Of a stretch of DNA of 64,000 nt, positions 1-64,000 are shown piece after piece. The DNA is from the human T2T-CHM13v2.0 reference genome, Homo sapiens. The notes below the pieces were generated by a model, which worked only from the letters and a program-made list of their open reading frames with translations, made no database searches and was not told the origin of the DNA. The position numbers and the translations under genes are program-made. Positions within the stretch are counted from its first letter, which is position 1. Each line of letters opens with the position of its first letter. The stretch lies in the NCBI RefSeq assembly GCF_009914755.1, contig NC_060926.1, one strand, 5' to 3'.

Positions 1-201
1 GAGACCAGTCTGGCCAAATGGTGAATCCCCATTTCTACTAAAAATACAAAAATTAGCTGGGCGTGGTGGCAGGCAACTGTAATCCCAGCTACTCAGGAGG
101 CTGAGGCAGGGAGAATCGCTTGAACCCAGGAGGCGGAAGTTGCAGTGAGCCGAGATGGCATCACTGCACTCCAGCCTGGGCGACAGAGCAAGACTCCATC
201 T

Positions 202-233
<32 letters not shown>
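1..233 (+). mobile_element. Alu SINE (AluS-like), cut by window start, long pure poly(A) tail
   Basis: Alu linker ctactaaaaatacaaaaattag, right arm through gcaagactccatctc, then ~31 A (203-233). Confidence 0.97.
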
Positions 234-237
<4 letters not shown>

Positions 238-814
238 ACATAAGTATATGTGAAAACATATCATCTTATCAGTAGATTCATGGTGACAATGACAACGGGA
301 AGCCACAGAAGGCCTTTAATAAGCATCATCTGAGGGTGAAAGTTATACAGAGATAGAAAAAACTACAGTCTTGGTGATGGTAATTTTATTACCCAACTCT
401 AAAGAGAAAACATTACACAGCATATAATGAGAATGGTACTCCTTGTTTATGGACCAAAATTTAACCCCAAAAGCTTTAGCCATAAGTAGGAGGCATATGG
501 CAAAAATATTTATGAAGTTTATTAACTGATGCAAACCAAAATCTCAATGTTTAGCCATAATCAGATATGGAGGAAAAATGGGGGTTTCTAGGAAGTTCTA
601 CTGGAAGGCAGGACTTTGACAACCCTTTTCCTGACAATGATGTGATGGGAAATTGGCACCAGAATCAGTCTGGTCATCCTTCACTTCTAATCTTTGAAGA
701 GAACTTGCTCATCTTTTTAAAACTTGATTGAGCTAATGCATCAAATCATTTTGCTATTTTAATGTAGGCATTAGGCAAGTTGACAGGTAGATCTTAATTA
801 TCTTTACAAAATCT

Positions 815-1113
<299 letters not shown>

Positions 1114-2424
1114 ATCTTTATATATATATTTTTAAAAATGAAACCTTAATACCAATTGCATAGTATCCTTAGATCAAAGTATAACTTACGAAAAATGGAG
1201 GAGCTAAGGGGAATATAATTTTGTTTAAAGTTTTGGGAGTTTTCATTAATTGATTTTCCTTTTAAATACCCTCCTTTTTTCCTTCCCCAGTATTTTAAGA
1301 ATTATCAAATAATTATCTTTTCCTCTCTTCTTATATTATTTTATAAAATACTTTCTGATGAAAAAAATTCTACTGATTGGTAGTTGCACATTATTAGTTC
1401 ATTTTAAAAGCTTTTATTTTTCTCCTTACATTTATCTGTTCTCAATCCATCTACTGCCAAGTACAGAGAGACTCCAGAGATTAGACTAGATATTTTGAGT
1501 TAATCAAAAATGCATCATTTGGTCCTAACTGTCTGGCAAACTGAAGCATCTGGCTAATAGTATCATTCTGCTAGTATTTTAGATACTAGTGATAAAAATA
1601 TTATGATGTATTTTCATTTTGAAGACAAAAGAATATAAATTGTTAAAATTTTAAATCAAATTATAATGATTCTTTTAGAGTGATTTTACTGATGATGAAT
1701 TGCATAATTTCATTAGAAAGGACTTCTTCCTAATTGCTTTTTATTGTTTGTAGTTATGTTTTGGGAAATGTGATTTCACTCCTGTTATGTTTGCATATAT
1801 GAATTAATGAGCTGAATTATAATAAGCTTCAGTGAACAAAATGAGATACTACATTTCAAGTAATTTTCTTTTCATCATTTTTAGCAAATCATTTGAAAAA
1901 GTTTAGATATAAAACTAACCAATTGTTTTTCTCAGGAAGAGGTCTTAGAATACACTTCTGTAATTGTTTCATCAGGCAAAAACACTATTATGGAAGCTTA
2001 TTTTAAAAATTATCCTTTATAATATATCACTGAAAAAGTATATTTAATAGGAAAAACAAATAGCAAAATATTTCAAATTATTCATGTCTTATGTAAAAGT
2101 TTTTATTTCCAGCAGGTGTTTCTTTTACATTTAAGTTCTGTATATATAGTGGTAAACTAGTCTTATGAGATTTCAAACATTATAGGTTTGTGACATTCTC
2201 TGATAATTTTTTTCATCATAATTCTGTGAAGAATTTTCTGAGGTTTGTGAGTAGGAGATTATGAATAAGTTAGGGGAATCTAGAAAACTCCCCACACATT
2301 CTACTTTCTAGATAAATATTCAGACTCCAACAACTTTCTTATTTACTAGAGGTGGGAATAATACTTTTTAGCAATTTTCTTTTACTGGTAACCTGTTACT
2401 GAAAAAAAAATGGTGATTGTATTT

Positions 2425-2825
2425 TTAGGTTGATGTTTGTAGCTATAACAAGTAAACCTTAGATTTTAAGTGGCTTAACACAACAGAATTTGTTTCTTGC
2501 TCAGATAACATTTCAGTGCAAATTTTCTGGGAGTCTTTGCTTTGCATGAAGTGCCATAAGCTACCTTTCTTTCACTTTGTTACTCCACTACTCCTAAAGG
2601 CCTTAGAATCCACCAAATTCAACAGTAAATGGGCAAAAAAGTAGTAAAAGCATGTCTGCTCTTTAAGAATTGAAAAATTACACAGATTTTTTTGTCCACA
2701 TTCCATTGGTGAAAAAATCGTCTGGCCAGAATTAAAGGAATGCAATTCCTGGTTGGAAAGCTCCCGTGCAGTGATACATTTATATCATGGAAGATAAAAC
2801 AGATTTTTAGTTGCTATCTAGTGGC
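2425..2825 (-). mobile_element. Old MaLR LTR (MLT1J/K-like)
   Basis: gctataacaagtaaaccttagattttaagtggcttaacacaacagaatttgtttcttgctca resembles the reverse-strand MLT1 end; internal cacattccattgg motif. Confidence 0.6.
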
Positions 2826-3224
2826 CCATCTTAGTACTGAAGGAATAGAACCAATATTTTACTTGTTATAAAAAATATCCATGCTTCTCTAATGACTATG
2901 CTAAATAAATAATTTTCATCTGACCCCAAATTAGCAGAATATTGTCCAAAATTATTACAGGTATTTATGTTAGTCCTACATGCTCTAATTTTTAAGTGAT
3001 ATCCTTTTGGCAATATTAATATTTATGGGCATCTAACTGGTCATACATAGATCATTCATAAATCTTTTCATTTCTCAGGAAATTTTGAAAAATGAAAATC
3101 TTGGAGAATTTTCCCAGATTATTCTTGCTTGATACCACTTAATCCTTAATCAAATGAATATGTTACTGACAATTATTCATTATTTCAATCCAAGAAGGGG
3201 TTGGTTCAAATATTCTTTTCTTTT

Positions 3225-3903
3225 ATTCAAAAAATAACAGATGCTGAAGAGGTTGTAGAGAAAAAGAAATGCTTACACACTCTTGGTGGGGGTGTAAATC
3301 AGTTCAACCTTTGTGGAAAACAGTGTGTCCACTCCTCAAAGAGCTGAAAACAGAACTAATGTTCAACCCAGCAACCCCACTACTGGGTATATACCTAAAG
3401 CTATGTAAGTAATTCTATCAAAAAGACACATACATATGTATGTTCATGGCAGCCCTAATTGTAATAGCAAAGACATCGAATCAACCTAGAGGTCCATCAG
3501 TGGTAGGATGGATGAAGAAAATGTGGTACATGTACACCAAGGAACATGCAGACATAAAAAAGAATGAGATCATGTCATTTGCAGGAACATGGAGAGAGCT
3601 AGAGGCCACTATACTTAGCAAACTGACGCAGGAACAGAAAATCAGATACCACCTGTTCTCACTTATAAGTGGGTGCTAAATGATAAGAACACATGGACAC
3701 ATAGAGGGGAACAATAGACACTCAGGTCTACCTGAGGGTGGAGGGTGAGAAGAGGGAGGGGATCAGGAAAAATAACGAATGGGTACTAGGCTTAACACAT
3801 GGGTGACAAAATAATCTGTACAACAAACCCCCATGACACGAGTTTACCTATAGAACAAACAGGCACATGTACCCCTGAACTTAAAATAAAACTTAAAAAC
3901 AAA
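3225..3903 (+). mobile_element. 5'-truncated L1 3' end (older L1PA, roughly L1PA11-14)
   Basis: ORF2 C-terminal remnant (ORF 3440-3679 ...EIMSFAGTWRELEATILSKLTQEQK...) and 3'UTR aaataatctgtacaacaaacccccatgacacgagtttacctat...aaaataaaa. Confidence 0.93.
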
Positions 3904-4559
3904 CAAATATTTTGTTGTTGTTGTTCTGTTTCTTAGATGTGACAATTCTAGATTGTACGTACTATGTACGTCAGAAAGAGGTTCTGAAAGTGAGTGTGTG
4001 GATGAGGTCTCCACTTCCCCTTACTACACTGTGCTAACCTGAACTCCCTTCTTAAGCCCAGAATTTAAACCTGATAGCTTAGTCCTTGCAAAAAAATCAC
4101 TCTCTCAGGATTGTTTTTCTTCTCTCTCTTTTCTTTGTTTTGTTGACTACAAGGCTAGCAAGTGAACATTTGCTGACAATTTCAGTACCTATTGACTTCT
4201 TACCACTTCTGTTATCTTCAGAATTTACATTAATTTTCATAGTAAAAGCAGCTCAAGTGTTTGGTGATTATTGTTGTTTTTAAATTTGTGGCTTGAATTT
4301 GATTTGTCTTTCAACAGAATATGAGAAGGCAATGAAAATGAAGGTGAGACACAATAAAGAAGAAGGTAAAGTAAAATATATGTAAAATATTATTTCAGAA
4401 GTAAGGTCAAACAAAAAACAAAAACAAAAAGGAAAGGCGATAAAGCCATATCATCAGCAGTCTTCATTAGCAGGATGCACACATATTATATTTTATATAT
4501 TGAGTCATATTTGATTAATTCCCAGGCAAAAAGTTGCTGTTTGTGTAAAACACATTTTA

Positions 4560-5608
4560 TTTTATATATTTTTAAATTATACTTTAAGTTCTGGGATACA
4601 TGTGCAGAACATGCAGGTTTGTTACATAGGTATACATGTGCCATGGTGGTTTGCTGCACCCATCAGCCCGTCATCTACATTAGGTATTTATCCTAATCTT
4701 ATCCGTCCCCTTGCCCCTAATCCCCCAACAACCCCCAGTATGTTATGTTCCCCTCCCTGTGCTCGTATGTTCTCACTGTTCAACTCCCACTTATGAGTGA
4801 GAACATGCGATTTTTGGTTTTTTGTTCCTGTTTTAGTTTGTTAAAAATAATGGTTTCCAGGTCATAAATGTCTCTGCAAAAGACATGAACTCAACCTTTA
4901 TATGGCTGCATAGTATTCCATGGTGTATATGTGCCACATTTTCTTTATCCAGTCTAACATTGATGGACATTTGGGTTGGTTCCAAGTCTTTGCTATTGTG
5001 AATAATGCTGCAATAAACACACGTGTGCATGTGTCTTTAGAGTAGAATGATTTATAATCCTTTGGGCATATACCCAGTAATGGGACTGCTGGGTCAAATG
5101 GTATTTCTGTTTCTAGATCCTTGAGGAATCACCACACTGTCTTCCATAATGGTTCAACTAATTTACACTCCCACCAACAGTGTAAAATCATTACTATTTT
5201 TCCACATCGTCTCCAGCAACTGTTGCTTCCTGACTTTTTAATGATCCCCATTCTAACTGGAGAGAGATGGTAACACATTGTGGTTTTGATTTGCATTTCT
5301 CTAATGACCAGTGATGATGAGCTTTGTTTCATCTGTTTGTTGTCCACATAAATATCTTCTTTTGAGAAGTGTCTGTTCATATCCTTTGCCCACTTTTTGG
5401 TGGTGTTTTTTTTTCTTGTAAATTTGTTTAAGTTCCTTGTAGATTCTGGATATTAGCCCCTTGTCTGATGGATAGACGGCAAAAATTTTCTCCCATTCTG
5501 TAGGTTGTCTGTTCACTCTGATGATAGTTTCTTTTGCTGTGCAGAAACTCTTTAGCTTAATTAGATCCCATTTGTCAATTTTGGCTTTTGTTGCAATTGA
5601 TTTTGGTT
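4560..5608 (-). mobile_element. 5'-truncated L1PA6/7-like element with 12-bp TSD
   Basis: attatactttaagttctgggatacatgtgcagaac... 3'UTR; ORF2 C-terminal peptides (5129-5516, [10 protein letters not shown]..., CWRRCGK...HCWWECKLV). TSD aaacacatttta at 4548-4559 and 5609-5620; minus-strand TT/AAAA target. Confidence 0.97.
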
Positions 5609-5923
5609 AAACACATTTTAAAAGCATAGTATGTGCCAGCTGACGGGGTGTTAAGATTTAAAGATCATTGGTGCTTTGCCCCTTGAAGGGAACAGGTAAC
5701 AGAATAGGTATTTCTGATGCTTAAACTTCTGTGCTAACATTTTTTTTTTTTTTTTTGCGATAAAAACATTCTCAGAGTTTCAGCCAGATAAAATAGAAAA
5801 TGTATGAATTTTTATTACAAAAATGATCTGTCAAAAAGCTTCAACCCCAACATTTATGAATACTGGTTCTATGTTTTACTATATTTACAATGGAACCTTG
5901 GTCAAGTAACCAACCTCTAGGAA

Positions 5924-5925
<2 letters not shown>

Positions 5926-5954
<29 letters not shown>
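5926..5954. repeat. (TG)n microsatellite inside a MIR remnant (~5890-6065)
   Basis: About 14 TG units; preceded by MIR-core-like accttggtcaagtaaccaacctct. Confidence 0.9.
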
Positions 5955-5956
<2 letters not shown>

Positions 5957-6349
5957 AAATCTGTACAAAGTAGATATACATTTTTAAGTTTTTAGTGCAT
6001 GATATAATTTACTTAACATTCTTAATAAGAGTGTGGGGAATAGTAGGTACTAAATACATATTAATTTCTATCTTATGGCTTCTAATTCCAAAATGAATGT
6101 ATCCATAAAATGATATGATCTTTTGTAAAGGTAGGTAATTGATACTGCCAATAATTAAGGCTGGCATGTTGTGATAAGTAATTCAAGATTATTTATCATT
6201 TAGTCTTAAACTACGTTTCCTAGTCCTTTTCCCTTTCTATACAAAAGAACAAGAGCAACATGATTTTGAGAATCATAAATAAATCAGGGACATTATGAAA
6301 TACCATAAAATAGTAATCTGTACATCAACTCTACATCGTAGTTTTTAGC

Positions 6350-6756
<407 letters not shown>

Positions 6757-6859
6757 AAAGACTCACTGGCAACAGTTATTGTGCCATAAAGAGTTGTCTA
6801 CATTTATGCTGTATATGGTCTCATTACAATTTTTTCCTCTCTCCATGACAATTTGACCC

Positions 6860-7790
6860 TACCCTACCACATTTGTGAGCTTCAGACTCCTATATCCTAT
6901 TGCCTTTTGAATGACATCAGTTATATACCCTGTAGGAGTCTAAACCTCAGAACAACACACACTGAATTTAGTACCTTTGTCTCAAATCTACTTCTCCTCT
7001 ATTATGCATCTGAATTATTAGCATGTAATCCACTCATGTGTTTAAGCCATAAATATAAGCATCAGCCTTAATGTCTTGCTTATCTTCTTTGTTTGCACCC
7101 AGTTCCACACCAAAAGTTCCACATATTCTCTTACTCATCTTGTGTATCTGGCCATATCTTTTCATACTTGGGGCCATTATCCTAGTGCCATTATCCTCTT
7201 GTTTGGACTATTTTTAAAGTTTTTTCATTGATCTCCTAGATTTCAGTCTTGCCCACTATCAATGCAATTTCTATATTGAGCCATCCAAAAACATATGATC
7301 GCCCTACTCTCTGACCTAAGATATTAATGTGACCTGTGATGTCCTTCATAATTGCCCCTTGCTTGCCTCTCACATCTCTTCTTACTCTATTCTGGATATT
7401 CGAGTCACACTAGCTTTCACTGTGTTTTCTGCATGTTGTTTCTTCTTTGAACATGCTGTCACTACTCCTGGAATCATACTTTCCTAATTCCTCTCTTTTA
7501 TGCTCCTGACTCATCTTCCTATGTCATCTCCTTCAGTCAGCCTTCTCTGACACTCAAATCTGTATAAAATTTTTTCTTAGGGGCTCTCATGGTACTGTAC
7601 TTCCCTTATCCCAGCACCAAAAAACACACTGAATTCTCCATCTACTTACTTATTTACTCAAAAATATTGAAAGCTTTCCAGTAAAACATGTTGATCTTGT
7701 TCTCAGCTGTGTTTCCAGTGATTTCTCCAGTACCTGATAAGTATTAGTTACCCAACAAATTTTTGGTGAATGAATGAGTAGAACTGAATG
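6860..7790 (+). mobile_element. L2 LINE 3' fragment
   Basis: Pyrimidine-rich L2-like body ending tcttgttctcagctgtgtttccagtg...aaatttttggtgaatgaatgag (typical L2 tail). Confidence 0.75.
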
Positions 7791-9003
7791 TATTGTTTCT
7801 GAACATGAAAGGAGATGACACATAATCATGAAGGAGGTATAAGGAGGTTCATCTATAGAGAGAAATTACTGGGGAGGGGCAGAAGGCAAAAGAAAAATTT
7901 AAAACTCGTCTGCTCTCTTCAATTTTTTCCCTAAAAGTATGGTCATATTTATCTACTGAAAATTAGGATTGTAGGGAAATTCAGCTGGGAAATTGAGAAG
8001 TGTCCTTCTCAACTTCCCAAAGTTCATTTTAGATTAATGGGAAGGAAATTTACAAATGGCGAGTAAAAAGAGTCTCGGAGTGATTTAGAAAACAATCAGA
8101 ATAATCTATTTGTAAAGGTTAAATCTATATTACTCAGGAATATTTACCAGTGTTCTACAGCTCAGGTATAAGAAGGAAGATGACAGAGCTTCCTTGGGAA
8201 GTTTTTACGAGTCCAGGGCTGCTATAAGAAACTACACAGTTTGAAGAATATGGAAATTATCCCGTGGATTTGGGACCCGAATCTGAGGATTCAAAAACTT
8301 TAATTCAGCTTTAGGACAGGTATGTGTTTTTTGGCCAAGGTCACAGATAAAGTAAAAATCAGCATATTACACACAAAATATAAGTATGTAAAGGGAATCT
8401 TACCAAGTGTAATTATTTAATAGTTTTCCTTTTATCTCTGTAAAAATAAGACAGAATAAACAAGTAACATCAACTCTAGAGAAATTGTTCACAAAATAAA
8501 GCAACTAGCGTGCCTAAATGACACTCTTCATATTTTCCTAAGGAGCATAGGATTTGCTTCAATGTATATTTATCGGTCTCAGAGTAACAACTTTTTCACT
8601 GTTGTGAAAATGCCACCACCATAAAATGTATCATGCTTTATTTTAGCAGATTGAAAATGGCCCTATAAGGCATGGGGCAATATTGGTGAAAATGAAGAGT
8701 GAACTATCATGGCAAATGTGCAATGGAGTTGTTGGCAGAAAGAGGATTTATGATGCAATGCAGAATATTAAATAGCTTTCCACAGAAAAAGAAGCAGCAT
8801 TTGATTACAAAGTCTTTTTAACCTAAATATATATTAGAGACTGAAAAAGTCCTGCATATATATACTGCAACCCCCATTCAAAGTTTTGCAATAAAATTCA
8901 AGAACAAAAAGAAAAACAATGAAACATTAACTAGTCTAAGACGAAAACAATTTGGAGTAAAAATATGAAATATGTCAAGCATTCAGATTTTGAGTGTGTA
9001 GAA

Positions 9004-9033
9004 GTGTGTGTGTGTGTGTGTGTATGTGTATGT
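9004..9033. repeat. (TG)n/(TGTA)n microsatellite
   Basis: Seen directly. Confidence 0.9.
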
Positions 9034-9509
9034 ATTTATTTCAAAACATCATTACAGAAAAGTAGACTTTTGTAATCATAACAAAACTGGTTTATGACTT
9101 AAAATTCATTCAAGTATGCAAAAATAATTTTATCCACAATTGAGAAATTGTAGAAATCTGTATATCCCTTCTCATTCTTGTTCTTCACTGAATTCTCTTT
9201 AAACAATAAGAGTTTCTCTTAAAATAGCCATGATATTTTAACTTTTCAAGCTTCTTGAAATCTCAATGCAATATCACTAAAGTATAGCATTTTGCCAAGT
9301 TTCATACACATAGGCACATTATATCTTGTCTCTGTGGATAATAATGCCTTAAAAGTCAGTATTTTCCCTAGACTTAAATGCTTTCCTGAAAGAAGGTAGA
9401 AATCCTTCTGCAGAGTAAGTATTTCAAGGAAATCACAGTCCTAATCATTCTAAATGGACATAATATAAATATGCATTCATGACTCAACACATTTTTATAA
9501 AACTTTTGC

Positions 9510-9612
9510 ATGATCTCTAGAGGGAATTGAGGTATTGTCAGCGTTTGTTCAGTGTATACGTGTGTAGAGGAAAAGTCAGAAGCCTGGTATTCTGCCATTT
9601 TGCTGACATCCC
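9510..9612 (-). mobile_element. Short 5'-terminal fragment of an old L1M
   Basis: Reverse strand reads gatgtcagcaaaatggcagaataccaggc..., like old L1 5' starts with the YY1-type AAAATGGC motif. Confidence 0.5.
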
Positions 9613-9759
9613 CATTTGCACGATTTTTATAACTATAGTGGCACATTCAAACAAGAACTAATATATAATAAATATAAACATTATTCTTGCTTTCTTGGAA
9701 AGGTGTCCAGTACTCCGACTTGTGCTTGGAAATGATGCTATAGACTAGATATAATATCA

Positions 9760-9970
9760 AAGGTCAGGCTTTTGGTGTTTAAAGACAACTGAGAGTGAAG
9801 TGGCAAATACAGAGTTAAAGGTCATGCACAATGGGCAACTCAATTTTGTCATGGTTAAAATCAGGATAATAATTTCTGCATTGCCAGCTTCAATTGAAGG
9901 AATAAGTAAAACTGAATACCTAAAGCCTAGCCAGTTTCCACAACATTGTAGACATGTAACAGATGTTACA
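9760..9970 (+). mobile_element. MIR SINE remnant
   Basis: caggcttttggtgtttaaagacaactg ... aaaatcaggataataat layout. Confidence 0.5.
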
Positions 9971-10454
9971 TAGCATTGTCACTCATACTTAGAGTAAGAA
10001 TTTGGTCTGTAATCTTCTAAATTATACAACATTAAAAAGTGGACGTTTTTATTCCTGTAAAATTTTATTGAATTATTATCATTTGAAGCATCATTCAATA
10101 TGGAAGAAATTATTTATGCGCCATTATTTGAAATATGTCTGGTCTGCCAAATGAGGCACACTTGTCATACACAGCTGGACAGAAGGAAGAAAGGCCAAGT
10201 TCCTTTGTTTGAAAACATTACAGTGTAACCAGGAAGGCCTGAGTGAAGAGAATAATTATAGAACCAATAAATAAAGATGTAGAGGGAAGGGTTTTAAACT
10301 CTCAGTTCCTGTTCTTGAAATTTCAAGGAAGTATTTAGATTTGAATGGGAAAAAAATGGAGCTCTTAAAATGTTAAGTGCCCTTGTCAACTGAACATCAA
10401 CAGAAGGAATAATGGAGTAATAAGCTGATAATAATAAGTAGTAGTAGAAGTAGA

Positions 10455-10662
10455 ACTAATGTTTACTTAAATGCACTTGATCCTGAGACTACACTGATAT
10501 GTCCTGTGCCTTCTCTCATTTAAGTCTCACTGTACCCCTGTTATTAACACTATCTTCATTTTAAGATGAGAGAGTTAAAAGCTAGATTTGATAGGCTGCA
10601 TAACTTCTCTAGAAAAACAAAGACAGTAAAGTGGACATGCAAGAATTTGAAGCCAGGTTCTT
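10455..10662 (-). mobile_element. MIR SINE remnant
   Basis: tctcatttaagtctcac...cattttaagatgag...gaatttgaagccagg. Confidence 0.7.
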
Positions 10663-13600
10663 ATGAGGAATAGTCATTATACACTAAATACAATAATGTG
10701 GGAATAATGAATTGTTCTGTGAAGCTCTGTTTTATTAATATCATATAAAATAAAATATTTGTGTTATTTAGTGTTCACTCATAATGTATGTTAAACTCCA
10801 TCTTATCTAACCCTTTTTTGTAGGAATCAACGTATAGACTAAAATAAAAAAAATGAAACTTGTTAACATACATACAAATAGACATTTGTATACACCCATG
10901 CATACAAGTATGATCACACATATCCACACATATGAACAGCATTCTACTTTTCATAACCTACTTTAGATAGCAGCTGTTCATTAGAAAGGAATAGCAGTAT
11001 GGTTAATACAATACACCCACTAACCATAAAATCATTTATACTTGACATTGAAAGTGTGTGTTTCATTATTTGTTTTGAGGGAATAGGCACATTTACAGCA
11101 GATTCTTATCAGAGCCCAAGCAAAAGAAAGAAATTGCAAGGCGACTCCCCAAATCAAAAAGAAATTAGAAGCTGCCCAAATATCCTGATTTTCCTCCCTT
11201 CTACTCTGGACTGAAGCATCTTTCTTAATTGCATGCTCTGAGCTGGGCTTTTACATTTTTCTCATTTTGCAGATCCTCAAACTATTTTCTTTGTAACAGG
11301 ATGGAGAAGAAAGAAGCTTTGAGTCAAGAGAGAGATTCCCAAATAGTATCGTATCTACGAGTTTCACGGCAACAGCAAGTAATCCACATCACCAAGTGGA
11401 AAGTCTATTCAATGACAAAAAAAGTAGGACTGTCTTTTGTTTCTTTCTCCCACAGTATTTGTTATTGTGAGCAGACAACTTTATAGATAGAAGTGATGAC
11501 AAATTTACCTTGATGCCACAATTTTGTCCCCATAAATCCTGTTCAATATTTAATTAGAATGGAGAGGTGTGTAACCAACATGACTGAACTCATGTGGGTT
11601 TTGTCAGGTGAAGACAAATGTCTTGCCTTTTAGTGTTTTTCTTTCATTGAAATGTGTTGGGCCTATTTGCAAAGAAAATGTAATAGTCTTACACTATTTA
11701 GAAATAGTTCATTTTAGGATGTGTCATCTCTTTTCATATTTTTTTGATATCCATTTCCAGTAGAATTGGTAAGAGTAATTTCATTTGGAATCAATTTCTT
11801 GGGCTGATTATGATTCTGCAGGTGTTATATGGTAACTTAATAACAGCTCTTATACATCTAAACCACCAGAGATAATTTAGAGTAGAAATGCCTATGGAAT
11901 AATATATTGCTGCGCCACTGAATTTCAAAAGAATTCATTATGATTAATAATATTACAATAGCAACTGGAGGAAGTAATAATGATTTGCCACAAGTTATAA
12001 GGACTCATTGAATAGTTTTAATCTTACTACATTTAAACATTGAACTGCAAGTAAATTCAGCAATACTCAATAATGAAATTTGGGGCTCATAATAATGCTA
12101 TTAATCATAACTAGATTTTGTACATTTTATGAGAAGGAATATACATTTGGTGGATTTCATTTAAATATTTTACTGATTTTGATAAAGCTATATGTGTGAT
12201 TTGGATCCTATAGTGAGTATGTCTTTACAAAAGCCATATTTGTTTTAAATGACTGATAGATTTAATTCCCTAGTGAATATTCCGTATTTGCACCAAAATC
12301 CATACTCTTCTTACAATTAAGAGAAATAGAGTGCTTTGGGGAAAATAAAGAGTGCTTTAGCTAATAAAAATACAGAAACATCCAATCCTCTCTTGCTTAC
12401 ATTACAGAATCTCTGTTTCAGAATTAGCTTACATCTATTTCTCTTCAGTTATTGGAGAAATCCTCAACACTGAACCTGGGTACAATTAGAAAATGAGTTC
12501 AAATAAATGAATAGTTATCAAGTTTCTGGCTCTTTCACATGGGATACGTGAGGATGAAGTATATGAAGAAGTATGAAGAAGTCAGGCTGCTTTATTGGGA
12601 ATTCGCTCTCATGGAATTCACAATAAAGGAGATGCAGAGCAATACAGAGCTCAATATAATGCAAGGTAAACCCTGTTCTACTAGGGAATGGAATAAAGTA
12701 CCCCAAGGAGAGAACAATTTATTCTGCTTGAATAGTTCACAGAACACTTCATAGAAGAGATAACATTTTCAGCCAGACTTGATAGATGAGAGAAATTTCA
12801 GCTGTTGAAGGTGGCATGAAAAACGTGCCAAAAATACTAGCAGAGAAATGGTGATGCTCAGTGGCCACAGGATACAGTGGGAAGATCTCAGATTCTTCTC
12901 TGGTATCCAGTTCCTCTGTGTTTCAATTAATGTATCTGTAAAATGTGTTACTTCTCTGTAATTATAATTTACTCCCACCTAACAGATTTTGCATCACCAA
13001 ACACATTAAGATAGTTTAAATCACATTATTGATTTTGGTGTAAAAATATTTTGATGATGACATTAAGAAAACACAGAAAATGCAATGATTATTTCAACAG
13101 AGAAGAGGTAAGCAGCATTATAATTGACTGGTCAAGATCATAGGCTAAGTCCCATTATAGCCAAATTAAGAGCCATGAGAAAAGCAAAATGCAGGAAAAG
13201 TAGAGATAAGATAGAAGACAAAATATATAAAACTGGTGAAAAGTAATAAGACAACAGTAAGATGCATAAGCTTGGACATGAATGAGTGAGAGTAGAGGCC
13301 ATGATTCAAACAAAGAGAAATGAATTCACAAATTATGAAAACAGTAGTGGTAATGGTGACACATAGGAAAAATAGTTAAGCAAGCCCTCCCAAACACTTC
13401 AGAGCATTTCACTGGGAACTCAGTAATCCTTAAATAGCTCTGCCAGAAAACAAGAGCAACCACCAGTTCTGAAAAGTAGTCTAAATACATATATTAAAAG
13501 TCACCTCAAAGGTCTCTATGGTAATGTTACATTTTAGCTCACATATCCTGGAAGGCGTATTTCCTAGGGCACTTCAGGTATTGGGATGGAGTCAGACACA

Positions 13601-14051
13601 AATACACTATAACCTCACTCACACTTATGCATCTCAACTTAACAAAGCATATGTCAGAAAATCATCCCTGCCTGTACTTTCCAAACTTTGTCTAATGCAA
13701 AGTAAAGGGAGTTATTTAAGAAAATTTTATTAACCTTCAAAACAGGAAAAATGAATATTGTATCTGAATTGAAAAGTTTAGGAAAAAATGTGTCCTCTGG
13801 TTAATCAAAATGAATACTCACTCATCTGCTTAATATGGATTTTTTTTTGACTATAAGAATTTGCTGCTCAAAACTTCAGATAATAGATTTTACAAACAGT
13901 TGTAAACAAACACTACATTCTGCATTTGGCTAAATTAGGGCCCTATGAAAGCATTTTTAATGTTGAAAAGAGGAAATAGTGAAATCTGATCTAATACTTA
14001 CAAAAATAAAACAGATACTCAAGAGCAGTTGTAGGTACTTTTTAGAAAGGG

Positions 14052-14092
14052 TTCAGCCATATTAAGACTAGATTCAGCCATATTAAGACTAG
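14052..14092. repeat. Perfect 21-bp-period tandem duplication
   Basis: ttcagccatattaagactag at 14052-14071 and 14073-14092. Confidence 0.97.
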
Positions 14093-14869
14093 GCTAAAAT
14101 GAACTAGAGTTTCCGAGATGTCAGAAAAACCTCATTGTTTTCCTGACAATGTGTCTTCAAATAAACCAGACAGATGCATTCACGTGCAGCCTGTTTTCCT
14201 TCATTTCAACACTTTGGAGGAGGAATCCATCAATGTGATTTAAGAATAGATCTGCATATTAATGTTTTCTATCATAAGGAGGAAATAAATACAGTAAGTG
14301 TAGCACATGTAATTTAATGATGATGTTATTCACAGAAGGTTTATACAAAAGTCAAATGATAGATTGGCTGCTCTGAATAATAGTTGGAAAAAATTATAAG
14401 TCTTGTTCTAAATTTTAAAAGTAAACTTATAAGCATCAAGGAACAATAAAGCTGAAGTGATTAGCAGTGTAAAAATATCTGTCCTGTGATTTAACTTGTC
14501 AACATGTATGAAATTTAATGGTAAATATGAAAGACGTATAATGATTAGGAGAGTATGAACTGCTATTCTTAAGGATGGCTTCTCTTTCAGTCACTTTTTT
14601 CTAGGTATCGGAGTCTATAAAAAAACAATTTATTTCTTTTAAAAGATAATTACCGTTAACCTAGAGTTTCAACTCTACTCTTCATAATGACAAAATGTCT
14701 TTCTCTATTAATTAAAGAAAAGCAGGTCACTGGACCACATCTTTTTTTTGTTTGTTCCAAATAATATTTACCTAGCCTTTATTGTCACAGTAAGAGAGGT
14801 GAACCTTAAAAATTTCAAGGTTTGTTTGACTATAAGAAATTGCTGCTCAAACCTTCAGATAATAGATAA

Positions 14870-15363
14870 TTTTTTTCTTTTACTTTAACTTCTGGGATAC
14901 ATATGCAGAACATGCAGGTTTGTTACATAGGTATACACGTGCCATGGTGGTTTGCTGCACCTATCAACCCATCATCTAGTTTTAAGCCCCGCATGCATTA
15001 GGTATTTGTCCTAATGCTCTCCCTCCCCTTGCTCCCCTCCCCCTGACAGGCCCCAGTGTGTGATGTTCCCCTCCCTGTGTCCATGTGTTGTCATTGTTCA
15101 ACTCCCATTTATGAGTGAGAACATGCAGTGTTTAGTTTTCTGTTCCTATGTTAGTTTGCTGAGAATGATGTCTTCCAGCTTCATTCATGTCCTTGCAAAG
15201 GACATGAGATCATTTTTTATGACTTCATAGTATTCCGTGGTGTATATGTGCCACATTTTCTTTATCCAGTCTATCACTGATGGGCATTTGGGTTGGTTCC
15301 AAGTCTTTGCTATTGTCAACAGTGCAGCAATAAACATAGGTGTGCATGTGTCTTTGTAGTAGA
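14870..15363 (-). mobile_element. 5'-truncated L1PA7/8-like 3' end
   Basis: tactttaacttctgggatacatatgcagaac...tcatctagttttaagccccgcatgcattagg; possible TSD taatagata (14860-14868) / tagtagata (15357-15365). Confidence 0.95.
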
Positions 15364-15389
15364 TATTAGCTATAGTAGGCTATAGTAGG

Positions 15390-16448
15390 CTTTTGGCAAA
15401 GTCTTTAGGGTTTTCTAGGTATAGGATCATATTGACAGGGAAGAGATAGTTTGACTTATTTTCCTGTTTGAATGACATGTATTTCTTTCTCTTGTAGAAT
15501 AATCAGATGGCCTGCAGATTTGGAGAAAATATTTGCAGACTATGCCTCCAACAAAGCTATAATATCCAGAACCTATGAGGAACTTAAACAAATCAACAAG
15601 AAAACAACAAATAACCTCATTTAAAAATGGGCATGAACAGACATTTCTCAAAAGAAGGCATACGTGTAGCCAACAAATATGAAAAAATGCTCACTGTCTC
15701 TAATCATCAGAGAAAGGCAAGTCACAACCACAGTAAGATACCATCTCACACCAGTCAGAATGGCTATTAATAAAACGTCAAAAAAGCAGAAATAATGGCA
15801 AGTTTGTACAAAAAGGGGAACACTTATACACTGTTTGTGGAAATGTAAATTAGTTCGGCACGGTGGAAAACAATTTGGAGATTTCTCAAAGAACTTAGGA
15901 AACAGAGCTACTGTTTGACCCAGCAATCCCATTACTGAATATATATCCAAAAGAAAATAGATCATTCAGCAAAAAAGACAAATGCACTTGTATGTTCACC
16001 ACCGTATTATTCACAATAGCAAAAACATGGTACCAATCTCGATGTCCGCCAGTGTGGGGGACTGGGTGTGGTACACATACACTACAGAATACTACACAGT
16101 CATAAAAAGAATGATATCATGTACTTTGCAGCAGCATAAATGGAGCTGGAGACCATAATCCTGAATATATTAATGCAGGAAAAGGAAACTACTGCCTGTT
16201 CTCCCTTATAAGTGGGAGCTGAACATTTAGCATCCAAGGACATAAATATGGGAGCAATAGACATTAGAGACTACTAGACAAGAAAGAAAAGAATGGGAGA
16301 ATGGTTCAAGAAACTACCTATTGGCTATATGCTCACTACCTGGATACAATATACTAGTGTAACAAACCTTCATATGTACCCACTGTATCTAAAATAAAAT
16401 TTGAAAAAAAATAAAGTAAAAAAAAAAATAGTATACCTGGAAAAAAAG
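15390..16448 (+). mobile_element. 5'-inverted L1 (L1PA15-17-like): minus-strand ORF2 piece 15390-15494 joined to plus-strand 3' end ~15497-16448
   Basis: Reverse complement of 15390-15494 aligns with ORF2 at ~55535-55640 of this window; the plus part aligns from ~56555 onward and ends in ctaaaataaaatttgaaaaaaaa with an A-rich tail. Confidence 0.88.
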
Positions 16449-16464
16449 AAAAACTTCAAACAAG

Positions 16465-19400
16465 AAGAGTTTATGGATGTCACCATGATAACACAATAGA
16501 CTATTCCAGACCTTTTCCCCCACAGGAACACTGATCTAACAACAGTATATGGACCAAAAAGCCTCTATGAGAACTTTAGAAATCAGTCAGGAAGTGGCAG
16601 TACTCCATGCAACCTCAAAGCCAAGAATAGTTGCTTTGAAACGGGCAAAAATGCTATTTTATTTCAAACAAGAGAGCACCTTTCCTAACGCAGCACTGCT
16701 CACAATTGGTAGGAAAACACACGCGCACACACACACATTACGTTCTCTTGTGAGGGAAAGAGAAGAGTAGAACATACATCATATATTTCATCATTTTTGG
16801 GAAGCTGCCCAAGGGACTGACTAGGAGCACTGAGAGTTAACTGGTATACCTTGAATGTCTGGGGTCCACAGAGATCAAAAGAGAGTTCAGCAGCTTATTG
16901 AAGCCCTGGACTACACATCATACCACACAGAAACCAGCACAATTCACCACAATTGGGATTAAATGCCTGGTTTGTGGCTTCTCTCTTGGGAGGGAAAAAG
17001 TAGAGTAGAATGTGCATCTGATATTCAGCTTTTCTGGGACTGTTTGAGGTACTGATTACTGTCTTATCTGACTCAGAGTCCTGATGGGAGCTGGCATAAT
17101 TTGTATGCTTGAAGGTTACAGAGCACAAGAGAGGTCAGTAGCTTATGACAGTATCAGAGAACCTGCAATACCACAGACAGACACCAGAGAGAGCAAGAGA
17201 CTACAACCTCCTGAGAAAGAAACTGACAAGCCTCTTCAACAGAGAAACTACGTGCACAAGCCTGGAGAAAAGACCACATGTATAAAAGATTTGAGAAGCC
17301 CTCAGAGTCTCTAGCCAGGCAGGCTGGGGGTGGTCTTTCTCTGAATGAAGCCAGTCCATAAAGACTCAGAGAGGTAGGTTTTTTCAAAGTGTATGGATCC
17401 CCACACAATGTTACACGGCATGTAAAGAAATAGAAATAAGGCCTAATCAAAGAAACAAAATAAATTTTTAGAAACAAACTCTAGGGAAATAGATGTATAT
17501 AAATTACATAACAAAGAATTCAAAATAACCATCAAAAAGATGACCAATAAGCTCAGAAAACAATGCATGAACAAAACGAGAATATCAGCAAGATAGAAAT
17601 TAATAACAAAGCAACCAACAAAAAACAAAATTTTGGATATGAAGAATACAATGACCGAATTGAAAAATTCACTACAGTTTCTAGATCAATCCAAAGAAAG
17701 AAATCAACAGACTTGAAGATAGGTCATTTGAAATTATCCAGCCTGAGAAATAAAAAGAAAAAAAAAATGGAAAAGAGGGATGAAAGCCAAAGGATCTAAA
17801 GTATACCATCAAATGAACAAATACGGGAGTTCCAGACGAAGAAGAAGAGAGAAAGGGCCAGAAAGCTTACTTGGACAAGTATTGGCTAACGTGGTCTGAA
17901 ATCTGGGGAAAGAAATGAAAGTCCAGATTTGAAAAACCCAGTGAATTAGAACTGAAATGAACATAAAGAAGCCCACGCTGATATACGCGATAATAAAATT
18001 ATCAAAATTAAATAATGAAAACAATTTCTAAGCAATATGAGAAAAGCAACTCATCACATACAACTCACCACATCACATACATATTCATAAGACTATCAGT
18101 GATTTATCAGCAGAAACCTTGTGGGCCAGAAAGACTTGGTATGATATAGTAAAAGTGCTGGGGACAAAACAAAAACAAAAACAAAACAAAAAAACCGCCA
18201 GCCATAACATAAATACCATAACCAACAACAATATCCTTCAGAAATGAAGGGGAAACAAAGACTTTTCCAGGAAAACAAAAGCTGCAGGAGTACATCACCA
18301 TTAGACCTGCCTTCCACGAAATCCTAAAGGGAACTCTTCATGTTAAAATAAAAGGACACAAGACAGCAACATGAAAGCATGTAAAAGTATGAAGCTCACT
18401 GATAAGGGTAAATTTATAGATAAATAAAAATATGGTAATTCTGTAATGGTGATGTATAAATAACTTTTAATTCTGAAGTAGGAGTTAACAAAAAAGTATA
18501 AAAATAACTACAACGATTAAAATAGGTCAATTGACACACAATATAAAAAAATGTGACTTGTGACATCAATGTAAAAAAGTCCGTTGGGAGAAAAAAAGTG
18601 TAGTGTTTTTGTATGTGATTCAAGTTAAGTTGTTACCTACTTAAAACAGATTGTTACCATGATAAGGTGTTTTATGTATGGTAATCATAAGAAAATATAG
18701 ACATAAGATATGAAAAATAAAATGAGAAAGGAATCAAAGTATGTCACTACTAAGAATTCAATAAAACAGAAAAGAAGCAAGAGGAGAGGGTAAAAAAGCT
18801 ACAAGACAGCGATATGAACTGTTTATGTTCTTCTTAAATTCATATGTTGAGTTCTCAATTCCCAATACGATGCTATGTAGAGGTGGGGCCTTTGGAGTGT
18901 AATTAGGTCATGAGGGTGGAGCTCTCTTGAATGGAATTAATGACCACCTAAAAACAGAAGAAGATGCAGGATCTCACCTTTCACTCTCCACTTGGGGAGG
19001 GTACAAGGAGTGGATGACCGTCTGCAACCAAGAGTGGGCCCTCACCAGACACTAAATTTACCAGTACCTTGATTTTAGACTTCCCAGCCTCCAAACTACG
19101 AAAAATAGTTATTAGTTAAGTCTCCCACTCCATGGTAAATTGTGATAGCAGCCCAAACTGACAAAGATGGACAGCAAGAAAACATTGAATAAAATGGCAA
19201 AAGTAAATTATTACTATCAGTAATTACTTTAAGTGTAAATCGATAAAACTCCCACTTAAAAAAAAAAGCCTAGAGAGGTTGAATGGATTCAAAGAATAAT
19301 ATTCAACTGTAGGCTGTCTAGAAGAGACTCATTTTAGATTTAACAACACACATTAGTCAAAAGTGAAAGAATGAAAAAAGATATCCCATACAAATGATAA

Positions 19401-20670
19401 CCAAAGAAGAATAGAGGTGCCTCCAGGAAAGATCACTTGTTAGGTCATAAAGCAAGGTTTAACAAATTTAAGAAGACTGGCATAATGGCAAGTGTCTTCT
19501 CTGACCACAGTGGAAGGAAACTAGAAATTAATAGCAGAATAAAAACTGAAAAAATAAAAAATAAAAGAAAATTAAACACATTTGGATAACTAATACGTAA
19601 AGAAGGGAAAGGTAAGGGGAACAATTTGTCCAAAGGGAAATTAGAAAATATCCTGATAGAAACAAAAATAAAGCACAACAGACCAAAACCTATGGGATGT
19701 AGCAAAGGCAGTAGTAAAAGGGAAGTTTATAGCAGCAAATGCCTACATTATAAAAGAAGAAAAATCTCAAATAAACTATCTAACTTTATACCTCAAAGAA
19801 CTAGAAAAATAAGAATGATCTAAACCTAAAGATAGCAGAAAATGAAAATAATAAACACTTGATAAGAAAAAATAGAGAATAGAAAAATTAAAATATTAAT
19901 AAAATTAAGGAGATTTTTTGAAAAATCAATCAGTTGACAAACCTTTAGGAAACTAAGAAAAAAAGAGAGAAGATTCAAAATAAATAAATTCAGAAAGAAA
20001 ACAGGAGACATTACAAATAAGGCCACAAAAGAAAAAGGATTTCAAGAGATTACTATGAAAAATTTTGTGAAAAATTTGAATAATCTAAAAGAAATGGATA
20101 AATTTCTAGAAACCTACAAACCACCCAGACTGAATTACAAAGAAAATTCTTAGCAGACTTATAACTAGTAAGAAAGTTGAATAAGTGATCAAAAACTTCC
20201 CAAAAAAGAAAAGTTCATGTTCATCACAGCATTACTAACAATAAACAAGAGTTAGAAACAAATTGTGTCCATCAATGGATAAATGGATTAAAAAATGTGA
20301 TATATACATACAATGAAATATTATTTGGCAAGAAAAGAGAAAATATTGTTATATGCTACAACATGGATACACTTTAAAGACATTCTGTTAAGCAAAATAT
20401 ACCAGTGATAGAAGGACAAAAAATGCATGATTTTCCTTATGGGAGGTGTTAAAGTGGTCAAACTCTTAGAACCAGATGTAGAATACTGGTTACCAGGGTC
20501 TGAAACAGGGCAAAATGGAAAGTCATTGTTCAATGGGTAGAGTTTCAGTCATGCAAAATGAAAAAGTTTTAGAGATATGCTCTACAACAAAGTGCATATA
20601 GTTAACAATGTTTTACTGTACACGTATGTTAAAAAGGTGAATGTCATATTATATGGTTTTTCCACAGTGA
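16465..20670 (+). mobile_element. Old L1 (L1MA10/L1MB-like) with 5'UTR, ORF1 and 3'UTR; ORF2 internally deleted; interrupted by an MLT1A0-like LTR
   Basis: 5' start ggatgtcaccatgataac...cccacaggaacactgat; ORF1 remnants ~17430-18350; ORF2 start ctatcagtaattactttaagtgtaaatcg; 3'UTR caatgggtagagtttcagtcatgcaaaatgaaaaagttttagagat. Confidence 0.85.
18810..19169 (+). mobile_element. MLT1A0-like MaLR solo LTR with 5-bp TSD
   Basis: aaattcatatgttga...gaggtggggcctttgg...attaggtcatgagggtggagc...tagcagcccaaactgac; TSD gacag at 18805-18809 and 19170-19174. Confidence 0.9.
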
Positions 20671-21139
20671 TAACAAGTTAGATATCTCACAAATAATTTC
20701 AAGGTAAAAGAACCCTGCTTTACTTGATTTTAAAATCTTTCTAAAGTAACAGGAAAAATATTTTAGATTTACTGGAGATTCTATTTAAATTTTAAACCCA
20801 ACTTTAACAATTTCAAGAAGAATCCCTGTTTTCTATTCCAGAATTATTTTTCAATCTTTATCAAACTTGGATTATCATATTTGACTGTCCTCTTATGATA
20901 GTGCCAAATGGATTTAATAGTACCTCAGGAACCATCATTAGAAACTGATCTAATAAATTGCTATAAATTTGATGCACTTTCTATTAACAGGGTGTAAAAG
21001 CTTGAATATAAGAAGAATAATCAAAGTTTCTCATAATGGCACACACTCACATGGTTTTGACACGCTCACTTCTCAAAACATATGTGCTTATGATATGGTT
21101 TGAATAATTCTGCCAGATAGACTAGCTTTCCCTTAAGAT

Positions 21140-21207
21140 TATATGTATACATATATGTGTTTGTGTGTGTGTATATATATGTGTGTGTGTATATATATTT
21201 ATATATA
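21140..21207. repeat. TA/TG compound microsatellite
   Basis: Seen directly. Confidence 0.8.
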
Positions 21208-23904
21208 ATTTTAATCAACATAAAGTCTTTTATTGTTATTTGTTCCAATTTTAGTTATTATCAGCTGTAGGCCTTAAGTATTTTTGAGACAATAAGTTAA
21301 GCTTTAACACTTGACATGAATCACATGGGAAAAAGGAGGTTTCATTTACTACAAAATTCCATGGAATACAACATTTCTTCCCAGCTTTCCCTTAGTTTGA
21401 CATCAAATATTTATAGAATAGCTAACCTCTTGCACTCAGTGGCCAGGCAGAGGGCCATGTCATCATAATAATGCCAAATTTACTGTCACAATCTTTCCCA
21501 GGAATCCAGAATATGAACAATAAAAAACTATGACAGAAACTCTTGATTGCTGAAAGTTTTGAGTTTGACTCTATGGTTTTCTGGCATTGTGTACTGATGG
21601 ATTTTCCAACTCAAAGATAGATAACTGAGCCCCATAATCACCTGAAAGAGCTGCGCTTGTAACGCACCCACCCCTACGCAGAGGAGAAACACCTACGCTG
21701 ATATTGCTGAATGTTCCAGATAGAACCCTTTTAAATTTTTGGTACAGCTGGTTTCATAGTTGTTAAAATACTATTTAAAAAGTAAACAGCATCCATTTCC
21801 ATACAAGATCCTTTAGGTTCACAGTGAGGCCCTGAAGCCTCACACTATCTCTCATGTGCAGATTCGAGGGTCTTCATAACTCTTGAATTTCACTCATGTT
21901 CTTTGTTTCATTTGAATCAAGAAAATAGCTCTTGGGTAACTTTCATGTTTCACTGAATGTAAGATCAAGGTATCCTACTAAACTGATACATAGAGTACCA
22001 TTTTAGTGGGATTAGAATTACCATAAAGTGTGTACAACAAAATTACTGTAAAATCTGCAGTATTTTTCAGATTTTTAATTTTGAAATATGCCCCCTTGCC
22101 ATTCACCTCCTCACAACCTCAAACACCACCACCCAAGTATCTTGCTGGACTAGTTTTCCAGGCTTGTTACTTGGAAAACGCTTGTGTAGAGCTTGTGTAA
22201 AGCCCAAAAGGGACTGTCCTTGGTGCTGAAAAGGGAAGCAGCCACACGGTCATTGTTTTTCGGAAAAGGGCCTCCTACCTAGAAAGCTGAATTGCTTTTT
22301 GGCCACTTTCTGCATCATGAGCATAATCAGGCCTCTAAGCCCAGGGCATCCCTTTGGCTGGTTATGATTTCTGTTACTTAGTGCTGAAATTTTAAATTTA
22401 ATGTCTTTTCGTAATCTTCACTTTCAATATTCTATTAAAATAGTCTTTAAGATAGTCTTGGTAAGATGTCAAATTTTAAAACTATATTATGTTTTCATCA
22501 TGATATCAATTTTAAAACAAATGTCATGGTGGAGAGGACAGCATTTTGAATATAGGGACCTAGCATGCCCTTCCTAGAAAATGACTGAAATGAAGAAAGT
22601 CACATAAACATAGAAAAATATCACATCAGTATTAGAGGTGGGTGATAAGACTGATATCTAATAACTAAAATCAGAAACATCAAAATATTTCTGGGGAAAA
22701 AAAACACGACAGAAATAAAACAAAGGAGAAATTATCCACCTTTAAAAATGGGGTTTGTTCCATTAGACATTCCTGTAAGAAAGCTAGGACAAACAGGCAT
22801 ATACTCCTTAATTTCAAAAGTAAAGGGATAAAGTAGAAGGCAGTATCTAAAACAGCAAAGACTTACTCCTATTGGAAAATTTTCATGAAATATGTGCAAA
22901 CAACATGCAAAATAAGGTAACTTAAGCATGTGGCATTGGCTACGGAATTTAAAGAAGTGTGTGATGCAGCTCTTCCTCTAACTTGATAGGCTGTGGGGTG
23001 TGATTATAATGGTGAGTAGCAAAGAGTGGGTGTGAGTGGCCCACATGTCAGCAGAGAAGACTATTGTGTCATTTACATTATTTAAAATTCCAGTGCATTA
23101 TGATTTAAAAACTCCAACCCTTATTTGGTTTTATTATTATTTTAAAATCTCTACAAGTATGCTGGTCATTATTAGTGGTATTACTACCAATACCATTGCC
23201 TTCATAGCCACTGGTTTACTCTGTATTAAAAATGGAAACTTGGCCAAACAAAAAAAAAAGCTACCTGTTAAAAAGGGCCTAAGGGCAAAACGACTTTACC
23301 AAACTTAGGGAAGAATGGAAACCAACTCAAGGTCTCCCAGTAGGACTGCCTACACCACATCTTTCTCTCCATCATCCTAATTACCAAACAGTACAGAACT
23401 TATCACATTCTACCATATTTGAAAAAAAAAATTATTCCACATTAAAAACAATTTTATAGAACAGCTATCTCGTGGAAAAAATGTTTCAAGTGTATCAGCT
23501 AGTTATAACAATGCTACGAGAGAGATAACAGTATATGTATTTGCACAGAAAACATAAAACATAAACAGTGGAATTACATGCATTTTTTATTTTTTGTTTT
23601 ATGATTTTCTATTTTTTAACTTTATAAAAATAAGCATTATAATTATTACTAAAAAGACACAAACATCAAAATATTTAAAGTTTTTCTATATAAAGGAACA
23701 TTATAGCAATGTGGACTTGTACCATCTCTTTATTATTTCTCTTCTCAGAAGTTATTTGAAAAAACAGAAACTGTGAGACCTTATTATCCAGCTGCATGTG
23801 GTATCTTCAACTCAAATACTCAATTTAGCAAACACATGCATGTGTGTGCACACACACATATTATTTTCAATATCACAGTCATTCAACAATAATTTCCTGA
23901 AGAT

Positions 23905-24150
23905 TAAGATGGTATAAAAATTAAAGGGACTCTAGAATCACGACGTTAAGTTTTGAACCTTATTGTCATTTGTTATGTAACACTATACATTTTGTTTTCC
24001 CTAAATAAAAACTGTAAGCCTTTTTATATAGTTGCTTAAATATCTGGACTTAAATCATACCATTCTTATAAAATTTAAAATGAGAAATATATTTAAAGAG
24101 CTTTGTGGAATTTTTGGCACATTTTAAAAAATAAATGCTCACCATTTTTG
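23905..24150 (+). mobile_element. Highly diverged MIR remnant
   Basis: ggactctagaatca ... aaatgagaaatatatttaaagagctt...tggcacat layout. Confidence 0.45.
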
Positions 24151-24839
24151 TTAAATAATGACTATGTATAATACACTGTGCTACCAATGTGTGGATATTA
24201 AAGTAATACTACAAGATAATTTATTTTTTCAATATAATTTTGTAATTAATACTTGTGAAAGATTAGAGAATGTAAAGTTTTATTTTTAATTTTTCTATCA
24301 GCACTTATAATGTAAATATATTAACTCATTATCTACTTTCATTTTTATTTATTACAACGACAGGTTAAATCATTTCCCCTTATTGGATAGCATAATATAC
24401 AGGCTTTCCTAACTATCTAACGTTGTAAAAAGTGCTGTTTATCATGTTTATCTGGTGTCACATGTAAATAAATATCTAATATAATTGGAAATCTTCGGGC
24501 AGTGAGAGGAGATGCTGTCAAAACATGAATGATTTGTCCATATCATCGTTTTCTGAGTCTTATAATTCCCAACTGTTACAATAAGGCTTAAGCGAAATAT
24601 TAGAGATGGAACATCACAGATCTGTTAGCTTGCCAATATTTTTATACATCAAAGAAAAAAAAAAACTCATCGTCATTCCTGACTTTTGTCTCTGCTAATG
24701 TGAGGAATGCTCTATCAGGAATGGCTACCTTAAACAACATTTCAGAATCTCATTATATATTTTCTTCACTGAACCATTAGCCAGAATGGTGAGAAAAGAA
24801 GCATCCTGGGCAACCTAAGCACTTAAACAGAGAGACCTA

Positions 24840-24985
24840 TATAAAGTGGAATGGATGTTGGACCAATAGTAAGAAAGGCGTTAGATTCCCAGGGCTACTA
24901 TTAATGAATACTTTTACATTAGGGCGTCACTTCAGATTCCTGATCGTCAGCTTTTGAATTTCTAAAATGAAGGGTTATAACCAAA
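24840..24985 (+). mobile_element. MIR/MIR3 remnant
   Basis: gggcgtcacttcagattcctg...cagcttttgaatttctaaaatgaaggg, core-like. Confidence 0.45.
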
Positions 24986-26639
24986 TTAGGACAAAAATCT
25001 ATTCTATTTCCCAGGCTCTAGGTGATACATACTATACATATGTATCTTATTTTCAACAAATTTTAATTCAATAATATACTCTAAAATTTTGCTTTGTCAA
25101 TATTTAAAGCATTCATTAAACCTTAAAGTTGAGAAATAAGACATTGATAGCTCTCACTTGAACTTGGGTGATCTTTGCAATTATGAATTTATTCAATGAA
25201 GCCCCTTTATGAATATAGTATTTCTGGTTTTCTGAGGGTTTCTTCCTCAATATAGGTCATATACCTTGGAGATAACCAGAGCATGCTTCATGCATGTATA
25301 CATGTTGAATCTAAGCCCTTATAGAGTCTCTACTGTAACTATTTAAAGATGATAGAACTAAGGCTTGGAGTAGTAAACTATATGTTTAAGAAAGGACACA
25401 CTTTAAATGGTAGGTCAAATATGATTTAAACATCACTACAAATAACTACTTAAGTAATTTGAAAGATAAATAAAAATTTCTGAGAAGACAGTTTTGTACA
25501 AAACAGCATGTACAAGATTAGACACATACAAAAATTTCAATACAAAGTAATACGTATTGGTGGATAAATGTGTAGCAGTGGTTACAAATGTGGCAAACTC
25601 ACAATCTTAAGTAATTACATTACCTTCCACCTCCCTTTTCTCATGCCTCAATTTTTGTTGTTTGCATAACAATATACTATCTAGATAAACGAACCAGAGA
25701 TGGAGAAGAGAGAGAGGTATATGATTATTTACTATTATGCTAATAAATAATGAAAGTGTATTTTTTTTTGTCTAGGGAGAGAAACAATATAAATAGCTGA
25801 ACTTTTGTGGTGAAGTGACTTTTACTACTTCACCATTTAAAACCCACGTATGTATTTATTTTTAAAATAAAAATAAATGAAATAAATTTATAAGCAAATT
25901 CAGTAATATAATTGCAAATTTTGGTGAAATAAATTTTAATATAATATTAAATAAAATACTGTTTTAAAAATAGACAGAACATCTTAGGAATTAAAGCAAG
26001 TATTATGAAAGAAATTTCAAAGGGTATTACAGCTTACCTCATTCAACTCATTAAGATACAGATAATTGCAATGCTATTTGCACATTTCCAGAGCATTAAA
26101 AAGATGCTAAACTTTACATTTTTAAATGCCACCGTGACTCAGAAGCCAAAAGTTGATTTAGAAAATTTAAAAATAGCACACTTATACACACAAACACGTG
26201 CACCATCAGATCAGTCTCAATAAATCTCAATCATGATTATCAATGAACAAAAGGTAGAACTCTGACAATATTCAAAGTGTATATTAAGATAAATTATGCA
26301 TAATAAATTTAGCTTTCATCTAAGAATTCAAAAATAATTCAATGTAATTATTTAATTGATCAATAAATGAAAATTTTCAACTTAATGACCTTACTCAATG
26401 TAAAAAATGTATTATAAAAATTTAATTCTTATTCCTGAAAGAGCAATGATTACTAAAAAAGTAAAAGTAAAATTAATATAACAATTTTATAGACTACAAA
26501 CCAAGGGTCAACATTAAATTGTGATAAAATCCTAAATACTGTATTCTTAAGTAAATGGCGATTCTACTTAAGAAGGCATTACTATTAGTTATCATTGCTC
26601 TGGAACTATCTCCTTAGAAAAAAGTAAAGGAAAATCTGA

Positions 26640-27050
26640 AAAAATGTATTGATCAAGTGATTAAAACAGATTTCTCATCAGAAAATGGCTAAACCACATG
26701 ATCAGGCAATACGTAATATAAACACATATGGCCAAGAAACCTTTGAAAAAATATTTGATTCAGAAATAATTTAAGAAATTCAAATTAATAAACAATGAAA
26801 TTTATTTCTTCCTTGAGAATGAAAACACATTTAAAGATTCTTATAAGTATCATCTAAGCTATAAAATAAAAATGTATAAGGGGAAATTTAGCTTTATGTT
26901 TTCAAAGCCTTAGGATTTTCGTACTGTTTCATACTGCTTTTCCATATTTCAGACATATTACAGGGACATTCTCATGAATATTGGTCCCTTGACATATTGT
27001 TTATAATAGTGAAAAATATAAACAATGTAAATATCTAATAATAGTAAGAA
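26640..27050 (+). mobile_element. Very old L1 (L1ME-like) ORF2 3' remnant
   Basis: aagaaattcaaattaataaacaatgaaat and attgtttataatagtgaaaaat...aaacaatgtaaatatctaataatag motifs. Confidence 0.5.
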
Positions 27051-27914
27051 GTTTGTACCATAGGTTAATGGCAGATAAACATTTAAGGAAGTATTTTTAG
27101 TAAGAGAATATTACCATAATTATATAATTTTAAAAATTTCATTTTTATATTAAATTTCTGAAAGTATATTACACAAAACATGTCATTAATATTTTAATAA
27201 TGAATATTTTTATGGCCTACTGTATTACAAATTATGCTTTTCATTAAATTTATATACAATCAGAAATATATTATCAAATTTTAATAAGACAAATAACTTT
27301 CAGTGATAGACATCAAATAAATCTTCATAGAAGTAGTCAGAATTCATTTGGAATTCTAAAATAAAAATGAGCCTAAACCCCTATGAGCCAAACAAAATGA
27401 ATGTTTGTAGCTGTGACCCTAATAGCACTTCACTTTAGTTGGAGGTAGACGGGGGATAGTGTTATGTGTTGTTTGGAGAATACTGTTAACATTTTAAGCA
27501 ATAAAAAAATCAACTCTTCAGATATGCAAGACTTTATTAGTTGTCTATAGTGTCTGCTTTGTTGAGTGTAACTAGCCTCTGTTTCATTGAATGTAACATG
27601 AAATATGTGGAGGAAATAATTTTACAGATAAATTCAGGTCTACCATACAGAGTATTCCTATACTATCAAAAGTCAGAGCAGCTGAAATGTCCTCTGATTC
27701 TTCTGCATCATCCTCCAACAAAAGTGTTGAAATTTACCAATTGTTTTTTTCCTGTTCCTAAGTAAAGCTCAATAATTCTACAGGGGTCTGTACTCCCTGT
27801 CATATATTCAAATTGTTTGACATATTGAAAACTGAAATAAAATTATGGTTTTAGAATTGAGTAGTGCATATATTACAAAACATGAAAGATCTAAAATTAA
27901 TAATCTAATCTTCC

Positions 27915-28720
27915 TTACTTTAGGAAATTAAAAAAATAAAAGCAATTTAAGCTTAAATCAAGCAGAAGAACAGAAACAATTAAAACTGGAAAAGAAATCA
28001 ATAAATGTGAAAATGGGAAAACAGAGAAAAGCAATGAAATAAAAAACAATTAATAAAGAGAGAGAGATAGAAGACAAAAATTATCCATACCAGATATAAA
28101 AACTAGGCCCTTTGTAATTTTCCCATGGACATTAAAATAATAACAAAAGAGTACAACAAACAACTCTATACCCACAAATTTAATAATTTAGGTAAAATTA
28201 ATACAATTCCTTGAAAGATATAAATGCCCAAAATTCAAAGAAAAATAGATCTGATTAAGCCCATATCTATTAATGAAATTGAATAAATGATTAATAACCT
28301 TCCAACCTTCCAAAAAATGAAGCATCTGGTCCAGATAGTTTCATTGGTGAATTCTACCAAATATTTAAGTAGGAAATGATACCAATTTTCCAGGATCTGT
28401 TTCAGAAAATACACACAGAGGACAAACTTCCTATCACATTCTATGAGGTCAGCATTACCCTACCAGCAAAAACAAATTAAGATATTATAGAAGAGTGAAT
28501 GTAAACTACAGACCAATCTCTCTCATGAACACAGATGCAAACAATCCTCAACAAAATATTAGCAAATTGAGTTCAACAATGTGTAGAAAGAATTATACAC
28601 CATCATCAAGTAGGATTTATTTCAGCTAGGCAAGGTTGATTCAAAATATGAAAATCAATTTATGTTATATGCCATATCAACAGGGTAAAAAAGAATCATA
28701 TGATTATATTAATTGATATC
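27915..28720 (+). mobile_element. Old L1M ORF2 internal fragment (pre-RT and start of RT)
   Basis: ggtccagatagtttcattggtgaattctaccaaatattt, ttctatgaggtcagcattacccta, ctacagaccaatctctctcatgaacacagatgcaa. Confidence 0.9.
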
Positions 28721-29449
28721 TTTGATGAGCAGAAACATCTTTAATTTCTAAACATTTAACTTTGGATGATGTAACAAAAACTATTTTATTGTTTTGGGAC
28801 CTAAAGTAAATACATACTTGCATATTTAACTCTTATAATTATTATTGTTTACAGGTTAAAAAAAACAGTATTCAAAACTGACTTAGCCTGATTTTAGCTG
28901 AATTCACATTGAGTAATTCTTGGTTCTACTACTTACGCTTTTCACTAGGCATTTCAAATAAACACTGTAACATGTTCTAACTGTAAAATACACAGTACTT
29001 GAAAACAAATTTATATAAATGAAACTATTTCATAAAATGTCACAATTACATAAGTTATATGTGCTCATTTAGGACAATTAAAAACTATGCAAATGAAAGT
29101 ACTAATTATCATCCCTATAGGTATATCAATAAAGTGAAAACCGAGTATCTAAATTTGCCTTTGTACACCCTCATAATAACTGTAGGGGTTGATTGGAGCC
29201 AGGTACTCACTGGCCAGCTTCAAAAACAAATTGCAAAGAGATTTCCCAACATCTACTCTGGTGGCAAGAGTTGGCTACAAATCGTTCCTATCATATGACA
29301 ACAATTTTAGGAAAGATGAAATCTATACTAGGATAGACAAAGGATTTTAAAGCATAGGCTATAATTCCCAAACCAACTCCCCTAACAGGTTTTATAGTAA
29401 ATGGCAACAAATACTTTGAACATTGGAACATAACAATGAATTGCAAACA

Positions 29450-29612
29450 AAAAGAAAAGTGAAAGAGGAAGAAAAGAAATGGAGGGGAGGAGAAAGGAGG
29501 AATTCTAGTATCAGGTGAAATAGGAGAAGGAGGTAGAGGAGAAGAATGGGGAAAAGGAGGAGCAGGGAGCAAAGGAGGAAGTGGGAGAGAAAGAAAAGAG
29601 AGACAGCAAGAA
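29450..29612. repeat. Purine-rich (GA/GGA) low-complexity tract
   Basis: About 160 bp, mostly A/G on the + strand. Confidence 0.85.
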
Positions 29613-29809
29613 GGGGGTTAGGAGTAATTACATGTATTTTTTGGTCTGTTGTGTGTTTTTGCTCTAGACTCTGACCTCATATTTACAGTTTACTTAGTAA
29701 TAAAAGAAACAAATATTGAATCCTTTTCAGAAAATTTCAAACATGCATAAGGCTCTTTCACTTCTAAAAAATAACTACGCAAGCAAACAAACACAAGCAA
29801 GAAGAAAAT

Positions 29810-31240
29810 CCCTCAATTCTCCATTTCCCATTGTAACTTAATTCTCTCCATCCTTTGTAAGTAATTTCTTGGAAAAATTATCACCTTCTTGTCTTCCGTT
29901 CACTTCTTCATCTTATTAGAATCCTGTTTAATCAAATTGGCTGTCCCAAAAATACTAGTGTCATGCTTTTAATGACAATCTAATTACCAATTCCAACATG
30001 ATTTTTTGCAATTCTTATACAACATTGTACAGTGGTTGACACTGCCAATTAACCCTCTTTGGGGATTCTTAATAACATTCTCTGTGGATTTTGCTTCTAC
30101 CTCTCTGACGACTTTTCAGATTGCTTGTATTGCCTTCATTGTTCATCTGGGTCCTTAAATATTTTCTTAAGGTACCCATTCAGCCCTCTCAATTTTTATT
30201 CTCGCATATTTTCTTGTATAATAGTATTACTATATTTTTAGCTTTTAAAACTGCCAAATCACCTATCAAATAAATAAATTTGTACTTAATCAGGCTCCTA
30301 AGTCACTATTTCCATCACATAACATCACATGTTTACTGTCTTGTAGCTGTTTCTACCTGTTATGCCTTATTATGTTTCTCCTTTCAGAATAAGTGCATTC
30401 CCTTGCTTTTTTTTTTTTTTTTATTCTTAGGAGAGGCACTACCATTTACCTATTCAACTAAATGAGTACTTGTGGATTTATTCCAGACACCTCCCTGAGT
30501 TTCATGCTCAATCAGTCAGAAAGTGCTAGAAATTGTATTGAAATCGTTCTCTGACCTAATCTTCTCTAGCTGCACAGTCATTATCAGTTGAGATACTAAC
30601 AACACTATATACAGTTCCACTCACCAATCTATCGTGCATAACATTGGAGTAGATCTTTCTGTGTTGCAATTTTGATCATGTCACTTCCAACATAAGGTCA
30701 CTCAGTGATCCTCCTCCCAGGGCCTACAGAGCAAGTTTAATCTCCTTGGTATTGTTGAAATGTGGGTTTGGGGCTTTTTTAACCTGCTGCATACCTCCCT
30801 GTTTTAAGTCTTCTAAAATAAACTTCCCATCAATTACTCTATATGCCACCACATACAATAAATTTGTAATTCATCAGCCTTGCCATATGTATAAAAATGT
30901 GTGCTCTCAACGCATGAGGATTCCTCTTCTTGAAATGCCCTTTTTCTTCAGCTATGTACATAGTTTTGTCAAATTCTAACACATTCTTTGCAGCTCAGAT
31001 TTCATTTATTTTTCTTTGAGAAGCAGTTATTCCCATTAGTATTTAATTATTATTTTGCTTTGCTTTTTTTTTTAAATCACAACTTGTAAATACTCATGCT
31101 ATAATATTCATTCCATTCTCCCTCTGGCTAATGGGCTTGAAGTGAACAGACACTATGTCTTACTTGTGCCTCTGTTTCCAGCTGCTAGCTCAGTTCCCAA
31201 TGCATTACAGTTGGTTGGCAAATATAAAGACAAATGAACA
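29810..31240 (+). mobile_element. Degenerate L2 LINE, ~1.4 kb, including 3' end
   Basis: L2-like motifs (acagtggttgacact, ttctacctctctgac, tgatcatgtcacttcc) and tail atgtcttacttgtgcctctgtttccagc...aaatgaa. Confidence 0.65.
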
Positions 31241-31576
31241 TTATTGTTCATCTCCTCATTTTATTAAAAAGGCAAAAATGGATAAAAAGATTAAAGGTAT
31301 AAGTAAGCAAAATGAAGTAACTCATTATTCAATTATATCGCACAGATCTATCTGTGATTAACATTTTGATGCATATGCAAGCATTCACTTATGCAAAGCC
31401 TACACAGGAAAAAAAAAGTAGCTTACAAGACATTCATAAAATCTGTTTAATTCAGTAATGATAATCAAATTAGTGTAAATTAAAACAACATTGGAAATTC
31501 TTTTTAAAAAAAACAAATCTGGCAATGAGTCTAAAAATCTCACAATATATAGGGTTGGTAAAATGTAAATACAAAA

Positions 31577-31580
31577 GTGT

Positions 31581-31635
<55 letters not shown>

Positions 31636-31653
31636 CATACATACATATATATG
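31577..31653. repeat. Compound (TG)/(TA)~20/(CATA) microsatellite
   Basis: Seen directly; degenerate (TCTA)n follows at ~31706-31740. Confidence 0.95.
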
Positions 31654-32778
31654 TAGTAAAATCCCATTAATTTTCTTTTGCATTCCCTTTTCTCTCTCTG
31701 CTGCCTCTATATCTATGTATCTATCCATCTACCTATCTATTTGTATTCTCACATTGTATGTATATTGAAAAAAATATCTCTTCAACAGCTAGGCTAGTCG
31801 TTCTCAATAACTTTTCTTTAATCCACTGCTCATTTTGCTTTTTAGCTAACTATTCTGTTTGGGGTTAGGCAGAAGAGAAGAGGGAAATGTATGGTGGAAG
31901 GAAGAGAGGACAGGTGAAGAAAAGATAATTGATGAGCACATGATGTCTAGTAAATCCACACTCTCCGGTAAGGATCCTTACTCTCCGAAACTACCCTTCT
32001 CTTAGTCCAGGCTCTTGTCCAGTCTTTCAGAGTTCAAAGACTTCTCGTGTTCAGCAAAGCATTTAAAGTGGATCCCCCTTTCTCATTGATTTGTGGCTTC
32101 CTTTTAAAGATTTCACAGTCCCAGAGCTTTGTTGTCAATGTATTAAATAAAACCTAGCTCCTCCGTCAGTGCCTAGGGATTTGTCAATTACCTTGCAGTC
32201 ATTTGGTCTTTGCTAATTGCAAAATAAAGAGACCGCTGCCTTTATTGGCCTCCCAAAAGGCTTTCCTCTCCTCTACATACTACATTCAAGGTTGTATTAC
32301 TCTCTATTTCACTTTTTAAAGTTGAAGAAATTCAATTTTTTATAACTCAGAAACATGTTTAAAGCTTTTTGTCCTCCTTAAAGACACCCTTCTCCTTGTC
32401 AGGAATCTCCACCACACAGCTAATTAGTCTCTTGGGCAGATTGGTCAGGTTGCCCAAGGAGTAATAGCATAGACCTTGTTTCTTTCCTAGTCATTCTGGA
32501 AATTAAACTTTATTCTATCTTGTATAAGTTCTAGTAACTTTTTTATCTATCTCATTTTTTATTTTCTGTTCTTTCTGTTACTAGCTGGTGACGGACATGG
32601 AGACGGAAAAATTCAAGAAGTATGAACGGTGCTAGTAATTCCCTCCAGAGGCAAATATTTAAAAATTCCTCCAAGAAATACAACTCTGGAAAAGTTGTAA
32701 GAGCAGATCTAACTTTAGAGAAATTTTAGGCCATTCAGGTGGACATCCAGATGGCTAAAAACCTATTATTGGAACCTG

Positions 32779-32825
32779 TTACTTTCAAATGGCAAAAACT
32801 GCAGTAACTGTTGCATCAATCTAAT
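32779..32825. mobile_element. Half MADE1 (Hsmar1-derived mariner MITE)
   Basis: ttactttcaaatggcaaaaactgcagtaactgttgcatcaatctaat matches the MADE1 centre plus one TIR; the other arm is missing. Confidence 0.8.
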
Positions 32826-32954
32826 GCATGCTGAACCAAGCTTTGCACTTTCCATAATGATTTTCTAACAACAAAAAAAATGCCATAACAACAAAATAAT
32901 ACATTTACCAGTAATTACAATGATGGTGATTATGATGACGATGATTAAGATACT

Positions 32955-33390
32955 GGTAATAATATTTGAGTACTTGCTTAATTCTCAAAATATATCACGT
33001 ACTATTTGCCTCTTATTTTACCAATGTTATCTTCATTAAACCTCACAACCAACACAAGAGTTGGCAATGCTATCTCCATTTTCTTAGGGAGAAAATAAAT
33101 AAATAAGAAATGGCGGATTAGAGACAATTCGTAATTGACACAAAATCTCAAATCTATCCCTCATGGTCTGTGTCTTCTTCAGAATATATCTGTTCTGCTG
33201 GGACTTCTGACAACTTTCATGTAACTTCAAATCAGAAACAATTTTTGAGATCACATGGCCCCACTCACTTATTTTAGGAAGATGAAATTGAAACCCACAG
33301 AGTTAAGTAACTTGTTCATCGTCACTCAACAGGTGAGTCTCAAAGCAGACCTCAAAATTTAATCCTCAGACACACAATACAATCTTCCTT
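32955..33390 (-). mobile_element. Two MIR remnants (~32955-33150 and ~33260-33390)
   Basis: cattaaacctcacaacc...atctccatttt; gatgaaattgaaacccacagagttaagtaacttgttca (MIR core). Confidence 0.7.
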
Positions 33391-34427
33391 CCATGATATG
33401 TAAAATGGTTCCAAAAACAGGATTCATAATTTGATAATTTTGTATAAGTGTACAGGGTAAAACGGATAGAATATTTAAAATCTCTAAGAGCCCAATATAT
33501 ACATATAACGAAGTACATCATGCTGCCTATTTTGTTCACAGACAAAAGTGATGTATTTCATATTGATCAATTTTGAAACAGTCTTTTCTTCCCCTGGCAT
33601 CCATGGCAACTAATAGTACTGTGAATAGTGAAAAAATCATTCTCAGGATACCTCCTTTTGGTTTCTTTCCTATTAAAGTGATAAGCGTATTGATTCGTGT
33701 CCTTACTCTGTAAGCATGCTATTGAATAAGTTATATAAATAAAAAGTTTTATAAATTCAGCAACACTTGTGGCATATCATATGACTATTAAAAATATTGT
33801 AGAATAACTGTTGCTTTTACCATAATAACCCCTGAGAAATAATTGGCTTGCATTATGAGACTTGCGATTTCTCACAAAAGGAAAATATCCTGAAGCAATT
33901 TCACACCATCTTCACATATGTTCTGCCAAAAGTTATAAAAAGCTGAACCTCACAACCTAGAGCTGTAGCAATGTAATTAGATTTCTTTTCTACAAATGAA
34001 AATGCTGATTGGATTGGAAGGTGTTTCGTGACCAGTACGTTTTGTTTAGTGTGCCATCTAAATGTCATGGTTCCAGGTTGGAGAAGTTGAATTACAATTA
34101 ATTGCAGTTTCAGGGAATGACTGAGACAAGAACAGTGTGGAGTTACAATTGAAATATAATGAGGCCTACTTGAGTCATGGGATCATGGTATTACTTGCTG
34201 TTTAGAATGTACCCCTCTACTCAAAGTATCTCCAGAACCTATAGGACAAAAAATAACATTCAAAGCAGCATGTGAGGTGTGTAGGTAATGTGATGGTCCA
34301 AACATTCCAAGAGTCCTGAGAAAGAGAACTGGGCAATACTGGCTGTGCTAGGGCTGATGCTAGTGGAGGGGACAGTTGCCACGAACAAAGTCTTCCCAAA
34401 CAGTTAAAACAGACTCTTAATAGAAGA

Positions 34428-34606
34428 TGTTTTTAAAGTCTGTTCTGAGGATCATCTGTATCTGCATCAGCCCGTCTGTAGTTTGTTAAAAATGTGCTTT
34501 CCTTAGCCCCATCTACCTAAATCAGAATGTGTTGGAGCCCTAGGATATGTACCTCTGACAAGCTCCCCAGGCAATTCTGATGTACACTGAAGTTTGACAA
34601 CCACAG
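34428..34606. mobile_element. MER5A-like hAT MITE
   Basis: tttgttaaaaatgtgc...aaatcagaat...acaagctccccaggcaattctgatgtacactgaagtttgacaaccac. Confidence 0.8.
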
Positions 34607-35657
34607 ATTTCCAAAGTTTGGTGACAGGCAATTGGTGAGAGGCAAGTAGATGATTAACAGGGGCTAAATCCCAGAAGGAATATCAGTTGAGTTTCAATGG
34701 GAAGGCCAACCACTGCATCAGGGAACCTGGGAGAGATCCAGACAGGTAACTGGCATCAGGGGTGTCTGTCTCACAGGATAATGGCAGGGCTCCAGACTCA
34801 AGTTTGGGCACAGCTCCAATCCCAAGGAAGAAATATATATCTGGATGGTGTCTTGTTGGAGCAATATTGGAGCAAGCATGGGTGGTAAAAAGAGAATAAG
34901 AAGTAAGCTTGGAATTGAGAACTTAAGAGTCAGCATTTAACTGTATTAATTGTATTTAAAAGTATTTACAAATATTTGCAAAAATTCAGTGATAATTTTT
35001 TTTCAAAGTTCCACTGATGCATGATATGAGAAAATAACAGAAAACAACACCCTCCCACCCTATATCAGGCCCACAAAATATACGGACAAAACATAGAACA
35101 ACATCTATAACGTTTAAATTGTAATAAAAACTTTTTAATAGTTATTTGCTTCTCTATAAAATGAGGACTGTTGATCATGGTGACAGTGCTGTATTTCATT
35201 GCACAGATCATGCTATTTCATTTACTTACAGGGGAGCAGAAGCCTTTATTGTGGGGCTACATCATTCTTCTTTTATGGCTTCCATTTAAAATATAGTACT
35301 AGAACCTGGTTGTTTCAGCATTTTTCTAGAAGTCAGTCAGTTCTATACTAACTCAGTCATTCTCAACTGACATCTCCACAGAATAGTTTGTCTTAGCGAA
35401 AAGGAGAAACCCAATAGTAGTTCTCTGAGAAACTCTAGTCAAATCTACCCATCCAATTAGGTGAGAGAGGACTGAGGAGGATGAGATGAGAGGAAGTAGC
35501 TGGGCATGTGAATATAGCCATCATTCTTGTGAACCCCTCAGCAGAGAACAAAATCTCTTCATATATGCAAGCTCCTTAATAAAAGTACTTGGAAGTCACC
35601 TGTCACTCTCTGCCTTGTGTATATCATCGGTAGTCCATTCATTTATTCATTGAACAC

Positions 35658-35964
35658 TTTTTTTTTTTTTTTTTTTTTTTGAGCTGGAGTCTCCCTCTAT
35701 TGCCCAGGATGGAGTGCAGTGGTGCAGTTTCAGCTCACTGCAACCTCTGCCTCCTGAGTTCAAGCGATTCTTCTGCCTAAGCCTCCTGAGTAGCTGGGAC
35801 TACAGTTGTGCGCCACCACACCTGGCTACTTTTCTTGTATTTTTAGTAGAGATGGTTTTCACCATATTGGTCAGACTGGTCGACTCGAACTCCTGACCTC
35901 GTGATGTGCCCACCTCGGCCTCCCAAAGTGCTGGGATTACAGGTATGATCCACAACGCCCAGCC
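35658..35964 (-). mobile_element. Full-length Alu (AluSg/Sx-like)
   Basis: Poly(T) 35658-35680, complete Alu body; TSD tgaaca(a)cttt at 35651 and 35965. Confidence 0.96.
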
Positions 35965-37375
35965 TGAACAACTTTTATACCCTCTTTCTGTGTGCAGTGT
36001 GGTAGTGTAAACACATCCATAAATAAAACTGTTGTCCCTAAACTCATGGCATTTGAAATCCCGGATGGCATGTTTTGTGTCTGATTTATTATGTCACCTT
36101 TCACTAAGAATTTCACCAAATGATATAATGGAATAAGTATAATACAAAAAAGGTTGTTAACTCATAATTCTGTGTTTCCTTTTCCTGCATTTCCTTTAAA
36201 AAGCAGTCTATAGTATTGTGTAAATATTTTTATCAATATTTTAAAAGACTTTACCATTTAACCAAATAAATATGGGAATGCTTTCCAGGACACTAAAACA
36301 ATGAAAGCATGTTTTGACTTGTTGAGGAAAATGGGAAATATCATCAAGTAAGATATAAATTAATTTTTTCGTAAAAAGTGCTATACTTAATGGTAGTTAC
36401 AAGGAGACTCTGACAAAGAGTTGGAAGATCAGTGACACTGAATTACCATGATTAGAATATGACTTCTATGATATCTATCTTGAAAGCAGTAATTACACAG
36501 AATTCCAGGTCATGCTACAGGCAATTTTCTATTTTATTATATTTATAAAATAGGAGAGTACTAGTTGTCCCAGTTCCCAATTAGATTGAATAGCTAACTT
36601 TTTGTCTATTTTTAAAAAATATTCTTATATGGGGGAAATATTTTCTCAGAAATGTCAGCTATCTGCTGCATAATTTAGAAAATATGTGTTATATTTAACA
36701 TGTACACTTTCCTGAAGGTAGACATGCTATTAACTTTTCCCATTGTCTAAAGTTTTCAGATGAAAAGAACTCTTCTTCAGTATTTGGAACACTCTGCCCA
36801 AGAAAATACTGATTTTCCTGGGAGACAAGAGGTATTGCAGACCATATTACTTCTGATGAGCTCTAATATATACTTTTGACGGTATGCTCATTTTTATTCT
36901 ATCAGTGCTAATACAGGCGAATAACCCATTTACGTAATTTTCCATCTTTCGACAAGATGGATGAATAGGCTTAATGTATAAAGGATGACAAAATGAAATA
37001 TAGAAGTCTGGATAGAATAGAATAACCAAAGTAGTGCACACAATTACTAGCATCTGTCAATCTTTTCCCATCATTTGTCATTTATTCTGTTACTAATTCT
37101 CACAGCTGAGATTATGTGTCATGGGATAAATGTAATGGAAAGTTACTGTTCAGCTTTTCTTAAATAAAGGATCAATGAAACATACATTCAGAAACAAATG
37201 CCTGTCATTTTCACATTTTCAAGATGGAGCCTAATGTACTGTCCAGTGCTTTTTGCCCCACTAGGAACATGGCACTTAAGAGGATAATTTCCAGTTGCTT
37301 AGAGAAAGGTTTTACCATCCGTTTAAAAAAATGCAGTTTCTAAAGCTGAATTACATAATTATTAACACATTTGCT

Positions 37376-37403
37376 CATATATATACATATATATACATAC
37401 ATA

Positions 37404-37441
<38 letters not shown>

Positions 37442-37520
37442 CATATATATATATACACATATATATACATACATATATATATATACATATATATATATAC
37501 ACACACATACATATATATAT
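37376..37520. repeat. Long alternating TA/CA compound microsatellite
   Basis: About 145 bp of (TA)n interspersed with CA. Confidence 0.95.
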
Positions 37521-38296
37521 GGATTATTTTGACATACCAGAGCATTATCAATGGTTTAACAGAATTTAAGCCTATTTTGGCTTTATCACTCCTGAAATTA
37601 AAAAATAAATGGTTTTTGAGCTAGTAACGTTTAACTTGAGAACACTAAAAGGTTTGAAACTATGCACTGATTATATTATTATTGTTACAACATATGGAAC
37701 ATTTTATAATATTAACTAAACTCCTACTATCTATACAAACTTGTAATAAAACAGTACCATTGTGATACACACATATAGTGTATATGTGTCACATACATAT
37801 TTATAATGGAAATCAAGCAAAAGCCAAATAACTATCCAAGTATATATCCACTTTCATCTCTAATAAAAGTGGAATTTCATATCACTACAAAGGATATATT
37901 TTTCAGTAAGTTGTGCTAGAACTTGGGAGAAAAATTGTGAAATTTGAGAGAATTAATTCAAATAAATATTCTGACATACTATTATAATTTTCCAAGAATA
38001 TTTCTGGAGTATAGTCAACAATGTACTACAAAAGTTGTTAAATTTTGCACAGTTTTTGTCTTTTCAAACCATTTTACTCTTTTTTTTAATTGGAGGAAAT
38101 CACATGGAGAAATAATTATGCACAACAGTAATCATCTTGGCATGTATTTTAATAATAATATCTTTTTTCTCTTTTTTATATTTATGTTCTATTTCTTGGT
38201 ACTAAAAACTCATCAATTAAGTGGCACTTTGGAGAGTGATTAGCTATCTATAAATATCCTATGAGCTATGTACAGTGATATGCTGATCAGTGGTTA

Positions 38297-38339
38297 ACAA
38301 AAACAAACAAACCAACAAAAACAAACAAACCAACAAAAA
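38297..38339. repeat. (AAAC)-type repeat with an 18-bp higher-order period
   Basis: aacaaaaacaaacaaacc repeated twice plus a partial third. Confidence 0.85.
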
Positions 38340-38642
38340 GCCCTAATTGGTGACACTGGTTGATTACCACTGGGTCTATTTATGAGTAAAGAGCATATCA
38401 CAGGCTAGGAAAACCCATAATTTGTTTTTGCTAACTGAGTTTCTTTTTTTCTCATAGTGGTTTACTAGATAGTGCTCTGTTTTTGCCATGCATGTGATGA
38501 GAAACAGGGCATCTTACTTCCTAATAGCTGTAATAGCTAGTTTAGGCAAGAAGGATTCAGCTTCACTTGCTCACTATGGATTTGAAAACAAAATCTTACA
38601 GGAATAAATGAAATTCATTCTTCTGGCTTAATCATAAGAGAC

Positions 38643-38676
38643 TTATTTATTTATTTATTTATTTATTATTTATTTT
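38643..38676. repeat. (TTTA)n microsatellite
   Basis: Seen directly. Confidence 0.9.
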
Positions 38677-39906
38677 AAGGAAAATCTGAGAATTGAGAAA
38701 AGCTGTTTACAGAAAAGATAAACAACTGTATAGATAATACCACGTTCTGGCAAAATATTATCACCTCTAATATTCCTTATGATTTGGGGCATTTTATCTA
38801 ACATTACTGTGGCTCCATATGTTCAAAATAAAAGAAAATAATCATACCTCCAACAGCCAGAAGATGGTCATGAAGCCAAGGTTAGAAGTTAACTGTGGAA
38901 CTACTCTACTAGGTAGAAAACATTGAGGAGACAAAAAATATTTACTATTGGACCATTTTGGCAGAGTACCTTATAATAGGCCTTGAAGCATCCTTCTGAT
39001 GACACCACATCTGGCCACATTTACAGGAAACAAGTCAAATCAGTGTCTTATACTCTCTTATTTATTTATTTTGTAACTAATCAAATAATTAAGTAATTTA
39101 GAAACAAGCAAATAAGTCATAACAACATTTGAGAAGAGGTACTTCCTGTTTCTGTGTTTTTCCTAATGAAATAAATAGATTGCATTCTTTCTTGGCCAGT
39201 CATGCTCTGGACTTAGGTTTTCTTCATTTCTTGCTTCTAATTCTTTGGGGAAATGGTGTTTCCTTCTATTGAATTATAACTTTCCTTATGATGAATATGG
39301 TCCTATTGAAAACTGGTTTGTGTGCATTTTATGGGTTTTAAACCTTTATACAAATTTTAATCTGTTTTTAGACATGCTCTGTAATCCTTTCCTTTAAATG
39401 TATAAGCAATGTTGTTACCAAACTTTTCCCTTTGCTTGCTTATCGTGTCATTAACCATTCAAAGAGCCTTCAGTAATAACACAATATATTTTTATAAAAG
39501 TGCATCTAAAATAATAGTATCAAGAGAGTAAATAAAATCAAAATATATTCTATTTAGAGCCAGCATCTGTGGAAAGCAAAACATATTGGGCTTTGAATGA
39601 AGAAACCCATATATAAACGATGAAAGCTTTATTTAATGAAAACATTTCATTAAAAAAAATAAACCAAAACCACATGAATAATAATATTAGCCAATATTAA
39701 TTATGAGACAAAATGTTAACTTTTTATCAGTAGCCATTTAGTCTCTTGGTTCCTATACACCTCATTAGTCTCTCTTTTTAGCTCTCCTTACAATGTTTTC
39801 CTTCTCTACTAATCCTCTAAATATTGCTGTGGCCTAGGCTCAGCCTAATTCATTTCTCTACTCACCCACACCATTTATCTGATTTCATCCATTTCTATGG
39901 CATTCA

Positions 39907-40236
39907 AAGTAGAATTGTGGGTATTAGGGGCTGGGATATCCGTGGAAAAAGGTTGGTTAATAGATGCAAAGTGACAGCTGGATGGGAGGATTAATTTCTA
40001 GTGTTCTGTAGCACTGTAGGGTAAATACGGTTAACAGTAATTTGGTGTATATTTTCAAAAAGCCAGGAGAGAGGATTTTGAATGCTCATAACACAAAGAA
40101 ACAATAAATGTTCTATGTGATAGCTATGCTAATGACCCTAATTTGATCATTAAACATTGTATACATGTGTCGAAATATCACTCTACATCCCATAGATATG
40201 TACATTATGTGTCAACTAAAATTAAACAGAAAAAAA
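39907..40236 (+). mobile_element. L1MA (roughly MA4-6) 3'UTR fragment
   Basis: ttctagtgttctgtagcactgtaggg...gagagaggattttgaatgctcataacacaaagaaacaataaatg...tttgatcattaaacattgtatacatg. Confidence 0.9.
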
Positions 40237-42935
40237 GCATTAATAGGCTGTGTGTGTTTGTGTGTGTTTACATGTGTCAGTGTACGTGTATGTGTACATA
40301 GATTTTTCTCACTTTCAGCAAAACTCTTACCTTTGAGCTAGCAACCTGGCCTCTTCCCTTGGGTTTTTCTTACTTCTGCTTGAATATTAATAAATCCTAA
40401 ATAAAACTCTAGATTCTACATCCCTTGCCAATCTTAATGACATCAGCAACCATCCTTTTTTACAAGACACCTGGATATTATACTGATTTTCTGTACACTT
40501 CCCCCTAATTTTTTTTTTTCATATTTGAAATGTTTTGCTAAGGTCTTCTTTTGGGTATAATATGTGATTCTTAGTTTTTGATCAATATAAATACAAACAC
40601 CCAAAAACTTACCAACCTGTTGGAAATCACAGTTCTTTCATAGAGTATACACAGCATGAAAACATTTTATTGTAAGCTAACTCTGAAAAATTACAAATGT
40701 TGATTTGTTCTCAATATGAAACTAAAATTTCTGAAGGCGAGTAAGCATTAACCCACTGCAGTCATTCACACTTGAACCAGAAGCCTGTGATTTCCAAGGT
40801 ATCTAAAGTTACCTCTCAATGCCCAAGGCATAAATGCAATAACCATCACTAACTGTTATTGGGTTCCTAGGTCCACACAGTCATAACTCACTGTAAAGTT
40901 TTAGTTCTTTTAAAATATTGATGACGTTTATACTAGGAAAATGTGACATTTCATTCTCTTTGTTATAATGGTTATCAACTGATGATTATTATATTTCAGT
41001 CATAAAGGAACAATCTAAAGCATAGGGAATGTAGATTTTTCGTTGTCGTTGTTGTTCAAAAAGCTATTAGAAGAAAACAAATACGGATTAGGGCATAAAC
41101 TTCTTTTCCTTCCAAATGTGGTGAAAACAGTGGGATGTCCTTTTTTGATAAATATGTCTAAGAAAGAACTGAAAGGCTTGCTGAGCCAGAAACATAAATG
41201 GCTTTGATAGCACTGGAGTTGAAAACCTTTATTTACATTCAGTCAGTGTGAATGTGAGCTTCCATATGGTCAAACCCATGGCTAAGGAGTCTATGGGGAA
41301 GGTTAATATGTTATCTGGCTCTGCTCACACAAATTATATTCTGATGAAAAACATTTGCCCTCTCATAGTTTTCTTTCTTTTATGAGCCTTCCCATACTAT
41401 TCTCCCCCTTGGCCTACAAACAGATTGCCTCCTCCACCAGGACAGTTCAGCATTATATGACTCAGAGGGCAAGTTTCTTTCCTTGTACTGTTGAAAATTA
41501 ATACCTTGCTAAGGCATTTCCCCCAGATTCCATTAGCTGTTTGAAATTTAGATACAGATAAACAGAATGAAAGCACATGCTTGGCTTAAGTTGAAGGATT
41601 TTATTGCTTAGTTATGTTAGTGATGATGAATGGTAATGGCTGTAGTCATTTTTTCTTATGTAACATGAAAATATATTTTTTACAATGTTCTCCTTGCACA
41701 TTTATTTTCTGCAATTCAAATGCTCACTATATAACCTCTAGCTTAAGGCTATTGCATTTTAAGAAATGGATGAGATAGAGAGACATGGAATAAAAATGAA
41801 ACTGGTGAGATAGCACAGTGCACTTAATCATTCCTTTGTTCATTCTGTCATTTATTCAATCAACACATATTTACAGAGGTTCTACCTACAAGATGTAGCA
41901 CTTTCAACAGTACTACATTAAGATTCAGACGTGCCTGAGTATGCATAGCGAGCCGCTGAACATATTCTCAAGGAGATGGCTTGCATGAGAACTTCTTTGT
42001 TTTAGCAAAAGGTTAAATGGGAAATCTGGGGATGTTGCCACCTACAGATTGAGACTAGGATGGAGGTGATGCAGAACAATGCAGTGTCTTACCTTTCCCT
42101 GAAGCATGAATTGGGTCTGAGGTCTGAGGTTACAGAAATGAAGGGAAAGTGCAGAAGCTATTTTCATGTAGCATAATATATGACGCCAGGAGACAACCTT
42201 AAAGTCCCTGAAATTCTCACATCTCCAGAGAATAAAACATGATACAGAGTGGAGGAAAAGGACTTTGTTATTTTCCACCATCAGAAAAGTACCAGAGAAA
42301 CCAGGATGCTAAGTGGTCAATGAGGATACCTTGCCCACATTTAGTGCTGAGCAGTTGCTTAACTGAGTAATATAAAGATTCTAGCATTATCAGACATGCA
42401 TAGGATCACATATCAGGCATTTCTTGGGGACTCCCAGAAGTGCTTCAAGGGTAATTTCAGGTCATTGGAATTCTGCATGAGTAAGTGTACACAAGAACAA
42501 GTAGGGTGTCTATTACTACTGATAATTTCACCTCACTTCTGCCTGCAGATTGTTGAAGCCTAGGAAAAGCAGATCTCACTTTCAAGGGGTAATTTAGGTT
42601 TTACATACTAAACAGAGAAAAAAGGGACCTTCATTGCATGTGACCAAGGTGCTCATATGTTAGACAAATAGAAAAGTGAGTACAATGTACTTTGAGATGT
42701 GTTGTGATATGTCAGAGAGCAGAGATACGTGACAGCACAGACAATGCATATCTAATTCAGACTGCAAAACTGAATTTCTGTATATATATATGCTCTTCCT
42801 CTATATATATATATAGAGAGAGGAAGCATAAAAAGGCACAACAACAAGGGAACTAGCACGACATTTTATGGTATATTCATGAATCTGCAAGAGCTTGGTT
42901 GTGTTTGAATCACAGCTTTCAATTAGAGTATAAGC

Positions 42936-42966
<31 letters not shown>

Positions 42967-42983
42967 GCATACATACATACATA
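42936..42983. repeat. (GATA)7-8/(CATA)4 tetranucleotide STR
   Basis: Seen directly. Confidence 0.95.
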
Positions 42984-43099
42984 TGAAATACTTGAAGATG
43001 TGAGTATTTGAAGATGTTTCAGCTCACACCAACATGGCTATATATTAAAATAGTGGAGTAATGAAGCAGTTTAGATTCCTATCTGGTTTCCTGCCCATT

Positions 43100-43630
43100 A
43101 TTCCACTTACTATAATAACTTCTTTTCTTCTCACCCCTTCTTCTGGAAATAAACTCTCTGATCCAAATTACCCCACACTGCATCCAAATGGTTAACTTCA
43201 GAGCCCCTGGCCACAGATGATTTGTCGCTGGCAGGGCTGAGGGGTAGCTCTAGACCCAAGTTCAGCCAATCCTACCCTTCTTTGGATTTTATATAATGAA
43301 TAGTGAGATCAGACTATCTCTACATAACTAAAATTATAATACATAAACTAAAATATTACAAGTATCCATGTTCTTCTGTGCAGATGGAGGATTATATAAA
43401 GCCAGTATTCAGCAAGACAGAAAAATGTAATAGAGGCCCAAAGAAAAGCGAAAATGAGAAATGGAGAAAGTAGTCTGATGACAGTTGAGTCCCTGGGGGA
43501 AGCTTCTGCTGAGTTCCAGATACCACTATCTCTAGTTTCTGTGAACATCCCTGTAGCATTGTAACAAGTTACACTTTTGTTCAAGCTAATAAAAGTGTAG
43601 TGTCTTGTATGTATAAAAGAAAAACAATGG
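43100..43630 (+). mobile_element. Old ERVL/MaLR-class LTR (subfamily uncertain)
   Basis: cccctggccacag...gacccaagttcagccaatc...ttttgttcaagcta layout typical of old MLT1/LTR16/LTR33-type LTRs. Confidence 0.5.
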
Positions 43631-44389
43631 TCCTGAGCAATGTATCTGTTTTAAAATTTTCAAATACATAAATTTTTAAAAGAAAATTAAAGGTGGCAGA
43701 GAAAACAGATGGAATAGTCCTACTACCTTATGTGTCACTTGCAGAAAAATTCAAGAAAAGAGAAGACAGATCACTATGGAAAGAAGCCACTCTCACAGAA
43801 GACAAGTTCTTGGCATCAGCATGATTAAGACAGATACACTCTAGCCTGGTATGTTGGCAAGCAAGTGAAAAGCAGGAGGAACTTTTTAAGTCAGCAGTGG
43901 GGTGGGGTGGGGTGGAATTTTAAATTCGAGAGTAATGGCTCCTGAAGTGAGCCCAGCCAGCATTTGGTAACCATGAGAAAAGATTTCTAGTGTTTGAAAC
44001 TTAGATGTCAAGAAATGCCGGATGTACTGATTGGATAGAAAGTATAATTAAGGGATTAGAAGGAGTGAAGGTGCTTTGATTTACATTTCTCTGTTACATT
44101 ATATTTTAAATAGATCTTTAAAAAGTTAATGAAAATTGGAGGATTACATCTCCTATGATTACCTACTGATATTTAAGTGATCTTATCTACCTGGTTAACA
44201 CAATGTCTTATTCTTTAACACTGGCCTTTAATTTCCTTGGGGCAAAGTTGTAATGACTTGATTAATGTAGTTATCAGATGCTGCTTAACTCAGTTACAAG
44301 TGCTTGCCATCACAGTACATGCTACAAAAATATTTACATTTCATGAAGAATATAATCATTTATCTTGTTGTTACACTAAAAAGTGATAG

Positions 44390-44530
44390 TGTTCATTCAT
44401 TCGTTATTCAATATTCATTGACTTTGTTTTAGCCAACACTGGTTATATGTGGGAAATACGGACATGTGACTATAAAATTCATAGTCTCTGCTCTAAAATA
44501 GATATCCAGAAGATAATAAAACATAGAAAG
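44390..44530 (-). mobile_element. L2 3' tail remnant
   Basis: ttcattcattcgttattcaatattcattga...catagtctctgctct. Confidence 0.6.
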
Positions 44531-44737
44531 GAAATTATTTCTTAACTATCTCTCACTCAGAAATCCACAGTTGGGAAGAGCAACTAGGTACATCAGACAT
44601 CTCCATTTACCTCAAGGCATCTATTCCAACTGCATACATCTGCCATGGCAGAGACAGCTGGGCTTTGCAAATCAAAATCTATTTCAGTTGTAGAAATTTA
44701 ACATCAGTCCAACTCTATTTGGAAATATAATGTAAGC

Positions 44738-45030
44738 TTTCTGTTTTGTTTTGGATAGGATCTTGCTCTGTCGCCTAGACTGAAGTGCAGTGGTGCCATC
44801 ATAGCTCACTGCAGCCTCAAACTCCTGGGCTCAAGGCACCTCCTGCCTCAATCTCCTGAAGCCTGGAACTACAGGGGCATGCCACCATGCCTAGCTAGTT
44901 TCTAAATTTTTTGCAGAGAAGGAGTCTCGTTATTTTGCCAGGGCTCTTCTCAGACTCCTGGACCCAAGTAATCTTCCCGCCTCAGCCTCCCAAAGGCTTG
45001 AGTTACAGGCAGGAGCCACAGCACCAGGCC
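44738..45030 (-). mobile_element. AluJ element
   Basis: J-type diagnostics atcatagctcactgcagcctcaaactcctgggctcaag; heavily diverged. Confidence 0.93.
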
Positions 45031-46539
45031 AGCATCTTTTTTTTTAAATCTATTAAGAAATAGTCTAGGCTTCTATGTAGAGCAATGGAACATACAATAT
45101 GAGTTTTGTTTTAAACATTAGATAAAGAGTATATATAAATCTTGTGTGGTTTGAGGAGTCTCAGTTTCTGGAATTGATCAATTTGGGTCACTGAAAATTA
45201 AACTGCCTCGGAGAAGGTTTACTTGCCCTTTGATGCAAGGGGGCTTATAACAACTTAAAAGCATATTTGCTAACAAAAGGATTGTGCTCAGTGAATTTCT
45301 ATTTTCTCATATTAAGTTCTTAACCCTAGGCCATACTCTACTATGTGTCCATGGATATTGTTATGATCTACCATTTGTCATATTTCCTCTGCTTCTCTAG
45401 TCATTTCACCTGAAGAGAAAATCAGCTTCAACTTCCATTTTCTCACTCAGTCTTCTTGCATTTGAATACAGAAAAAGTAAGAAACCCTCAGCAGAAAAAT
45501 CACCAAAATAACATAAATTTCTAGAAAGTTTCCGTGTCATATCAAAACAACTATATATTTCACTCTGACAATGCCGGTGATGCAAAAGGGACAAAAATAT
45601 TTAACCCTGTAAAAATTTTACTTTTGGGCAATCAGGCTCTTTCTTTGCTCATGAAGTAAATGGAAAGGAAAAAAAGTATTTGAAGTGTATTGCCCTCATT
45701 TTAATAATGATAATAAAAATAAATTTTCATAATTCTTTGCAATTTTTTTGAGCATCATGCCTCCCTATCAGTGAGACAGGGCGGACACTGGGTGAAGGAG
45801 CTTGTATCTAGAAGAGTCACCAGACTGGGTGGTAGAATATGACTTAGTCATGATGCTGCAGTGTGTGAGGAACCAAGAGTGAATTCAGGGAAATGGAGAG
45901 ACAGGTATCCATTCCGGAGCTGTACAAGCAAAGTCTGAAAGCCGAAGAGATGAAAGAGAGGCAGGTATAAACCAAATACCAGGATAATTAATAAAAGCCG
46001 ATGTTAAAATAGATTTGCAAAAAATAGAACACACTTGCCAATTAAAAATAGGACACACTTGTCAAATACAGGAAACACTTGCAAATAAGTGAAGTGAGGG
46101 GCAGAGAGTCACAATTTATATTAAAAAAAATTCTTACAGACATGGCTCTTTTGCAATAGCATAAAAGCATTTTTTAAACTTCTTTTTTGTTTTAAGTTAC
46201 AGATAAGTAAATTGAAGATCTGATAGTTATATGATTAATTCAAGCTCACATATCAAATTAAATAAAGACACATATTAAATACTCTCACTATAAATATTGT
46301 GTCCTTTACATTCAAACAGATTTTAAATAATAGTTCACTTAATCCCAGCATAATGGTAAAATGGTAAAGACCACTCATTTTTGCCAGTGTAGAGAAAGTT
46401 ACTGCATAGTTCAGTAACGTTATAATAAACCTAAATATTCAAGGTAATGGTATGGTTAGAATGAGGCAGAAAGGTCAAAATTGGCCTTAAATTTCTAATC
46501 CATTTTATAGACCCTAAGTCACACATTATTAAACAGTAG

Positions 46540-46894
46540 GGATATGGTTTGGCAGTATCCCCACCCAAATCTCTCCTTGAATTGTAATAATCCCCAGGTG
46601 TCAAGGGTGGGGCCAGCCACAGCTAATTGAATCATCTGGGCGGTTTCCCCCATACTGTTCTCATGGTAGTGAATAAGTCTCAGGAGATTTGATGGTTTTA
46701 TAAATGGGAGTTCCCTGCACGAGCTCTCTTGCCTGTCACCATGTAAGACATGCCTTTGCTGCTCCTTCACTTTCCATCATGATTGTGAGGCCTCCCCAGC
46801 CATGTGAAACTGTGAGTCCATTAAACCTCTTCCCTGTTTAAATTACAGAGTCTCAGGTGTGTCTTTATTAGTAGCATGAGAATAGACTTATACA
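46540..46894 (+). mobile_element. THE1 (THE1B-like) MaLR solo LTR
   Basis: gatatggtttggcagtatccccacccaaatctc...catgattgtgaggcctccccagccatgtgaaactgtgagtccattaaacctctt...agcatgagaatagacttataca. Confidence 0.95.
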
Positions 46895-47659
46895 GTAATT
46901 ATAGTATTTTTTAATTTGACTCCTTTTTTCAAAATCATACATGAGATAGAGCAATCATACACAGAAAGAAATGATGTGGATCGTTTCCAATCATCTTCAC
47001 AAATTCAACTTTGTAAATCTTTTCAGTGAGATTAAAAAATAAGGCCATCAAATATTTTAAAATTCATTTGCCTTCACAATGACAAAGTTTAGAGACAAAC
47101 AGCTAATCAAATCGGTGATACTGGGCCACAAGAAAGTTGTGTTTCTAGATGACATGCACCTATTTTTCATATACTTTTTTAAAATTGGATTATCAAAAAT
47201 TTAACAAACATTCATTACAAACAGGCAGAGCAATTTCCAGTGTGACTACCTGAATACCTTCTGTTTGTAATCATCATCTGAATGAAGATTCACCACATGG
47301 TTACCTAAACAATGATGAATTATTTATACCTTTAATGAAACTTGTATGTTAAAATGTTAGTAATTGCATTTTAAAAAAATAGACACACAAAACAGAAGAA
47401 AATCATCTGACTGAGAATTAAGATACTGTGATACACATAAGACAGCTTTTCACAGCTTTATGATGTATTGTTGATTTAATAGCAATTGCTTTTTTATATA
47501 AAATATATTTTATATTAGTACACATTAATTGAAATTTGTCCTCAAATTTAGAAATGTTTCAATATTTTTTAAATGTGTAGTTTTTTTGGTAGAATTGTAG
47601 CACCTGGTCATTACTAGATGTTTATGTCAAAGAGAATGAACAACAAAAACAGCAGATAC

Positions 47660-48064
47660 TGTTGCATGTTTTAGTTGTTCTACATCCAAAATTCCCTGTT
47701 TCTTAGCTTACCGATATGTATGCATGGCCATGTAACATTTGGCCTATGGGACTTAAGGAAAAGCCTGTTGGATGACACATACTCAGCTAGCAGGCTCTCC
47801 GCAGCATCCTGTTCCTCCTACCCTAAACTGTGATATGGTGCTGGAGGTGGAGAAGGCTTCTAGCAACTTGAGGTCAAGGACTGACACATTAAGATTGGAA
47901 GATCAGAAAAACAACAGAAGCCTGAAACACTGGAGATATGATGGAGCCAGTGAATTACCACTAAACTGCTATTTTCAAGATTCTTTATCTAGGAGAATAA
48001 ACTCCTACTTGTTTAAGCTCATGTTAAGTGTATTTACTGCAGTTCAAAGCATTCCTAACTATAT
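47660..48064 (+). mobile_element. Old ERVL LTR (LTR16/LTR33-like)
   Basis: ggccatgtaacatttggcctatgg...aataaactcctacttgtttaagc...tgcagttcaaagcattcctaact. Confidence 0.65.
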
Positions 48065-49729
48065 TGCTGCTCACACTCAAGTTAACATGATGAAAAAATT
48101 GATGTAGACATAACATACATTTGCACAAGTAGATAGTAGAGGGGAATTTGAAAAAGCAAGCATTATTAACTCGTTTCAGAGCAAAATAATTATTTTTTCT
48201 GAAATTTGGGGAAAATCAGAGGATAGAAGTTTCACTACGACAGCATTCTAGACATTCAAAATAAAGTTTTTTTAAAGTATTAATTTTCTTTGTATGAGTG
48301 GGTCTTTCAAAATCCCATACATTCAAGCAGTTTCTCTTATACAATTCCCCCAAAAGGAATTCTTTATCTTCTATCAAAATTTTGGTACACTTTAGAAGAG
48401 CTTTTAAAATTTTATTTGAGATTATTTTGTAAAAAAACATGCATTCCTAATTTAGAAAATTTGGTGAAAGAGTTTGTATTAGAAAGATGTAAAAGTTGTT
48501 TATATTTAAAAAGTTCCCCACCTGTGAATTAAATGGTGGGGGATAATGTTTCCTTAAAAGTAAATTGAGAGATTGCTGCTTCTGTAAAAAGAACGATTCA
48601 CAGAGTTTGCTTTCAGCTTAGAGCCCCAGTGGGATAGCATTTCTTTCCGTTCGTCTGCTAACACCACAGAAAAGGAACAGAGGAATAAGAAGCAATAGGA
48701 TGTCCCTTCCAGAGACCTTGAGTGACAGTATGGCAAACAAGGGTCATCACTTTAATTAGCTTTAATAACCCAGAGCCGGGTGAAAGATCTCCTCCTGAGA
48801 CTAAAGTTGCTAGCTGCTGAAAGGATGTTAGTGAAAATTCTGTTATGTCAAATGTCTTGCCGCATGATTTGAAGTTTTTGTTAAGGAATCCAGGAAGTTA
48901 GAGGCTTCTGACTAATGTGAGAGGCAATCAAAAAGGAGATAAAATCTAATGCTTTAAAAACACATTTATTTAAGCAAAACACCGGCTTTTTTGAATGGCA
49001 TTGTGTTTGTATATTATAGTGGCTCTGTTAATGTACTACGCACGCATCATTTTTAATCATAAAAGAATATTGAAAGACAATGTGAGTCGTTAATGACTGA
49101 GCAGGAAGAATGAATTTGCCCCACTCTACTCCACTAACATTCTTACTTAGAGATTTCAAAGACCTGAAAACAAGTAATCCACCCTCTGAACCACTGAGAT
49201 CGCAATTCACAATCTCTCACTTGGCTGCTTCTAGCAAAGGGTAGAGTTCTCGACCTTCCATTCGCATTGTAACTTTTAATTTTATCATGTGCTTTGCCAT
49301 CTAGAGATATGAGTGATTAATCTAGTTAGATTTTAAATAATGTTAACTCTAGATTTTCATTGGACTTTTGCATTTTAGCAGTGCTACTTTTTTTTGAGAT
49401 GTTCCTTCTGAATATCTACTTGAATTTTCATTGTTTGACTTGAACTTCTGAAGAGTGTGCATTTAAAATTCTGTTCTTTTAGTTGTAAAGGAAAGCATTA
49501 TTATCCTTTCTTCTGCTATTGATTACTAAAAATGATTTGGCTGCAGGAAATTTAGCACTGTAGAAGATTTCATTTCATAGTCTTTAACCAAAAATATACT
49601 AGAGAGATTTCTTTTCAAGATATGATGTCTGCAAGAGCTAAATCAGAAGCCCTCCCTGCATAGGTCAGATTTTTCCATTTCTAAGTTACTTAGGTCTTTT
49701 CCTTTTTGGAGGTCTTCTCTTCTGCAAAG

Positions 49730-50128
49730 AAACCAATAGTTGTTTGTGCTTTTACATTACAGAAGACATGTAACTAATGTGGCTAATCTGAACATTTTGG
49801 GGGCATGGTAATTACAAAGATTTATCTTGCTACTGAAATCTCAGAAGTTGAACATAATGAAAGCCCAGAACTAACTGGCACAGCTATCCTGGCACATAGA
49901 ATAAGTTTGGTTGAAAAGAAAATCAACAGGGAGAAAACCTGAGCCGAGAGACAGAAAATGAGGTAGATCTCTAATGATATTGTTTGTACTCTTGGATTCA
50001 GCCATGCCTAAAGCAAGTTTACTCCTTGGACTTTGCAGCTATATAGGCCAATACATTTCTTCTTTTGCTTTAGCTAATTTGATTTTACTTTCTATTGTAT
50101 GCAACTAAAATAAACATGGCAAATACAT
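49730..50128 (+). mobile_element. Old MaLR LTR (MLT1J/K/L-like)
   Basis: gagccgagagacaga...ttggattcagccatgcctaaagc...ggccaatacatttcttcttttgctttagcta. Confidence 0.7.
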
Positions 50129-50656
50129 TACCTCATCTTCAATTTGCATGGTAACTGATAGAAAACATTTCAAATAACTAGGTAGCATAAACTATTCTGA
50201 CACCATATTTATCTGACAGTCAGTAGCCAAAAGTGGGAAGGTATTGGCTTCAATAAAGTATTCTTTTATTTATTTTTTAGAAAGCGTGAAAAAAATAAAA
50301 TCTGGAGTATTTTCGAAGAATGATATGGGTTAGGAATAACAATTCTTATTTATTTAATCCTCACATTTTTTGTAAATTCTGTGTAAGAATTGTCTTTTAC
50401 AGTATTATTAATTTTTATATTTTCTTTTTAAGAAGTATTGTTTCTTTTTATAACCAAAGGTTGTATAACATCTGATTGTAGCCAGAATGCTAGCACTTAT
50501 AACATGCAAGGAAAGTACCCAAACTTCACCTGGTGACAAAGTGCACACTTTTCAGGATTAAATAATTTATTCTTTTAAAAATAAAACTCTAAAGAATTAT
50601 CATAATTGACCTTATATGTCTATATATTCTCTTGGTAATATTAGGTGATGTCTAGA

Positions 50657-50810
50657 GCAGTGATTTCCAAATGGGAGCAAAAGGATCCAAGGGAATGCTC
50701 AGAAATATGCAATGGGGTACAGAAAGAAGACATGTGAGTTTCTATATATATTTTTGTATTAGTAATTTTAAGTTTCACCTGTGTGTGTATGTTGCTTACA
50801 ATAATCTAAG
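50657..50810. mobile_element. Probable hAT-Charlie DNA transposon end fragment
   Basis: ctagag|cagtgatttccaaa start resembles Charlie-family termini and target. Confidence 0.4.
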
Positions 50811-50814
50811 TAAT

Positions 50815-51172
50815 GATGTGGTAACAATTTCAAAATTTCAATGGCTTAATATTGTAAAATATATTCATCTCTTATGGTCAGAAAAATGAGAGATAAATGT
50901 ATTTTAGAGTTTTAAGCCACATTAGTTTGCCTAGGGCTTTGCTCCACACAGTTTCTCGAACAACCAGTACGACAGAGTCTCCATTATCCTGTAGATGCAC
51001 TAACATGAGCTCATGGTGTTCCTCCACTTTGGAGGCCTGAAAAAGAAACACCGGGAAAATTCTGCAGGACATTTCACTACTCCACTGACTAAAAGGGCCA
51101 GGAAATATAGTCACCCATATGCCCAAAAAAGAAAAGAGCTGAATATTGGTGAGTACTAATAATGATTGCTAT
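50815..51172 (-). mobile_element. Old MaLR LTR (MLT1-like)
   Basis: gtaacaatttcaaaatttcaatggcttaa ... tccactgactaaaag ... gaatattggtgagtac. Confidence 0.55.
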
Positions 51173-52839
51173 GGAATATATTTATTATATGAATAAATTT
51201 CAAATGCTAAATATGCAGGGTAAATGCTTTAAAAACTTTACTAGTATTATGTGTGATAAAAGAATATTTAGAGACTACAGAGTCACTCTTAGATACTTTC
51301 TTTATACTCTAGCTCTGGGTTCTTTTTTCTTCTATCAACTTTCATCTGCCTCTATAATTAGTTCTAATCATTACTATGGGTTTTCTTGTGTTTTCCAGTC
51401 TGCAGCCAACCTAATTTCTCCAAATGCTTCGTCTTCCTATTTTTTTGTCATTGATATTGATAATTTTAACAGGTAAAGGCTCAACTCGATAATTTCATAG
51501 CAAGTCTCCTTAAGCACAAGGAAAGAAAAGAGTAGAATGAATCCTTTACATGTCCGTGGTAGGCCAGCAATCTACCAAAACATGGTACATGTTCCACTAA
51601 AACCTAAATCGGGGCATTGAGGTGGCTGATGATGATAATATCCTTGACCCAGCTGCTAATTCAGAGAAATTTGTTCTCCATAAAGTTGCCATGGTGATGG
51701 AATGTTCCAGTCTACACAAGAGTTTTCTTTTTTCCCTTATGCTATGGACATCAACTTACACTATGCTGCAATTACTGAAATCGTGTATTTCAAAAGTCAC
51801 CCCTTCGAATTCCTCAAAAAGAAACAATAAAACCTTTTAAAAGCCCCAAATTTTCTACTAAATATTTTGTAGAGGCTATAAACTTAGTCATTACATTGCA
51901 TATATTATAGTGAAACACCTTAAAAATTCTTATTAAATATTTCTGTTCTCCAAGAACTCTCGTCAGTTCCATAACAGGTGGTCCTCCTCCACCCCCACCC
52001 ACCCCATTCTTTCTTCCCCACGCGTTACCTGGACTTGACATCTCCTATCACCTTTTTACCAGAATTGCCACCAGAAAACTATTAATTCTTTTCTGGGAGG
52101 CAGTGGTATGAGGGAACTGAAGCTAGAAAACTCAGATTGGTAAAATAAATCTTACTGTAGTGTTTAGCAAAACAAATAACCTCTGAGAAATAATCACTTA
52201 AAACAGTTCAGGTATTATCAATTATTATGAAAACAAAAATGTGTCTTTTCTTAACTTTTACTTCAAGCATCTTATCAAATAATTTTTCCCAACAATTTCA
52301 ATGCTTCTCAAATAGTTATTTTAGGCAATACAATTTCTACATATTATTACATGTATTGTTCAGTTTTCATTTTGATTTATCCATTATTTCTCAATTGTTT
52401 TTCAATTGTTGGTCTTGATCATAGATACCCCTGTCCCTGAATAAAGTGACTGAGTAGCAGGTAGATTGAAAATTTAATAATCTATTTAATATGGTATCTA
52501 CAATGGTCTGTTCAGCTTTCATACTTCCCAAATTGCTACTAGTTTTCCACAAAAACATGCATTAGTGGTCTGTAAGAGGACCCACAACAAAGATTTTCTT
52601 ATTCATGATCTAAGGGTTTGAAGCGAATTACTTCATTTGTGTTTCAATACAGAAAAATTAGTAAAAATTTTGAATCTGCAACTGTATAAAATAGCATAAA
52701 CAAAGATTGCATATGTTGGATATAGTACCAAAAAGGATACTTTTGTTAGTATGAAATCATAGTTACATGTTGAGAGAAAATACAGCAAATGAGTTGAAAA
52801 TGCATGTTCTGGAGCAATCTTTCCCTGTCTTTGCAATGA

Positions 52840-52985
52840 ATAGTTAGCCTGTCCAAGGTTGCTTAATCTCCCTAATCTCAGTATCCTGAGCTAGAAATGG
52901 CAGTAATGGATCTCAGTGTGTTATTGTTACATTTAAAAAATCTATACCAGTCATATTAAAGCTTATTATTACTATTGTTTTGATT
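52840..52985 (+). mobile_element. MIR remnant
   Basis: caaggttgcttaatctccctaatctcagtatcctgagctagaaatgg (MIR core). Confidence 0.6.
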
Positions 52986-53249
52986 GTAGTTGTCATTATC
53001 GTTATTTTATAAAAAGTATTTCTATAATGTTTCTAAACTTCTTTTTTTCCATCTTAAAGTATTTAAGATTTGGTTTACTTATCTCAAAAAGAAGTGACTA
53101 AAAGTTCAATGGGAGAAATGATAGAAGCTAATTGTGATAAAACAGATAAAGTACATGGCACAATGGTGAGTAACTGCTGGCTATTTACTTATATTGTTAA
53201 TCATATTATGTTTAAATATCTAATAGGTTTCATAAAATTATGCTTCATT

Positions 53250-56200
53250 ATTTAGTTTAGGGAGAGGTAATACCCCATGAAGTTTCAGCATCCATAAAAG
53301 TTCTTTCTGGGTAAATCTAGAAGGCAATGCCTTAATCACTCTTTACCAGGAAAATTTCTCAGGGTTGTTTTTGCAGGGAAATTGTGAAAAAATAAGTAAC
53401 ACCTCTAATCCAATCTTAATTTTGTTTCCACCTATGAAAAAGTAGACTTCCTTTTGCTTTCTAAAAAGACGGTGGGAAACCACAAAATAAAAACTACAAA
53501 ATGACCAGCTAACAACTTCATGATTAGGTCAAAACCTAATACATCAATATTAACCTTGAATGTAAATAGTCTACACACCTCACTTAAAAGGTACAGAGTA
53601 AGTTGGATAAAATAGCAAGACCCATCTGTCTGCTGTCTTTAAGAGACTCATCTCCTATGTAATAACACACCTAGGCTCAAAGAGTTGGAAAAAGATGTGT
53701 CAGGCAGATGGAAAACAAGAAAGAGCAGGGGTCACTACCTTCTATCAGATAAAACAGACTTTAAACCAACAATAGTAAAAAAGGAAAAGAATGGGCATTA
53801 CATAATGACAAAGGGTTCAATTTAACAAGAAGACTTAACCATCCTTAGTACATATGCACTCAACATTGGAGCACACAGATTCATAAAACAAATAGGTCTA
53901 GACCTACAAAAAGACTTAGACAACCACACAATAATAGTGAGGGACATCAACAACCACTGATAGTGCATAGGCAGATCATTGAGGCAGAAAACTAACTAAG
54001 AAATTCTGAACTTAAATTTATACTTGACCAATTGGACCTAATAGACACCTACAGACTATTGCACCCATCAATCACAAAATATACATTAGTGTCTTCTGCA
54101 CCTGAAGCATACTGTAAGATTGACCACATGCTTGGCTATAAAGCATGTCTCAGTAAATTAAAAAAAATCAAAATCATACCAACCACACTCTTGAACCAAA
54201 GTGAAACAAAACAGAAATCAATAACAAGAAGATCTCTGTAAACCACACAGTTACATGAAATTAAACAACTTGCTCATGAATGACTTTTGGGTAAAAAAGA
54301 AAATTAAGGCAGAAAGAAAACATTCTTTGAAATAAACGAAAACAGAGACAAACATACCAAAATCCCTGGGATGCAACATAGGCAGTGTTAAGAGCAAAAT
54401 TTTTAGTCATAGATGCCTACATCAAGAAGTTAGAAAGATCTCAAATTAATGATCTAACATTACACCTAGAGGAACTAGAAAAGCAAGAATAAATTAACCC
54501 CAAAGCTAACAGAAGAAAAGAAATAACTACAATGAGAGTGTAACTGAATGAAATTGAGACTCAAAAATTCATACAAAGGATCACAAAACCAAAATTTATT
54601 GTTTGAAAGGACAAACAAGATCAATAGACCACTAGCTAGACTAACAAAGGAAAAAAGAAGATTGCCCAAGTAGAAACAACAAAGGTGACATTACAACTTA
54701 TGTGACAGAAATACAAAAGATTCTCCAACACTGTTATGAACATACCAATGCACACGAAGTACAAATTCTAGCGGAAATTTATAACAAATTCCTTGAAATG
54801 CACAACTTTCAAAGATTGATACAGGAAGAAATTAAAGCCCTTAGCAGACTAATATTGAGTTCTGAAATTGCATCAATCATAAAAAACTACCAACAAAAAA
54901 GAGAACTTGACCAGAAGGGCTCAGAGCCAAATTCTACCAGATGTACAGAGAAGAGCTGGTACCAATTCTACTGAAACTATTCCAAAAATATCAAAGAGGA
55001 GGGCTCCTCCCTAAATCATTCTATGAATCCAGCATTACCTTGATAATAAAACCAGGCACAAACACAACAAAAAAAGAAAACTCAAAGCCAATATCCCTGA
55101 TGAACATAGATGCAAAAATCATCAACAAAATATTAGCAACTGGAATCCAACAGAACATCAAAAAGTTAATTCACCACAATAAACTAGGCTTTATTCTTGG
55201 GATTTAAGATTGATTAAACATGCACAAGTCATTAAATGTGGTTCACCACATAAAGAAAATCAAATTTAAAAACCATATGCTCATCTCAATAGACATGGAA
55301 AACCCCTTTAATACAATTTAACATCCCTGCACGATAAAAATTCTCAGCACACTAGGCAGTGAAGAAACATGACTCAAAATAATAAGAGCTATCTATGAAA
55401 AACCAACAGCCAACATCATAATGGGTGGGCAAATGCTGGAAGCATTATCCTTAAGAATTGAAACAAGACAAGGATGCCCACTTTCACCACTCCTATTCAA
55501 TATAGTACTGGAAGTGCTAGCCAAAGCAACCAGGCAAGAGAAAGAAATGAAAGGCATCCAAATAGAAAAAGCAATCAAACTATCTGTTTTGCTGATGATA
55601 TGATTCTATACCTAGAAAACCCTAAAGACTTTGCCTAAAGTCTAATAAAATTGATAAACCATTTTATTAAAGTTTGGGGATACAAAATTAATGTAAAAAA
55701 TCAGTGTTGTATCTATATACAAATAATGTCCAGGCTGAAATTAAAATCAAGAACATTTTTCAACAGCCACAAAGAAAATGAAATATCTAGGAATATGGCT
55801 AGCCAAGCAGGTAAAAGATCTGCACAAAGAGAACTACAAAACACTGCTGAAAGAAATCAAAGACAACACAAACAAATGGAAAAACAATCCATGTTCATGG
55901 ATTGGAAGAATCAATATCATTAAGATGGCTATACTGCCCAAAACAACCTGTAGATTCAATGCTATTCCTATCAAAATATCGGTGTCATTTTTTATAGAAT
56001 TAGAAAAAACTATTCTAAAATTCATATGGAATAAAAATGAACCAAGATAGCCAAAGAAATCCTGAGGAAAAAAAAAAAAGCTGGGTGTATCATATTACTT
56101 GACTTCAAATTATACTATAAGGCTTAAGTAACCAAAACAGCATGGTACTGGTACAAAGAGAGACACTTAAACCAATGAAGCACATTAGAAAACCCAGAAA

Positions 56201-57863
56201 TAAAGCCCACACCTACAACCATCTGATCTTTGATGAATTCAACCGAAATAAGCAGTGGGGAAAGGACTTCCTCGTCAATAACTGGTGCTTGGATACCTGG
56301 CTAATCTGTCTGAAAGAATAAAACTGGACCCTTACCTTTCTGTGTATATAAAAATAACTCAAGATGGTCTAAATATTTAAAAGTAAGACCTCAAACTGTA
56401 AAAATCCTAGAAGAAAACCTAGGAACTACCATTCAGGACATCAGCTTTTGCAAATAATTTGTTACTAAGTCCTCAAAAACAATTGCAACAAAAGCAAAAA
56501 TTGAGAAGTAGGGACTAATTAAAGGAGCTTTTGCACAGGATAAAAAAAGCTATCAGTAAACAATCAACAGAATGGAAGAAAATACTTGCAAACTATGTAT
56601 CTGACAAAGATCTAATATCTAGAATCCATAAGGAACTTAAATATCTCATCAAGCAAAAACCAACCCCATTAAAAAATTGGCAATGAAAATGAACAGACAC
56701 TTCTCAAAAGAAAACATACATTTGGCTTACAAACATATGAATAAATTCCAACATTACTAATAATCGGAGAAATGTGAATCAAAACCACAGTGACATATTA
56801 TCTCACATAAGTCAGAATGGCTATTATTAAAAATACAAAAGCAACAAATGTTGATGAGTCTACAGAGAAGAAGGAATGCTTATACGCTCTTCATGGAATG
56901 TAAATTTGTTTAGCCACTGTGGAAAGCAGTTTGGAGATTTCTCAAAGAAGTAAAAATAGAACTACTATTCCACCCAGCAGTCCCAACAATGGGTATGTAT
57001 CTAAAGGGAAATAAATTGTTCTACCAAAAAGACACACGCCCTTGTAAGTTTATTGAAGCACCATTCACAATAGGAAAGATATGAAATCAACCTAGGTGTC
57101 CACCATTCATGGATTTGATAAAGAAAAATTTGGTACATATACACCATGGAATACTATGCAGACATAACATAAAATGAAAACATATTTTTTTTCAGCAACA
57201 TAGATGCAGCTAAAGGCCATTATCCTAAGCAGATTAATGCAGGAACAGGAAACCAAACACCACATGTTATCACTTATAAGTGGCAGCTAAACATTGGGTA
57301 CTCGTGGACATACCAATGTCCACGGCAACAATAGACACTGCAGACAATTAGAGGTGGAATGAGGCAGTGGGAAATAACTGAAAAACTACCTATTGAGTAC
57401 TATGTTCACTGCTTGAGTGACAGGATTAGTTGTATCCCAAACGTCAGTATCATACAATATACACACGTAACAAACCTGCACATGTATCCCCTTGAATCTA
57501 AAGCAGAAGTTGAAATTATTTTAAAAATTATAAAAATAAACAATTGAGAAAAAAATAAAATAAAATAATAAATACAATGATGGTGAATCCCCCAAGCTGT
57601 GTTTCTATCCTGCAACATATAACCAATTTCATGTGCAAGCATCCAAAATGGGCCCTTTGCATTTCCTTAGTAGGATTGGAGAGCATAGAGAACTGATGTA
57701 AATCAGCGTGAAGCTTTGGCTACTGTTGATGCCATGAGCAATAAAATCCCATGTCTCTGATCCAGGAGCCTCATGACTTCTGCTACCATTATTGAGATTG
57801 TGGCAGGCTAACCTATTTGCTTGTAAATAGGATAAAATTTCAAATCCTGCATCATTCTTGACA
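53250..57863 (+). mobile_element. ERVL LTR (MER74/MER73/MER54 group) apparently split by the L1: ~53250-53475 and ~57578-57863
   Basis: 3' part ends aataaaatcccatgtctctgatccagg...tgtggcaggctaacctatttgcttgtaaataggataaaatttcaaatcctgcatcattcttgaca. The 5' half and its boundary are less certain. Confidence 0.6.
53477..57575 (+). mobile_element. L1PA15/16-like element: near-complete but disabled ORF2 (endonuclease, RT, C-terminus) plus 3'UTR
   Basis: ORF2 peptides in several frames: [24 protein letters not shown]...[61 protein letters not shown]; RT ADD motif (gctgatgat ~55591); many stops and frameshifts; A-rich tail. Confidence 0.97.
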
Positions 57864-58759
57864 TAGTCTAACTATAAGAAATATTATGAAATATTAGCTT
57901 TTCAAGAAATATCAAAATTAACAGAATAAGATGAGTAATTTGTGATTGATACACTGAAGATTTATCTCATGATTTTATGAACGTGGTATTTATAGTAAAG
58001 GAAATCCAGCAAATAATTACATAAAAGTGTATTATCTGCTGTTTTGATGAATGTGTGAAATTGATTCACCCTACTATCAACAATAATGCACACAAAGTTT
58101 TATTTAAAAAAAGCTAGGGAACTCTATTTTATGGCATTCTATCTAAGCTAAATTATTATCTGACCTAACTAGGAAAATGAAATCTTTGCTCAAACCCCTT
58201 CCTGACATTTTTATCTAAATCAAGAGGAAAGTTCCAAGGGTAGACCTCAGAGTTGAATCTGATAACTGACAAGTCTGTCTTATTATAAGACTTGAGATTG
58301 GTAGGAGAAATTTGACTCAGGAAACTGAACTTTTAAATTTTGAAGTGTGCTCTGTAGAACTAAAGTTTAGAAAATGCATATAAGAGACAGAAAGAAAGGT
58401 AAGGAATAATTACGAATGGAAAGAGCTACCTAGATAATTCCTTATTTTCATATTTCCTATGAATTAAGTTTACACATATTTTAAAAGTAGCATATTCAAG
58501 AGCAATTATTGAACTACTTTTCTGCCTTTGAATTCATGTTCAAGAGAAATATGGATGCACAATGTTTATGCTTGTGAATTCTGGTCAAGATATTGCTGTA
58601 ACTATATGTGGAATTCCTCTCCACCTTGGTTCTAAATACCTAGCATGATAGTTGCAGTACTTTTACACCATATAGCTATCTCAGTGAACAAATGTTGAAC
58701 TGAAACCCACAGCAATAAATGAAGCCTGAATGATAATTCCATGAAGTTTCTAGATCAAA

Positions 58760-59470
58760 TTCTGGGGGAGGCAAACGGGGGACTGGCTCTATCAAAGTAA
58801 AAATTAATAAATTCCCCTGTTAGTCACAGCTGAAACACCCACAAAAGTAGATCCAAAAAAGTCACAGTCATTGCCTAGTGTTGCTACCTAGGAAAGCTGG
58901 AGGGAATAGAGATGTCCACACAACTGGGACCAAGGTAAGCCATATAGATTCAGGAACTATAACTCTGGCATCTCTACAAGATGTGAACTCTGTAACTCCA
59001 ATATAAATATAAGATCCCAATTTGCAGGCTGGAAACAACTAGACACACATGGGTGAACATGGGAAATACAAAGTAAATATATGCCCATGCATACACAAAC
59101 ACCTATTCAAGATGAATTGGCATATCAAGGTCTAAAGCACAGAGAAAAAAACTAGTAACTTAAGAATACTATTTAAAAAACTCAGGGAGAAATAATTAAC
59201 TTACGAAGGTATGCAGATAATGTAGTATTTTTTAAAAATGATTATAAAGTGAATCTACCTAAAATACTCAGAGAAATAAAATAAGAAGATCGTAAATCAC
59301 CAACAGGAAACTATGGAACAAAACATAGGTATATATAAATCAGGAATGAGTTGACATGCAAAAGCACCAATTAGAAATTCTGAAAATTAAACATGTTATC
59401 ATAAACAAGCAATAGATGTAATATATTTTAGAGGGGCCATAGAACAGAGAAAATTATTGAACTCTTAGAT
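58760..59470 (+). mobile_element. Possible very old L1/HAL1 5'-ORF1 remnant
   Basis: A-rich, with ORF1-like phrases aaaatactcagagaaataaa and ccaattagaaattctgaaaattaaa. Confidence 0.4.
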
Positions 59471-60925
59471 AATGTAACTTAGATCAATTTTGTTGATTTA
59501 GAGAAATATGATATCAAAAGCTCATGAATTTAAACAAAACCTCTGTTGAGAAATTATTAAATAATGTTAATCATGAGAGATTCTGTGTCCTACTAATGAA
59601 AATTGTGTCAATCTGCATAATTTTGCTTAGAGTCCTATAAAGTGTTCTTTTCAGGTTACCTGAACAAAGACTTATTTCAGAGGTAAAATAAAATTAAGCG
59701 AGGTTACTTCTTTGAAAATTATGGAGAAAAGACAACTCTTAATAATTGTATAAGATCAAGTAAAATTTTGCTTAATATTAGTAAAAATTCACAGGAAAAA
59801 TAAAAAAATGACTATAAAGCTGCACTAATTCTTAAGTGCGAACTTAATACAAATATTCTCTTGCCTAGAAATATGAAAAATGTCATAAGCATTTATGACC
59901 ACAGTAGGATGTTGGGAGGAAAATACCTCTGGTAATAATCTTTAGGAGCAAATGCACACTGTTAGTAATGATTGATGAAAAGTTTCCTCACAATCTGCTG
60001 AGAAAAAAATGTTAAAATGAAATTAAGTGTAGTTATAGAAAACAAAATTACATAATTGACATAACAGAGTTATTGGCCTGAGAGTCATACCTATTGCAAT
60101 CTATTTCTTAGAGGCTCACTCCTGCAGATGCTTGGCTGGAACTTGTCAATGTTTCTATACATACAGGAAATGATAAACAGCACATATCAAGCCTGGCAAA
60201 TACCTATGCTGAGAAAGAAATGCTGGTCCTCATCAAGGGAGAAGGAGCCAGAGCTAAAGGACAGGGTGTTGTCAAGTGATTTTGAGTATTTATGCAGAGC
60301 TAGATTTTTTTAGATAGCTTTCTCAGAATGTCTTATTTCAAAGTCAGTAAAATTTTAATTAACCTAATTTCCCCTGTTCTGATTTCATGTTCCCCCAGCA
60401 ACTATCAATTTATGAAGCTCAATCAAATGGGCTTCAAATATTTATATCTCTTTGACACTGATTTCTAGAAGTGAATTTTTACTTTCAGTCCTGATTTTTT
60501 TCTTGATTCTCATGCAGTTCAAATACAGCAGTAGAGCTCATTGATTGTAAATATGTTGGTGTACCTACCAGTATAAATGCTTTATTTCTCACTGTAAGTT
60601 TGATGATTTAAAAATCTCTTATTTGCCTTAGTTTGTTGAGATGTTTTATTCAGCATGACTCAGTCCTCCAGCTCAGGCCTCATCACGCATGAACACTGAT
60701 GAAATATGAATCTGAAACCCTAAAATGGTGTGACAAAATTGAGTTACTGTCTCATGAGATCCACCAAAGCTCAAACCAGTTTTCCTTGATACCATACTGC
60801 TCCCACTTGCTGATTCAGTCTACTAATTTATACCATCACTGTTTACAAAGAAGAACCCATGAAGTCACATTTAAGAATATGTGGTTGGTGACAGAGCTAG
60901 AGAAAATTGAACTAACATTCTATGG

Positions 60926-61454
60926 CAGGGGTCCCCAACTCCCAGGTCACAGAGCAGTACCAGTCCATGGCCTGTTAGGAATTGGGCTGCACAGCAGGAG
61001 GTGAGCACCGGCCAGCAAGTGAAGCTTCATCTGTATCTACAGCTGCTCCCTATAGCTTGCATTGCTGCCTGAGTTCCACCTCCAATCAGGTCAGTGGCAT
61101 CATGAGATTCTCAAAGAAGCATGAACCCTATTGTGAACTGCGCATGTGAGGGATCTAGGTTGCACACTCCTTATAAGAATCTAACGCCTGATGATGTTAC
61201 TGTCTCCCATCACCCCAAGATGGGACTGTCTAGTTACAGAAAAACAAGTTCAGGGCTTCCACTGATTATACATTATGGTGAGTTGTATAATTATTTCATT
61301 ATATATTACAATATAATAATAATAGAAATAAATTGCACAATACATGTAATATGCTCGAATCATCCTAAAACCATCCCACCCTGCTCCCCATGTCTGTGGA
61401 AAAATGTCATCCATGAAACCAGTCCCTGGTGCCAGAAATGGTTGGGGACTGCTG
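60926..61454. mobile_element. MER1A hAT-Charlie element, full length, 8-bp TSD
   Basis: Termini caggggtccccaac...gttggggactgctg; TSD ttctatgg (60918-60925) / atctatgg (61455-61462); 529 bp. Confidence 0.93.
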
Positions 61455-61558
61455 ATCTATGGAGTATCTGTTATATACAATACACTGCCTGCTATCCCAT
61501 TCAGCTTATTCAGTTTAATCCTTCCTATTTCCTACATAAGTTTAGAGGGTTACATCAC

Positions 61559-62517
61559 CAGTCTAACTAGAGAGCTGAGGGATTTGGATCATACTCACAG
61601 CTGCCATGCAGTATCTTCCCAGGGCACCTACAGCTGGGGTTAATAATGATGTGTGGCCCTTCTACTATCTATATTATAATCAATTTGAGTGCTGCTTAAA
61701 CAAACAGATCCATGATGCACACACACCACCCCTCCCCAACACACACAGAACAACAGTAACAACAATAATGTCAACAACCAACTATGAAGTCAAAAACTTC
61801 AGGATGAGACCCAGGAATCTGCACATTTAACAAGAAACCCCAGGCAATTTTTGTACACATTGAAGTCTGACATCCACTGCTATAAAATTTACGTGTATCC
61901 CGTTGGAGAGAAAAAAAACCCAAAAAAACAAAAAACACAATGTGACAAAAACAGTCACTGTCACAATCCCTAGTTACCCTTCCTTCAGTTTTTCCTCTAT
62001 ATTTTCTGTTTTTTTTTTTTTTCCTTAACATCAGGCGTACATTGAGATTTCTTTCAGTCAGTCCTGACTTATAGCCCCTTTGTGGTTATGACTCATCCCA
62101 AACACTTTCAAACTGAACTGCAGCAAAATCAATAAATCAACGTAATTAAACCACTATCATAAAGAATATTACTCAACAGTATAAGAACTGTAACTACTCG
62201 CCCTAACATGTGTTTCTTTCTATTTCCTATCAGTCTAACTTAGAGAGCTGAGTGCAGACTCCTGGGTCTCATCCTGAAGTTTTTGACTTCATAGATGGTT
62301 GTTGATATTATTGTTGTTACTGTTGTTGTGTGTGTGTTGGGGAGGGGTAGTGTGTGTGCATCATGGATCTGTTTGTTTAAGCAGCACTGAAATTGATTAT
62401 AATATAGATAGTAGAAGGGCCACACATTAACATTAACCCCAGCTGTAGGTACCCTGGGAAGCTACTGTATGGCAGCTGTGGGTATGATCCAAATCCCTCA
62501 GCTCTCTAGTTAGACTG
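61559..62517. repeat. 266-bp inverted repeat pair (61559-61824 / 62252-62517) with 427-bp spacer
   Basis: Manual alignment: 13 substitutions, no gaps, in 266 bp (~95%). Also visible as near-identical opposite-strand ORFs 61606+ and 62240-. Confidence 0.98.
61688..61880. mobile_element. MER5A-like MITE with an internal CA/CAA-rich tract
   Basis: cccaggaatctgcacatttaacaagaaaccccaggcaatttttgtacacattgaagtctgacatccactg matches the MER5 terminal half. Confidence 0.7.
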
Positions 62518-64000
62518 ATACAATTCTCAAGTGAACAGTTTCAGAAAATATCTTGATAGAATCTCAAGATGTACTTGAGCAACTGGTACACAGTAATGAT
62601 GGCTGTGACTTAAGACTCTCTAGGGGCCAATCGTAGAGCTGCAAAAAATGCTTAAATCCAGGAAGGAAAACACAAAAGGAAACAAAACAAAAAAAAAAAG
62701 CGTTGGTGAGGAGTTTGCAAATGATCATGTGAGGCAGATAAACAGTTTCTCTCAATTTTTAAAAATCAACATATATTGAGCCTAGGCGGGCCAAAACAGA
62801 GATACTCCATTTTGAATCATGACAGGAATAGAAGGGCATGCGAAATTTCTCCAGCTTTTCTACCTTTCAGATTTTAAAAGTTGATTCACTTAAGCTGTTA
62901 ATACAGTAGAAACAATCTACATGTATCTGGCATACTGAATTTTCTTCACCCAGATAATAGTGAATTCAATTTTGTCTTTCACGGCACACAGTTTAGAATT
63001 TCTCTGTCTGTACCTATTTTCCACTTGTCTCAGGATCTCAACTAAAAGTCATTTTGAACAATTATATAATGTAGATTCCAAACTTTTATAAAACTGCTTC
63101 AACACACCATTTTTAGGTGGTTTTCATTCTACCTTAAAACTAAGTTGCTACAGTTTAAAAGTGCACAAGGGCAGAGTGACAGCCCTATATACTATGGAAA
63201 GAATGAAACAGACAATGATAATAGCTTCTTTCAGCTAGAAAGCTGTACAATAGACTGTTCTTCTTTAGACATTACTGAAGGTAGACTGAAAAATATCACC
63301 TAAGTGAATTTTTGGTTTCTTAGCTTCACTGGACTTGATGAATTGACAAAAGCCCCAGATAATGGCTGATACGGAGAAAGAGTGGGAAAGTATGTCCGTA
63401 GATGGAAAGCATGACCCTGAATCAAAACTGTGAATGAGCCTGTGGGGACAGCTGGACACAGGAGAATGTTTTGCCCTCATTAGTGAGCAATTTCTTCTTT
63501 TGGACTGAACATACAGTCTATCTCCTTCTCAGCCTTAAGGGATTTCTAGAAAAAAAAAAAGGGTTAGTAATTGTGTGGTCTTCTCCATTACAAAGATGCT
63601 GATATTTCAAATTCAAAGGGTTACAATAAATGAGAGCTTGGGAGAGTGTATGCAAACCTGTTAGTAGAAAGGTAGAGCATTGCTTATGCCCTTGGTCTTG
63701 TCAGTTGTATCTACAACACGTAAGTAGTAAAGGGGTTGCTAAGCAACTTCTAACTTTTAACATTAAGTGTGCTCAGGGACTGCATACTGCAAAGGCACAG
63801 TATTGCCCATTGGTAGAAGAGGATGCCCTAAGTAAGATGAAGTGGAAGGTATCTCTTTATTGTCCTTTCAGTTTGTTGTTTGTGGAACAGGAAGCAAAAG
63901 AGAGATTCATGTTTTGGTTTGTTCTGGAAACTTATAGAACTCAAGAGTAGTAGAATGACTAAAATTATTTTTGTCATTCCTACATCTTGTTTTTCTTCAT

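What the first reader, a model, noticed from the sequence alone, without database searches (positions are those of the whole stretch)
61559..62517. 266-bp, 95%-identical inverted duplication of local sequence around a 427-bp spacer
Seen: 62252-62517 is the reverse complement of 61559-61824, with 13 mismatches and no indels. The unit includes ~130 bp of apparently unique DNA plus part of an old MER5A, so it is not two independent insertions of one repeat. The left arm runs on into the rest of the MER5A (61825-61880) while the right arm stops mid-element, so the right arm is the derived copy. Inference: the arms are far more alike than typical neighbouring Alus. If transcribed they would fold into a ~266-bp dsRNA stem (ADAR or Dicer substrate). 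At the DNA level they could drive recurrent inversion of the spacer and arm-to-arm gene conversion.
Basis: partly seen in the sequence, partly recalled or inferred. Interest (0 to 1): 0.8.

Follow-up and report, generated by a model that had tools for sequence, protein, structure and literature searches.

The report
Old local inverted duplication in LRRTM4 intron
A 266-base stretch inside an intron of the human brain gene LRRTM4 was copied backwards about 430 bases downstream, probably some tens of millions of years ago, most likely by a DNA-copying slip; it is a real but fairly ordinary structural scar whose only likely activity is folding the intron RNA into a long double-stranded hairpin.

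Summary
61559-61824 and the reverse complement of 62252-62517 match at 253 of 266 positions without indels, around a 427-bp spacer. In the 3.1-Gb assembly the arm has exactly these two copies and the spacer one, so it is not a dispersed repeat.

The left arm's inner edge lies inside an old dispersed repeat that runs on to about 61879. The right arm stops mid-element, so the right arm is the derived copy.

New here: a direct copy of the arm's outer 21 nt (22 nt, one extra T; 62231-62252) abuts the right arm's inner end, preceded by a 13/14 match to sequence upstream of the left arm. The derived block (about 62216-62517) is therefore a direct piece plus an inverted piece from one source. That fits serial template switching during replication or repair.

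Divergence of 5% suggests roughly 25 My (13-44). The longest perfect tract is 39 bp, with no conversion signal, so recurrent inversion is unlikely. RNA from either strand folds into a stem along the whole arms in silico. Editing, small RNAs and polymorphism could not be tested. It is a new member of a known kind, of low-to-moderate interest.

The parts
61559..61824 (+). Left arm, the source copy. About 100 bp are not recognisably repeat, followed by part of an old dispersed MITE-like repeat with an internal CA/ACA-rich stretch.
   Evidence: alignment; 2 genomic copies only; repeat profile hits 61658-61717 and 61786-61896.
61825..61879 (+). Continuation of the old dispersed repeat beyond the left arm, ending in ...CCACTG. 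It is absent next to the right arm, and it marks the left copy as the source.
   Evidence: A motif spanning 61808-61834 has 66 genome matches at 2 mismatches or fewer, against 0 for the reversed control. The profile alignment runs through the boundary to about 61879.
61825..62215 (.). Single copy in the genome.
   Evidence: 1 genomic match, itself.
61521..61534 (+). Segment p: 14 nt upstream of the left arm that recurs (13/14) just before the derived block.
   Evidence: alignment; 0 of 62,785 other window 14-mers match the 60 nt upstream of the left arm this well.
61535..61558 (+). Segment q: 24 nt between p and the left arm, with no counterpart on the right and no local template. It is either a later insertion in the source copy or was skipped during copying.
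   Evidence: best local match elsewhere scores 8; shuffled-query mean 9.75.
62216..62230 (+). Segment p2 plus T: a direct 13/14 match to p.
62231..62252 (+). Segment a2: a direct copy (22 nt, one extra T) of the outermost 21 nt of the arm, abutting the inner end of the right arm. G at 62252 is shared with the arm (1-nt overlap).
   Evidence: the motif occurs only 3 times in 3.1 Gb, all three at this locus; no other site within 2 mismatches.
62252..62517 (-). Right arm, the derived inverted copy. It ends inside the old repeat.
   Evidence: the profile hit at 62251-62293 on the minus strand stops at profile position 185 of 308.

Best explanation
This is a fixed, old, local templated insertion. 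A block of about 300 bp (about 62216/62231-62517) was written into the intron about 400 bp downstream of its source. It consists of a short direct copy of the source's left end (a2, and possibly p2) followed by a 266-nt reverse-complement copy of the source (61559-61824).

The most likely mechanism is serial template switching of a nascent 3' end during replication or break repair. That is FoSTeS/MMBIR-like, or the 'four-point' template-switch model type 3-2-1-4 with one extra switch. The joins used little or no homology: 1 nt (G) at a2|arm, 0-3 nt (ATA) at arm|downstream flank, and a 13/14 homeology at p/p2.

Since then the two arms have drifted apart neutrally to 5%, which is roughly 25 My at 1e-9 per site per year (95% range 13-44). 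There is no sign of gene conversion.

The locus lies in an intron of LRRTM4 (minus strand) and of LRRTM4-AS1 (plus strand). Both primary transcripts would therefore carry a near-perfect hairpin with a stem spanning the 266-bp arms and a roughly 430-nt loop. That is a plausible nuclear ADAR substrate, removed with the intron and with no evidence of function.

Shown: the anatomy, the copy number, the polarity of copying and the in-silico fold. Inferred: the mechanism, the age, transcription-dependent dsRNA and editing.
For: - Exact anatomy.
- Only two genomic copies of the arm and one of the spacer.
- The left-arm boundary lies inside a dispersed repeat that continues only on the left (66 matches against 0 in the control; E 2.6e-10 through the boundary, with the right-arm hit truncated).
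- The 21/22-nt terminal motif is present 3 times in the genome, all at this locus, with the third copy direct and abutting the right arm.
- The p/p2 match is position-specific: 0 of 62,785 other 14-mers do as well.
- No CpG in either arm, mismatches spread evenly, longest identical tract 39 bp against a null mean of 60.
- Predicted folds of -555.5 and -575.9 kcal/mol, with the arms paired along their whole length.
- Literature, four-point model: a reverse-complement copy from nearby creates an inverted repeat in one event (PMC5453318, passages).
- Literature, template-switch hairpins: such events gave thousands of hairpins in primates, enriched in introns (PMC10710096, abstract).
- Literature, MMBIR: it gives multiple template switches at microhomology, with segments in either orientation (PMC2621351, passages).
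- Literature, dsRNA: editing sites lie mainly in inverted repeats, and intronic dsRNAs are removed by splicing (PMC12695637, passages).
Against: - No outgroup sequence was available, so the ancestral state is inferred, not seen.
- The 24-nt segment q between p and the arm has no counterpart in the derived block. It needs either a fourth switch or a later insertion exactly at that spot.
- The event is an odd size. Published short template-switch events span tens of bp (PMC5453318), and the MMBIR switches discussed span tens to hundreds of kb (PMC2621351).
- Microhomology at two of three joins is only 1-3 nt, which chance could give.
- Two of two mismatches that I could polarise against the repeat profile are derived in the right arm (read from the alignments). 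If copying was error-prone, the age is overestimated.
- No RNA data were seen. The LRRTM4 edited regions listed in PMC12238832 are at other coordinates as far as I can judge, and the one supplementary file held as text has no occurrence of LRRTM4 or of the coordinate prefixes I searched.
Confidence: 0.62

Rival explanations
1. Inversion with staggered breaks. The ancestral locus carried [spacer + arm] in the opposite orientation, next to the present downstream flank. An inversion whose right breakpoint was a pair of staggered nicks 266 nt apart then left the arm duplicated in inverted orientation on both sides of the inverted segment, with a2 as junction filler.
For: This model gives exactly an inverted duplication flanking an inverted segment. 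It keeps the left-arm|spacer junction (the repeat's continuity) and the right-arm|downstream junction as ancestral. That is compatible with everything seen.
Against: It does not explain why the junction filler is a precise direct copy of the arm's outer end, nor the p/p2 match. It needs filler synthesis on top of the inversion. The flanks on both sides are unique sequence, so no repeat continuity could be used to test it.
Confidence: 0.15
2. Two or more separate events. For example, first a direct local duplication of p-a-B to the downstream site, then an inversion or fold-back within the new copy, then loss of q. Alternatively, a double-strand break repaired by polymerase-theta-type end joining with snap-back synthesis. 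Under that reading the a2 piece is a copy made by fold-back to the 5' end of a displaced 266-nt strand.
For: The right-hand block is itself a stem-loop unit: a2 (62231-62252) and the outer end of the right arm (62497-62517) form a 21/22-nt terminal inverted repeat, extended by TAT/ATA. Run-off copying to a free 5' end would explain why a2 and the arm end at the same nucleotide. Papers on snap-back synthesis in end joining turned up in a search (listing only).
Against: It needs more steps than one serial-switch event. From recall, templated insertions by end joining are usually a few to a few tens of nt. The p/p2 match is not explained by run-off copying.
Confidence: 0.13
3. A mobile element. 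The right-hand block, with its 22-25-bp terminal inverted repeats and TA...TA flanks, would be a Tc1/mariner-like MITE, and the left arm a second, degraded copy. Alternatively the arms are copies of an unrecognised dispersed repeat.
For: The block is bounded by ...CCTA|TCAGTCTAAC ... GTTAGACTGA|TACA..., that is, terminal inverted repeats flanked by TA on both sides.
Against: The arm has only 2 copies and the terminal motif only 3 occurrences in 3.1 Gb, all at this locus, with none elsewhere within 2 mismatches. The left copy has no second terminal repeat and instead runs on into an unrelated old repeat. TA flanks are expected by chance about 1 time in 16 or more in AT-rich DNA.
Confidence: 0.03
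4. Assembly artefact, such as a chimeric or fold-back read.
For: None found. Reads could not be inspected.
Against: From my knowledge of long-read artefacts, fold-back chimeras give near-identical arms with no long unique spacer. Here the arms differ at 13 sites and enclose 427 bp of single-copy DNA, and the junction carries further diverged pieces.
Confidence: 0.02

Closest known systems
Template-switch mutations under the four-point model, type 3-2-1-4 (Loytynoja & Goldman 2017, PMC5453318; Monttinen et al. 2023, PMC10710096)
   Same: A fragment from just upstream is written in reverse complement into the nascent strand, creating an inverted repeat or hairpin in one event. These events occur in primate genomes and are often intronic.
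   Different: Published events are tens of bp; this one is 266 nt with a roughly 430-nt loop. An extra direct piece (a2, and possibly p2) sits at the junction, so at least one more switch is needed than the model's two.
FoSTeS / MMBIR complex rearrangements (Hastings et al. 2009, PMC2621351)
   Same: Several templated segments from nearby, in both orientations, joined at little or no homology.
   Different: The scale is hundreds of bp within about 1 kb, rather than kb to Mb. It is a fixed neutral variant, not a disease CNV. The microhomologies cannot be verified without the ancestral sequence.
Inverted Alu pairs (IR-Alus) as intronic ADAR substrates
   Same: Arms of about 300 bp a few hundred bp apart in an intron, predicted to form a long intramolecular dsRNA.
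   Different: The arms are a locus-specific duplication with only 2 genomic copies, so pairing is exclusive to this site. Complementarity is 95%, against 70-88% for the other listed inverted pairs in this window.
Catalogued human inverted duplicates (Chen et al. 2017, PMC5398296)
   Same: It fits their definition (arms 10-10,000 nt, spacer 0-1,000 nt), under which they count 4,315,271 in the human genome.
   Different: It lies in their longest arm class, the top fifth, which begins at 36 nt. Their functional tests covered intergenic cases, whereas this one is intronic.
Inverted repeats that mediate polymorphic inversions by NAHR (Aguado et al. 2014, PMC3961182)
   Same: Inverted arms flanking a unique segment.
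   Different: In that study's methods, highly identical inverted repeats were defined as at least 1 kb and at least 97% identical, and a 782-bp tract of 99.9% identity is cited as a likely breakpoint. Here the arms are 266 bp at 95%, with perfect tracts of at most 39 bp.

Membership tests
Template-switch mutation (four-point model) | A fragment copied in reverse-complement orientation from nearby sequence | tested here: met
   253/266 identity to the reverse complement of sequence 427 bp upstream.
Template-switch mutation (four-point model) | The whole change is explained by two switches (one reverse-complement fragment between two forward fragments) | tested here: not met
   An extra direct 22-nt copy (a2), and possibly the 14-nt p2, lies between the spacer and the inverted fragment.
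Template-switch mutation (four-point model) | The ancestral or outgroup sequence lacks the inverted copy | not testable with these tools
   No primate genomes are available. Polarity is inferred only from repeat continuity.
FoSTeS/MMBIR complex rearrangement | Multiple templated segments, in either orientation, from nearby sequence | tested here: met
   Direct a2 (plus or minus p2) and an inverted 266-nt arm, both from 61521-61824.
FoSTeS/MMBIR complex rearrangement | Microhomology at each join | tested here: inconclusive
   There is a 1-nt overlap (G at 62252), a possible 3-nt ATA, and a 13/14 homeology at p/p2. The ancestral flanks are unknown.
NAHR-competent inverted repeat (recurrent inversion or gene conversion) | Uninterrupted identity of at least the minimal efficient processing segment (134-232 bp in cell assays; 300-500 bp in meiosis; PMC2583991) | tested here: not met
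   The longest identical tract is 39 bp. Caveat from the same paper: exchanges with under 50 bp are seen between close alpha-globin repeats.
NAHR-competent inverted repeat (recurrent inversion or gene conversion) | Evidence of conversion: unusually long identical tracts, or arms more alike than their age allows | tested here: not met
   The maximum tract of 39 bp compares with a null mean of 60; P(max >= 39) = 0.96.
NAHR-competent inverted repeat (recurrent inversion or gene conversion) | Both spacer orientations present in the population | not testable with these tools
   No pangenome or read data.
DNA transposon / MITE | Dispersed multiple copies in the genome | tested here: not met
   2 copies of the arm and 3 of the terminal motif, all local.
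DNA transposon / MITE | Terminal inverted repeats and a target-site duplication | tested here: inconclusive
   The right block has 21/22-nt terminal inverted repeats and TA/TA flanks. The left copy has only one end.
   That the stretch is a dispersed repeat is shown: 66 motif matches against 0 in the control, and a profile of 11 copies hits at E 2.6e-10. The family name could not be checked because no repeat library is available; it is recalled only.
ADAR-edited intronic inverted-repeat dsRNA | A long intramolecular duplex in the transcript | tested here: met
   The predicted stem covers the whole of both arms on either strand. This is in silico only.
ADAR-edited intronic inverted-repeat dsRNA | Transcription, and clustered A-to-G changes in RNA | not testable with these tools
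   The intronic position in LRRTM4 and LRRTM4-AS1 comes from the supplied annotation. LRRTM4 introns are reported as edited elsewhere (PMC12238832), but nothing was seen for this site.
Known RNA families (miRNA and others, Rfam 15) | A match to a covariance model | tested here: not met
   No hit in the arms at E <= 1. The spacer has only two weak sub-threshold hits, at E 0.16-0.25.

The most novel reading that the evidence does not exclude
The hairpin is not just a scar. It would be a catarrhine-specific long hairpin-RNA locus in the LRRTM4 / LRRTM4-AS1 introns that is hyper-edited, or diced into small RNAs, in neurons. It would affect processing or levels of the host transcripts, and it would be an unusually large example of a template switch creating a structured RNA element in one step.
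Probability: 0.05. Interest if true: 0.6.

Novelty: new member of a known kind. Interest (0 to 1): 0.27.

Why it matters
The junction anatomy is cleanly resolved: a direct piece plus an inverted piece from one source, with minimal homology at the joins. That makes the locus a tidy natural example of template switching at a size between the short template-switch mutations (tens of bp) and the CNV-scale MMBIR events (kb to Mb).

It also gives LRRTM4 pre-mRNA a locus-specific, near-perfect dsRNA with a stem spanning the 266-bp arms. That could serve as a non-Alu test case for ADAR editing in brain. Nothing here suggests a phenotype or an instability risk.

Tried and rejected
- Dispersed-repeat explanation: rejected by the whole-genome searches.
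- Transposon reading of the right-hand block: considered because of its terminal inverted repeats and TA flanks. Rejected for lack of any other copy.
- Local template for the 24-nt segment q: none found.
- Testing whether the insertion site lies inside another repeat, which would have proved that spacer and downstream flank were once adjacent. Both flanking 27-mers are unique at 3 mismatches or fewer, so the test was uninformative.
- Generic significance test of the p/p2 match: 17% of random segment pairs do as well anywhere. Only the position-specific test is significant.
- Rfam: nothing in the arms.
- RNA-editing evidence for this site in LRRTM4 papers: the coordinates given in the text are elsewhere, and the supplement search was empty.
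- Sensitivity limit: the whole-genome DNA search is not sensitive to old repeats. It found only 1 distant copy of the repeat part. Repeat status therefore rests on the motif count and on my own 11-copy profile.

Full report
**Observation**

The inverted repeat is real and sits exactly where stated. The arms are 61559-61824 and 62252-62517, 266 nt each, 95% complementary and 427 nt apart. A base-by-base comparison gives 13 mismatches (8 transitions, 5 transversions) and no indels. Similarity ends abruptly at both outer and both inner edges.

Across the 64-kb window, 35 inverted pairs of 80 nt or more were found and the 25 longest are listed. This pair is the most similar of those listed. The other 24 are 70-88% complementary, and the best direct pairs are 90-91%.

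**Copy number**

The window's own 3.1-Gb assembly could be searched.
- The full arm finds two places only, itself and the other arm.
- The outer 142 nt also finds two places.
- The 427-nt spacer finds only itself.

The tool warns that counts for repeats are lower bounds and that it is not sensitive to old repeats. What this shows is that there are no other copies of high or moderate identity. That is enough to reject the refutation 'a known dispersed repeat with many ~95% copies'.

**Which arm is the copy**

A 27-nt motif straddling the left arm's inner boundary (61808-61834) has 66 matches in the genome at 2 mismatches or fewer. The reversed control has none. The boundary therefore lies inside a dispersed repeat.

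I aligned 11 other genomic copies (L010-L020), built a profile and searched 61001-63000.
- The profile matches 61786-61896 at E 2.6e-10. The confident part runs to ...CCACTG at 61879, that is, straight through the arm boundary.
- The right arm matches only at 62251-62293 on the minus strand (E 5.9e-4), and the match stops at profile position 185 of 308.
- The repeat's left half is weakly seen at 61658-61717 (E 0.019) and, in the right arm, at 62358-62412 (E 0.37).

The part of the arm outside the repeat is about 100 bp or less, rather than about 130. The name MER5A agrees with my recollection of that family, but it could not be tested here.

**New feature at the junction**

Immediately inside the right arm, 62231-62252 is a direct copy of the arm's outermost 21 nt, 22 nt long because of one extra T. 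The G at 62252 is shared with the arm.
- In the whole genome this motif occurs three times, all at this locus: the left-arm end, the right-arm end and this junction copy.
- No other site lies within 2 mismatches.

Just before it, 62216-62229 matches 61521-61534 at 13 of 14 positions. A match that good somewhere between two segments of these sizes is not rare (17% of random pairs). At this specific position it is rare: 0 of 62,785 other 14-mers of the window match the 60 nt upstream of the left arm at 13/14 or better.

Between 61534 and the left arm lie 24 nt (q, 61535-61558). They have no counterpart on the right and no template nearby.

The derived block is thus p2-T-a2 followed by the inverted arm. 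Taken alone it is a stem-loop unit with 21/22-nt terminal inverted repeats, extended by TAT/ATA, and flanked by TA on each side.

**Mechanism**

The block is a direct piece plus an inverted piece, both templated from one 300-bp source and written about 400 bp away. It is joined with a 1-nt overlap at one join, 0-3 nt at another and a 13/14 homeology at the third. This is the pattern expected from serial template switching of a nascent 3' end.
- The four-point model describes how a reverse-complement copy from nearby creates an inverted repeat in one event, type 3-2-1-4 (PMC5453318, passages).
- The same group reports thousands of such hairpins in primates, enriched in introns (PMC10710096, abstract).
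- MMBIR describes repeated low-processivity switches at microhomology, with segments in either orientation (PMC2621351, passages).

This case differs in scale from both, and it needs one more switch than the four-point model.

One concrete version fits every join.
1. A minus-strand nascent end leaves the downstream flank and primes at the source's left end.
2. It copies a-B for 266 nt.
3. It switches strand at a 1-nt match and copies a' and p'.
4. It returns to its original template where p' finds the near-identical p2.

This version requires that q was not yet present in the source, which makes q a later insertion. That is a testable prediction, not a result.

**Rivals**

- An inversion with staggered breaks gives the same arms and keeps the same junctions ancestral. 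It does not explain the direct a2 and p2 pieces.
- Multi-step or snap-back repair explains why a2 and the arm end at the same nucleotide, but it does not explain p2.
- A transposon reading fails on copy number.
- An assembly artefact is unlikely, given 13 differences and a unique 427-bp spacer. Reads were not available.

Only outgroup genomes can separate the first two rivals from the favoured model, and none could be reached with these tools. The two flanks of the block are unique sequence, so repeat continuity across the insertion site could not be used either.

**Age and concerted evolution**

The Jukes-Cantor distance is 0.0505, with a Poisson 95% range of 2.6-8.4%. At 1e-9 substitutions per site per year that is about 25 My (13-44). 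The rate is my own assumption, and at 0.5-2.2e-9 the point estimate moves between 51 and 11 My.

Neither arm contains a CpG. The longest identical tract is 39 bp, shorter than the 60 bp expected for 13 randomly placed mismatches (P of a tract at least this long = 0.96). There is therefore no conversion tract.

Of the mismatches I could polarise against the repeat profile, 2 of 2 are derived in the right arm (read from the alignments). That is too few to say whether copying was error-prone.

**DNA-level consequences**

Efficient homologous exchange is reported to need uninterrupted identity of roughly 134-232 bp in cultured cells and 300-500 bp in human meiosis. Tracts under 50 bp sufficed between closely spaced alpha-globin repeats (PMC2583991, passages).

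In the study of inversion-mediating repeats that I read, the methods define highly identical inverted repeats as at least 1 kb and at least 97% identical, and a 782-bp tract of 99.9% identity is cited as a likely breakpoint (PMC3961182, passages).

Secondary-structure fragility falls as the spacer lengthens. In eukaryotic cells, replication stalling was seen with a 12-bp spacer but not with a 52-bp spacer (PMC7999016, passages).

With tracts of at most 39 bp and a 427-bp spacer, recurrent inversion, conversion or cruciform-driven breakage should be rare. They are not impossible.

**RNA-level consequences**

According to the supplied annotation, the site is intronic in LRRTM4 (minus strand) and in LRRTM4-AS1 (plus strand). 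Folding 61540-62540 as RNA pairs the arms along their whole length on either strand: -555.5 kcal/mol for the plus strand and -575.9 for the minus strand. No shuffle control is given at this length.

Editing sites lie predominantly in inverted repeats. Intronic dsRNAs are edited in the nucleus and removed by splicing, so they are not sensed by MDA5 (PMC12695637, passages).

LRRTM4 is repeatedly listed among genes with edited intronic regions in brain (PMC12238832, PMC12993761 and bioRxiv 10.1101/485086; passages). The coordinates printed there are not this site as far as I can judge without a liftover. The one supplementary file held as text contained none of the searched terms, and other supplements may exist that I could not see.

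Rfam finds no family in the arms. Editing is therefore a reasonable expectation, and function is unsupported.

**Comparison and novelty**

Inverted duplicates with arms of 10-10,000 nt and spacers of up to 1,000 nt number 4,315,271 in the human genome. The top fifth by arm length starts at 36 nt (PMC5398296, sections 8 and 12). The class is therefore common, although a 266-nt, 95%, two-copy case sits in its long tail.

It is a new member of a known kind. Its main value is the clean junction anatomy and its use as a non-Alu dsRNA test case.

Noticed in passing
window 60899-60975 (-): A weak match to the mir-645 precursor model: 31.5 bits against a gathering score of 90, E 0.00079, covering the full model length. 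It is well below threshold and may be repeat-derived.
   Followed up: no
window 61535-61558: A 24-nt segment (q) sits exactly between the two pieces of source sequence that are adjacent in the derived copy. It has no local template. It may be a later insertion at the old switch point.
   Followed up: partly
window ~61380-61460: By eye, another old DNA-transposon-like fragment (...CAGTCCCTGGTGCCAGAAATGGTTGGGGACTGCTG...) lies about 100 bp upstream of the left arm. The family was not identified.
   Followed up: no
window 31531-31683 and 37319-37533: Two long TA/CA-rich microsatellite tracts about 5.7 kb apart. They account for many of the low-identity direct and inverted pairs.
   Followed up: no
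window 4568-5046 vs 14869-15363: Collinear direct repeats of 110-183 nt at 80-91% identity, about 10.3 kb apart (families D3, D5, D9). They are probably two copies of one interspersed repeat, or a diverged local duplication.
   Followed up: no
L008 (G000:C12:65551782-65551824): The only distant genomic hit of the DNA search with the repeat part of the arm (88% over 43 nt). It shows how insensitive that search is to old repeats.
   Followed up: no
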